Source: a virus
Lineage: Duplodnaviria; Caudoviricetes
Virus record (IMG/VR): IMGVR_UViG_3300025339_000007
Coordinates: 1 to 42,614 of that record
Length of the DNA stretch: 42,614 nucleotides
Reading direction: 5' to 3' (one strand)
This document shows, one piece after another, positions 1 to 42,614 of this stretch (its first letter is position 1; every line of letters starts with the position of its first letter). The notes under the pieces are model-generated. The model was not told the DNA's origin and ran no database searches. It saw nothing but the letters and a program-made list of their open reading frames with translations. Both the position numbers and the translations under genes were made by a program.

Positions 1-16
1 CAATGTGCGGAGCCAT
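1..16 (-). CDS. 5' fragment (MAPHI...) running off the left edge; probably the N-terminus of the metallophosphoesterase at the right edge
   Basis: ATG at 16, just after the stop of 23..337; 16 nt plus the 50 nt upstream of 42564 equals 22 codons in frame. Confidence 0.5.
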
Positions 17-22
17 AATCGT

Positions 23-337
23 TTATGCGGCTGGTTTTGGGTAAAGAGCAAGTAAAACCGCAGAAATGGCATCGTTGCCAGAATTTACATTCAAAAATTG
101 TCGCATTCTTGCATCTACATCGGCATCGGTAAATTGACCAGCTTGATCGTATGACGGGGTAGTATTTTTGTTCCAAAGAGTCAAATGTTGCCCCGTTGGT
201 TTAATCGTTGCAGTAGCAGACTGACGGGCGTTGTCATAAACAACAAACCAATCAATTTGAGTAAAAGTGATTGGCTTAAATTCCTTCCCATTGTACGGAG
301 GAGGCGTAATCGTAATTGGTGAAGATAGTATAATCAT
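23..337 (-). CDS. hypothetical protein, possible tail fibre assembly/accessory protein
   Basis: 104-aa ORF directly downstream of the tail fibre-like genes; LTLW...YDQAGQFTDADVDAR. Confidence 0.55.
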   Translation of the reverse strand: MIILSSPITITPPPYNGKEFKPITFTQIDWFVVYDNARQSATATIKPTGQHLTLWNKNTTPSYDQAGQFTDADVDARMRQFLNVNSGNDAISAVLLALYPKPAA

Positions 338-341
338 AATT

Positions 342-689
342 TTAGAATTTAATAAACCAAGGGAATCTCAGCAAGCGTGAAATAAATCCACCACTTCCAC
401 CGCTTGATGGAACATTAAAAGCAATAGCTCCTGCAAAAAAGTTAAGAGCATTAGATGTTGCGCTTTGGGAATGGAAAGTCAGCGTACCTTGAACAGCAAA
501 TTGAGGAGTAAAAAAGTTAATAAAATATGAGTTTCCAACGATTGCGCTATCATAAATATCTGCGTTTCCATTTACAAAAACATAATTTAACGATGAATTA
601 TTTCTCATTGTTAGGTTTTGGTTAAATGTCACACCAAGATAGCTACCATAGCTATTGTCCAACATTACAACATTTCCGTAAAGTGCCAT
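342..689 (-). CDS. beta-helix-like tail protein; probable C-terminal part of the 702..2138 gene
   Basis: Same frame as 702..2138, separated by TAA plus 12 nt; continues the VxMxDxS repeat pattern. Confidence 0.6.
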   Translation of the reverse strand: MALYGNVVMLDNSYGSYLGVTFNQNLTMRNNSSLNYVFVNGNADIYDSAIVGNSYFINFFTPQFAVQGTLTFHSQSATSNALNFFAGAIAFNVPSSGGSGGFISRLLRFPWFIKF

Positions 690-701
690 AGTCGTTTTAT
701 T

Positions 702-2138
702 TTATCCGTCTGCTTGGAAGGATGTGTTATCGTGCATGGTAAGGGCTTCTGATACAGTTATATCAAAATCCGAAGCCAAATTTATTGATCCATATCCATA
801 TGCATCAATACTTGTTACCGAAAAATTATAGGGATATGTGCTGGCGTATTGAAATCCCGTTCCATAAACATAACATACTGTAGATGGATCTGGAAGAACT
901 TGAGAACCAACTGAATTAATTGGCCTTGTAGTAAAAGTATCATCTGCCCACCAATTATTCAAATCATCTACTACTCCGTAGCTTCCAGCTCCAGATACTT
1001 GATCATTAAAATACTGTGGAGATGCGGCGGGCCCACCAATATAACTTACAGTTCCAGCAACAGTTCCTCCGATTGGGTATTGTGCATTGCCGCCATCATA
1101 ATACACATAAGCATTTCCTCCGATATACCCAAAAGCCCTAGAAGAATCACGCATTGTAACATTTCCATCAATTACAGAAGTTGATGTCAGTTGTGAAGAA
1201 TCATGCATACTTACCCCATCCGTAGAATGTCCAGCCATTGCAGAATTTCCCTGCATATTAACAACACCGCTTGATTGAAGCGTTAATCCATAAGCAAAAT
1301 CAGCAGACCAAAATGTAGCACGAAGGCAAAAACATTGATTGGAACCTTGTGTGTTTTGTGTAACTTGGTTGTAAAGATTAACAGGGGTGCTAGATGTTGG
1401 AAGAGAAGTTGCCTGAATTGTAAAATTGGGATCTTGCCACCAATTTAGAAGGTTTCCCCAATCTCCATCATTTTGTGCATTATTATAGTAAAGACCTAAA
1501 TAAAATGGATAAGTATTGCCACTTCCCCCGTTATAAAGATCATTAATTTCAGTTGGAGTTAAAGCGCGATTCCAAGCTCCTATTTCATCAAGTTGAACCG
1601 CGGAAGATCCACCAACATAACCTCCATCGCTACAAGCAAATAAACCAAATATAGCGGTAAAATTACTAGAGTTACTACCTGTTCCAACTTCACTTCCATT
1701 AAGATATATTTTAATCTCTGCACCACTTCTAGTACAACTAATCATATACCAACTATCAAAAGTTGGACTAAAAGTATATGAAGCTATATATCCAACATTT
1801 GCAATTCCGGCATATAATCTGTTAAAACTTAAATTAAGATCAAATCCTCCATATGTTGCTCCAGAAAATTGCTGAACATCAAGTGGAGCTCCAATTGGAA
1901 TTGCTGCCCAATAATTAATAGAGAAGTCACCAGAAAAATCTAAAGAATTTGTGGTTCTATAATAACCAGATCCATTTCCAACCGCATCTCCTGCAATAAT
2001 ACCAGATCCCAAAGACGGATCAGGAGAGCCATTTACGATAAGATTGTTTCCATTACTGGTAGAATCCAGTAATGAAACCCCACCAGAACCATTATTATTA
2101 AGGTTCCAGTAAGCTAAAATGTTATCTGTAAGAGCCAT
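702..2138 (-). CDS. LamG/concanavalin A-like domain tail or receptor-binding protein
   Basis: LAYWNLN...WYMISCTRSG..IKIYLNG...LDEIGAWNRALTPTEINDLYN LamG signature, followed by two NWW-containing repeats and beta-helix segments. Confidence 0.85.
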   Translation of the reverse strand: MALTDNILAYWNLNNNGSGGVSLLDSTSNGNNLIVNGSPDPSLGSGIIAGDAVGNGSGYYRTTNSLDFSGDFSINYWAAIPIGAPLDVQQFSGATYGGFDLNLSFNRLYAGIANVGYIASYTFSPTFDSWYMISCTRSGAEIKIYLNGSEVGTGSNSSNFTAIFGLFACSDGGYVGGSSAVQLDEIGAWNRALTPTEINDLYNGGSGNTYPFYLGLYYNNAQNDGDWGNLLNWWQDPNFTIQATSLPTSSTPVNLYNQVTQNTQGSNQCFCLRATFWSADFAYGLTLQSSGVVNMQGNSAMAGHSTDGVSMHDSSQLTSTSVIDGNVTMRDSSRAFGYIGGNAYVYYDGGNAQYPIGGTVAGTVSYIGGPAASPQYFNDQVSGAGSYGVVDDLNNWWADDTFTTRPINSVGSQVLPDPSTVCYVYGTGFQYASTYPYNFSVTSIDAYGYGSINLASDFDITVSEALTMHDNTSFQADG

Positions 2139-2374
2139 TAGCTACGGACAATGGATGTGATGTTATTGCTTCCATCGTAAGAGATGGTAAGCGTTTTTAG
2201 AACCTGATCTCCATTTTTGATGACCACGGTTCCCGGTTTGTCCGCCGCAACATAATTGGAAAAAACGTAATCGTATCCAACGCCACTCACGGCATCAAGA
2301 ATCTTGGCAAGCTCAACATTTTCTTGATCCATCGTGTTAGCGACGGCGGGTTGATAAATAGTTGGGTAGCTCAT
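2138..2374 (-). CDS. small structural/hypothetical protein
   Basis: 78 aa, stop overlaps the next start; C-terminal TLTISYDGSNNITSIVRS typical of phage tail accessory proteins. Confidence 0.65.
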   Translation of the reverse strand: MSYPTIYQPAVANTMDQENVELAKILDAVSGVGYDYVFSNYVAADKPGTVVIKNGDQVLKTLTISYDGSNNITSIVRS

Positions 2375-2376
2375 AA

Positions 2377-2661
2377 TTATTCCTCCTCGCCTCCTTCGGC
2401 GTATTGTTCTCCAGTGTCTTCCATTTCGGCAGATCCCTTCTTGTCCTCCATAGCGGCGAGCTGTTCCTTCACGGCCTGTTTCGCTCCCTTTGGCTTCTCT
2501 TCCTTGTCGGACTTACCGCCAATTGGAGTCTTGTCCTCTCCAATGGCTAGGATGTGGATCTGATCTCCGTCAATCTTGAAGGAGGCAATGTCGCTAAACT
2601 CTGCGCCGTCCTTCACTCCAGATGGCACATTGTAATCTTTGGGGATGGAAAAAGAAGGCAT
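2377..2661 (-). CDS. acidic hypothetical protein
   Basis: 94 aa, tightly packed, A-rich leader with TTGACT upstream. Confidence 0.65.
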   Translation of the reverse strand: MPSFSIPKDYNVPSGVKDGAEFSDIASFKIDGDQIHILAIGEDKTPIGGKSDKEEKPKGAKQAVKEQLAAMEDKKGSAEMEDTGEQYAEGGEEE

Positions 2662-2765
2662 ATTGATTGTTTAGGTTATGGCTACATTTTAGTCAAGAGC
2701 TATTTCTGAATTGGCGGGGATGGTGGAATAGGTGGAACTTTGGGGCGACTTTGTGTGTTCATAAT

Positions 2766-5686
<2,921 letters not shown>

Positions 5687-5690
<4 letters not shown>

Positions 5691-6040
5691 TGAGAAATGT
5701 AATCGCTTGCGTAAAGATTTCCTTCCATCACCCGAATCTGTGTTCCATTGGTCCAAGATACCAACACATCATATCGGTGAAAGTTTTCACCAGAGGTGGT
5801 TGGGATATTTAAGGTGGTCGAGGCATTCATCGCAAGCTGAAGATAACCATCAGCCGCATTTAAAATTGTAGGCTCAAAAGAAGCAATTAGATTCCCTTCA
5901 GAGAAATCCCTTACTTGAGCAACAATCGTAGCTCCAGTTAAATTAATGGCATTAGGAGGGGTGTTTCCATCATTCAAGGTAACAACCAAAAGATAATCAG
6001 AGTTCCTTTCAATGTTAATAGGAAATGAAGCGGCAGACAT
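5687..6040 (-). CDS. BppU-like/tail fibre anchoring small protein
   Basis: [13 protein letters not shown]...YDVLV...RVMEG pattern; start moved to ATG 6040, downstream of the capsid terminator. Confidence 0.7.
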
Positions 6041-6077
6041 ATTTTCAATAAACACTATTTGCAATAATCCAGTCAAC

Positions 6078-6116
6078 AGAAAAGCCCCTCCAGATTTCTC
6101 CAGAGGGGCTTTCTTT
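6078..6116 (-). terminator. intrinsic terminator after the major capsid gene
   Basis: AAAGCCCCTC...GAGGGGCTTT hairpin with T-tracts on both sides. Confidence 0.85.
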
Positions 6117-6129
6117 GAATACCTATCTA

Positions 6130-7374
6130 TTAGGAATAGGAGCAACCGGCGAAGCTCAGATCATACGGGCAACGCTTGTGGATCACAGCGCGACCAAGAT
6201 ACGGAGCAATCGGGTGGGAGCCAGACTGGAAGATTGCCAGCCAGCGACCGATCTTGCCGAGGGGGTTGTTCACAGCATCACGGATGTTGAGCCAGAAGAA
6301 CTGCCCACTGTAGTAGTAGGGATAGTCATCAAACGGCGCACCGGGGATGTTGGGGCCAACCTGCTGAACGCTCTCCTCATACACATCGGGGTGGAAGATG
6401 TACGAGACCTCGTAGGGGGCGACATTGTAGGCGGGGTTAACCTCCCAAGTGTAGCCATTCGAGGTGGCAGACTGGATGTAGGGATAAACCTGCTGCCAGT
6501 TGTTGCCGCTGAACGTGAAGCGGGGAAGCTCCAGATCAATCATGTGGTAGAATCCAGCGAAGGAACGCTCGACACCAAGAGGAGCAATAAGCTCGCTAGG
6601 GGTGGCATAGCGGATGTCTTGACGCAGATCAGCGTTGTTACGGAGCAGATCGCGGCTCGTCTCAGGACTGGTGATCAGACCGAGGACGGGAACGCCATTC
6701 TCCTTACCAAGCGCATTGTGACCAGCACCATCGCGGATAAGCTGAACACGCAGAACATCAAGGAGATCCTGCGAGAGCTTGGCCGTAGGAGCGGGGATCG
6801 CATTGCCAGTCGCGCTGTTATACAAAGCGTTAGGCACGGTGGTTCCGTTGATGGCGGCAGACTGATAGACAGTCTGGCTCACATCTCCAGCGACCAGCTT
6901 GCCAGCGATACGGAGGAACTCCGAGCGGCGGCGGTTGTCAAGAACCGTCTTGGTCAGCTGGGTAAGCTGATGAACGGTCTTGCCGACCTGAGCCTCAATC
7001 TGGAACGCAGTCTTCAGATCGTCCAAGCAGATGCAAGGAGTCTGATAGCTCTGGGTCTGAAGCTGCCAAGTGCGGAGGGTCTGACCAAACGCAAGGTTGT
7101 TAGGAGTAGGATTGCAACCCGCAACGTTGTTGGGGCTACCAAGTCCCGACGAGGTGGAGACGTTCGACCAGGTGTTTTCGAAGTTACCCGAAAGAACGCG
7201 CTCAACCGTAACTTCCGTCAGGGTCGTGCCCATTCCGAGGGGGAACTTACCAACGCGAACGAGGCGACCCCAAGGGCCGTCAACAGAGTAACGCTCGTAA
7301 ATATCCACATTGAACCTGTTTGTCTCACGTTCAAAAATGTCATTTACCGTAGAGCATGAAATTGTGCTAGACAT
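6130..7374 (-). CDS. major capsid protein
   Basis: 414 aa with own promoter and terminator and strong codon bias; CICLDDL and L..DLLD..R..LIRDGA segments typical of this phage group's capsids. Confidence 0.8.
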   Translation of the reverse strand: MSSTISCSTVNDIFERETNRFNVDIYERYSVDGPWGRLVRVGKFPLGMGTTLTEVTVERVLSGNFENTWSNVSTSSGLGSPNNVAGCNPTPNNLAFGQTLRTWQLQTQSYQTPCICLDDLKTAFQIEAQVGKTVHQLTQLTKTVLDNRRRSEFLRIAGKLVAGDVSQTVYQSAAINGTTVPNALYNSATGNAIPAPTAKLSQDLLDVLRVQLIRDGAGHNALGKENGVPVLGLITSPETSRDLLRNNADLRQDIRYATPSELIAPLGVERSFAGFYHMIDLELPRFTFSGNNWQQVYPYIQSATSNGYTWEVNPAYNVAPYEVSYIFHPDVYEESVQQVGPNIPGAPFDDYPYYYSGQFFWLNIRDAVNNPLGKIGRWLAIFQSGSHPIAPYLGRAVIHKRCPYDLSFAGCSYS

Positions 7375-7491
7375 AATTATTAAATTGATTAGTGTTTATG
7401 AATCTATCGTCGTGATAAATTCGTTGGCGAAGGCGGCGAAACTTCAATACGCCAGTTTTATTTAGGGTGCGACTCCCAATACGCAATCCAA

Positions 7492-7521
7492 CGCCTACAA
7501 CAAAACTAATTAACTCGTCAA
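7492..7521 (-). promoter_or_regulatory. sigma70-like promoter for the capsid gene
   Basis: TTGACG-18 nt-TAGGCG about 120 nt upstream of the ATG. Confidence 0.5.
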
Positions 7522-8655
7522 GGGAAATTTTCTATAAAGCCAATCTAAGTTATCTCTATCAGGGTTAGGCTCATACCACCCTTTGCCATTATAGATGTTA
7601 GAGATGCTATAAAAGAACTCCTCATACATGGCAGCAACTTTCTCTAGCGAGAAATTCTCTGCCCATTTACGGCAATTCATTGGATTAATTTTCTCGATAT
7701 TCTTTGCCGCCCAAGTGATATGCTCAAATGTGCGGCAACGATAGCCGGTAATCCCATGAAGATTTAGCTCCCCAAAGCAAGCCCAGTCAGTAGAAATAAT
7801 GGGCGTTCCTGATAGCATGGCCTCAATCTGTGTGCCTCCAAATGGCTCTCCGTAGGTGGTGAGAACGAATTGCGCCTTGGCATTCGCCATAAGCTCGCGC
7901 CTCTTATCTACTCCAGCATATCCGCAATACTCCACATGATCTGGAATCTTATCATATCCCATATCCAGAATGTTGCCCTGTCCTGCAATCTTCAGCTTTG
8001 CACCAATAGCCTCCGTTGCTTGAATAGCAATGTCCACTCCCTTGTGCGATCCAATTCTTCCTAAACAAAGGAAGTAATCTTCTTTTGACTCGTTGTAGGT
8101 GAAGTCCTCCAGATCAAAGTAATTAGGGATTACGGCATCATACCAAGAGAAATGCCCCGGTCTATTGACTGCTTGCATTCCGTAATACGCCGCCATAAGA
8201 GACTGGCTTTCAAAGACGCGATAGGGGGCGAATATGCCACCGCTGTAGCCGATCCCTGGCTCCACGATAAGCATATCTGGATGGGCATCTGCGATTGCCT
8301 TGTGTCCCCATCCCCAGAAACATAGCAAGAAATCGCCTTTTTCTTTACGCTTGCCTATCTCATCTATACAATTTTTGTAGAAATATTTATACGCTACGTC
8401 TTCTAGGTCGTACTTAAAGTTCTGTGTCTTCCAATCGTAATCTCCATAGGCTTCCTTGAGGATGGCATCATTGGTCACCCCCACGTTCTCATCGCAATCC
8501 ACTTCGCTTTGATCGTGTCCGTAATGGATGATCTCATGCCCACGGGCCTTCATCATCTTGCAGAACTTCACCACCTTCTGCGTGAAGGCACAGGCTACAT
8601 AGTCTTTATTGGAGATTGTGTGCGGAATCCCCAGAGCGTGAAATCTAAACTTCAA
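7510..8655 (-). CDS. glycosyltransferase, GT-B fold (GT4/RfaB-like)
   Basis: YFLCLGRIGSHKGVDIAI and EPFGGTQIEAMLSGTPII motifs. Confidence 0.92.
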   Translation of the reverse strand: MKFRFHALGIPHTISNKDYVACAFTQKVVKFCKMMKARGHEIIHYGHDQSEVDCDENVGVTNDAILKEAYGDYDWKTQNFKYDLEDVAYKYFYKNCIDEIGKRKEKGDFLLCFWGWGHKAIADAHPDMLIVEPGIGYSGGIFAPYRVFESQSLMAAYYGMQAVNRPGHFSWYDAVIPNYFDLEDFTYNESKEDYFLCLGRIGSHKGVDIAIQATEAIGAKLKIAGQGNILDMGYDKIPDHVEYCGYAGVDKRRELMANAKAQFVLTTYGEPFGGTQIEAMLSGTPIISTDWACFGELNLHGITGYRCRTFEHITWAAKNIEKINPMNCRKWAENFSLEKVAAMYEEFFYSISNIYNGKGWYEPNPDRDNLDWLYRKFPLTS

Positions 8656-8977
8656 GGTATGATTTGAGGCGGGTTAGGTTTTCTGTGGTAATGAGAGGCG
8701 CGGTAAGTCGGATTAGTCTCCATCCCATGAAAGCGGCTTCTAGGTATTTCTCTGCGTCTTTAAGGAATCCTCCTCCTCGTGCGTGACGGCCTCCCCAAGC
8801 CCCTCCTTCGATTTCAATGAGCGTCTTTGTTGGCTCGTGAGCGTAATCAGCCCTCCACTTCCTCACAGGATGGAACCGATATTCCATCAGCAACGGCTGG
8901 CCGCCTATGCTTGCCCAGAGAAGGTCGAACTTTCTTTCCAAGCTGCTTGGAACCCTTGGTTTTTTTGATCCACCCAT
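8645..8977 (-). CDS. PD-(D/E)XK endonuclease (DUF559/Vsr-like phage family)
   Basis: EYRFHPVRKWRADYA...IEIEGG.W.GRH.RG.GF.KDAEKY; start uncertain. Confidence 0.8.
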   Translation of the reverse strand: MGGSKKPRVPSSLERKFDLLWASIGGQPLLMEYRFHPVRKWRADYAHEPTKTLIEIEGGAWGGRHARGGGFLKDAEKYLEAAFMGWRLIRLTAPLITTENLTRLKSYLEV

Positions 8978-9905
8978 GTTGGACGAGGGCTTGCTTGACT
9001 TTGCGCTTGAGGCCGGGATTGGACTCTGCGGAGGCAAGGATTGAATAGAACCGCTCAACGACGATGGCTTGTTGATCTTGCGGGGCTTCTTCAGATTGTA
9101 TTTGCGGTTTTTCTTCATTGGAAATTGGGGCTGGAGAAGGCTGTTCAAATGAGGCAGCGATCTCTGTCGCACCCGTCCGTAGCTCTCCTACGACTCTAGT
9201 TCCCTCTCCAGCAAGACCATCGTTTAGCAATACGCCTCGCTTGTCTGGATGATAAATTACTGCACCGGCCTTCACAAAGGAAGGATCAACATTATTTTTT
9301 CTCCATTGATGCGGTTGATCGCCGGTTCCCCGCCAGTCGTGCTGAATGAGATTAGTGCGGTGCATCTTGGGAAGAATATCTGATGCCGCCCAAATGTCCC
9401 AGGCAAACTCTTCAGTCCCATTGCTACAATTGAAAATGCGTGGGGCAGTAATGGCTAGGTTCCAATCATAAACGGCAACGCCACTCATGTGATCAATTCC
9501 ATTTTGAATGTCGCTACTGGAAAGTTCTACAAAGTCTCCCATGAAAGGCTTTCCGCAAGACCTATACTCTGCCTCAATCTGATCAAGCCACCCTTCGCAT
9601 AAGGGAATGGCATCGGGTTCCATGAACAGGAATGGCTGGCGAGTGGTGAGGATGGAATGCCAGCAGATATTTTGGAAAGCTCGATTGCAACTCACGGGCC
9701 ATCCTTTCTCTGCATGACCAGAGGGAACGACATGCACCTTACGGAAGCAGTTCTCTAGAGGAAGCCTGATCTTGTCTGTGGTAGCCCCGTGGCAGGGTGA
9801 TAGGATAATCTCATGGTTGAGATAAGGGCCGAGTTGCTTGACCCTGTTTGCCCAGCGAACCATGAGAGGCTGGTCGCCTTGATGATAAGAGATTGCTACA
9901 ATCAT
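8847..9905 (-). CDS. glycosyltransferase-like protein (GT-A-like)
   Basis: FLFMEPDAIP (ExD motif), WLDQIEAEY, PFMG, HMSGVAVY; basic disordered C-terminal tail. Confidence 0.6.
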   Translation of the reverse strand: MIVAISYHQGDQPLMVRWANRVKQLGPYLNHEIILSPCHGATTDKIRLPLENCFRKVHVVPSGHAEKGWPVSCNRAFQNICWHSILTTRQPFLFMEPDAIPLCEGWLDQIEAEYRSCGKPFMGDFVELSSSDIQNGIDHMSGVAVYDWNLAITAPRIFNCSNGTEEFAWDIWAASDILPKMHRTNLIQHDWRGTGDQPHQWRKNNVDPSFVKAGAVIYHPDKRGVLLNDGLAGEGTRVVGELRTGATEIAASFEQPSPAPISNEEKPQIQSEEAPQDQQAIVVERFYSILASAESNPGLKRKVKQALVQHGWIKKTKGSKQLGKKVRPSLGKHRRPAVADGISVPSCEEVEG

Positions 9906-9919
9906 TTTCTATTGCGGTC

Positions 9920-9949
9920 TTTGTATCGCAACAAAAAGCAATGTGTCAA
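9920..9949 (-). promoter_or_regulatory. sigma70-like promoter of the GT-endonuclease-GT unit
   Basis: TTGACA-18 nt-TACAAA ending 14 nt before ATG 9905. Confidence 0.6.
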
Positions 9950-9956
9950 TGAAGAA

Positions 9957-10403
9957 TTATGTCCAAGCAAGAGTAAGTCCGACAACATAATAAGTTGTGG
10001 GACATGGCCCTGATACTTGCTGAACTTGCCAAGATCCAGTTATTTGTTTTGGTGTTGAAGTGCAACTTAAAACGCCAGAATCAATAAGAAGTGAATAACC
10101 ACAAGTTCCATAAGCATAATTACCACTTAGTCCAATAATGTATGAAATGTGTGGGGCTATTCTAAAACCTATTCCAAAATTAGAATCATATGCGTAATAA
10201 ACATCATATGCAATACCTGTGCATGAACGATCATCTGAAACTGCCGTTATTGTTCCATTTGCAGTAAAAACGCCATCTGGCGTGGAAAGCTCAATATAAA
10301 CAGAAGTGCTTCCAGAAATATCTGAAAGCCCGCAATCCACGCATCCGCACGGGCTTCCACCAGTGCAATTAGAATCACCGCAACTTGGTAGATAGATAGC
10401 CAT
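9957..10403 (-). CDS. Cys-rich tail-associated protein
   Basis: MAIYLPSCGDSNCTGGSPCGCVDCG; ATG at 10403 follows the stop at 10406. Confidence 0.65.
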   Translation of the reverse strand: MAIYLPSCGDSNCTGGSPCGCVDCGLSDISGSTSVYIELSTPDGVFTANGTITAVSDDRSCTGIAYDVYYAYDSNFGIGFRIAPHISYIIGLSGNYAYGTCGYSLLIDSGVLSCTSTPKQITGSWQVQQVSGPCPTTYYVVGLTLAWT

Positions 10404-10405
10404 AT

Positions 10406-10627
10406 TTAATAAGGTTGTCCATTTGCCCAAACATCTAAACTTTTAGTAACGCCATCTACGCAAACTTGCAGGGTAACAATAGTTGGCTTTCTGGATGGAA
10501 TTACATTATTAAAAGAATGTGATTTATTTTGTCCAGCGGCAACAGCGCCATTAAATTGAAAAGACACGCCGCCTGATAAGGCATTAGGGTCAAGTTGTGG
10601 TGCAGATATTTGAGGATAGTATTCCAT
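10406..10627 (-). CDS. small tail protein
   Basis: 73 aa, coupled to the upstream gene; C-terminal VCVDG motif. Confidence 0.65.
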   Translation of the reverse strand: MEYYPQISAPQLDPNALSGGVSFQFNGAVAAGQNKSHSFNNVIPSRKPTIVTLQVCVDGVTKSLDVWANGQPY

Positions 10628-12363
10628 TAAATTAATTTAACCCAAAGTTCCCTTGATTGATAAATTCCGCTTCTCCAGTATTTTGATTCCCAAGAAATCT
10701 TAACATATGTTCCAATTAGGCCCAAATAATCAGTTGCGCTTAATGGAGAGGTAGCGGGAAATGAAATGTTTTCACATCCCTGTAATGATGTTCCGCAAAA
10801 ATAACACGGATTAGTTGCCCATGTCGGGGTAATTGCATCACAGATTACGCCGCCAAAATCAAAATTAACAAATATGCCAGTATACGCCATTTGAAGAAGA
10901 ACCGGCGAAAACAAATCTGTATCTGCTGGCGTTGGTGGGCCATAAGTATAACTTGTAATTGTTTTAAATGTTGTTTGCCTATTTTGGGATGACCTTGTGT
11001 TTGGCCTTACAATAATTCTAAAATCACTTGTTCCTCCGCAAGACAAATCTACTGATGCAACATCAAGACTAAAAACAAGCGTGGGGCTTGTATAAGTTCC
11101 AGTATGATATTCAGTAATTGCTGGAGGGAGACTTGAGTAAGATACAGTGGTCCGTTGCGTTTGATACGGATTTATTAATTCATCTCGCAATGAAAGCAAT
11201 CCTTCATTTGGATAAGTGCCACTTGTTCCAGCGGGGATGATTTGCTTTTTAATTTCAAGATTACGTTGAAAAACATCATCATACTGATAGCCAGTTAATA
11301 CAGATGGACTTACATACTCAACTGATGTGAGTTTGGATTTTGCACTATCAATAGGAGTAATTTCCTTTTTGATTGTATTTTGATTTACAGAAATATGTGA
11401 TCCGTAAGAAACAATACTTTCTGAAGCAGAAGCCACTCCAAATTCACCAAGGACTTCTCCCCCCAACGATGTTGGGCCGCTAGAAGTTGTGGTTCGCTTT
11501 CTGCTCTTGGTGGCAGTTATTGCCTCAACACTTGACTGAAGAACGCTTGTGGTTAGAGCATCTGGAGCCGTTCCAGCAGGAACAATAAGGTCTGAAGAAG
11601 ATGTGTCGCCAAGAAGCCCTGCTTTGTTTTCAGAACTTGTCAACGTGGCGTAGCTTGCAACCGTGTTATATGTTTTGGTGCTTTTAACAGAATCAACCGG
11701 CTCTACTGATGTTTGAGTAACCAAATACCCATCTGCATTCGGGGCCGTTCCAGCCGCCACGGTCTGCTTGGTTATGGTCTCAATATCTCCACGGGAATCA
11801 AGCTGTTGACCCGTAAGGACAGGGCCAGGGATGCTCTCATACACCCTTTGCACAGCCACATAACGGGAACGCAGAGGATTATCATCAGGCAACTCCACCA
11901 TTTTTTGCTGTGCAATAATCTGAGTGCCGCCAAACACAGGATCAACCGATCCTAGCGTGGTGGAAGAATACTGACTACGAGGCACAATATATGTGCGAGA
12001 AGTGATGGGAAAGTCAGGATTGTTTGCGCTGTAATCTAGCCCGTAGTTCCAAGGGTCTTGAGATGCCAAAGTTCGATCATTGGCGTAGGTGTTATAGACA
12101 AACTCGCCGTCTGGCGTGGGAGCTTGATAAACGAGATATAGTGTGGATGGCCACTTGTTTGCGTCCCTACCGGTGTAGGTTACAGAACCATCTAGCGGCT
12201 GAGGATTGTAGTTGCCTTTCTCAATGCTCTCTTTAACGACAAGGATGATATGCCCATCCTTGGTGTAGTAATTGGGAACTACAGGCGTAGGATATTGAGC
12301 CACTCCCACCTCTAGGGGAGGATGTGGGAAGGCTGGTTGCTTGGGCTGTTTAGAGGTTGCCAT
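10627..12363 (-). CDS. tail structural protein
   Basis: 578 aa, Thr/Ser-rich with ~45-aa internal repeats (SVEPVDSVKS / SVEAITATKS / EITPIDSAKS), in the structural operon. Confidence 0.65.
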   Translation of the reverse strand: MATSKQPKQPAFPHPPLEVGVAQYPTPVVPNYYTKDGHIILVVKESIEKGNYNPQPLDGSVTYTGRDANKWPSTLYLVYQAPTPDGEFVYNTYANDRTLASQDPWNYGLDYSANNPDFPITSRTYIVPRSQYSSTTLGSVDPVFGGTQIIAQQKMVELPDDNPLRSRYVAVQRVYESIPGPVLTGQQLDSRGDIETITKQTVAAGTAPNADGYLVTQTSVEPVDSVKSTKTYNTVASYATLTSSENKAGLLGDTSSSDLIVPAGTAPDALTTSVLQSSVEAITATKSRKRTTTSSGPTSLGGEVLGEFGVASASESIVSYGSHISVNQNTIKKEITPIDSAKSKLTSVEYVSPSVLTGYQYDDVFQRNLEIKKQIIPAGTSGTYPNEGLLSLRDELINPYQTQRTTVSYSSLPPAITEYHTGTYTSPTLVFSLDVASVDLSCGGTSDFRIIVRPNTRSSQNRQTTFKTITSYTYGPPTPADTDLFSPVLLQMAYTGIFVNFDFGGVICDAITPTWATNPCYFCGTSLQGCENISFPATSPLSATDYLGLIGTYVKISWESKYWRSGIYQSRELWVKLI

Positions 12364-12374
12364 AAGATTAGATC

Positions 12375-15300
12375 CTATTTGTTTTTTTTGCGTTTGGCAA
12401 TCTCATATGCTTCTGTATCTGGTTTTGCCGTTGAGAAAAATGTGTTGATTAGTTTCTTTTTTTCTTCTGGTCGAAGTGTTGTAGAACCAACAATCTTTCT
12501 GGCAACAACATCAGCAACAGCATCTTGCTCTTTTGCAGTTGCAACTCTCCAAACCCTGACAGCTTCATCCGCTGTTTTCAACATTTGGAATTTTTGAACC
12601 GCCTTGTCCGGGTATTTAATATATCTGCCAATCGTTTTTTTATCTGCCTCTGTAAGGATGCCATCATTGAATCCTTGCTGATAAAGATCCCTTGCTGACT
12701 GAACGTTTCCTTTAGACAAAGCATCTCGTATTTGGCGACGATAAGTAAAACGCTGATCTTGCTCTGGCGTGAATTGAACGGCTTCTCCAAATGAGTTTGC
12801 AAGTTTAATCGCTTCAGATGGCGATTCTTTATATCCAACTGCCCCCATAACTGGTTTCTCTAAAGCCCCTTCAATTTCTCCAACCACTTGAGGCGCACCA
12901 ACTGCTTTGGAAATCAACCCAATGTTTTCTTTAGATGATCGTTCTTCAGAGGGATATGGTATTCCTCCAACGTCTTTCATTGCCCATTCAACACCTTTTC
13001 CAGCTACACCATAAAGCAATGGGTTTAGTTGCTTTAAAGCTATACGAAAGTTTTCTGCATACTGACCAATCCCTTCAATCTTTCTTGCTTCATATCGTTG
13101 TGAATATCCCGTGCGAAGGTCAAATCGCTTTCCAGTAAGAGTCTCTTGACCTAATCCAACGGCAGGGCCAATCCAAGGGTGCATCTTGGTTGTAAGAAAC
13201 CCATTTGCCATGTCTCGCTCAATATCACGAATATCTTTCCCGCTTCTAGTCCCATCAATAGCAGAATCAATTCCAAATTGACGAAGCCCTCGGCGAAGAC
13301 CAGTAAGGGCAAACACATCAAATGTACGGCGTTTTCCATCCTCCGTATCGTAATTTGGCCCAAAATCAATAGCTCCAATAGGAGTTCCCTGGCGACCGAA
13401 TGGGGTTCCAGTAGTAAACATATTTGTGATTGCTGGGATGAGCGTGGCAAAAGCCAATCCGCTTATTTGAGAAGCCCTTGCCGCAATCGCTCCCTTTAAA
13501 TTGTCTGTGTGAAACCCAGGATCTCCAGTAATCATCTTTCGTGCATACCGATTCATTGCTCGACCAGCAACAATAAATGGTGAGAATCCCGTATCTCTGG
13601 CAAGAGTTTCCCAACGACCCATCAATCTGCGATTGTAGTTTCCAACTTGATTTATGAAATCGCGTCTAGCAGATTCGGTATCAACTGCTCCATATCGCTT
13701 GATAAGTTCATCATAACGACGATTAAGAATGATACGAGTTGCAGTATCAACATCATGGAGAAGCTGATGAGTCCCAAGAAAACGCTGAATGCCCTCTGCT
13801 GGATAAAATGGACGCAACGCTCCGATCTTTGCAAGATATGCCTTCTCGTCTATTGTACGCTGGCTCTTAGAAGAAACTTCTTTAGCTACATCTGCTATCT
13901 CTTTAACTGATTGAGCTTGTCCCAAGAAAGGAATTTTAGCAGTTAAATCAGCCCAAGCAGAATCTCGACCAAGTGCATTTCTTGTTATGTTTTGAAGATT
14001 TTTTAAGTGAGCAGTTGCATCTGCAACACCTAATATTTGAATACCAGTAAATGCTTTAGCTAGAGGATTCTGTTGTGGCCTTGAATCAACATCCAATATT
14101 TTTTTAACAGAATCTTCTAATCCCTTCTGCACATACAGACTTTGTTCAACAACACGAGTAATTCCTGTCTTGGGATCTGTTTCTGGGAATTTAATTGGAA
14201 GCCTTACAACTTCTTTTCCACCAATCATAGCTGGTGCTTCCTCCCCTGCGGAAACAATCTTCCCAACTCCTTTATCTTCTAGTGCTTTATAGAATCGAAT
14301 TTTTGTAACTTCATTCCACCTAGATGCAAGTGAGTTTGTAAGAATAGCAACTGGATCTGTGGAGTAATCTCCAAGGAAAGAAGCCTTCTGCATGAATTTA
14401 TCGCGCTTTACATTTGGGTTGCGATAATTGGAAACAGATGCTTGGGGCATTGGTTTATCTAAGTCTCCATAGGAAGTCATCTTCTCTTCTTCGGTTTTAG
14501 AAAGAAGATTCAACCTAGCTCCAAATTTCCAGCCTCGTCCCTCACGCTCTGTAGCTGGATCAACATTCTTTAGCTCGTTGTAAAGCGAATCCATATCTGG
14601 AACTACATGGCGTTTCCATCGTTCAATGTTGCCTTGAATTTCTGGAGAGGCATTATCAATCTCTTGCTTGTATTGCTCAATAGGATGAGCTTCTTCAATG
14701 TCACGTCCTCGTTGAGATAGAGAATCAATCTTGTTTTGAATTGCTTTTGTGGGACGGCCTTCTGATTGTGCCTGAGCCTTCTCTGCTTCAAGATCATTAA
14801 CTTGTTTAATAATATCTTCGTAGCCACCAACAATATCGTCTTTAACAAGAATATCCATAGTGGGACGCATCTTCTCAATATCTTTGGTTTCTCCAAAAAC
14901 CCTTCCAATAAGTTCCTCTACATGAACTGGAACATAAATGCGAGCAGAGGCGTGTTGATTTGCTTCATCTTCAACTCCAGCCTTGCGTAAATCTTTGATG
15001 TTCTTTCCGCGATATTTAATAGCATCACCGATCTCTTCAACCTTGCTCTTAACTGAATCAATTAAGAAATTAGCTTGCGCTGTTCCTTTTGGCGTAATTC
15101 CCAACGCTTCAGCGTCAGGACGAGTCATCTGATTCTTTTGCAATACTTCTTCTGTTGGTTCTGGTATTGCTTCTTGAACTGCGGCTTTGGGATCTTGAGC
15201 AAACTTCTGTGGAGACACGCGCTTTTCTCCTAGATGGTTATATTCATCCATCCGCATCTCATTGCTATGTGCTTTATCCCCATGAACAAACTTATCCACT

Positions 15301-17462
15301 AAAGCCTGTCCAGATTGCTTGGCAATCTTTCCTGCCGCCTCACGGGTAGTTACTTGAGTAGTTCCATCTGGTAGCGTTACCTTAAATCCAAACTCGCTTG
15401 TGTTGCGAGATGCTGGATCTTGCTTGGATGCAATCTCTGCATCCATTTTCTCTTGCCATGCCTTTGTTTCCTCTGGAGTTTCACGAGGTGTATCACGAGC
15501 GGCTTGCATCGCATCAAGATGAGATGAGCCTTCGTAAACTTTACCATCCTCTGCAAGATATGCGGCAGAGGCAACTCTCGCTCCCTCTGGGACTGCTACT
15601 TCTTCTTTACCTTCACCTTCCCTCTGTGGAGTTCCTTCTTCAGCTTTGACTTTTGCTTCTCCGACAGGGGCGACCCCTTTGAGAGTAGGTAGCCCACTTG
15701 TTTCTTTGACTTGCTCTTCACTGGGTATGGTTGGTTGTGCTTCAGCGGGTTTTAATTCGTTAAGACGCTGATTGTATTTTTGATTATAAAGTTCTGCGGC
15801 TTTAGGGCCAGATGGAATCTCGCCAGAGCTTACAGCCTTGCTCATTTCCGATCCTGCATATTTATGAGCTTGATATTCATTCTCTGCTCTCTGTGCCGCC
15901 TCAATAGGATCAATGCCTTGCGCTACATCTGAATGAACTTTTTGGTAGTCAATAAGAGAAATTTTTTCGTCTCCACGGAGTTTTTGTAATTCAGCAACTC
16001 CTTTTTCATATTCTACTTTAGGAGCCATTGTTGGAGGTTCTTTGCCTCCAGGTAAAACACCAGGCGTAGGAACCATTTCTTGTTTTGCTTCAACGGGAGC
16101 TTCAGCGGTTGGTTCTACAGCAGGGGCTTCTCCAGCACCCGATACAGGAGGTTGGGCTTCCTCTTTTGGCAAAGATGGAGCCGCCTCCTCTGGGGCTAAA
16201 GGGGGTGCTTCAGTAGTTGGTTCTAAATTTTTAATTTGCTCTTCAAGGTGAGTAGTCAACACTTCTCTATTCCTTGCCACATCTAAATCAGTTCCCTCTT
16301 CCTGTGCAATGATTTCCTTACCCCTATTAAGAGCTTCCGTGGCAGATTTAGGATCATCATTTTCAATGTAAGTCTTTGCTTCCTCAAAAGCATCATGTGC
16401 TGAAGGGTTGGGGTCTTTTGAAGCATTCCTAACAATATCAGAAGTTGCTTGCCTTGCATCAGCCATAGCCGCCGCTTTAGCTGTTTCTGGAAGCCCTTCC
16501 TCTTCTAGTTTTGCAATTCCTAAACCATGTGCCGCACCGCCAATTAGTCCAGAAAGCAATACGCTCTTTCCCGTGATAGGATCAACCTCCCCCTCATCAC
16601 CAGTAATGTGCTTCAATACAGTCTCTACCCCATATCGGATTGGCTCAAATGCCGCACCAGTAGCTACGCCAGCACCAAATGTTTTAGCGGCGGCTCCAAC
16701 TCCTTCACTAATTGCTTGTTGACCTAGTTTGGTCAACCCTGCCGCCCCCATGCCAACCATGGGCAATATCTGACCAGCAGTAGCGTATTCTGGATATGCT
16801 TGCTGAGATTCTTCTATTGTTTTCTTAATTCCCAATGCCCTTTCAACTGCCTCACGAGCTTTTCTCGTGCCATAAGATCCAGCAGTAAATAAACCAGCTT
16901 CAGTAGCAATGGCTCCTAGTCCAGCAGTAGGAACTCCAAGGGCCGCCGCAACTGGTGATCCTATAACTGCCGTTCCTAGTCCACCAAGGAAATCTATAGC
17001 ACCTTCTGCAAAACTTCCTAGTCCAGCTAAAGTTTTGCTTGGCTTGGAGGAGGGTCGAACTCCACCAGCTTTTACTTCCTCTTTGTTCCTCGCAGGGACT
17101 TGGCCTTCCATGCCTTGCCCTGCTTGCGGCCCTTGGATTCCTCCTTGGGCATCTTTTGTTTGTCCTTCATTGGTTAGACGGGTTTGGTCATTGCGTTCAC
17201 GCTGGCCTTGGTCTTGGGGACGCAACTGCACATCGGCTTGTACGTTGGCTTGAGATCCGACAGACGGCTCTTGTTGGTCGGATACTCGTCGTGCATTGCC
17301 TTCTTGGTCGGCTTGTGGCTGATTCCTGATTTGATCTTCATTTGCTTGTTCACCTCCTTTTTTTGATAAAATGTTTTTTATTGCAGAAGAGATTTGCTCT
17401 TTTGACATTCCATCGGGAAATTGAACATCCCCCAAATTGGGAACAGAAACAACTGATGGCAT
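12375..17462 (-). CDS. large internal virion (DNA ejection) protein
   Basis: 1695 aa; VQFPDGMSKEQI N-terminus, Gly/Ala-rich amphipathic segments, helical composition. Confidence 0.75.
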   Translation of the reverse strand: MPSVVSVPNLGDVQFPDGMSKEQISSAIKNILSKKGGEQANEDQIRNQPQADQEGNARRVSDQQEPSVGSQANVQADVQLRPQDQGQRERNDQTRLTNEGQTKDAQGGIQGPQAGQGMEGQVPARNKEEVKAGGVRPSSKPSKTLAGLGSFAEGAIDFLGGLGTAVIGSPVAAALGVPTAGLGAIATEAGLFTAGSYGTRKAREAVERALGIKKTIEESQQAYPEYATAGQILPMVGMGAAGLTKLGQQAISEGVGAAAKTFGAGVATGAAFEPIRYGVETVLKHITGDEGEVDPITGKSVLLSGLIGGAAHGLGIAKLEEEGLPETAKAAAMADARQATSDIVRNASKDPNPSAHDAFEEAKTYIENDDPKSATEALNRGKEIIAQEEGTDLDVARNREVLTTHLEEQIKNLEPTTEAPPLAPEEAAPSLPKEEAQPPVSGAGEAPAVEPTAEAPVEAKQEMVPTPGVLPGGKEPPTMAPKVEYEKGVAELQKLRGDEKISLIDYQKVHSDVAQGIDPIEAAQRAENEYQAHKYAGSEMSKAVSSGEIPSGPKAAELYNQKYNQRLNELKPAEAQPTIPSEEQVKETSGLPTLKGVAPVGEAKVKAEEGTPQREGEGKEEVAVPEGARVASAAYLAEDGKVYEGSSHLDAMQAARDTPRETPEETKAWQEKMDAEIASKQDPASRNTSEFGFKVTLPDGTTQVTTREAAGKIAKQSGQALVDKFVHGDKAHSNEMRMDEYNHLGEKRVSPQKFAQDPKAAVQEAIPEPTEEVLQKNQMTRPDAEALGITPKGTAQANFLIDSVKSKVEEIGDAIKYRGKNIKDLRKAGVEDEANQHASARIYVPVHVEELIGRVFGETKDIEKMRPTMDILVKDDIVGGYEDIIKQVNDLEAEKAQAQSEGRPTKAIQNKIDSLSQRGRDIEEAHPIEQYKQEIDNASPEIQGNIERWKRHVVPDMDSLYNELKNVDPATEREGRGWKFGARLNLLSKTEEEKMTSYGDLDKPMPQASVSNYRNPNVKRDKFMQKASFLGDYSTDPVAILTNSLASRWNEVTKIRFYKALEDKGVGKIVSAGEEAPAMIGGKEVVRLPIKFPETDPKTGITRVVEQSLYVQKGLEDSVKKILDVDSRPQQNPLAKAFTGIQILGVADATAHLKNLQNITRNALGRDSAWADLTAKIPFLGQAQSVKEIADVAKEVSSKSQRTIDEKAYLAKIGALRPFYPAEGIQRFLGTHQLLHDVDTATRIILNRRYDELIKRYGAVDTESARRDFINQVGNYNRRLMGRWETLARDTGFSPFIVAGRAMNRYARKMITGDPGFHTDNLKGAIAARASQISGLAFATLIPAITNMFTTGTPFGRQGTPIGAIDFGPNYDTEDGKRRTFDVFALTGLRRGLRQFGIDSAIDGTRSGKDIRDIERDMANGFLTTKMHPWIGPAVGLGQETLTGKRFDLRTGYSQRYEARKIEGIGQYAENFRIALKQLNPLLYGVAGKGVEWAMKDVGGIPYPSEERSSKENIGLISKAVGAPQVVGEIEGALEKPVMGAVGYKESPSEAIKLANSFGEAVQFTPEQDQRFTYRRQIRDALSKGNVQSARDLYQQGFNDGILTEADKKTIGRYIKYPDKAVQKFQMLKTADEAVRVWRVATAKEQDAVADVVARKIVGSTTLRPEEKKKLINTFFSTAKPDTEAYEIAKRKKNK

Positions 17463-17464
17463 GA

Positions 17465-18469
17465 CTATTGAGGTTTAAGTTCTCCTGTTGATGGATCGTA
17501 AATATATCTTGTTGGTTCAGTTGTAGCTTCTGGTGTAGGGGATGGCAAGGGTGTTGGTGTTGACTTTGCGGTTTCAGATATTTTTGTTAACTGTTCCATT
17601 GGAGAAAGTTTTTTTTCTTTTGGCCTTGAGTAAGTAACTTGACCACTGGCAGATATTCCACTCGGAACAAGTCCAATATCGGATGCCATTTCAACTCTCT
17701 GCTCCTGACCGATGGGTGGTGTTTTTACAAACTTTGCCACAGGGCGACCATATTCATCATACTCGGCATACTTAACCCTTCCTTCTGGAGCCTCTGTAGC
17801 CTCATATGTCTGTTGTGCCTTCTGTTGCATCTGTTGTGCAATCATTGGGAGATGCTCGTTATATCCTTTTTGGAAATCGTAATTGCCATTCTCATCCACA
17901 GGAAATTGAGACATATCAGCTTCAATACCATATTTGGTTTTTGCTTCATGTTGAATACCGCCAATGATGTCTTTAATCTCGCCAGTCTTTGATTTCCAAG
18001 CATCATTAAGAGCCTGACGAGTATCGCGGTTTGCCATTAAGCGATGGAACTCTTGGCTAGACCTAACATCATTAAGCATTGCCATAGCATCTTTATGAAT
18101 TGGGTCAATCTCATTAATGGTTCCAACAACTTTATCAAGATCATCAAGTCTTTGATTATATTGATCTTCACGGGCTTGTTTGCGAGATTCGTATGCTTCT
18201 TGGCGGCGAGTTTGAAGCTCAAGGCGAGCTTGTTCCCGATTTGCTCGTTCTTGTGCCAAACGCTCGCTTTCCACGGCCCTTTGTTCCCTGCTTTGAGCAT
18301 ATTGCTCCTCAAGGGCCTCTCTCCGCTTTTTATCCTGCCAGTCAATCATTTCCATGATGCCTTTGCCTTGAGCATATGAGGCGGCATATCCAGTAGGGGC
18401 ATAAGTAGTTTCTCCGCGAGAGCTTGGGACTCTAAACATCATTGCGGCAGATTGTGATCCTGTAGCCAT
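17465..18469 (-). CDS. internal virion protein
   Basis: 334-aa coiled-coil; C-terminal YIYDPSTGELKPQ; precedes the large ejection protein. Confidence 0.65.
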   Translation of the reverse strand: MATGSQSAAMMFRVPSSRGETTYAPTGYAASYAQGKGIMEMIDWQDKKRREALEEQYAQSREQRAVESERLAQERANREQARLELQTRRQEAYESRKQAREDQYNQRLDDLDKVVGTINEIDPIHKDAMAMLNDVRSSQEFHRLMANRDTRQALNDAWKSKTGEIKDIIGGIQHEAKTKYGIEADMSQFPVDENGNYDFQKGYNEHLPMIAQQMQQKAQQTYEATEAPEGRVKYAEYDEYGRPVAKFVKTPPIGQEQRVEMASDIGLVPSGISASGQVTYSRPKEKKLSPMEQLTKISETAKSTPTPLPSPTPEATTEPTRYIYDPSTGELKPQ

Positions 18470-18470
18470 A

Positions 18471-19370
18471 TTATGTTTGTTGTTGTTTAGATTTTTTTAA
18501 TTCGGCTTCCGTTAAACCTTTTGTAAAAGCTCTAGAAGATGATGTGCTAGATTGACTTGCTGGATAAGATTGAACATAACCATGCTCACCAAAAATTGTT
18601 TTACCTTTAGTTGGCATTCCTTGATATGCCTGACCATACAAATTTGTCTTATCTGAATATGCTTGTTGAATTGATTTATTTAATGCAGTTTGTTTAATAG
18701 CAGCATTTTTTATTTGGTAAGTATTGTCAACTCCTTGATCTTGTGGCGACCAAACTCCCGTCTCTGGATCAAACCCAGCCGCCTCTCTTCCTGCTTTAAT
18801 TTCAGCAACTACATTTGCCCCTTGCTGTAATTTTGATTGAAGGAATGCGGCCCTATTTGCCTTTGATTGTTCTGATTCTTGTGGGCCAGCTTCTCCTGTT
18901 TCAGAAACTCCTTTTTGTTTTGCTTGCCAATCAGGGGCAATTTTACCAACAGAAGCACCACTAATAGGATCATACTGCATCCTTCCTGACAATCCAATAA
19001 TGTTTCCTCGGATGTCGCGTTCAACCCTATTGTAAGGAGTAAGATCAAGTCCGCTTGTTTTACCACTACCCGTCTCTGGTTCAACAAAGGAACGAAGAAT
19101 AGCTTTGCCGCCTTTCATTAAATCCATCACGGCATCGTGAGCGTCTTGGATGTAGTTAGACTGCTTTTTGCTGGCTTGAGCCGTGTTTTGTGGAGTAGTC
19201 ACAACTCCCTGCTGGGCAGTTGAAGACATATCCCCAAACATAGAGGAAAGATAATCTTGCCCCTCAGATTCAGTCCATCCAGCTTTTGTAAAATCATCCG
19301 TGGTCGGAGCAATCATTGCTGACTGAAGCATGGAGGAAAAACCAGTTGGGTATTTGAAGAGGTCAGCCAT
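18471..19370 (-). CDS. putative internal virion protein
   Basis: 299 aa, Gln/Ser-rich, between the adaptor and internal proteins. Confidence 0.55.
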   Translation of the reverse strand: MADLFKYPTGFSSMLQSAMIAPTTDDFTKAGWTESEGQDYLSSMFGDMSSTAQQGVVTTPQNTAQASKKQSNYIQDAHDAVMDLMKGGKAILRSFVEPETGSGKTSGLDLTPYNRVERDIRGNIIGLSGRMQYDPISGASVGKIAPDWQAKQKGVSETGEAGPQESEQSKANRAAFLQSKLQQGANVVAEIKAGREAAGFDPETGVWSPQDQGVDNTYQIKNAAIKQTALNKSIQQAYSDKTNLYGQAYQGMPTKGKTIFGEHGYVQSYPASQSSTSSSRAFTKGLTEAELKKSKQQQT

Positions 19371-19372
19371 AA

Positions 19373-20086
19373 TTAGACTAGGTTCTGCATGATGCTGGGG
19401 GCGAATGCCTTGGTTTGAATTTGAATCTGAGCCAACTCGCCATCCTCAAAGCTAGCCGTCTCATCATTGAGGCATTTAAAAGCATAGTCCCAATAGACTT
19501 GCGCCCTTTCTAGCTCATTGATGTTCTCGTAATTGAAGGCTTGCATCCCATACCGATAAGCATTTCGATTGGAAGGAATGAGCAAATCATTGGAATTAAC
19601 CAGCGGCACATACCCTCTCCGCACAATGCAATACATGGTGCGGTTCTCTGGAACCTTGCCCAAGACGCGATAGCGTTGCGTATCTGCCGTGGCTCCCGAT
19701 GGAAGCGGACTAGCTGGCACATTACCTTGCCTGACAATCTGCAAGTCTCCCACATAATTTGGAGGAAGCCAACCAAGGCTGCCTTCATCAAAAGGATACC
19801 AATCAGGCATCACATCGCCAAGTTCACCAGTCAGATAGTCGGGATCAACAGCCAGCACTTTCAATACCGATTCAATCCCGGCAGTAGTATCAAAGTAATT
19901 ATTACCGGCCACATCCTGGCTCACCGTGAAGGAATAAATGAACCTATTCCCCCTCCATTGCCCAGAGGAAATAAACCTCTCATTTACAAAGTTGATTGCC
20001 CTACCCACCTCTGGATCAGACGGCCCTTGGCTCGTAATAAACGAAGCAAAAAGGGATTTAGCCTGTGCGAAGGTAAGGGAAGCCAT
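19373..20086 (-). CDS. head-tail adaptor / tail tubular-like protein
   Basis: 237 aa; AINFVNERFI...GQW N-terminus and A..YW..A...LN.E C-terminus. Confidence 0.6.
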   Translation of the reverse strand: MASLTFAQAKSLFASFITSQGPSDPEVGRAINFVNERFISSGQWRGNRFIYSFTVSQDVAGNNYFDTTAGIESVLKVLAVDPDYLTGELGDVMPDWYPFDEGSLGWLPPNYVGDLQIVRQGNVPASPLPSGATADTQRYRVLGKVPENRTMYCIVRRGYVPLVNSNDLLIPSNRNAYRYGMQAFNYENINELERAQVYWDYAFKCLNDETASFEDGELAQIQIQTKAFAPSIMQNLV

Positions 20087-20096
20087 GATCGGCTAA

Positions 20097-20126
20097 TAAT
20101 TACCTCACTATCCTAAATCAAGTCAA
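20097..20126 (-). promoter_or_regulatory. sigma70-like promoter of the structural operon
   Basis: TTGACT-18 nt-TAATTA ending 10 nt before ATG 20086. Confidence 0.55.
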
Positions 20127-20131
20127 CTGAT

Positions 20132-20443
20132 TTATAATTCTTCCTTTTTCCAATTATTACCGCCGTCTTCCTCATCATCAGCCCATTCGCCATCCCAATC
20201 TAAATTGGAATCTTCCATGATGTTATCCACATAGTTATTTACAATCCCCTTCACGGCAAACTCATTTCCAAATTGGCAATAGTGAAACAAAGTTTTACCC
20301 TCTATCTCTTTGGAAAGCAGAATAACCCCCACATCAAAGAACTCTGCCGCCAGACTACGAAGTTGTTGCATAGCCTGTTCAACACGCTTTTCCTCCTTAA
20401 TGGAGATTGCCTTAACCGGCTTGGTTGTGCGCTTCTTTGCCAT
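20132..20443 (-). CDS. hypothetical protein
   Basis: MAKKRTTK start; L.EFFDVGVILLS...FGNEFAVKG, acidic tail. Confidence 0.65.
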   Translation of the reverse strand: MAKKRTTKPVKAISIKEEKRVEQAMQQLRSLAAEFFDVGVILLSKEIEGKTLFHYCQFGNEFAVKGIVNNYVDNIMEDSNLDWDGEWADDEEDGGNNWKKEEL

Positions 20444-20472
20444 GCACCTCCCTTCTACCCCATGTTTGAAAT

Positions 20473-21159
20473 CTAGGCTAGGATCTTTTCTAGTTCCTCT
20501 TTTATTTCTAAAGACAACCCGCCCCACGACCAAGATTGCCTCACATACGTCTCCATCTCACGAGGATGGAGCCAGGTGAAGTGGCGATAGTAATTCCGAT
20601 ACGCCCAAGCCCCAAACGCATTAAACTCGCTAAAACGCCCCTTAGGCCGCTTCTTGAGCCATTGTGATAGATCCTCTTGATGGCAGTTAAACATGAAGTC
20701 CCTAAAGTCTCGAAGCGATTGCCGGGAGAATACAAACGGATGCCTCCTCATAAACTCAAACTCAGGCATAGATTTAATTGCCTCCTGAGTGATGGGATAC
20801 CAAGGACTCTGATCATGCGGCACATCCTCATACAACCAAATAGGGTTCCCCTCACGAAAAAAGCATTCGGGAGTCACATCCCTAATGAACACGCAATCAC
20901 TATCCATCACCAAGATATAGGGACTCCTGCAATACCAATCAGCATGGAGCTTGTCATTCTGTTGCTGGATATATCCATCGGGCCAAGCCGACACTAGATG
21001 AACCTCTGCGTCACAAGACGGCAATAAAGGATAATCATCGGCATTGATGCAGATATGAGTCTTACCAAATCCACGAGCATACTTCTTGATTGATCTCAAG
21101 CAATACTCAAGCCAATTAAAATCGCCGTGCCAGCTACGAATAAATATGTCTACTTGCAT
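20473..21159 (-). CDS. nucleotide-diphospho-sugar transferase-like protein (GT-A fold, DUF6492-like)
   Basis: GYIQQQNDKLHAD, ILVMDSDCVF (DxD), FSEFNAFG. Confidence 0.75.
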   Translation of the reverse strand: MQVDIFIRSWHGDFNWLEYCLRSIKKYARGFGKTHICINADDYPLLPSCDAEVHLVSAWPDGYIQQQNDKLHADWYCRSPYILVMDSDCVFIRDVTPECFFREGNPIWLYEDVPHDQSPWYPITQEAIKSMPEFEFMRRHPFVFSRQSLRDFRDFMFNCHQEDLSQWLKKRPKGRFSEFNAFGAWAYRNYYRHFTWLHPREMETYVRQSWSWGGLSLEIKEELEKILA

Positions 21160-21800
21160 GGTATACAGAGAAGATCGTATTGATCACCGCCCTCTTCTGG
21201 ATATGAAGTGAAATCATACCCCATAGCAATAACTGCATTTAATAAATCAACAGCACTACTACCATGCCTCTCAAGGGCAAACCTATTCACCTCAATCCAC
21301 ATTTTAGGTCTGAACTTATCAATAATATTGATTGCTCCCTCTAATGCCCTCAATTCATACCCCTCCACATCCAACTTGATGAAATCCAATCTATCCAGGT
21401 TCAATTCATCCAAGCACATGAGCTTTATAGCCTCTCCAGACGCTCCGATTGAACTAGCCCCTACATTCTCACAAGTCTCAAGGAAAGCCTCTCCTCCGTG
21501 GCTACAAAGCCCGTAATTGAAGGCTTGCACATGAGGGCAGTTGTGAATCAAGCATTGGAACGCCGCAGGATTAGGCTCAAAGGCAAACACCATCCCCAAA
21601 TCACCCACTTTGTCCTTATAGGCTTTAGTGTGGTCGCCTATAAAGGCTCCCCCATCCACCACCCAATCCCCCTCCTTGATATGCTCAAGGATGATCGGCA
21701 ATGAGTTCTGGTCATGATCAAGTCTCCCCTCCATCTCCACCCAACGGGAGATATGCGTGTCTCCCTCAATCACAGCTATTCCATTATCAAGAATCTTCAC
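21150..21800 (-). CDS. FkbM-family SAM-dependent methyltransferase
   Basis: VVDGGAFIGDHT, FAFEPNP, FIKLDVEGYEL..LEGA; GTG start. Confidence 0.92.
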   Translation of the reverse strand: MKILDNGIAVIEGDTHISRWVEMEGRLDHDQNSLPIILEHIKEGDWVVDGGAFIGDHTKAYKDKVGDLGMVFAFEPNPAAFQCLIHNCPHVQAFNYGLCSHGGEAFLETCENVGASSIGASGEAIKLMCLDELNLDRLDFIKLDVEGYELRALEGAINIIDKFRPKMWIEVNRFALERHGSSAVDLLNAVIAMGYDFTSYPEEGGDQYDLLCIPCK

Positions 21801-21803
21801 GGC

Positions 21804-21836
21804 TTGACACTACCTCATTCATGTCCTACCTTGCAA
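21804..21836. promoter_or_regulatory. overlapping divergent promoters
   Basis: Plus strand TTGACA-17-TACCTT; minus strand TTGCAA-18-TAGTGT ending 6 nt before the FkbM GTG. Confidence 0.65.
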
Positions 21837-21837
21837 G

Positions 21838-22135
21838 CAGATCACTCACAGGATGACTGATCTGGTGTAGTGGCAGGAGATCGTATGAGACGGGCCTCCC
21901 ACGAAGGTTAGAAGCTGGAGACCGCCGCCCAGCTTTAATAATGAGAGTCCCCGCGAAAAGACTCCTTCTATCCCCAACCCACCAAGTCAGGTAAGGCTCC
22001 ATAGGTCGTTCTAAAGCCGAGGGGGATCGGAAGCTCTATTTTAACATAGGGCTTCTTATGCCCTCCGCAGGAGCCTGTATCATAACACATCCAATTCATC
22101 AAGCGCGGCGGCCCCAAGCCAGCCGTGCGCAATTG
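21838..22135 (+). ncRNA. candidate structured non-coding RNA
   Basis: Starts about 6 nt after a -10 box; at least six stems; no ORF in the track. Confidence 0.5.
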
Positions 22136-22211
22136 ATATGTATAGAAAACAAGATTTTATCGACATATCATCTCAATCATGTACAAATCATAAACATATC
22201 TTTAGACTATA

Positions 22212-22439
22212 ATGAAAACTGATATGAAAACTAACTACCACGGAAATCAATCTTCCCTCCTATCTCAAGCAATCTACCTCATAGAACAAGGTCAAGATTG
22301 CGGAACCATAGCAGGTCAACTAGACCCAGAATACTCTCTGCGCCTCCGTATTCACACGCAGATCCTCCCAGATGAGATAAGAACGCTATCCCTTTATGGG
22401 AGAGCGCATCCTCCTGCGTATCAGAAGAAGAGAAAATAA
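22212..22439 (+). CDS. possible small hypothetical protein
   Basis: 75-aa ORF in an otherwise non-coding region. Confidence 0.35.
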   Translation: MKTDMKTNYHGNQSSLLSQAIYLIEQGQDCGTIAGQLDPEYSLRLRIHTQILPDEIRTLSLYGRAHPPAYQKKRK

Positions 22440-22930
22440 AGTTTCTATCCTTTTAGGAAGGACAGATCTCGGTGAATGTGTCCCTCGGAGAAGGACGGGA
22501 ACCACCCTACCATTCAGGAGTAGTATAAGTCGTTAACTATCAATAAGTAGTAACGCATGACGCATGCCGATCTTGTCAGAAAAAGTGGGTAGTTTTTCTT
22601 TCAGGAATGTTGCCGATCATTCACATCCAATAAAAGTCTACGAGCGCAAACAATAATAACCCCGATAGGGAACATTTTGCCAGTTAAGACACCAGATTAT
22701 ACCCGATAGGATTTGTCACAACCTTTAGGTTGCAGAACTCTGTTCTGTCACTTGGGGATTTTTAGGAAAATTTGTATAGAGGTTTTCTCGCGGAAACGAC
22801 GGCAAAACTTCTCGCGTCGAGGGGGGTGCCCGTCACCCTACCCACAGAAAAAAAGAATGCTTTGAATTACTAGGCTACCGGATACTAACAGAACTATTTA
22901 TGTTCTGTATTATCTGATGCTATGGCAATC

Positions 22931-23422
22931 CTACAGAGATGGAGATACCTTCACTTGCCCTGCTAACATACTTGCGTCCATGTTTAGGAGGTTAATCGAC
23001 ACGGATGCTGATGAAGTTTCGCCTCCTAAGTTGTAGATAACCCTTCCAGCATCGGTTAGAGACTTGATCTCACGAGACCCAGCTATGATTGCACCAGCGT
23101 CCATCCTCCCTATCTCTTCAGCGGCGCGAGATAGGCCAGATGAGATACCGCCGATGAATTTGTCCCTTTGTTCCTCGATAGTTGCTTTAACAGCTTGAAC
23201 AGGATCGAGTGTGACAATCTCAGGCCGGAGCTCTTGCAATTCCCTCTTCCCCTCTTCAATCTTCCTGACAGCATTGCCTGGAGTTTTCCATTGCTTCCGT
23301 TTGGATCGTTGAATGACAGAGTTAATAGGAACGCCGAAAGCCTTTGCCGTATCGGTGAATGACATTCCCGTTGTCATGTAGTGAAGCTCTATAGCTTGCC
23401 AGTCATATTTACTTTTGGCCAT
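22931..23422 (-). CDS. terminase small subunit-like HTH protein
   Basis: KYDWQAIELHY..G.S....AKAFGV....V..RSKRKQW N-terminal HTH typical of TerS. Confidence 0.65.
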   Translation of the reverse strand: MAKSKYDWQAIELHYMTTGMSFTDTAKAFGVPINSVIQRSKRKQWKTPGNAVRKIEEGKRELQELRPEIVTLDPVQAVKATIEEQRDKFIGGISSGLSRAAEEIGRMDAGAIIAGSREIKSLTDAGRVIYNLGGETSSASVSINLLNMDASMLAGQVKVSPSL

Positions 23423-23823
23423 TGTGATTCCTTGTCTTACTCTTTTACCATTTGTGACAATATGGGAGGAAATGGGCTTTTAGTCAATAACATCAAGATA
23501 ACAGGGCACGAGGATGACCGCTATCGAGTTTTCTTTGCTCCCTGGGTATCGTGGCATGGGGTGATTTGGGGATTTGTGACGCGTTGTGATTTTATGCTTG
23601 GAAAGATTTTTTTTGATGCGTTGCGAAAATAAATCTTGCAATCTTGGATGGGCTGCAGGAGCCGATAAAATCAGGCGCGGCGGGGGATTTGTGGGGAGAG
23701 AATCGGGAAGAAATGAAAATCTTTTTTTGAGTTGGTTGTATTTTTTTCTTGTCTGCTAATGGGGCTAGAGTATTGGTGAGGAAGCGAGGCGACAACCGCC
23801 GAGCGAAACAAAAAACAAAACAC

Positions 23824-24219
23824 ATGACAACAGACACGCACACGGAAGAGAATCACGCAATCAGCAACGCTCGCGGCTGGATGGAGTCTATCAAAGATTG
23901 GTCAGCACTTCTCCTTGCTAGTGATGATGACATCAGGGAGGCGGCGCAAGATGAAGTTTATCAGTCCCCGCTTTCCGTAACAGTTCGGGAGGGATGGAAG
24001 AATCCGGGCGGGGAGTCAGAGCTTGAAGAGTTCCAAATTCTTCTTTCTACTGGCGGCCCTGCGTTGCGTATCATTGGCGACATCGGAGCATATGGAGTAG
24101 CACAGAATTCCATCATGCAATGGCAAGACTGGGGAACGCCTTGGACTGAATATGTCACCACGGAAGAAGAAGACGACGCTCTTTTGACATATTGCCAGCA
24201 ATTCTATCTTGGAGAATAA
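23824..24219 (+). CDS. early hypothetical protein
   Basis: ILLSTGGPALRI.G...WQDWG motif; first gene of the plus-strand cassette after an A-rich leader. Confidence 0.75.
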   Translation: MTTDTHTEENHAISNARGWMESIKDWSALLLASDDDIREAAQDEVYQSPLSVTVREGWKNPGGESELEEFQILLSTGGPALRIIGDIGAYGVAQNSIMQWQDWGTPWTEYVTTEEEDDALLTYCQQFYLGE

Positions 24220-24223
24220 AACC

Positions 24224-24301
24224 ATGAAAACCATCATCACCGACTTCCTAGTCCTTTCCCTCGTGCTTGTCGCCTTTTGGCTTGCGCTTGTCATCCTCTA
24301 A
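24224..24301 (+). CDS. 25-aa single-TM peptide
   Basis: MKTIITDFLVLSLVLVAFWLALVIL fills the gap between two genes. Confidence 0.55.
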   Translation: MKTIITDFLVLSLVLVAFWLALVIL

Positions 24302-24302
24302 T

Positions 24303-24512
24303 ATGAAAAAAATTACCGCCTACGCTATCGAATGGGATACAGACGGGGAAAAAGTAGATCTCCCCGAAATAGTAACGGGAACCTTTCCAAGTGATTTTTT
24401 TCCAGAAACGGAACTTGCGGATGCCCTTTCCGATGAGTTCGGATGGTGTATTAGTTCCCTCCTTTTCACTTATGGGGAGTATTTCGGGAAAGGTAAAAGG
24501 GTAAGGATTTGA
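24303..24512 (+). CDS. early hypothetical protein
   Basis: IEWDTDGE..DLP...LADALSDEFGWCI motif. Confidence 0.7.
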   Translation: MKKITAYAIEWDTDGEKVDLPEIVTGTFPSDFFPETELADALSDEFGWCISSLLFTYGEYFGKGKRVRI

Positions 24513-24605
24513 TTTTGACAAGCTCCCCCTTGCCATGCAGGGGGGAGAAGTCAGGGGAAAAGTCTCTTGATCCTGCCGGGGATTCCGGCACTACATAAAA
24601 ACAAC

Positions 24606-24890
24606 ATGAAAGCAACGCACACCCCTGCCCCTTGGCAATATGACGAAACCACATACTCAGTCTGGGCAAATGAAGGAGACAAAAAAATCGTCCGCTTTAT
24701 ACCTTTACACGAAGAAGAAAGAGCAAACGCTCGTCTAATCGCCAGCGCACCCGAACTCTTGGCCGCTTTGCAAATTGCCCTCTCTGATATAGAAGATTTT
24801 TACCAAGGATCTCCTACAAAAGATGAGTTTTGTGGAACTGAAAAGTTAATCCGCGCCGCAATCGCCAAGGCAACCGGGGAGGAAGCATGA
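24606..24890 (+). CDS. early phage protein of the HTP.PW...ANARLIA.APELL family
   Basis: HTPAPW, ANARLIASAPELLAAL, RAAIAKATG. Confidence 0.8.
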   Translation: MKATHTPAPWQYDETTYSVWANEGDKKIVRFIPLHEEERANARLIASAPELLAALQIALSDIEDFYQGSPTKDEFCGTEKLIRAAIAKATGEEA

Positions 24891-25090
24891 ACGCCGTTGA
24901 ACTTCTTTTGCAAGGTCACAAACAGGCTGCAAAGCAGGCCGCTAGGGGGCTTCATCTTGTCGATCTGTCAACTATGGCCGCACCGTTCGGTTTCTCTCCG
25001 TTGGATCGCTGGGGCCTTGCGGCCTATCTCCTCGGATGGTTGCCTTGGGCAAAGGCTGAAGAGATTTTGAAAGGAGGTGAAATAGCGTGA
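24887..25090 (+). CDS. hypothetical protein
   Basis: ATGA-coupled to the upstream gene. Confidence 0.55.
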   Translation: MNAVELLLQGHKQAAKQAARGLHLVDLSTMAAPFGFSPLDRWGLAAYLLGWLPWAKAEEILKGGEIA

Positions 25091-25272
25091 AAAGGGTTTT
25101 TTGCGTTTATCGTGAAGGGGAAAAAGGTTGGGAGATTGTAAAAACCTTTTCCTCATTTACTAAGGCTGGAAATTATGCTGTAAAAATGACAGAGGAAATA
25201 GGAGATTCATTTTGCGTAAATGAAGGATTTTTCCCTTATGATGGAAGGCCAACATTTAAGCAAACAAATTAA
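25087..25272 (+). CDS. hypothetical protein
   Basis: GTGA-coupled; ends just before a terminator. Confidence 0.55.
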   Translation: MKRVFCVYREGEKGWEIVKTFSSFTKAGNYAVKMTEEIGDSFCVNEGFFPYDGRPTFKQTN

Positions 25273-25277
25273 AAAAT

Positions 25278-25315
25278 AAAAGCCCGGATGGGAAGCTATC
25301 CCGTCCGGGCTTTTT
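25278..25315. terminator. bidirectional intrinsic terminator between convergent units
   Basis: AAAAGCCCGGATGGGA-agcta-TCCCGTCCGGGCTTTTT. Confidence 0.88.
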
Positions 25316-25371
25316 CATGGGTCCAATCCCTCAGGATTTAATCAGCCAGAGCATTACTCGACACGATCCGA

Positions 25372-25701
25372 CTATTTCATGGGGCAAATTTCCACGGCTG
25401 ATCGGGACGCATCTTTTCCTGACTCGTCACGAATCTGATCCGTAGAACCTATTTTATGGCACAATTTGCCGTCTAGAATAGCCCCGCCAGCGTACGGAAC
25501 TATTTCATGCCGCTTTTTCCATGCGTCGGTTCTCACTTCTACGGAACCGGGAGTCATCCCACGCGACACGAAAAAGCGTTCGCAAGCGTCTCCTACTACT
25601 TTGGAGAGCCTGAATAGGTAGTTTTCCCAGTCTTCGTCGGTCTTGCGGGTCTCCACATGACGATATTCGTTCCACGGAATGTAATTGTTCTTTTTTGCCA
25701 T
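25372..25701 (-). CDS. hypothetical protein
   Basis: MAKKNNYIPW start immediately after the upstream stop. Confidence 0.55.
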   Translation of the reverse strand: MAKKNNYIPWNEYRHVETRKTDEDWENYLFRLSKVVGDACERFFVSRGMTPGSVEVRTDAWKKRHEIVPYAGGAILDGKLCHKIGSTDQIRDESGKDASRSAVEICPMK

Positions 25702-25702
25702 T

Positions 25703-25861
25703 TTATAAGGCTTTTTTATTAAATTTAACTTTCTTTTTAAAGATTCTGTCCCAGCCGTCTTGATAAGATTTAGAGACCGCTCCTGTGCGATTGGGGGAAG
25801 CTGAATCAATGCGGCGTTGCATCTCCTTCATGCGGGGAGAAAGGGCATCTCGCTCGCTCAT
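25703..25861 (-). CDS. small phage protein (Y..GWDRIF.KK type)
   Basis: ATGA-coupled start MSERDAL; SKSYQDGWDRIFKKK. Confidence 0.6.
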   Translation of the reverse strand: MSERDALSPRMKEMQRRIDSASPNRTGAVSKSYQDGWDRIFKKKVKFNKKAL

Positions 25862-26454
25862 CGGGCCTCCTTGAGCTTCTGGATCTCGTCGCGAAGGTAG
25901 CGGATGGCGTAGGCTGTTTTTGCGGCTATTGCTGCCACAGAAGAAGGTAAGCTTTCGGAGTTCGCGATTTCCTCTAGGTCTTCGATGTCTCCCTCCAGCG
26001 GCAACGGGCGGCGGGTGCGAACCTTGGCAAAGTTTGACGCTGGGTAGCCTATCCACCCAGTTATTTTAGTCCACTTGCCAGTATAATACTCATCCCCCTC
26101 TTGAATCACCTCGTCAGGGCCAAGCTCTCGCCACTCGGGTTGAACTGTTAAGGATTCCTTAATAGTTGGTTCCTCTGGCGCGGGGGCGAGTCGGGCATTT
26201 GATTTTATTTCCTCAAGCTCATCAGCCAACTCACCATGCCAAACGGTGACCGCTTGTTTCTGATTGCGCCAAAACTCATCGGCAATCTCAATCGCTCGGT
26301 TCAGAAGCTCACGGAGCCTTGCGACCTCGGCTTCTAGTTTGTGGTTCATTTCTCCGACTGGTTCACAAGCGTAGCAGGAGCCTTGGAATCCTAGTTTAAA
26401 GCGATCAAGTTCCTCACGGAGCCTTGCGACCTCGGTGGTGGTGTCGGGGTTCAT
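25858..26454 (-). CDS. mosaic hypothetical protein with repeated EVARLRE segments
   Basis: 198 aa; CYACE motif and WRELGPDEVIQEGDEY module. Confidence 0.7.
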   Translation of the reverse strand: MNPDTTTEVARLREELDRFKLGFQGSCYACEPVGEMNHKLEAEVARLRELLNRAIEIADEFWRNQKQAVTVWHGELADELEEIKSNARLAPAPEEPTIKESLTVQPEWRELGPDEVIQEGDEYYTGKWTKITGWIGYPASNFAKVRTRRPLPLEGDIEDLEEIANSESLPSSVAAIAAKTAYAIRYLRDEIQKLKEAR

Positions 26455-27075
26455 TTTATTTTTCCTTTTGGTTCTTCATCCTTCTCAATAGTGACCTTGA
26501 ATCCAACATTTCCTGCAACATGGAAGGCAATTACGCCTTCTGGATTCATGTATCCTTTAGCGGCTTGACTGCCCTCAATTTTAAGCCTTTCGATCTGTCG
26601 GTTTGCCTCGCTGAAATCTCCAATTCCCAAAATTGGAACTAACCCACAACACGCTGGTAGAATGTCTTGATACTTTTCAATGCGCGGATCTGCGGTTGGG
26701 ATACGTTTAGGATTTTGTCCGGCAGCGCACCATCGAATTACATTAAAGAGAGAGAATCGTTTTTCGCCCTGTGTGTAACCATACCCGCGCTGTATTCCGC
26801 TTCCCCACCACTCTCCGAAATGAGATCCAACTCCAAGTTCCATGAGAGAATCCTTATATGCATATGCCCATTTAGCAAATCCGTGGTTGTCATTTTCAGG
26901 CGTGATCCATCGCGTCCTAGAACCAACTAGAAATTGTCCGTCTTCGGTTATTTTGATTTGGGCATTAGTCCCATCAATTTTTTCTGTGACGATAACCTGA
27001 CGATTAAGTCTAGCTATTTTTGGGAAACCGCTAAATAGCGGAGAATTGATATTGTTCATGTCGGGGTTCATTTTA
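26442..27075. repeat. 17-nt direct repeats TGTCGGGGTTCATTTTA (26442-26458 and 27059-27075) flanking the RNA ligase gene
   Basis: Exact match read from the sequence. Confidence 0.85.
26451..27071 (-). CDS. RNA ligase (Rnl2-like nucleotidyltransferase domain)
   Basis: FPKI.RL, TEKIDGTN (motif I), GSR, FGEWWG.GIQ, FSLFNV, PEGVI, FK. Confidence 0.85.
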   Translation of the reverse strand: MNPDMNNINSPLFSGFPKIARLNRQVIVTEKIDGTNAQIKITEDGQFLVGSRTRWITPENDNHGFAKWAYAYKDSLMELGVGSHFGEWWGSGIQRGYGYTQGEKRFSLFNVIRWCAAGQNPKRIPTADPRIEKYQDILPACCGLVPILGIGDFSEANRQIERLKIEGSQAAKGYMNPEGVIAFHVAGNVGFKVTIEKDEEPKGKIK

Positions 27076-27226
27076 ATCCTTTAATTACCGCTATATTTAA
27101 CATTAATGCTCCAGTCCAATAAAGAACTTGGTTCCAATTCCCCGCAACTAACCAACGCACCAAGAGAAGGCCGTAAAAGCACAGCAAGGCATAATTGATA
27201 GTGCGGGGATCGGAGAGCCAATTCAT
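27068..27226 (-). CDS. 52-aa two-TM membrane protein
   Basis: MNWLSDPRTINYALLCFYGLLLVRWLVAGNWNQVLYWTGALMLNIAVIKGLK; ATGA overlaps at both ends. Confidence 0.65.
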   Translation of the reverse strand: MNWLSDPRTINYALLCFYGLLLVRWLVAGNWNQVLYWTGALMLNIAVIKGLK

Positions 27227-27546
27227 TCTGTGACGATTGAGGAAGGCTTTTTAGGCTCGTTAATCGTGTTCTCAAAGAACTCATCAATATCACAGATCAT
27301 GCAGGGCGCACCTTTTTCGTGCGTTTCCTTGTCGTGGCCCCCTGCCGCGATAAGGATTTGCTTGATCCCGTCAAGGAAAGCATAGGCTTGGTAGCTCGCC
27401 GCGAAGAACTTTGCCCAACGGATTGCTTCTTCGGGAGAACACAGAGAAGAGATGGAACAAATTTCCAGCCCTTCGGCATCCAAGATTCGGTCGGCATCGG
27501 CTTTGATGGGGAATTTAAACTCAATAGGGTTGTTGTTGATGATCAT
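27223..27546 (-). CDS. hypothetical protein
   Basis: 107 aa, packed in the operon; H..H...C..C possible metal site. Confidence 0.6.
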   Translation of the reverse strand: MIINNNPIEFKFPIKADADRILDAEGLEICSISSLCSPEEAIRWAKFFAASYQAYAFLDGIKQILIAAGGHDKETHEKGAPCMICDIDEFFENTINEPKKPSSIVTE

Positions 27547-27548
27547 AA

Positions 27549-27764
27549 TTAGATGGAGTAAGAGGCGAATTTCTTGCCTGTTTTGCGGTTGTGTTTGATG
27601 GTTCGATTGATGCGGTAGCCCATGCGCTTCAATTCAAGAACACGGGCGGCTAGACGAAAGCATCCAAAGCGATTCAATGCTTCAAGGGCCGTGAGGCTCT
27701 TGCCGGTCTTGAGGTGCTTGAGGATGCGGAGGGACTGACTAGGGTTGGTGTGTTTGGTTTTCAT
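27549..27764 (-). CDS. winged helix-turn-helix DNA-binding protein
   Basis: SQ..RIL.HL..G.SLT.LEAL..FGCFRLAARV.EL...GY.I. Confidence 0.85.
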   Translation of the reverse strand: MKTKHTNPSQSLRILKHLKTGKSLTALEALNRFGCFRLAARVLELKRMGYRINRTIKHNRKTGKKFASYSI

Positions 27765-27949
27765 TTGCGGTTGTATGCGGTTAGGATTTTGTCGATCTCC
27801 TCATGGATGAGGAGGGTCTTGCCAAGAGAATTGAGCTTCTGAATTTCTTCCAAAGAGCGAAGAAGGCCATCCAACTCTGCGGCAAGGTCGTTGTAGCTCA
27901 TTTCAGCGGCTCTTTGAGCGGATAGCCAGCTCAGGTCGTTGTTTGTCAT
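27761..27949 (-). CDS. hypothetical protein
   Basis: 62 aa, ATGA-coupled to the HTH gene. Confidence 0.5.
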   Translation of the reverse strand: MTNNDLSWLSAQRAAEMSYNDLAAELDGLLRSLEEIQKLNSLGKTLLIHEEIDKILTAYNRK

Positions 27950-28045
27950 TGATTTTGTATTTCGGGGTTCCGATGAGGCCGCGCTCTGAAAGTCGCATCA
28001 AAAGCGGGGGCCACCAAATGCAAGGACGATCTCCATGATATTCCT

Positions 28046-28318
28046 TCATGCCATGACTTTGTTGATGGTTTCGTTCAATACATTTGCCTGACGAAAAAAG
28101 ATTTCGTCAAGGCGATCAAAGCCAACCGATGATTGGCGAGGAGTCGGTTGAACCAATGCTTTTTCTAGGATGACTAGATCGTTGTAGAATTGCTTTGCCC
28201 TTGCAACGCTGATTCGGATCTCGGATAGCCCGTGTTCTTCTGCGTATTTGATGCTCACCTTAAGCATTGCATTGTATGTTGCGGCCCTGCTTGCGGCCTC
28301 TCGTAGTGTTGTTTTCAT
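28046..28318 (-). CDS. hypothetical protein
   Basis: MKTTLREAA start after a TTGACT promoter, 5' hairpin and A-rich leader. Confidence 0.6.
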   Translation of the reverse strand: MKTTLREAASRAATYNAMLKVSIKYAEEHGLSEIRISVARAKQFYNDLVILEKALVQPTPRQSSVGFDRLDEIFFRQANVLNETINKVMA

Positions 28319-28397
28319 TTTTGTTGTGCAGAGCATGGTTGAATGCTCTGAGGCCCATGCTTTCAGAATCTCGAAACGAGTCAACAACAAATTTTTG

Positions 28398-28430
28398 AAA
28401 AAAATAAGGGCGGGGATTTCTCCCCGCCCT
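28398..28430 (-). terminator. intrinsic terminator after the SSB gene
   Basis: AGGGCGGGGA-gaaa-TCCCCGCCCT followed by TATTTTTTT on the minus strand. Confidence 0.85.
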
Positions 28431-28504
28431 GCGGTGTTCGACAAAGGCAGCTTACGCATTAGCACCCGGTTCGGAGGTCTCTTCCGACTCCCATTCCGCA
28501 AATT

Positions 28505-28765
28505 TTAGAAATCAATATCCTCGTCCTTCGGCTGGTAGCCGTTACTCTTCGCCTTGTTGTGAGGCGTAATGCCACCTTTCTTTTGACGAGGAGGGCCAAC
28601 CTTGATGGATAGGAAATTGCTTCCTGCCTTGCTTGTCTTCTCCCAGATGGAGATCTCGTAGTCCTTACCCTCCACATTGAGAGGGCCGCTCCACTTGGGA
28701 GCTTTGGGGTTTGCGTTGTCGCGCTCGAAAGCGGCTCCGCTGTTTGTGTTGTCGTAGTTGCTCAT
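28505..28765 (-). CDS. phage single-stranded DNA-binding protein (DUF736-like)
   Basis: NSGA.F...P.W.G.LNVEG..Y.ISIW.K.SK.G..FLSIKV with acidic-aromatic tail DEDIDF. Confidence 0.75.
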   Translation of the reverse strand: MSNYDNTNSGAAFERDNANPKAPKWSGPLNVEGKDYEISIWEKTSKAGSNFLSIKVGPPRQKKGGITPHNKAKSNGYQPKDEDIDF

Positions 28766-30054
28766 TGGTGTGTTGTTACTTCCCGTTCTTCAAACCGCAG
28801 GTATTGCGGCTGGAAGGTTAGCGGGAAAGATGTTCTACTACAATTCCTAGCGAGTCGGATGTCAAGCCAATATCCGATCTCATCGGGATCTTGTTTCTTC
28901 TTGCTATCCTCCTCTGCCTCTTGGTAGCGGATGACCAAAAACATATCGCAGTCATGCTGGATAGCATCAGATTCACGGGCGGTTCCGTTGCGGTTAAGCT
29001 GGCATAGAGCAATGATGGTGATTCCAAGTTCCTTGGCTACCAACTTGAGGCATCGGCTGACTTCTGCCACCTGGCGCTCACGGGAGTCCTTTGCGTTGGA
29101 TGGCATAGCAAGCTGGATATAATCAAAAACAATCATCTTTACGCCATGCGTTGCCACCATCCTACGAGCGGCAGCCATGATTTGAAGTGGGTTGATAGAG
29201 CTTTCATCTCTGATCCAGATCGGTAGCTTGCCAACTTGCCCCACGCCAAAAGCAATCTTACCCATCTCTTCTTTAGTGGGGTTTTTGGATAGCACGGATA
29301 TGTCCACGCCAGTTAGGGAAGCTACAAGCCTATCCACCATTTCCCCGCTACTCATCTCAAGGCTGAACACTCCCACGGGATTACCGGCATCAGCGGTTCG
29401 TTGGGCGATGTTGAGAGCAAGAGCGGTTTTCCCCCCTTTTGTGGGCGCACCGATCACAATCAATTGCCCTGGCCTCATGCCTCCCGTGTGTTCATCAAGA
29501 GCAGGGAAGCCGTAGGTAAGCCCCATGAGCTTGCCCTTGTTCTTCACCATCTCCTCATATTCGTTGAGGCGGCGTGTTGTAGCCTCGCCAATAGACTCAA
29601 TTTTTGTCCCTGACTCCGCTTCTGAAGCAATGGCGACAAGAGCTTTCTGCACAGTCTCGGAGAGTTCCCCGTTCACCACAGGGTTACGCGCTGAATCAAT
29701 GATGCGCTCTGCACCAGCAATGGCAAGTCGCGCCGTGTGGTAGTGGCGAATGATGTTGAAATACTCCTCATGGTTGTAGCTTGTCGCCACAGCAGAGTAT
29801 ATCGCCGCCACTTCTGACGCACCACCGCAATCTGCCATGCAGTTGTTGGTCTCCAACCACTCGCTGATGGTCACGAGATCCACGCTCTTGCCCTCTTTCC
29901 AGAGGGCTAAAAGCCCCTTAAACAGCGTTTTATGGGCTGGATAAGAGAACAGGGCGGCCTTGAGGTGATCGGCGTGTATATCAAGGATGGAGGGATTTTG
30001 CAGGGCAGAGGAAAGGAAAGCCCTTTCTGCGTCTAGATTGGCAGGAAGGCTCAT
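28762..30054 (-). CDS. dnaB: DnaB-like replicative helicase
   Basis: P.NLDAE.A.L N-terminus, Walker A GAPTKGGKT, FSLEMS, FDYIQL, LCQLNR, RESDAIQHDCD. Confidence 0.93.
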   Translation of the reverse strand: MSLPANLDAERAFLSSALQNPSILDIHADHLKAALFSYPAHKTLFKGLLALWKEGKSVDLVTISEWLETNNCMADCGGASEVAAIYSAVATSYNHEEYFNIIRHYHTARLAIAGAERIIDSARNPVVNGELSETVQKALVAIASEAESGTKIESIGEATTRRLNEYEEMVKNKGKLMGLTYGFPALDEHTGGMRPGQLIVIGAPTKGGKTALALNIAQRTADAGNPVGVFSLEMSSGEMVDRLVASLTGVDISVLSKNPTKEEMGKIAFGVGQVGKLPIWIRDESSINPLQIMAAARRMVATHGVKMIVFDYIQLAMPSNAKDSRERQVAEVSRCLKLVAKELGITIIALCQLNRNGTARESDAIQHDCDMFLVIRYQEAEEDSKKKQDPDEIGYWLDIRLARNCSRTSFPLTFQPQYLRFEEREVTTHQ

Positions 30055-30119
30055 TTGGTTATCCTTCCAATAATAAATCCAAATACGCAAATAAGACCGC
30101 CGACTATATCAAAGTTCAT
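30051..30119 (-). CDS. 22-aa hydrophobic peptide
   Basis: MNFDIVGGLICVFGFIIGRITK; ATGA overlaps with both the exonuclease stop and the dnaB start. Confidence 0.5.
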   Translation of the reverse strand: MNFDIVGGLICVFGFIIGRITK

Positions 30120-30811
30120 TTCTTCTTCCTCCCACGGGGCTTCGGCTCTGGCTTCGCGGCTTTCATTGCCCAATAAAGATCAACTTGCTTCTGGAATACC
30201 ACCCATTCCTTTGAAAGGTCTTCTCGCCACACTACCTCAAAATCGCCCTCTTCTTCCTTGCCGATACGGACAATCGCGTGATCTTGAATGTGATGGAACG
30301 GAGTCACCACATTGTATATTTGGGCATAACCCGCGCATTGCCTCCAGTAGCTCTCCGAGATTTTCTTACTGGTCTTGAAGTCGAGGAGAACGTGATCCCC
30401 ATTCTTGCGCTTGGCGATAAGGTCAATCGTACCTCCGTATCGATACGCCTCGTTGACTAGCTGAATCTCTGTGGCTACGACCTGAAGGTCTTGAGTCTCC
30501 CACCACTCAAGGAACTTATGATAACACACAAGAGCCTTATCCCGCTCCTTCTGCGTGTAGTCGGATAGGTCTGCTACAAACCCATTCAAGAATGCCTCAA
30601 CATAAAAGTGAGCCAGCGTACCAATGTCGCAAGCCTCCTTACTCACGTCTCGGTAGTTCTTTCCCTCGCAACCTAGTTTCCAGGCCCAATGGATCAACGC
30701 CCCTGCGTCATCACCAATTTTACTTATAGTAGATCCTCCCGGTACTTGCGTTCCATCAGATAGGAAATACTTCTGATGCTCTTTGTGTCGGTCTAGTTTT
30801 ACGGAGTTCAT
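30116..30811 (-). CDS. PD-(D/E)XK exonuclease (RecB/Cas4-like)
   Basis: GTLAH, E.QL, YGGTIDL, LLDFKTS, Q..GYA. Confidence 0.85.
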   Translation of the reverse strand: MNSVKLDRHKEHQKYFLSDGTQVPGGSTISKIGDDAGALIHWAWKLGCEGKNYRDVSKEACDIGTLAHFYVEAFLNGFVADLSDYTQKERDKALVCYHKFLEWWETQDLQVVATEIQLVNEAYRYGGTIDLIAKRKNGDHVLLDFKTSKKISESYWRQCAGYAQIYNVVTPFHHIQDHAIVRIGKEEEGDFEVVWREDLSKEWVVFQKQVDLYWAMKAAKPEPKPRGRKKK

Positions 30812-30845
30812 TTTTGTTTTGGTTTTTGAAATACAAGAAAATAGC

Positions 30846-31043
30846 TCATTCTGCGTAGTCCTCGTAGTCAATTCCGCATCCGCACTCTGGGCATTCTTCT
30901 GGCTCTGTATAGCCTCCTTCTGGCGGCTCGTTATCATCGTAGCAATGCGAGGTGATTGCTGGGATGTAGGGATACACTACAATCTCCGTGTCCTTGCCGC
31001 ATTCACATGAATGCGTTTGTCCGAATGGCTTGGGTCTTTTCAT
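30846..31043 (-). CDS. small Zn-ribbon protein
   Basis: CECG...PPEGG...CPECG. Confidence 0.6.
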   Translation of the reverse strand: MKRPKPFGQTHSCECGKDTEIVVYPYIPAITSHCYDDNEPPEGGYTEPEECPECGCGIDYEDYAE

Positions 31044-31306
31044 AGTGATTCAATTGCGTTTTTGTATTTTTGGTTCTGTTTCTCGGCGGCATCTAATCGC
31101 TTGCAGAGAAGTTTCACTTCTATTTCAAGGATGAGGATCTGATCAGCTATCTTATCTAGTCTATCCACAATCGGATTCAGCGGTTCCTTTCCAGCGAAAA
31201 ATGTGGTTGTGGAATTGACGTGTAGTAATGGTTGCATTGATTGATTCTTACGAATGGTTTCTGCCCCTCGCAGGATTTGGTTAATCTTGTCTTGGATTCC
31301 GTACAT
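31040..31306 (-). CDS. hypothetical coiled-coil protein
   Basis: 88 aa, coupled to its neighbours. Confidence 0.5.
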   Translation of the reverse strand: MYGIQDKINQILRGAETIRKNQSMQPLLHVNSTTTFFAGKEPLNPIVDRLDKIADQILILEIEVKLLCKRLDAAEKQNQKYKNAIESL

Positions 31307-31307
31307 A

Positions 31308-31511
31308 TCAGTTGATGTCCTCTGGTTTCACTTCTCGCTTCATGGCGTTCAGTAGATCGCAATGGCGTTGCGCTGTAGTTTCGTCATCGAATGCCGCTTC
31401 CATAGGCCAATCAGCGGTTGTACCCATGTTTTTATCAATGAAGTCAATGTAATCGCGCATGAGTTTACGGAGCCTTGCTACCTCGTTGTCTAGTGTATGT
31501 TGTGGGTTCAT
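31308..31511 (-). CDS. hypothetical protein with an EVARLR segment
   Basis: MNPQHTLDNEVARLRK resembles the N-terminus of 25858..26454. Confidence 0.55.
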   Translation of the reverse strand: MNPQHTLDNEVARLRKLMRDYIDFIDKNMGTTADWPMEAAFDDETTAQRHCDLLNAMKREVKPEDIN

Positions 31512-31529
31512 TTTGAGCGTTATTGAGCG

Positions 31530-31856
31530 TTAGCGGCTCCATGAGTTTCCGATAATGTAGAGAGGCTCCTCTTTATGCAGGAGCAGTTGACATACCCAAG
31601 TTCCTGCATTGAATTGGCCCAACAGATAAGGATAGAGAGGTTGCACAATCCCTGCGGCTTGTAATGCTTTTACCATTCCTTCGTTCTCGCTGTAGTCTTT
31701 TATGATCACTTGCCCAGGCTCTAGCCAAACTTCGGGATCATTGATGGTTGCTGTGGCGAATGGGCTTCCATTCTCGGTGAGTCGGATCGCGGTGCGTCCG
31801 TTCTCGTATTGGTCGAACACGACATCGCATTCGGCTCCAAGGAACTTTACTTTCAT
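31530..31856 (-). CDS. conserved phage protein (DUF4313-like)
   Basis: Y.NGRTAI.L...G.PFATAT.N...IIKDYSENEG...AL..AGIV. Confidence 0.7.
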   Translation of the reverse strand: MKVKFLGAECDVVFDQYENGRTAIRLTENGSPFATATINDPEVWLEPGQVIIKDYSENEGMVKALQAAGIVQPLYPYLLGQFNAGTWVCQLLLHKEEPLYIIGNSWSR

Positions 31857-31926
31857 TATTTTTTTGTGGGTTGCGAGGCCATTGCCTCTGGTTCAGCTAC
31901 GAGTCGTAGCAGAATGAAAAAGCTGG

Positions 31927-32508
31927 TCAAACTTTTTTTGAATAAATCTTGAAGCCCCTTCTAGCGGCCTCCGCAAGAAACTCTGCCTCGCTGTATTGAT
32001 CTATAGATACATACTTCCTCCGATTTGCCACTTGATCTCGTTGTGTAGCCCATCGGACATTGCTCGGCTCGTAATCTCCATTCACATCTATGCGGTCTAT
32101 GGAATGATTGGGGCTTGGCTTTGGGCCAACGTCTGCAAGGAAATTCAAGAATCCATTTTTTCCTTTCCATCGTTCGCAAACCTTGATGCTGCGATCAGCG
32201 TAGTCTTTCTTGCAAGGATGTTTTATATTTGGTGAGCAACGATTGAGCATCCCCCTCCAATGAATGTATTCTCTGCTCTTGCTCATGCCATGAGTTTTCC
32301 CAGAGCGGTTTTCTTTCCACAAGCAGTTGCAACTTTTTTGTCCACGCTTTAATGCGTATCCCATGATTTCTTTTTCTACTCCGCAATCACATCGGCATAG
32401 CCAGTAATATTTTCCTTTGTGATCTTTCCTGCCGCGCTTCAAAACAAGCAAGCGTCCAAATCTGTGTCCTTCAAGTGATTCTCTATCTCGGTGAATTGTG
32501 TCAGTCAT
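31927..32508 (-). CDS. free-standing HNH homing endonuclease
   Basis: G.RFGRL.V, W.CRCDCG, THGMS, W..M..RC, IKVCERW, SIDRIDVNGDYEPSNVRWAT. Confidence 0.88.
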   Translation of the reverse strand: MTDTIHRDRESLEGHRFGRLLVLKRGRKDHKGKYYWLCRCDCGVEKEIMGYALKRGQKSCNCLWKENRSGKTHGMSKSREYIHWRGMLNRCSPNIKHPCKKDYADRSIKVCERWKGKNGFLNFLADVGPKPSPNHSIDRIDVNGDYEPSNVRWATQRDQVANRRKYVSIDQYSEAEFLAEAARRGFKIYSKKV

Positions 32509-34189
32509 ATGAGGACTCTAGCGTATTTTGGCTAACAAAGCTATCCCAATCTTCTTCCATTTGCTGATTTGTTTCGCTAGTCCCTTGTATGCCGTAGTTC
32601 CTGACAAACACCTCCACAAGAAGAGCCAAGGCATCTGCTCTATCTGGACTGTTGCCGCTTGTTCTTGCCTTCATTTCTTTCTTACTCTCAACGCAAATCT
32701 TTTCCTTCTTCAGCGAGTATAGGCGAGTAGAAAGCTCTCGCGCCGTGTCCTCGTCTAGTCCACGAAGTTTGTTTCCAACAATCATTTGGCGCACATTGAA
32801 CCAAAGTTGAGTGACCCTGTTGTAATAAAGCTCTTTGCCTGTCTTCTCATCTTCTACGCTCACTTTGTCTTCGGTTGCGTATCCTCCAAAGGTCACGCGA
32901 TGGAATCCATTCTTCCAACGCTGGCTTATGATGTCCGCAAGTCCTGCTCCTCCTCCAGTAGAGTCAAGAGCAAAACATTCTGGCTCTATGCGCTTTTGAT
33001 TGAGTTTTTCAATCACCCTATCCGCAATCTGAAAGAATGCAGGATAATCCACCCTTTCTTCAATGATGATCTTGTGAGTCTCTGTAATCATTAGAACAGT
33101 ATCACCATCAACAGTCTTTCCAATCATGCCAAATCGCAGAACACAATCATCGCCATCTGTTGTGAATGCAGGGTCAAGAGCCGCTACTTGCATTAGCCCT
33201 CCACCCGCCCATATTGCCTTGTCTGATGCCTTTCCTTCTTGGATGGTAGCCGCATCAACAACTGTGTTTCTAACGCCGCTAGGAGGCCAGAACCCCCTCA
33301 CATAGCTCCACCATTGAAGAGAGTTCTCTCCATAGTTGGCTCGGCAAGCATCTATGTCATCTTGAGAGAATAACTTTGGAAAGATGATTTTACCGCGCTT
33401 GACATTCGGGGACTTTAGCCCATCAAAGTGAATACAAATACCAGTCTTAGTTTCCCATGATTCATAGTCTGCCGTGATGGTTGACCATCCTCCCTTTGGT
33501 TCACAGAACCTTCCATGTGCATCATATTGACTGCTGGCGTTTCCGATTGCCACAAAGCGATAGAAATCTGCACCAATAGAAAGATTGAATCTTGCATCGA
33601 AAACAGCAGGGGGACTCTGCGGGGCTTCGTCAACGCAGATAATAGTCCGTGATGGGTGGAAGCCCTGCAGTTTACCAACCGCTTGTTCTACAGCCCCGCT
33701 ATCAACTGCTAGACCGATAATTGAATGTCGGTCATCCCCTTTCTGAAATTGAATCTTGGTTTGAGAATCAACTATGTTCAACCCAAACAAAGGATGGACT
33801 GGGCGCATGAAGTTCATCACTTCACTCCACACGCGACCCCTCAAGCTGGGAACTGTCGTTGATGTGAGCGCAACACGGGTTGCCATAGGGCAAGCCAAAT
33901 ACTCAATCGTGGAGATTAACGAGAATGTGAATGTCTTACCAGCGGCTCCGCACCCAGTCGTCCCGATCTCTTTATAGTTTGTCCAAGCCCAGAGACAAAG
34001 CTCTGACCAGTCATTCCATCCATCCATGACCCAAGGCCATAGCATATGGATAACGTGCTTGATATGCTGACCCCGACTCAAGCCGCTGAAGCGACTTGGA
34101 TCGGGATCTTTCACCATCAGCAACTCAACCTCTAGTTGGGTAGCTTTAGGGAAAGCCGATAAATCTAAACCATAGGTTTGTAATTTCAT
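32501..34189 (-). CDS. terL: terminase large subunit
   Basis: Walker A GCGAAGKT, Walker B ICVDEA, IGNA, nuclease ALDPAF..GDD and SPDRADAL. Confidence 0.9.
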   Translation of the reverse strand: MKLQTYGLDLSAFPKATQLEVELLMVKDPDPSRFSGLSRGQHIKHVIHMLWPWVMDGWNDWSELCLWAWTNYKEIGTTGCGAAGKTFTFSLISTIEYLACPMATRVALTSTTVPSLRGRVWSEVMNFMRPVHPLFGLNIVDSQTKIQFQKGDDRHSIIGLAVDSGAVEQAVGKLQGFHPSRTIICVDEAPQSPPAVFDARFNLSIGADFYRFVAIGNASSQYDAHGRFCEPKGGWSTITADYESWETKTGICIHFDGLKSPNVKRGKIIFPKLFSQDDIDACRANYGENSLQWWSYVRGFWPPSGVRNTVVDAATIQEGKASDKAIWAGGGLMQVAALDPAFTTDGDDCVLRFGMIGKTVDGDTVLMITETHKIIIEERVDYPAFFQIADRVIEKLNQKRIEPECFALDSTGGGAGLADIISQRWKNGFHRVTFGGYATEDKVSVEDEKTGKELYYNRVTQLWFNVRQMIVGNKLRGLDEDTARELSTRLYSLKKEKICVESKKEMKARTSGNSPDRADALALLVEVFVRNYGIQGTSETNQQMEEDWDSFVSQNTLESSYD

Positions 34190-34196
34190 TAAGGCT

Positions 34197-34222
34197 GGAG
34201 CCGCCCCTTGCGGGGCGACTCC
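34197..34222 (-). promoter_or_regulatory. GC-rich hairpin 7 nt upstream of terL
   Basis: GGAGTCGCCCC-GCAA-GGGGCGGCTCC with a GNRA loop and no U-tract. Confidence 0.6.
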
Positions 34223-34256
34223 GTAACAACATCTACATCATGGTAGATATGTGATC

Positions 34257-35456
34257 TTATCGGAAGTAGGATCGAATAGAATCCATTGCCCCCTTGGGCT
34301 TGCCAGTAGTCTCGTTGATGTCGCTAGTCCCGCGCCTTGGCGAGGGGCTTACCGCAGTATCTTGGGCAACGCGAGCCTTGTATTTAGCAAGTTCCGCTTT
34401 GAGCTTGGCATTCTCAGCAACCGCATCCTTGGCGATCACCGCAAGGAACGGAGTGACCATCATGTCGTTTTCGGAAGCAGTCCCCATGAGGATATTCTTT
34501 GCCGCCGCGATACGATCATCAACGAGCTTATTGTGATCATCGTCGTCTCCCTTACGGAAGAAATCAGACTTGCTGGCGAGATGAGAAGCAACTCGCTCAA
34601 AGTTCTTGTTGATCTTTTCCGTGGTGGCCTGACGAGTCTTCTCTTCTTCCTGAACAAGCGTGGAGGAAGTCTCGCGGTGATTCACCATAGCCGCCTCAAG
34701 CGCACCGCGCTTGCTGTCAGCATCATTGATGAGAGAAAGGAACTGGGCAGATGCCGCACCTCCTCCAAAGTTCTCGTCAATAAACTCAATCCGCTCCTTT
34801 CCTTTCAGCGAAAGAGCCTTTTCTGCAATAGCAGGGTCAGCGGCATACTCGTTTGCCCACTCGGTAGCCTTCTGAATAGCCGACTCGTAGGGAGCCTGGA
34901 ACTTCTCGCGGAACTTAGGGCTACGCTCAAAAGCGGTTCGCTCAAGCTCTGCCTCAAGCTCTTCTGCCCTCTTCTGGTATTCAGCCAACTTCTCATCGCG
35001 GGTCTTGATCTCAAGCTCTGCCGCCTCTGCCTTCTTGCGGAGTTCGGCAAGGTTATCTTCCTTGCTCTTCTTCTTGGGCTTTTCCTCAACTGGATCAGGG
35101 TCTTTGGATAGGTCAAGGTCGGAAAGATCAAGGCTGTCAGCAACAGGCTCCGTCTTTCCCTCCTCCTTGGGGGCTTCCTCAATCGGGCCAGTATTCTTCT
35201 TTTCTTCAATCGTCTTGAGGAAATCTTGCACAGACTTCTCTGGGACTACATCAATGCCAGCGGGGGTTGGAGCAACCTCCTTTGTGCCGATGTCGGGAAT
35301 CTCAGCAAGATTCTTGTAATCTACCTTTGGCAGATTCGGCTTATTCTTTAGTTGACGCTGAAGCTGTGAAAGATCACTGGGACGCTCCATAGGGGCGGCT
35401 GGGATCGGTTCAGCGGGGATGGTTGCTACTGGTGTGGTGGGTGTGGGGTTGTCCAT
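34257..35456 (-). CDS. capsid scaffolding protein
   Basis: 399-aa charged coiled-coil with Pro-rich N-terminus, downstream of portal; capsid-like codon bias. Confidence 0.65.
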   Translation of the reverse strand: MDNPTPTTPVATIPAEPIPAAPMERPSDLSQLQRQLKNKPNLPKVDYKNLAEIPDIGTKEVAPTPAGIDVVPEKSVQDFLKTIEEKKNTGPIEEAPKEEGKTEPVADSLDLSDLDLSKDPDPVEEKPKKKSKEDNLAELRKKAEAAELEIKTRDEKLAEYQKRAEELEAELERTAFERSPKFREKFQAPYESAIQKATEWANEYAADPAIAEKALSLKGKERIEFIDENFGGGAASAQFLSLINDADSKRGALEAAMVNHRETSSTLVQEEEKTRQATTEKINKNFERVASHLASKSDFFRKGDDDDHNKLVDDRIAAAKNILMGTASENDMMVTPFLAVIAKDAVAENAKLKAELAKYKARVAQDTAVSPSPRRGTSDINETTGKPKGAMDSIRSYFR

Positions 35457-35459
35457 ATG

Positions 35460-35738
35460 TTAAAATTCGCTGGTGTAACTAGGTTCAATGTTGACTTGCT
35501 CCTCTGGCACTTCAGCCAGGATGAAGAGATCGCTGATCGCAGATGCCCTTCCAGAATCATAGCCAAACAAAACGTGCGCGTTGTTTGCTTGCTGGATAAG
35601 GCCAGCACCATTACCTAGAGTCTTTGCCATGCTCAAGCCGTCAACGACGGACAGAGCGTGTTTCATTACAGGGTTATCAAGGAGCTTCTTTAGCTCAATA
35701 GCTAGATCCACATTGGATCTCCAATCAGTTAGTGTCAT
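35460..35738 (-). CDS. hypothetical head-module protein
   Basis: 92 aa between the portal region and the scaffold. Confidence 0.6.
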   Translation of the reverse strand: MTLTDWRSNVDLAIELKKLLDNPVMKHALSVVDGLSMAKTLGNGAGLIQQANNAHVLFGYDSGRASAISDLFILAEVPEEQVNIEPSYTSEF

Positions 35739-35739
35739 A

Positions 35740-37020
35740 TTAGTCTAGTAGGTCTTTCATTTTAGGGAGCTTATCATCGGTGAAGATGATGTTATTCTCC
35801 TCTGCGTTTTCAATCTCTTTTAATGCCGCTGGGAGAGCGTCAGTATTGACTTTAGTATCAAACCCCTTCACTCCCTCAGCGTGTTTCTCGCAATTCTTTA
35901 TGGCTTCTTCCATCGTATCGCCAATGCCAATGCAATCTCCCACCTCGCACATCCTGACTCCAAGAGTGGGAATGATGTAGGTAGTGTCTTCGACGCGGCA
36001 AGCATTGCGCCACTTGATCCACCTTTCCACCTCTGGATCTACTGACACGGGAAGGGATCGCTCCTCTGCAAAGGAGGATTTAATCACGGCAAGCGCACCA
36101 TACTTGGCTCGCCACACAGGGTCAACAAGCTCGCCATTGGCTCCAGCTTCCACAATCTCTCCCACATTATCCACCATCTCCCAGACAAGGGCAGACGGCG
36201 GCGCGGGGCAACGAGTAGTAAGATCAATCAGGTAAGGCGTTCCCTCGTCCGTGACCCTAATCTCTGTGCTAAACCATTGCCTATACTTGGCTTCCTCCAT
36301 AAAGGGGGCCAGCTTCTCATTCACCACCCTCACAGGCTCGGAAAGATCAGCGTAGTTCCTCACGCATCCCACATATCCGCAGTCCTTCACTTCCACGCCA
36401 GTCAAGCAAGTGGAGGGATATTTCCCATCAATGCAATAGCCGTCATATCCTGCCTCCACCACGCTATCCACCTTATGCTCAATAATGAACGGGAAAATGT
36501 TGCAAAGGCCACCTAGAGCATCCCAAAGCTCATTAACGCGAGGCTCTGCCAGCTTCCATGTGGGAGCATAGAAAGTTTCAGCCAATCCTCGAAAGCCACT
36601 TATTTTGACATACACATCATCGTTATTCTCAAGGTATTCACGGAGGGCTGGCATTCCAGTAACGAGAGCGCACTTACCTACAGGCAGACCAAGCTCCCTC
36701 ATGGTTTCCTTTGCCCTCCACCTCTGCACTTCCAGCTTCTCTCCAAGCCCAGCCGCCCATACGGGAATGCCAAGGGATCGGATATGCTCTGCCAGATACA
36801 TGAATCCCACATCGGGAATCACAACAAAGTCCACATCTAGGTTTTCCTCCCAGCTATTGACTCGCTCCACTCCCTTGAGTCCCTCGCCAATAAAAGCAGG
36901 GCCAGGGATCGGGAATGACTTCTCATTGAAAGGCACAAAATACCTCACCTCATGCTCTTCAGCCAATCGCTCTGCGAATGCCGTGAAAAGCCCGTGATCT
37001 ATCACGAGACACCTTGACAT
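35740..37020 (-). CDS. PurD-like ATP-grasp ligase
   Basis: LE..R..AK..M..LGLP, VYVKIS..RG..ETF, FIIEHKV...E.G.DG, STEIRV..G.PYLIDLTTR. Confidence 0.8.
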   Translation of the reverse strand: MSRCLVIDHGLFTAFAERLAEEHEVRYFVPFNEKSFPIPGPAFIGEGLKGVERVNSWEENLDVDFVVIPDVGFMYLAEHIRSLGIPVWAAGLGEKLEVQRWRAKETMRELGLPVGKCALVTGMPALREYLENNDDVYVKISGFRGLAETFYAPTWKLAEPRVNELWDALGGLCNIFPFIIEHKVDSVVEAGYDGYCIDGKYPSTCLTGVEVKDCGYVGCVRNYADLSEPVRVVNEKLAPFMEEAKYRQWFSTEIRVTDEGTPYLIDLTTRCPAPPSALVWEMVDNVGEIVEAGANGELVDPVWRAKYGALAVIKSSFAEERSLPVSVDPEVERWIKWRNACRVEDTTYIIPTLGVRMCEVGDCIGIGDTMEEAIKNCEKHAEGVKGFDTKVNTDALPAALKEIENAEENNIIFTDDKLPKMKDLLD

Positions 37021-37032
37021 TACAATCCCCTC

Positions 37033-37248
37033 CTACTCATTATTAATTTCCTGTTCTTGAATGTCCCTTAAATCGTGAATCATATTCTTCATCTGCAAAG
37101 CTCGCTCGGAATCCTTGCCAAAGAAGTTGCGGTTATAAAGATAATACCTTTCGTAGATGAATGAGATGATCTGCTCGCGCATCTCTTCTCTGCCTTGCGT
37201 ATATTGGTTATGAAAGTCCATATCCCATGCGCTTGAGTTCCCGGTCAA
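37033..37248 (-). CDS. hypothetical protein
   Basis: Packed ORF; YTQGREEMREQI; start uncertain. Confidence 0.55.
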   Translation of the reverse strand: MTGNSSAWDMDFHNQYTQGREEMREQIISFIYERYYLYNRNFFGKDSERALQMKNMIHDLRDIQEQEINNE

Positions 37249-37438
37249 TATACCAACGAGCTTTAAGCAAGTCAGTCGTTTCCTCGTCAGGGTTCTTATG
37301 CCCTGCGCGTGTGATATACTTCACCGCATTTCCGCGATTGAAGTTCATGTGTTCGGTTATGGTAATCACCTCAATCGGATATACCGATTTGTAGTGACTC
37401 GGATTAACAGGGTCATTACTCCCGCTTTCGGTTTTCAT
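37208..37438 (-). CDS. DUF3310 (T7 gp1.7-like) protein
   Basis: DPVNPSHY...IEVI.I...MNF..GNAVKY..RAG.K...DL.KA.WY. Confidence 0.88.
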   Translation of the reverse strand: MKTESGSNDPVNPSHYKSVYPIEVITITEHMNFNRGNAVKYITRAGHKNPDEETTDLLKARWYIDRELKRMGYGLS

Positions 37439-37454
37439 TTTAGTTGGTGGTTGG

Positions 37455-38012
37455 TTACTGGGGGATTATGCCCCTTCTGTTAAGCTCGTCAAGCAATTCT
37501 TTTGTGGAAAAGTTTTCAATTGATTTGTATTTCCTGCGATTCTTCATTTGCTCTGATCTAGATGCCCAACGAACATTCCCAGGCTCATAATTCCCATTAT
37601 TGTCAATTCTATCCAATGAATGCTGTGGAGATGGTTTTTCCCCAACGCATTGTAAAAACTTTTGAAATCCTTCTCTTCCTTTCCATTCATCTGCAACTTT
37701 AATGCCGCGATCAAAATAATCCGCATGACAATGTGCAGTTGGAGTACAGCGATATTTCATTCCCTGCCAAGCGTTGAACTCTGGAGTTCCAGTAAGCCCG
37801 TGATTTTTTGAGCGAGAATTATATCTGCATCCACAGCTTTTTGATTTTCGGGCGATTAAACAATCAGATGTGGTTAGATGATCTTTACCACAATCACATT
37901 TGCACTTGTAAACAATTCTGCTGTTTTTCCTTTCATTTGTTGACTCAATAACAACGAGTCTTCCATACCTATTGCCAACAATATTTTTGGCATTGGGATG
38001 AATTGAAATCAT
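37455..38012 (-). CDS. free-standing HNH homing endonuclease (paralogue of 31927..32508)
   Basis: G.RYGRLVV, CKCDCG, KSCGC, HGL, W.GMK.RC, SLDRIDNNGNYEPGNVRWAS. Confidence 0.88.
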   Translation of the reverse strand: MISIHPNAKNIVGNRYGRLVVIESTNERKNSRIVYKCKCDCGKDHLTTSDCLIARKSKSCGCRYNSRSKNHGLTGTPEFNAWQGMKYRCTPTAHCHADYFDRGIKVADEWKGREGFQKFLQCVGEKPSPQHSLDRIDNNGNYEPGNVRWASRSEQMKNRRKYKSIENFSTKELLDELNRRGIIPQ

Positions 38013-40234
38013 GGAGCTATAGAACTATATTTGGATGCAACTTTTACCTTATCGATCATCAGACGCTGTGCCGTCTTGCGATCTTGGAGCATCATCTGAT
38101 GTTGAGCCTTGGCCTGTTTGATCTGAGCGTCATTCTGGAATTTAGCCCTATCCAGCATGATCTTGTTCTGAGCAACTGCCATCTTGGGATCTTGCGCTCC
38201 CTGCTGTCCCTGCTGGGCCATCTCCTGCTCGTTGATCTGCTCTGCCAGATTGTTCAACTGGTCAGCAATCTTCATCAACTCGCTAGTCTGCTCATTGAGA
38301 TTCTCAAACTGCTCCTTGCGGGTCGGGTCTTCCTCCAGATACTTGAGGTGGGTGAGGATATGCGGGATGGCGGCTTGCATGGTAACTGCCGCCTTTCTAG
38401 GATCTTCTTTCTGACCCTGCACAGCCTCCACAATGCTTCCTGCATACTGGAGGTGGACAGTGAGATGCACATAATGGTTCTGATCGGGATCAATGAGAAC
38501 CTGACCACCAACGGCAAACGCATTGTTCTCAAGGGAGGCGATTGAAAGATCACTACCCTCTGGCTTGGTTTCTTCGGGGATACCAAAGGTTTCAACGCCA
38601 GTCTGACCAGCAATAGCGGCGATATTCGCATTGATAACCCGCTTGCGGTTGCTCTCTGGAAGCTGTGGCAGATATTGGCCAATAAGCTCCATCGCTTGCA
38701 TACGGGCGGCAGAGCTTCCCTGTCCAATGCTACGAGTGGCCTTCACGGAATCAATGTCCAGAAGCGCGGCGGCTGGAACACCCCTACGGATACAAGCATC
38801 TTGGAATGCAAGAGCCTCAGCACCCCCATGATCCTCTTCAACAATGTTGGGATTAGAGGCGCGGCGATAAACTTCACGATAATGAGTGTCGAGGGCTTGG
38901 AGGTAGATTTCAGCGCGGGTGTTGGTGAGACGGCTTTTCTCGCCGATTTCCGCTTCCACTTCCTTGTTGCTCTTCTTGCGGCCACCAGCAACCGATGGCA
39001 TAAAGCTACCAATATCATCGCTTTCTTGGCCTTGGAACATCTGTGCAACTTGCATTGCTCCAGCGAGCTTGGAGGTAGTTCCGACCTGCACAAAGTTCAT
39101 TCCGGGAGGAAGAATGCGATAAGGCCCAATCTGAACGGTCTTGAGAGACTCGGCATCCTTAGCAGACTGAGGCTGGATCATTACCGCACTATCCACAATT
39201 ACGCCTTCAAGTAGCGCATTGTTAATCCGATCCATTGCTTGAGCATACTTATAAACCTTCTGCCCAAGCCCTCTCACGCCATGATAGTATCCATTACCAA
39301 CCCCATTCAGAAAGATGGTAAATGCATTAGAAAAGCTCTTATAGCAAGACTCACGTGCGCAAAGGAACTCAGTAGAGTTTAGTCGGTCAAAAACATAATG
39401 AGAAATGCGACCATCGTATTCCTTCACATAAAGGTGGGCTACCTTGATAATCTTGCTCTTGGCATACGAGTAATAGAGAGCGTTGTTCTTAAACTCCTTC
39501 TGATACCACTCCCACGGGCGGCGTTGATCCTGCTCGTCAATACGAGCTTGCATGATCGCTTCCTTGCATTCCTCGACATCCCACCCTCCACGAGATGCAG
39601 CTTCCTCATTCTCAATGTATCGGTAGAGTTCCTCCGTATACATATCGTCCAGAACATAACAAAACTCCCAGTTCTGCCAATCAACTGTGGAGCCTTTGGG
39701 GACGATCAACTGCCAAGGTTCAACAGCCTTAGCCTTGAAATCCATAGCATCCCCCCAGAACATACAAGCCTGACCATGAATGACCAACTGCTTGTGGGCC
39801 ACCTGATGCTGGAGGATGAAGTTTGGGTTGGTCTTATCTAGGAGGCGATGGAACTCCTCTGTGATGATGCGGCTCCATTCCTCGCGTTTACCCATGTCCT
39901 TGCCATACTTGGTCTTAACCGTGGCATAGCTGCCAACAGAAGTAAGGATGTCAAAGTAGGGAATGACTGCCGCCTCAACCTTGGCTTCAGCGTGACCCCA
40001 GTTTACATTGATGCGATCTCCCTGTCCCATCTCCTTGAGTTGGGTATCGTTAAAGGGGGCATTCCCATCAATCTGACCTTGAATTTGAGCGCGACGATAA
40101 GATGCAATCTGATCATCATCAATCAGCGTAAACAGCATTGCACGGGCAGAACCCGCATCCTTAACCCTCGTTTTAGGAACTTCATTCTCATCGAGGTCTA
40201 GGAGGCCGTATGGCTGATTGGTATTATTTGTCAT
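38009..40234 (-). CDS. portal protein
   Basis: 741 aa; DGNAPF...NVNWG, NGYYHGVRGLG, Gln-rich C-terminal coiled-coil (barrel-like). Confidence 0.75.
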   Translation of the reverse strand: MTNNTNQPYGLLDLDENEVPKTRVKDAGSARAMLFTLIDDDQIASYRRAQIQGQIDGNAPFNDTQLKEMGQGDRINVNWGHAEAKVEAAVIPYFDILTSVGSYATVKTKYGKDMGKREEWSRIITEEFHRLLDKTNPNFILQHQVAHKQLVIHGQACMFWGDAMDFKAKAVEPWQLIVPKGSTVDWQNWEFCYVLDDMYTEELYRYIENEEAASRGGWDVEECKEAIMQARIDEQDQRRPWEWYQKEFKNNALYYSYAKSKIIKVAHLYVKEYDGRISHYVFDRLNSTEFLCARESCYKSFSNAFTIFLNGVGNGYYHGVRGLGQKVYKYAQAMDRINNALLEGVIVDSAVMIQPQSAKDAESLKTVQIGPYRILPPGMNFVQVGTTSKLAGAMQVAQMFQGQESDDIGSFMPSVAGGRKKSNKEVEAEIGEKSRLTNTRAEIYLQALDTHYREVYRRASNPNIVEEDHGGAEALAFQDACIRRGVPAAALLDIDSVKATRSIGQGSSAARMQAMELIGQYLPQLPESNRKRVINANIAAIAGQTGVETFGIPEETKPEGSDLSIASLENNAFAVGGQVLIDPDQNHYVHLTVHLQYAGSIVEAVQGQKEDPRKAAVTMQAAIPHILTHLKYLEEDPTRKEQFENLNEQTSELMKIADQLNNLAEQINEQEMAQQGQQGAQDPKMAVAQNKIMLDRAKFQNDAQIKQAKAQHQMMLQDRKTAQRLMIDKVKVASKYSSIAP

Positions 40235-40893
40235 AGATGCAGTTGAGAGGATGCTTCAGATAAGCTATCGGCTTTAAGCCAACACCAATCTGGACGCTTG
40301 TTAGTTGTCTCTTCTTTCTCGCCTTTTAGCAATATATTTTTCTTGACATGAACAATTGCGTCATTACGGCAACCGCATATTCCGCAATTCTGGAGTGCAT
40401 AATCTATGGATGTTTTCCTCTGGCCTTTCACTTTGCCAACCATATCTAATATCACCCTGGCTCCTCCACATCCCATACAGAAGTTGCTACGTTGGTTATA
40501 ATAACATCTGGAGCAAATCTTGGCCCTTTCTTCAGCCTCACTCTGATCTACAAATGGGTCTCCACCAGCGGCGGCTTCTGTGGCTAACGCCGATAGGCTA
40601 GTAATTCCCTTGAGGATATTGTCAAAGGATAGCAGAGATGCGTTGCCCTTATATTCCTTTCCATCAGAGTAATAGCACCACCCCTCTGGGAGTTGGCGGC
40701 AGAGTTGATCTACCACCAACTCTTTCCATTGGTCGGGGAGGGTAATGTTGTTATCGCGGTAGTGTTGCTCTACCTTATCGTAAAGCTCCTGTAGGGTGTG
40801 GATGTCGGCAATGCGATAGCCTGTCTCTGGGACTGTGAAACGATAATTGCCGGGTGGGACTTGATCTTCCCTAGATAACTTTAGGATACTCAT
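40231..40893 (-). CDS. Cys-rich putative Zn-binding protein
   Basis: A.ER..IC..C..N...CMGCGG...C.ICGC...K...P.WCW; directly upstream of portal. Confidence 0.7.
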   Translation of the reverse strand: MSILKLSREDQVPPGNYRFTVPETGYRIADIHTLQELYDKVEQHYRDNNITLPDQWKELVVDQLCRQLPEGWCYYSDGKEYKGNASLLSFDNILKGITSLSALATEAAAGGDPFVDQSEAEERAKICSRCYYNQRSNFCMGCGGARVILDMVGKVKGQRKTSIDYALQNCGICGCRNDAIVHVKKNILLKGEKEETTNKRPDWCWLKADSLSEASSQLHL

Positions 40894-41141
40894 GTCAGTC
40901 GGCAGTTAAGTTCATCCTTGAGCCGCTGGTTCTGCTCTTTGAGTTCTTGATAGCCCCTATCATTGGCTAGACAAGCGTGGTATCCAGCCTGAAAGGCCAT
41001 GCTCATGTATTCACGATGTCCATCTGCTGTGCCATGATTGCGGCTATAGGTTCGAATTCCATAGGTATCGAACCATTCATTAAAGAAGTCTGTGGAGCTA
41101 GTCATATTCTTCGGGTGATTCATCATGCCAAGGGATTTCAT
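40890..41141 (-). CDS. hypothetical protein
   Basis: FNEWF...AFQAGY motif common in small phage proteins; start uncertain. Confidence 0.55.
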   Translation of the reverse strand: MKSLGMMNHPKNMTSSTDFFNEWFDTYGIRTYSRNHGTADGHREYMSMAFQAGYHACLANDRGYQELKEQNQRLKDELNCRLT

Positions 41142-41152
41142 CGTCTTCGTTA

Positions 41153-41416
41153 TCAGGAAGGTTGCTTGGAAAATAAATCATAGATTTGAGAAATAATCTC
41201 TCCTGTTTCATTAACAGATTCTTCTGATAGGTCAGGTAAGCGAGCATGGATCGTTTCATGCGCCAGCACAGACAAGAGACTGCGAGAGCGTCGATTATTG
41301 ATGGTGATCCTGCGTTTGTTGTAGTCGCATAGCCCATCGGCGTTTCGTGGTGATCCATAGCCTACTTGCCATTTTTCACCATTTATCTCAATTTGTCCAA
41401 GTGATTTAAATTTCAT
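41153..41416 (-). CDS. small HExxH metallopeptidase-like protein
   Basis: GLCDY..R.I.I...LAHETIHA..PDL.EE.V. Confidence 0.7.
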   Translation of the reverse strand: MKFKSLGQIEINGEKWQVGYGSPRNADGLCDYNKRRITINNRRSRSLLSVLAHETIHARLPDLSEESVNETGEIISQIYDLFSKQPS

Positions 41417-41487
41417 CGCGGTTTAAACATTTCTGTGATTATCCAAAGTGCTACCACAGCAAGAATCAAAATAACAAAATAGTTCAT
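41413..41487 (-). CDS. 24-aa single-TM peptide
   Basis: MNYFVILILAVVALWIITEMFKPR; ATGA overlaps at both ends. Confidence 0.55.
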   Translation of the reverse strand: MNYFVILILAVVALWIITEMFKPR

Positions 41488-41690
41488 TTCTTTGCAGTCA
41501 CAATCATGTTTTTTCGTTCTACCATGTAACCCTTGTCTTCAAGGACAACACGATATTCAATCCCACCAGCCTTCATGTCTTCGATAACCCTATTCATCCA
41601 CACCATTTCTTGCGGAAGAAGCGGATTATACAATCCAGCAAGGGGATGGAAATCAAAATTGATAATACATTCGTTTGATTCTTTTTTCAT
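41484..41690 (-). CDS. hypothetical protein
   Basis: 68 aa, coupled to its neighbours. Confidence 0.55.
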   Translation of the reverse strand: MKKESNECIINFDFHPLAGLYNPLLPQEMVWMNRVIEDMKAGGIEYRVVLEDKGYMVERKNMIVTAKK

Positions 41691-41926
41691 TTAATGGCTT
41701 TGTAGTGAATAGTTGGGTAGATTTTTCCTGACGGGGTTTGAATTCGGAACTTCTTCATTTCCATAATTCCTGAATTTAAAAAATCAGACAATCTTTTATT
41801 AGCTTGTGAAGTTTCAATTTTCCATATTTGCTGCCATTGCGCTCTGGTCTTAAATCCTGGCTCAACCTTTTCGCAATTTCTTTTATTGTATTTTGCAATA
41901 ACCTCTGCGTAATTATTAATGTTCAT
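41687..41926 (-). CDS. small putative DNA-binding protein
   Basis: P.GFKT..QW...W...G.ME.KKFRI...HY; ATGA-coupled to the phosphoesterase. Confidence 0.6.
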   Translation of the reverse strand: MNINNYAEVIAKYNKRNCEKVEPGFKTRAQWQQIWKIETSQANKRLSDFLNSGIMEMKKFRIQTPSGKIYPTIHYKAIK

Positions 41927-42614
41927 AGCGGCAACCTCCATTCTTGTTGGGACTCGTTACGAGTCAGGAGCCAGACCGCGGAGTATTTAGGACCGATCTC
42001 TCCATAGACGATTCCTTGTCTCCATCCAAGGGTTGCTCGCCGTGCCTTTGCATAATCCATTTCACCTCGGCGCGTAAGCGTCCCCACGCAATATCCTGTG
42101 CTTTCCTTGATCGTGCGTCCTTCTCCAATCTGCGCTCGATGAGTGTGAGCAAAGATGACATTGCCGCCATACATCTCTGCCATATCTCTTGCACTATTTT
42201 CATTGTAAATCGTGCCGTGAGTGAAGGTCACATTACCGATAACAAGCCTTTGAAAAACGCCATCATACGGAATGCGGCGGCAACCAATCTTGACGAAAGC
42301 CTCGTCAATAAATTTGGTGGCTTGCTGAGCGGCATAGCTAATGAGCGCGTTGCGGTGATTGAGTAATCGGGGGATGCGGTTTTCATGGTTTCCATCCAAG
42401 ACATGAGTTGGCCGAAGTTCTTTAAGGAACGCAATTCCTCCATCAATGTCAGGGGCAACTGGCTCCGACTCGTCGCTAGTTCCAGCCGCACCAGAGCGAA
42501 ATGCTGTGGTGTCGCACCAGTCTCCCAGATGCACGACAAGGCTGGGTTTCCATTTTTCACACATAGCGAGAACTGCGGCCTTAGCAGTTTTGTCGATGTA
42601 TTTGCCGTGGGAAC
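41923..42614 (-). CDS. calcineurin-like metallophosphoesterase (5' end beyond the window edge)
   Basis: SHG, HLGDWCD, GNHE, THG, AHTHR motifs; frame stays open to position 42614. Confidence 0.88.
   Translation of the reverse strand, partial: SHGKYIDKTAKAAVLAMCEKWKPSLVVHLGDWCDTTAFRSGAAGTSDESEPVAPDIDGGIAFLKELRPTHVLDGNHENRIPRLLNHRNALISYAAQQATKFIDEAFVKIGCRRIPYDGVFQRLVIGNVTFTHGTIYNENSARDMAEMYGGNVIFAHTHRAQIGEGRTIKESTGYCVGTLTRRGEMDYAKARRATLGWRQGIVYGEIGPKYSAVWLLTRNESQQEWRLPL

Follow-up and report, generated by a model that had tools for sequence, protein, structure and literature searches.

A probable new family of structured phage RNAs with a tRNA-accepting arm, and the variable slot that it occupies

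The locus and its neighbouring genes

The window—the whole stretch of DNA that was analysed, 42,614 nucleotides long—is a 42.6-kb phage record that is 96% complete according to CheckV. Pfam and PHROGs label a DnaB helicase, an SSB, an exonuclease, two HNH nucleases, an RNA ligase, TerS, and an FkbM methyltransferase, and no primase, polymerase, or initiator is recognized by them in the window. As the window is cut at its ends and lacks genes that its relatives have, the absence of an initiator is uncertain; two genes present in 22–23 relatives—by eye an ERF-type annealing protein and a lysozyme—are missing from it. Cultured phages give no DNA match to the window and no match to the presumed capsid protein, and TerL is matched at about 24% at best. 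In GTDB genomes, neither a relative of the 237-aa core protein nor a prophage was found. This core protein carries in-frame insertions of about 77–79 residues in two records (L039 and L041), in two different places. The features that matter here are the following.

21150-21800, minus strand: FkbM methyltransferase (Pfam/PHROGs)
21804..21832, plus strand: putative sigma-70-type promoter, with a -35 box TTGACA (21804-21809), a 17-nt spacer, and a -10 box TACCTT (21827-21832)
21838..22062, plus strand: family A non-coding RNA, about 225 nt, both ends placed from conservation
22063-22073 and 22103-22128, plus strand: a CTCC-GCA-GGAG hairpin and a GCGCGGC stem, both outside family A and both present with and without it
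22212..22439, plus strand: gene of a core 71-75-aa helical protein with a basic tail, in 24/24 near-complete records
22746..22862, no strand assigned: conserved DNA element beside terS, consisting of A/T tracts, then a G run and TGCCCGTC
22931-23422, minus strand: TerS (Pfam/PHROGs)
26451-27071: RNA ligase gene (PF09414)
32501-34189: TerL
6130-7374 and 38009-40234: capsid and portal, both labels read from size and position alone

A first-pass annotation, made from the letters of the window, had described an undescribed promoter-driven phage RNA of about 300 nt and many stems at this place. The promoter is borne out by the homologues presented below, whose -10 box at the 17-nt spacer carries A at position 2 in 37/37 cases, T at position 1 in 29, and T at position 6 in 27. 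Hereby, only the -10 count is independent evidence, since TTGAC served to pick the full-length rows. The general promoter scan of the window omits this site, whose -10 box has 3/6 matches and falls under the rule of the scan; it does report a second, weak promoter at 22143-22171, upstream of the 75-aa gene. On the 3′ side, at least nine T within the 15 nt past the closing helix are found in 11/33 loci. The conserved -10 box, these T-rich ends, and the full tRNAs that some members carry within an arm of the RNA together suggest a stand-alone transcript.

The RNA had also been described as facing opposite to its flanking genes, which is half wrong, as the core 75-aa gene downstream of it shares its strand. 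This arrangement holds in all 33 loci with sufficient flank (46 unique loci, 13 of them with too short a flank), and the gene is likely to be cotranscribed with the RNA. The spacer between the two is unconserved, ranges from 15 to 471 nt, and bears terminator-like sites in 8/33 loci. The structure model of the 75-aa protein is helical (pLDDT 86), and no clear match was found in Pfam, PDB sequences, or folds, the best being helical bundles at a Z of 5.5. Ahead of this gene (22150-22210), the short words GACATATC and TCATGT recur in several records; by eye, these might be operator sites.

The conserved DNA element at 22746-22862 is found in 29/31 records—the two misses being records that are 67% and 51% complete—and occurs with or without family A. 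Its position makes it a likely packaging or origin site. The distance from family A is about 680 nt to this element and about 870 nt to terS.

Homologues, fold, and cargo of family A

The single sequence of the window is weak evidence for a structured RNA, and the reality of family A is decided by its homologues. Searches with neighbouring proteins and with RNA patterns yielded 224 loci, in 117 of which a profile detects family A; these amount to 45 non-redundant sequences, all from related phages. For the alignment, two contig-edge fragments were left out and 38 sequences below 97% identity were kept, with a mean identity of 63% and a minimum of 43%. The sample thus represents one phage group, and the covariation counts given below include relatedness. 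A pattern scan of metagenomes (55 of 64 parts covered) contributed 120 loci: 45 are family A members, and the remaining 75 show no match to the covariance model, which describes the 103-position 3′ domain of the family. None of the 17 GTDB pattern loci belongs to it, the best reaching 21.5 bits without P5 and P8, and it was not found in L332 and L333, more distant phages that have the 75-aa gene. The RNA patterns miss variants such as L022, and distant members may be absent from the set.

Conservation begins at the -35 box and breaks off after CUUAUGC, at about 22062; 38 positions are invariant across the 38 aligned sequences. The predicted fold consists of a hairpin at the 5′ end, a helix that closes the body, seven other helices, and one long-range pseudoknot, and compensatory changes in the 38 homologues support it. 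Its elements, all on the plus strand, are given below; a cell is one pair in one sequence.

21838..21863: P0, 5′ hairpin with a CARGA-type loop; two-sided changes in 8/8 pairs, pairing in 79% of cells
21864..21868: 5′ strand GGUGU of the closing helix P1, paired with AUGCC at 22058-22062; 97% of cells paired
21870..21902: P2, long hairpin; five pairs at E<0.05, tip accepts insertions
21904-21907: invariant AAGG, within the strand 21903..21912
21908-21912: 5′ strand of PK1, paired with 22010-22014 in the P7 loop
21912..21935: P3 hairpin; four pairs at E<0.05
21924-21926: GCC of the P3 loop, which may pair with GGU at 22004-22006 as PK2, a candidate second pseudoknot
21945..21964: P4, variable stem; the region measures 24-95 nt among homologues
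21970..22027: three-way junction of P6 (21970-75/22022-27), P5 (21977-79/21990-92), and P7 (21995-98/22015-18)
22030..22055: P8 hairpin; 95.5% of cells paired, 3/7 pairs change on both sides

In this 59-pair model, 92.4% of 2198 cells are paired, versus 75.2% in shuffles and 33.5-46.4% in slid controls, and two-sided changes occur in 44/59 pairs. RNAalifold run on the alignment gives 39 pairs, 26 of them with two-sided changes. A covariation check of the kind that had been proposed for the locus, run as a G-test under a tree-based null, returns 14 pairs at E<0.05. These all fall in P0, P2, P3, P4, P5, and P6, and beyond the model, no pair reaches E<1; for this test, one gap was moved in the short class, while L031 could not be moved. 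Energies of single sequences say less. The fold z-score of 21835-22140 is -2.9 on the plus and -2.7 on the minus strand, and that of the conserved 225 nt is -0.8; in the window's own sequence, the nested part of the covariation fold (-37.0 kcal/mol) is less stable than the predicted minimum (-71.1 kcal/mol). The modelled pairs hold 176 G-U versus 10 A-C cells, which favours the plus strand, yet the pairs had been chosen on this strand and the count leans that way.

Individual elements behave differently. P0 varies in sequence and keeps its pairing (21847-21855, E=0.01). Its loop had been called CsrA-site-like, and it does read ACAGGA in the window; this reading is not kept in the family, where CAAGA occurs in 14/38 and CAGGA in 13/38 homologues, and GGA in 18/38. 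Changes in P1 are mostly one-sided exchanges between G-C and G-U, with a single two-sided pair, and P2 contains a C21874/C21898 mismatch that is C-C in 38/38 sequences. P5, P6, and P7 are paired in 98.7-100% of cells and contribute three pairs at E<0.05, and P8 is lengthened in L031, L093, and L094. For PK1, 188/190 cells are paired over its five positions, compared with 42-79 of 152 in slid controls, and each of the variants UUAGA, UCAAG, AAAGA, UAAGA, AUAGA, and UAUCA has a matched partner; taken one by one, its pairs are not significant (best E about 9). In PK2, two C-G pairs are invariant and a third pair is retained in 35/38 homologues, with almost no covariation. A second pseudoknot at this place is possible, and other partners for the CC fit as well.

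All motifs named by the first-pass annotation lie where it had placed them: TTGACA at 21804 and TACCTT at 21827 (17-nt spacer), CAGATCA/TGATCTG at 21838/21858, AAGCTGG/CCAGCTT at 21912/21929, GAGTC/GACTC at 21945/21960, AGGCTCC/GGAGCCT at 21994/22070, GAAGCTCTAT/ATAGGGCTTC at 22030/22046, and GCGCGGC/GCCGTGC at 22103/22122. Its first three stems and the GAAGCTCTAT/ATAGGGCTTC hairpin find support in the covariation or pairing of the homologues. On the contrary, the proposed long-range AGGCTCC/GGAGCCT pair has a full partner in only 3/37 homologues and its bases belong to other covarying helices, and the final GCGCGGC stem lies outside family A, occurring in 4/16 records with the RNA and 5/12 without. 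The structured RNA hence stands, with a conserved part of 225 nt rather than about 300 nt and with a different fold. A decayed coding sequence, the reading that the same annotation had named as its possible undoing, was rejected as well: the lengths of the homologues spread over all three frames (11, 15, and 12 of 38), and their longest open stretch ranges from 34 to 102 codons. We are highly confident that family A is a real structured RNA.

The most variable part is P4. ARAGORN finds a whole tRNA inside P4 in 3/45 homologues—tRNA-Met(CAU) in L044 and L046, tRNA-Trp(CCA) in L043—of which one is also above the Rfam tRNA cut-off. By eye, the P4 stem runs on from the acceptor stem of the inserted tRNAs. 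Two further members (L098, L182) bear tRNA-like inserts without a D arm (RNAfold and by eye), many tRNA-less members show a T-arm-like hairpin or loop by eye, and in L029, P4 is reduced to a plain hairpin. Given these inserts and the 24-95 nt range of the region, the P4 tip appears to be peripheral, and the RNA would tolerate cutting there. Other structured inserts, 35-75 nt long, are called as tRNAs by neither ARAGORN nor Rfam; they lie in P4 of L006/L036 and L054 and at the P2 tip of L054 and L147. Free-standing tRNAs also occur near the slot in other records.

An exchangeable slot

The position of family A was surveyed in 31 records, i.e., the window and 30 larger records from the protein searches. 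Family A occupies this slot in 17 of them, element B or its variant B2 in five, element B3 in two, and element C in four, and none of these is found in three records: one of the three ends within the slot, and the other two are fragments without the conserved DNA element. Family A never occurs together with B, B3, or C. A single locus suffices for this mutual exclusion, and it does not imply a function shared by the slot elements. The 3′-domain covariance model does not detect family A in any of the 14 non-carriers (positive controls 2/2), seven of which are at least 90% complete.

The replacing elements each follow a TTGAC box, have no Rfam match, and are candidates for structured RNAs. They are located as follows.

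Element B, about 250-290 nt: L319, L321, L323, L326-L328 (about 1405-1680 minus, or 1340-1615 plus); G019-G021, G028
Element B2, variant of B: L320/G022
Element B3, about 265 nt: L014, L016 (G017, G018), ahead of the 75-aa gene; seen in just two near-identical copies, with a long closing helix predicted
Element C, a motif of about 57 nt, GUGAAUGCGUACCAC ... CAAAAC: L011, L012, L017, L030, L032, L313 (G016, G023, G024, G027)

Element B has a 5′ hairpin and a predicted closing GACA/UGUC helix, and its six similar sequences provide only 3 two-sided changes in 72 pairs. By eye, both it and family A have UUAAU after a hairpin whose loop reads (A/C)GCC; profile searches for homology between the two give no cross-hits. 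Element C sits 50-60 nt past the TTGAC box in most records and resembles small ribozymes in size.

On protein trees, the label of the records requires 12 changes for the neighbouring 237-aa protein (10.2 when shuffled), 7 for TerL (8.9), and 10 for the 75-aa protein (9.4). G003 and G022, near-identical in their flanking proteins on both sides, differ as to the RNA. In a comparison of 15 carriers with nine non-carriers, family A is tracked by none of 201 ORF clusters. One cluster, present in 10/15 versus 1/9 (p=0.013, uncorrected for the 201 tests), was considered as a protein partner and rejected, as it was judged by eye to be a frame antisense to a core gene. The RNA ligase (PF09414) was rejected likewise: it is a sporadic accessory gene with strong matches in only 2/30 relatives, one of which lacks the RNA. 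From these observations, we infer that the slot is a variable accessory locus under host selection.

A divergent small ORF accompanies B and B3 (0/15 family A carriers, 5/9 non-carriers). On the divergent side of the slot in L018, L019, L024, and L027, some records have an ORF that looks HNH-like by eye, possibly a mobility cassette.

Known RNA families and possible roles

At gathering cut-offs, Rfam has no hit in the whole window, and at E<=10, the region 21600-23000 gives four chance hits and nothing else; on ten homologue loci, the only matches are the tRNA inserts. The Rfam check thus agrees with the earlier view of an RNA that has not been described, as does the covariation. In the literature searched, no description of family A was found. 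PMC10690425—an IMG/VR screen with candidates of 29-151 nt—may list a fragment in its supplements, and a word search of part of these files and of the PMC10085705 supplement gave no match to family A. For tmRNA, neither ARAGORN nor Rfam makes a call. The c-di-AMP riboswitch model (RF00379) matches 0/5 carrier records, with 2/14 controls above cut-off. Likenesses to 16S rRNA, RNase P, and c-di-AMP and cobalamin riboswitches were taken as leads only, and those tested failed.

Closer by description are the large ornate RNAs of phages and bacteria. GOLLD (RF02032) is likewise phage-borne, highly structured, and near tRNAs, with a tRNA sometimes in its variable region (PMC12286853; 10.1101/2024.12.08.627333), and it binds ribosomes in pull-downs (PMC12286853). 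The tRNA within a variable region is a common habit rather than homology: GOLLD is often longer than 800 nt, has 27 stems, and places its tRNAs in an unstructured linker, whereas family A has 225 nt and holds its tRNA on a paired stem, and a model of the conserved 3′ domain of GOLLD gives no match at E<=10 in G000. ROOL (RF03087) is a phage or prophage RNA near tRNAs that has pseudoknots and no known protein partner (PMC5737381); it averages 581 nt with six junctions, versus 225 nt here. Its model matches 0/5 carrier records, but the controls of this search gave no match either. The raiA RNA (RF03072) resembles family A in its size of about 200-250 nt, its 5′/3′ closing helix, its two pseudoknots—PK2 being a candidate here—and its variable peripheral stems, and it is an independent, abundant transcript that often lies ahead of genes (PMC10861870, PMC12968392). 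It differs in its P1, which is long and has three parts (P1a-c), in a PK1 of 6 bp that involves the P3b loop, and in the conserved linker UUAGA(C/A)GUAA (PMC12968392). In family A, P1 measures 5 bp, PK1 connects the P7 loop with a junction strand and varies in sequence, and UUAGA is the strand of a covarying helix, unlike the conserved linker of raiA. Also, raiA is reported from Bacillota and Actinomycetota genomes, family A from phages. The raiA model gives no hit at the family A locus, one 8.8-bit hit at 30022-30049, and a partial hit in G031. The manA RNA (RF01745) is similarly found in phages in front of genes and is shorter than 200 nt (10.64898/2026.07.01.735769); here, the likeness is limited to these descriptive traits, and there is no Rfam match. 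Taken together, family A is well supported as a new, uncatalogued family of a known kind, the ornate phage RNAs that have tRNAs as passengers; its architecture is new, and its swappable slot is unusual.

An accessory RNA that lacks a phage partner, is swapped among close relatives, and can carry tRNAs is best read as one that acts in trans on the host, and we lean slightly toward a trans-acting and RNA-only function. A role as decoy or inhibitor of a host RNA-handling factor is put forward tentatively from this context. Host RNA polymerase would start near 21838, likely early in infection, and produce a compact and stable RNA that folds to a closed, pseudoknotted body with variable arms, whose two ends might be shielded by P0 and P1; the 75-aa gene would be supplied by read-through or by the weak promoter at 22143-22171. 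Where P4 carries a tRNA, host RNase P and 3′ nucleases might excise it and leave a two-piece RNA joined by the P4 stem—by analogy to GOLLD, these tRNAs might simply be passengers on a strong promoter. The RNA itself would then act without a phage protein partner, possibly on a defence ribonuclease or a translation component of the host. The tRNA-Tyr of phage T5, which counters a retron (10.1101/2023.03.15.532788), is by analogy likewise a phage RNA product against host defence; it is a plain tRNA, whereas most family A members are tRNA-less and their conserved part is a larger scaffold.

Three other readings would explain some of the architecture. In a riboswitch-like leader, the fold would sense a metabolite, a nucleotide signal, or a protein and control the 75-aa gene, with relatives swapping sensors. 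The constant position of this gene downstream on the same strand (33/33 loci) would be expected of a cis-acting leader, further records have different RNA-like elements ahead of this ORF, and the short closing helix with G-U pairs, the 38 invariant positions around two junctions, and the pseudoknotted core would fit an aptamer equally. Yet the unconserved spacer with its few terminator-like sites offers no conserved expression platform, whole tRNAs lie within the fold, and no Rfam riboswitch matches, which makes such a leader unlikely. The gathering of invariant unpaired bases in the pseudoknotted core might instead point to a ribozyme that processes its own transcript or its tRNAs; P4 would then be a tRNA-like substrate attached to it, or a mimic, as the continuation of the acceptor stem and the T-arm-like hairpins of many tRNA-less members (by eye) would allow. 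The models of RNase P RNA type A (RF00010; 8/14 controls above cut-off) and of the group I intron (RF00028; controls positive) are nevertheless blank at E<=10 in all five carrier records, group I introns lie inside a host gene while family A is intergenic with its own putative promoter, P4 is only a plain hairpin in L029, and GAAG/CUUC—a possible pseudoknot of the RNase P P4 kind—covaries as the local hairpin P8; a ribozyme is a little less likely than the leader. A multimer or cage made of RNA alone, as in GOLLD, ROOL, or manA, with pseudoknot pairs formed between copies, would be compatible with the decoy reading. A covarying pair of ROOL that was taken as tertiary turned out to be intermolecular (PMC12286853) and manA RNAs below 200 nt form cages (10.64898/2026.07.01.735769), but raiA, which is comparable in size and complexity, is a monomer (PMC12286853, PMC12968392). 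The pairing data of family A fit intra- and intermolecular pairs alike, and we regard a cage as a rather small chance.

The roles that the first-pass annotation had offered fare worse. A replication primer or R-loop RNA would suit a window without a recognized primase, polymerase, or initiator, in which transcription heads toward 22746-22862. It is very improbable, as no conserved DNA follows the RNA and a core gene intervenes, the predicted fold has the 3′ end paired in P1, tRNAs can interrupt the RNA, the cumulative GC skew does not turn at family A, and the 22746-22862 element is independent of the RNA. Proximity to terS and to the likely packaging site speaks for a packaging RNA. The pRNA of phi29 is essential to its motor, and RNAs of this type are conserved across their group; family A is missing from non-carriers, including relatives with near-identical flanking proteins such as G003 versus G022, and TerL and TerS are conventional, so this role is hardly plausible. 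Csr sponges of the CsrB/RsmZ type have many GGA hairpin loops. Family A has the one candidate loop in P0, with ACAGGA in this genome and CAGGA no more frequent than CAAGA among homologues, and no other conserved GGA loop, which makes a CsrA/RsmA sponge scarcely credible.

Few bacterial or phage non-coding RNAs have such size and complexity, and GOLLD, ROOL, and raiA are still without known function (PMC12286853, PMC12968392). Family A combines good covariation with a small size, within reach of probing, cryo-EM, and expression in laboratory strains, and its variants with and without tRNA, as well as near-identical phages that differ in their slot RNA, provide ready-made comparisons. This makes the question of what ornate phage RNAs do, and why tRNAs accompany them, more directly testable. 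A bolder picture takes the slot—from terS to the late operon—as a swappable cassette of unrelated, uncatalogued structured RNAs before one core gene; family A would be either an anti-defence factor made of RNA alone or a new class of large ribozymes, able to carry and release tRNAs. We consider this combination doubtful. The slot in any case points to three or four more uncatalogued RNA candidates. Ahead of element C, a promoter-led structured stretch of about 300 nt follows a tRNA-Gln in G027 (L313:3900-4450), and the slot of L011 holds a promoter-led, short, terminated hairpin RNA.
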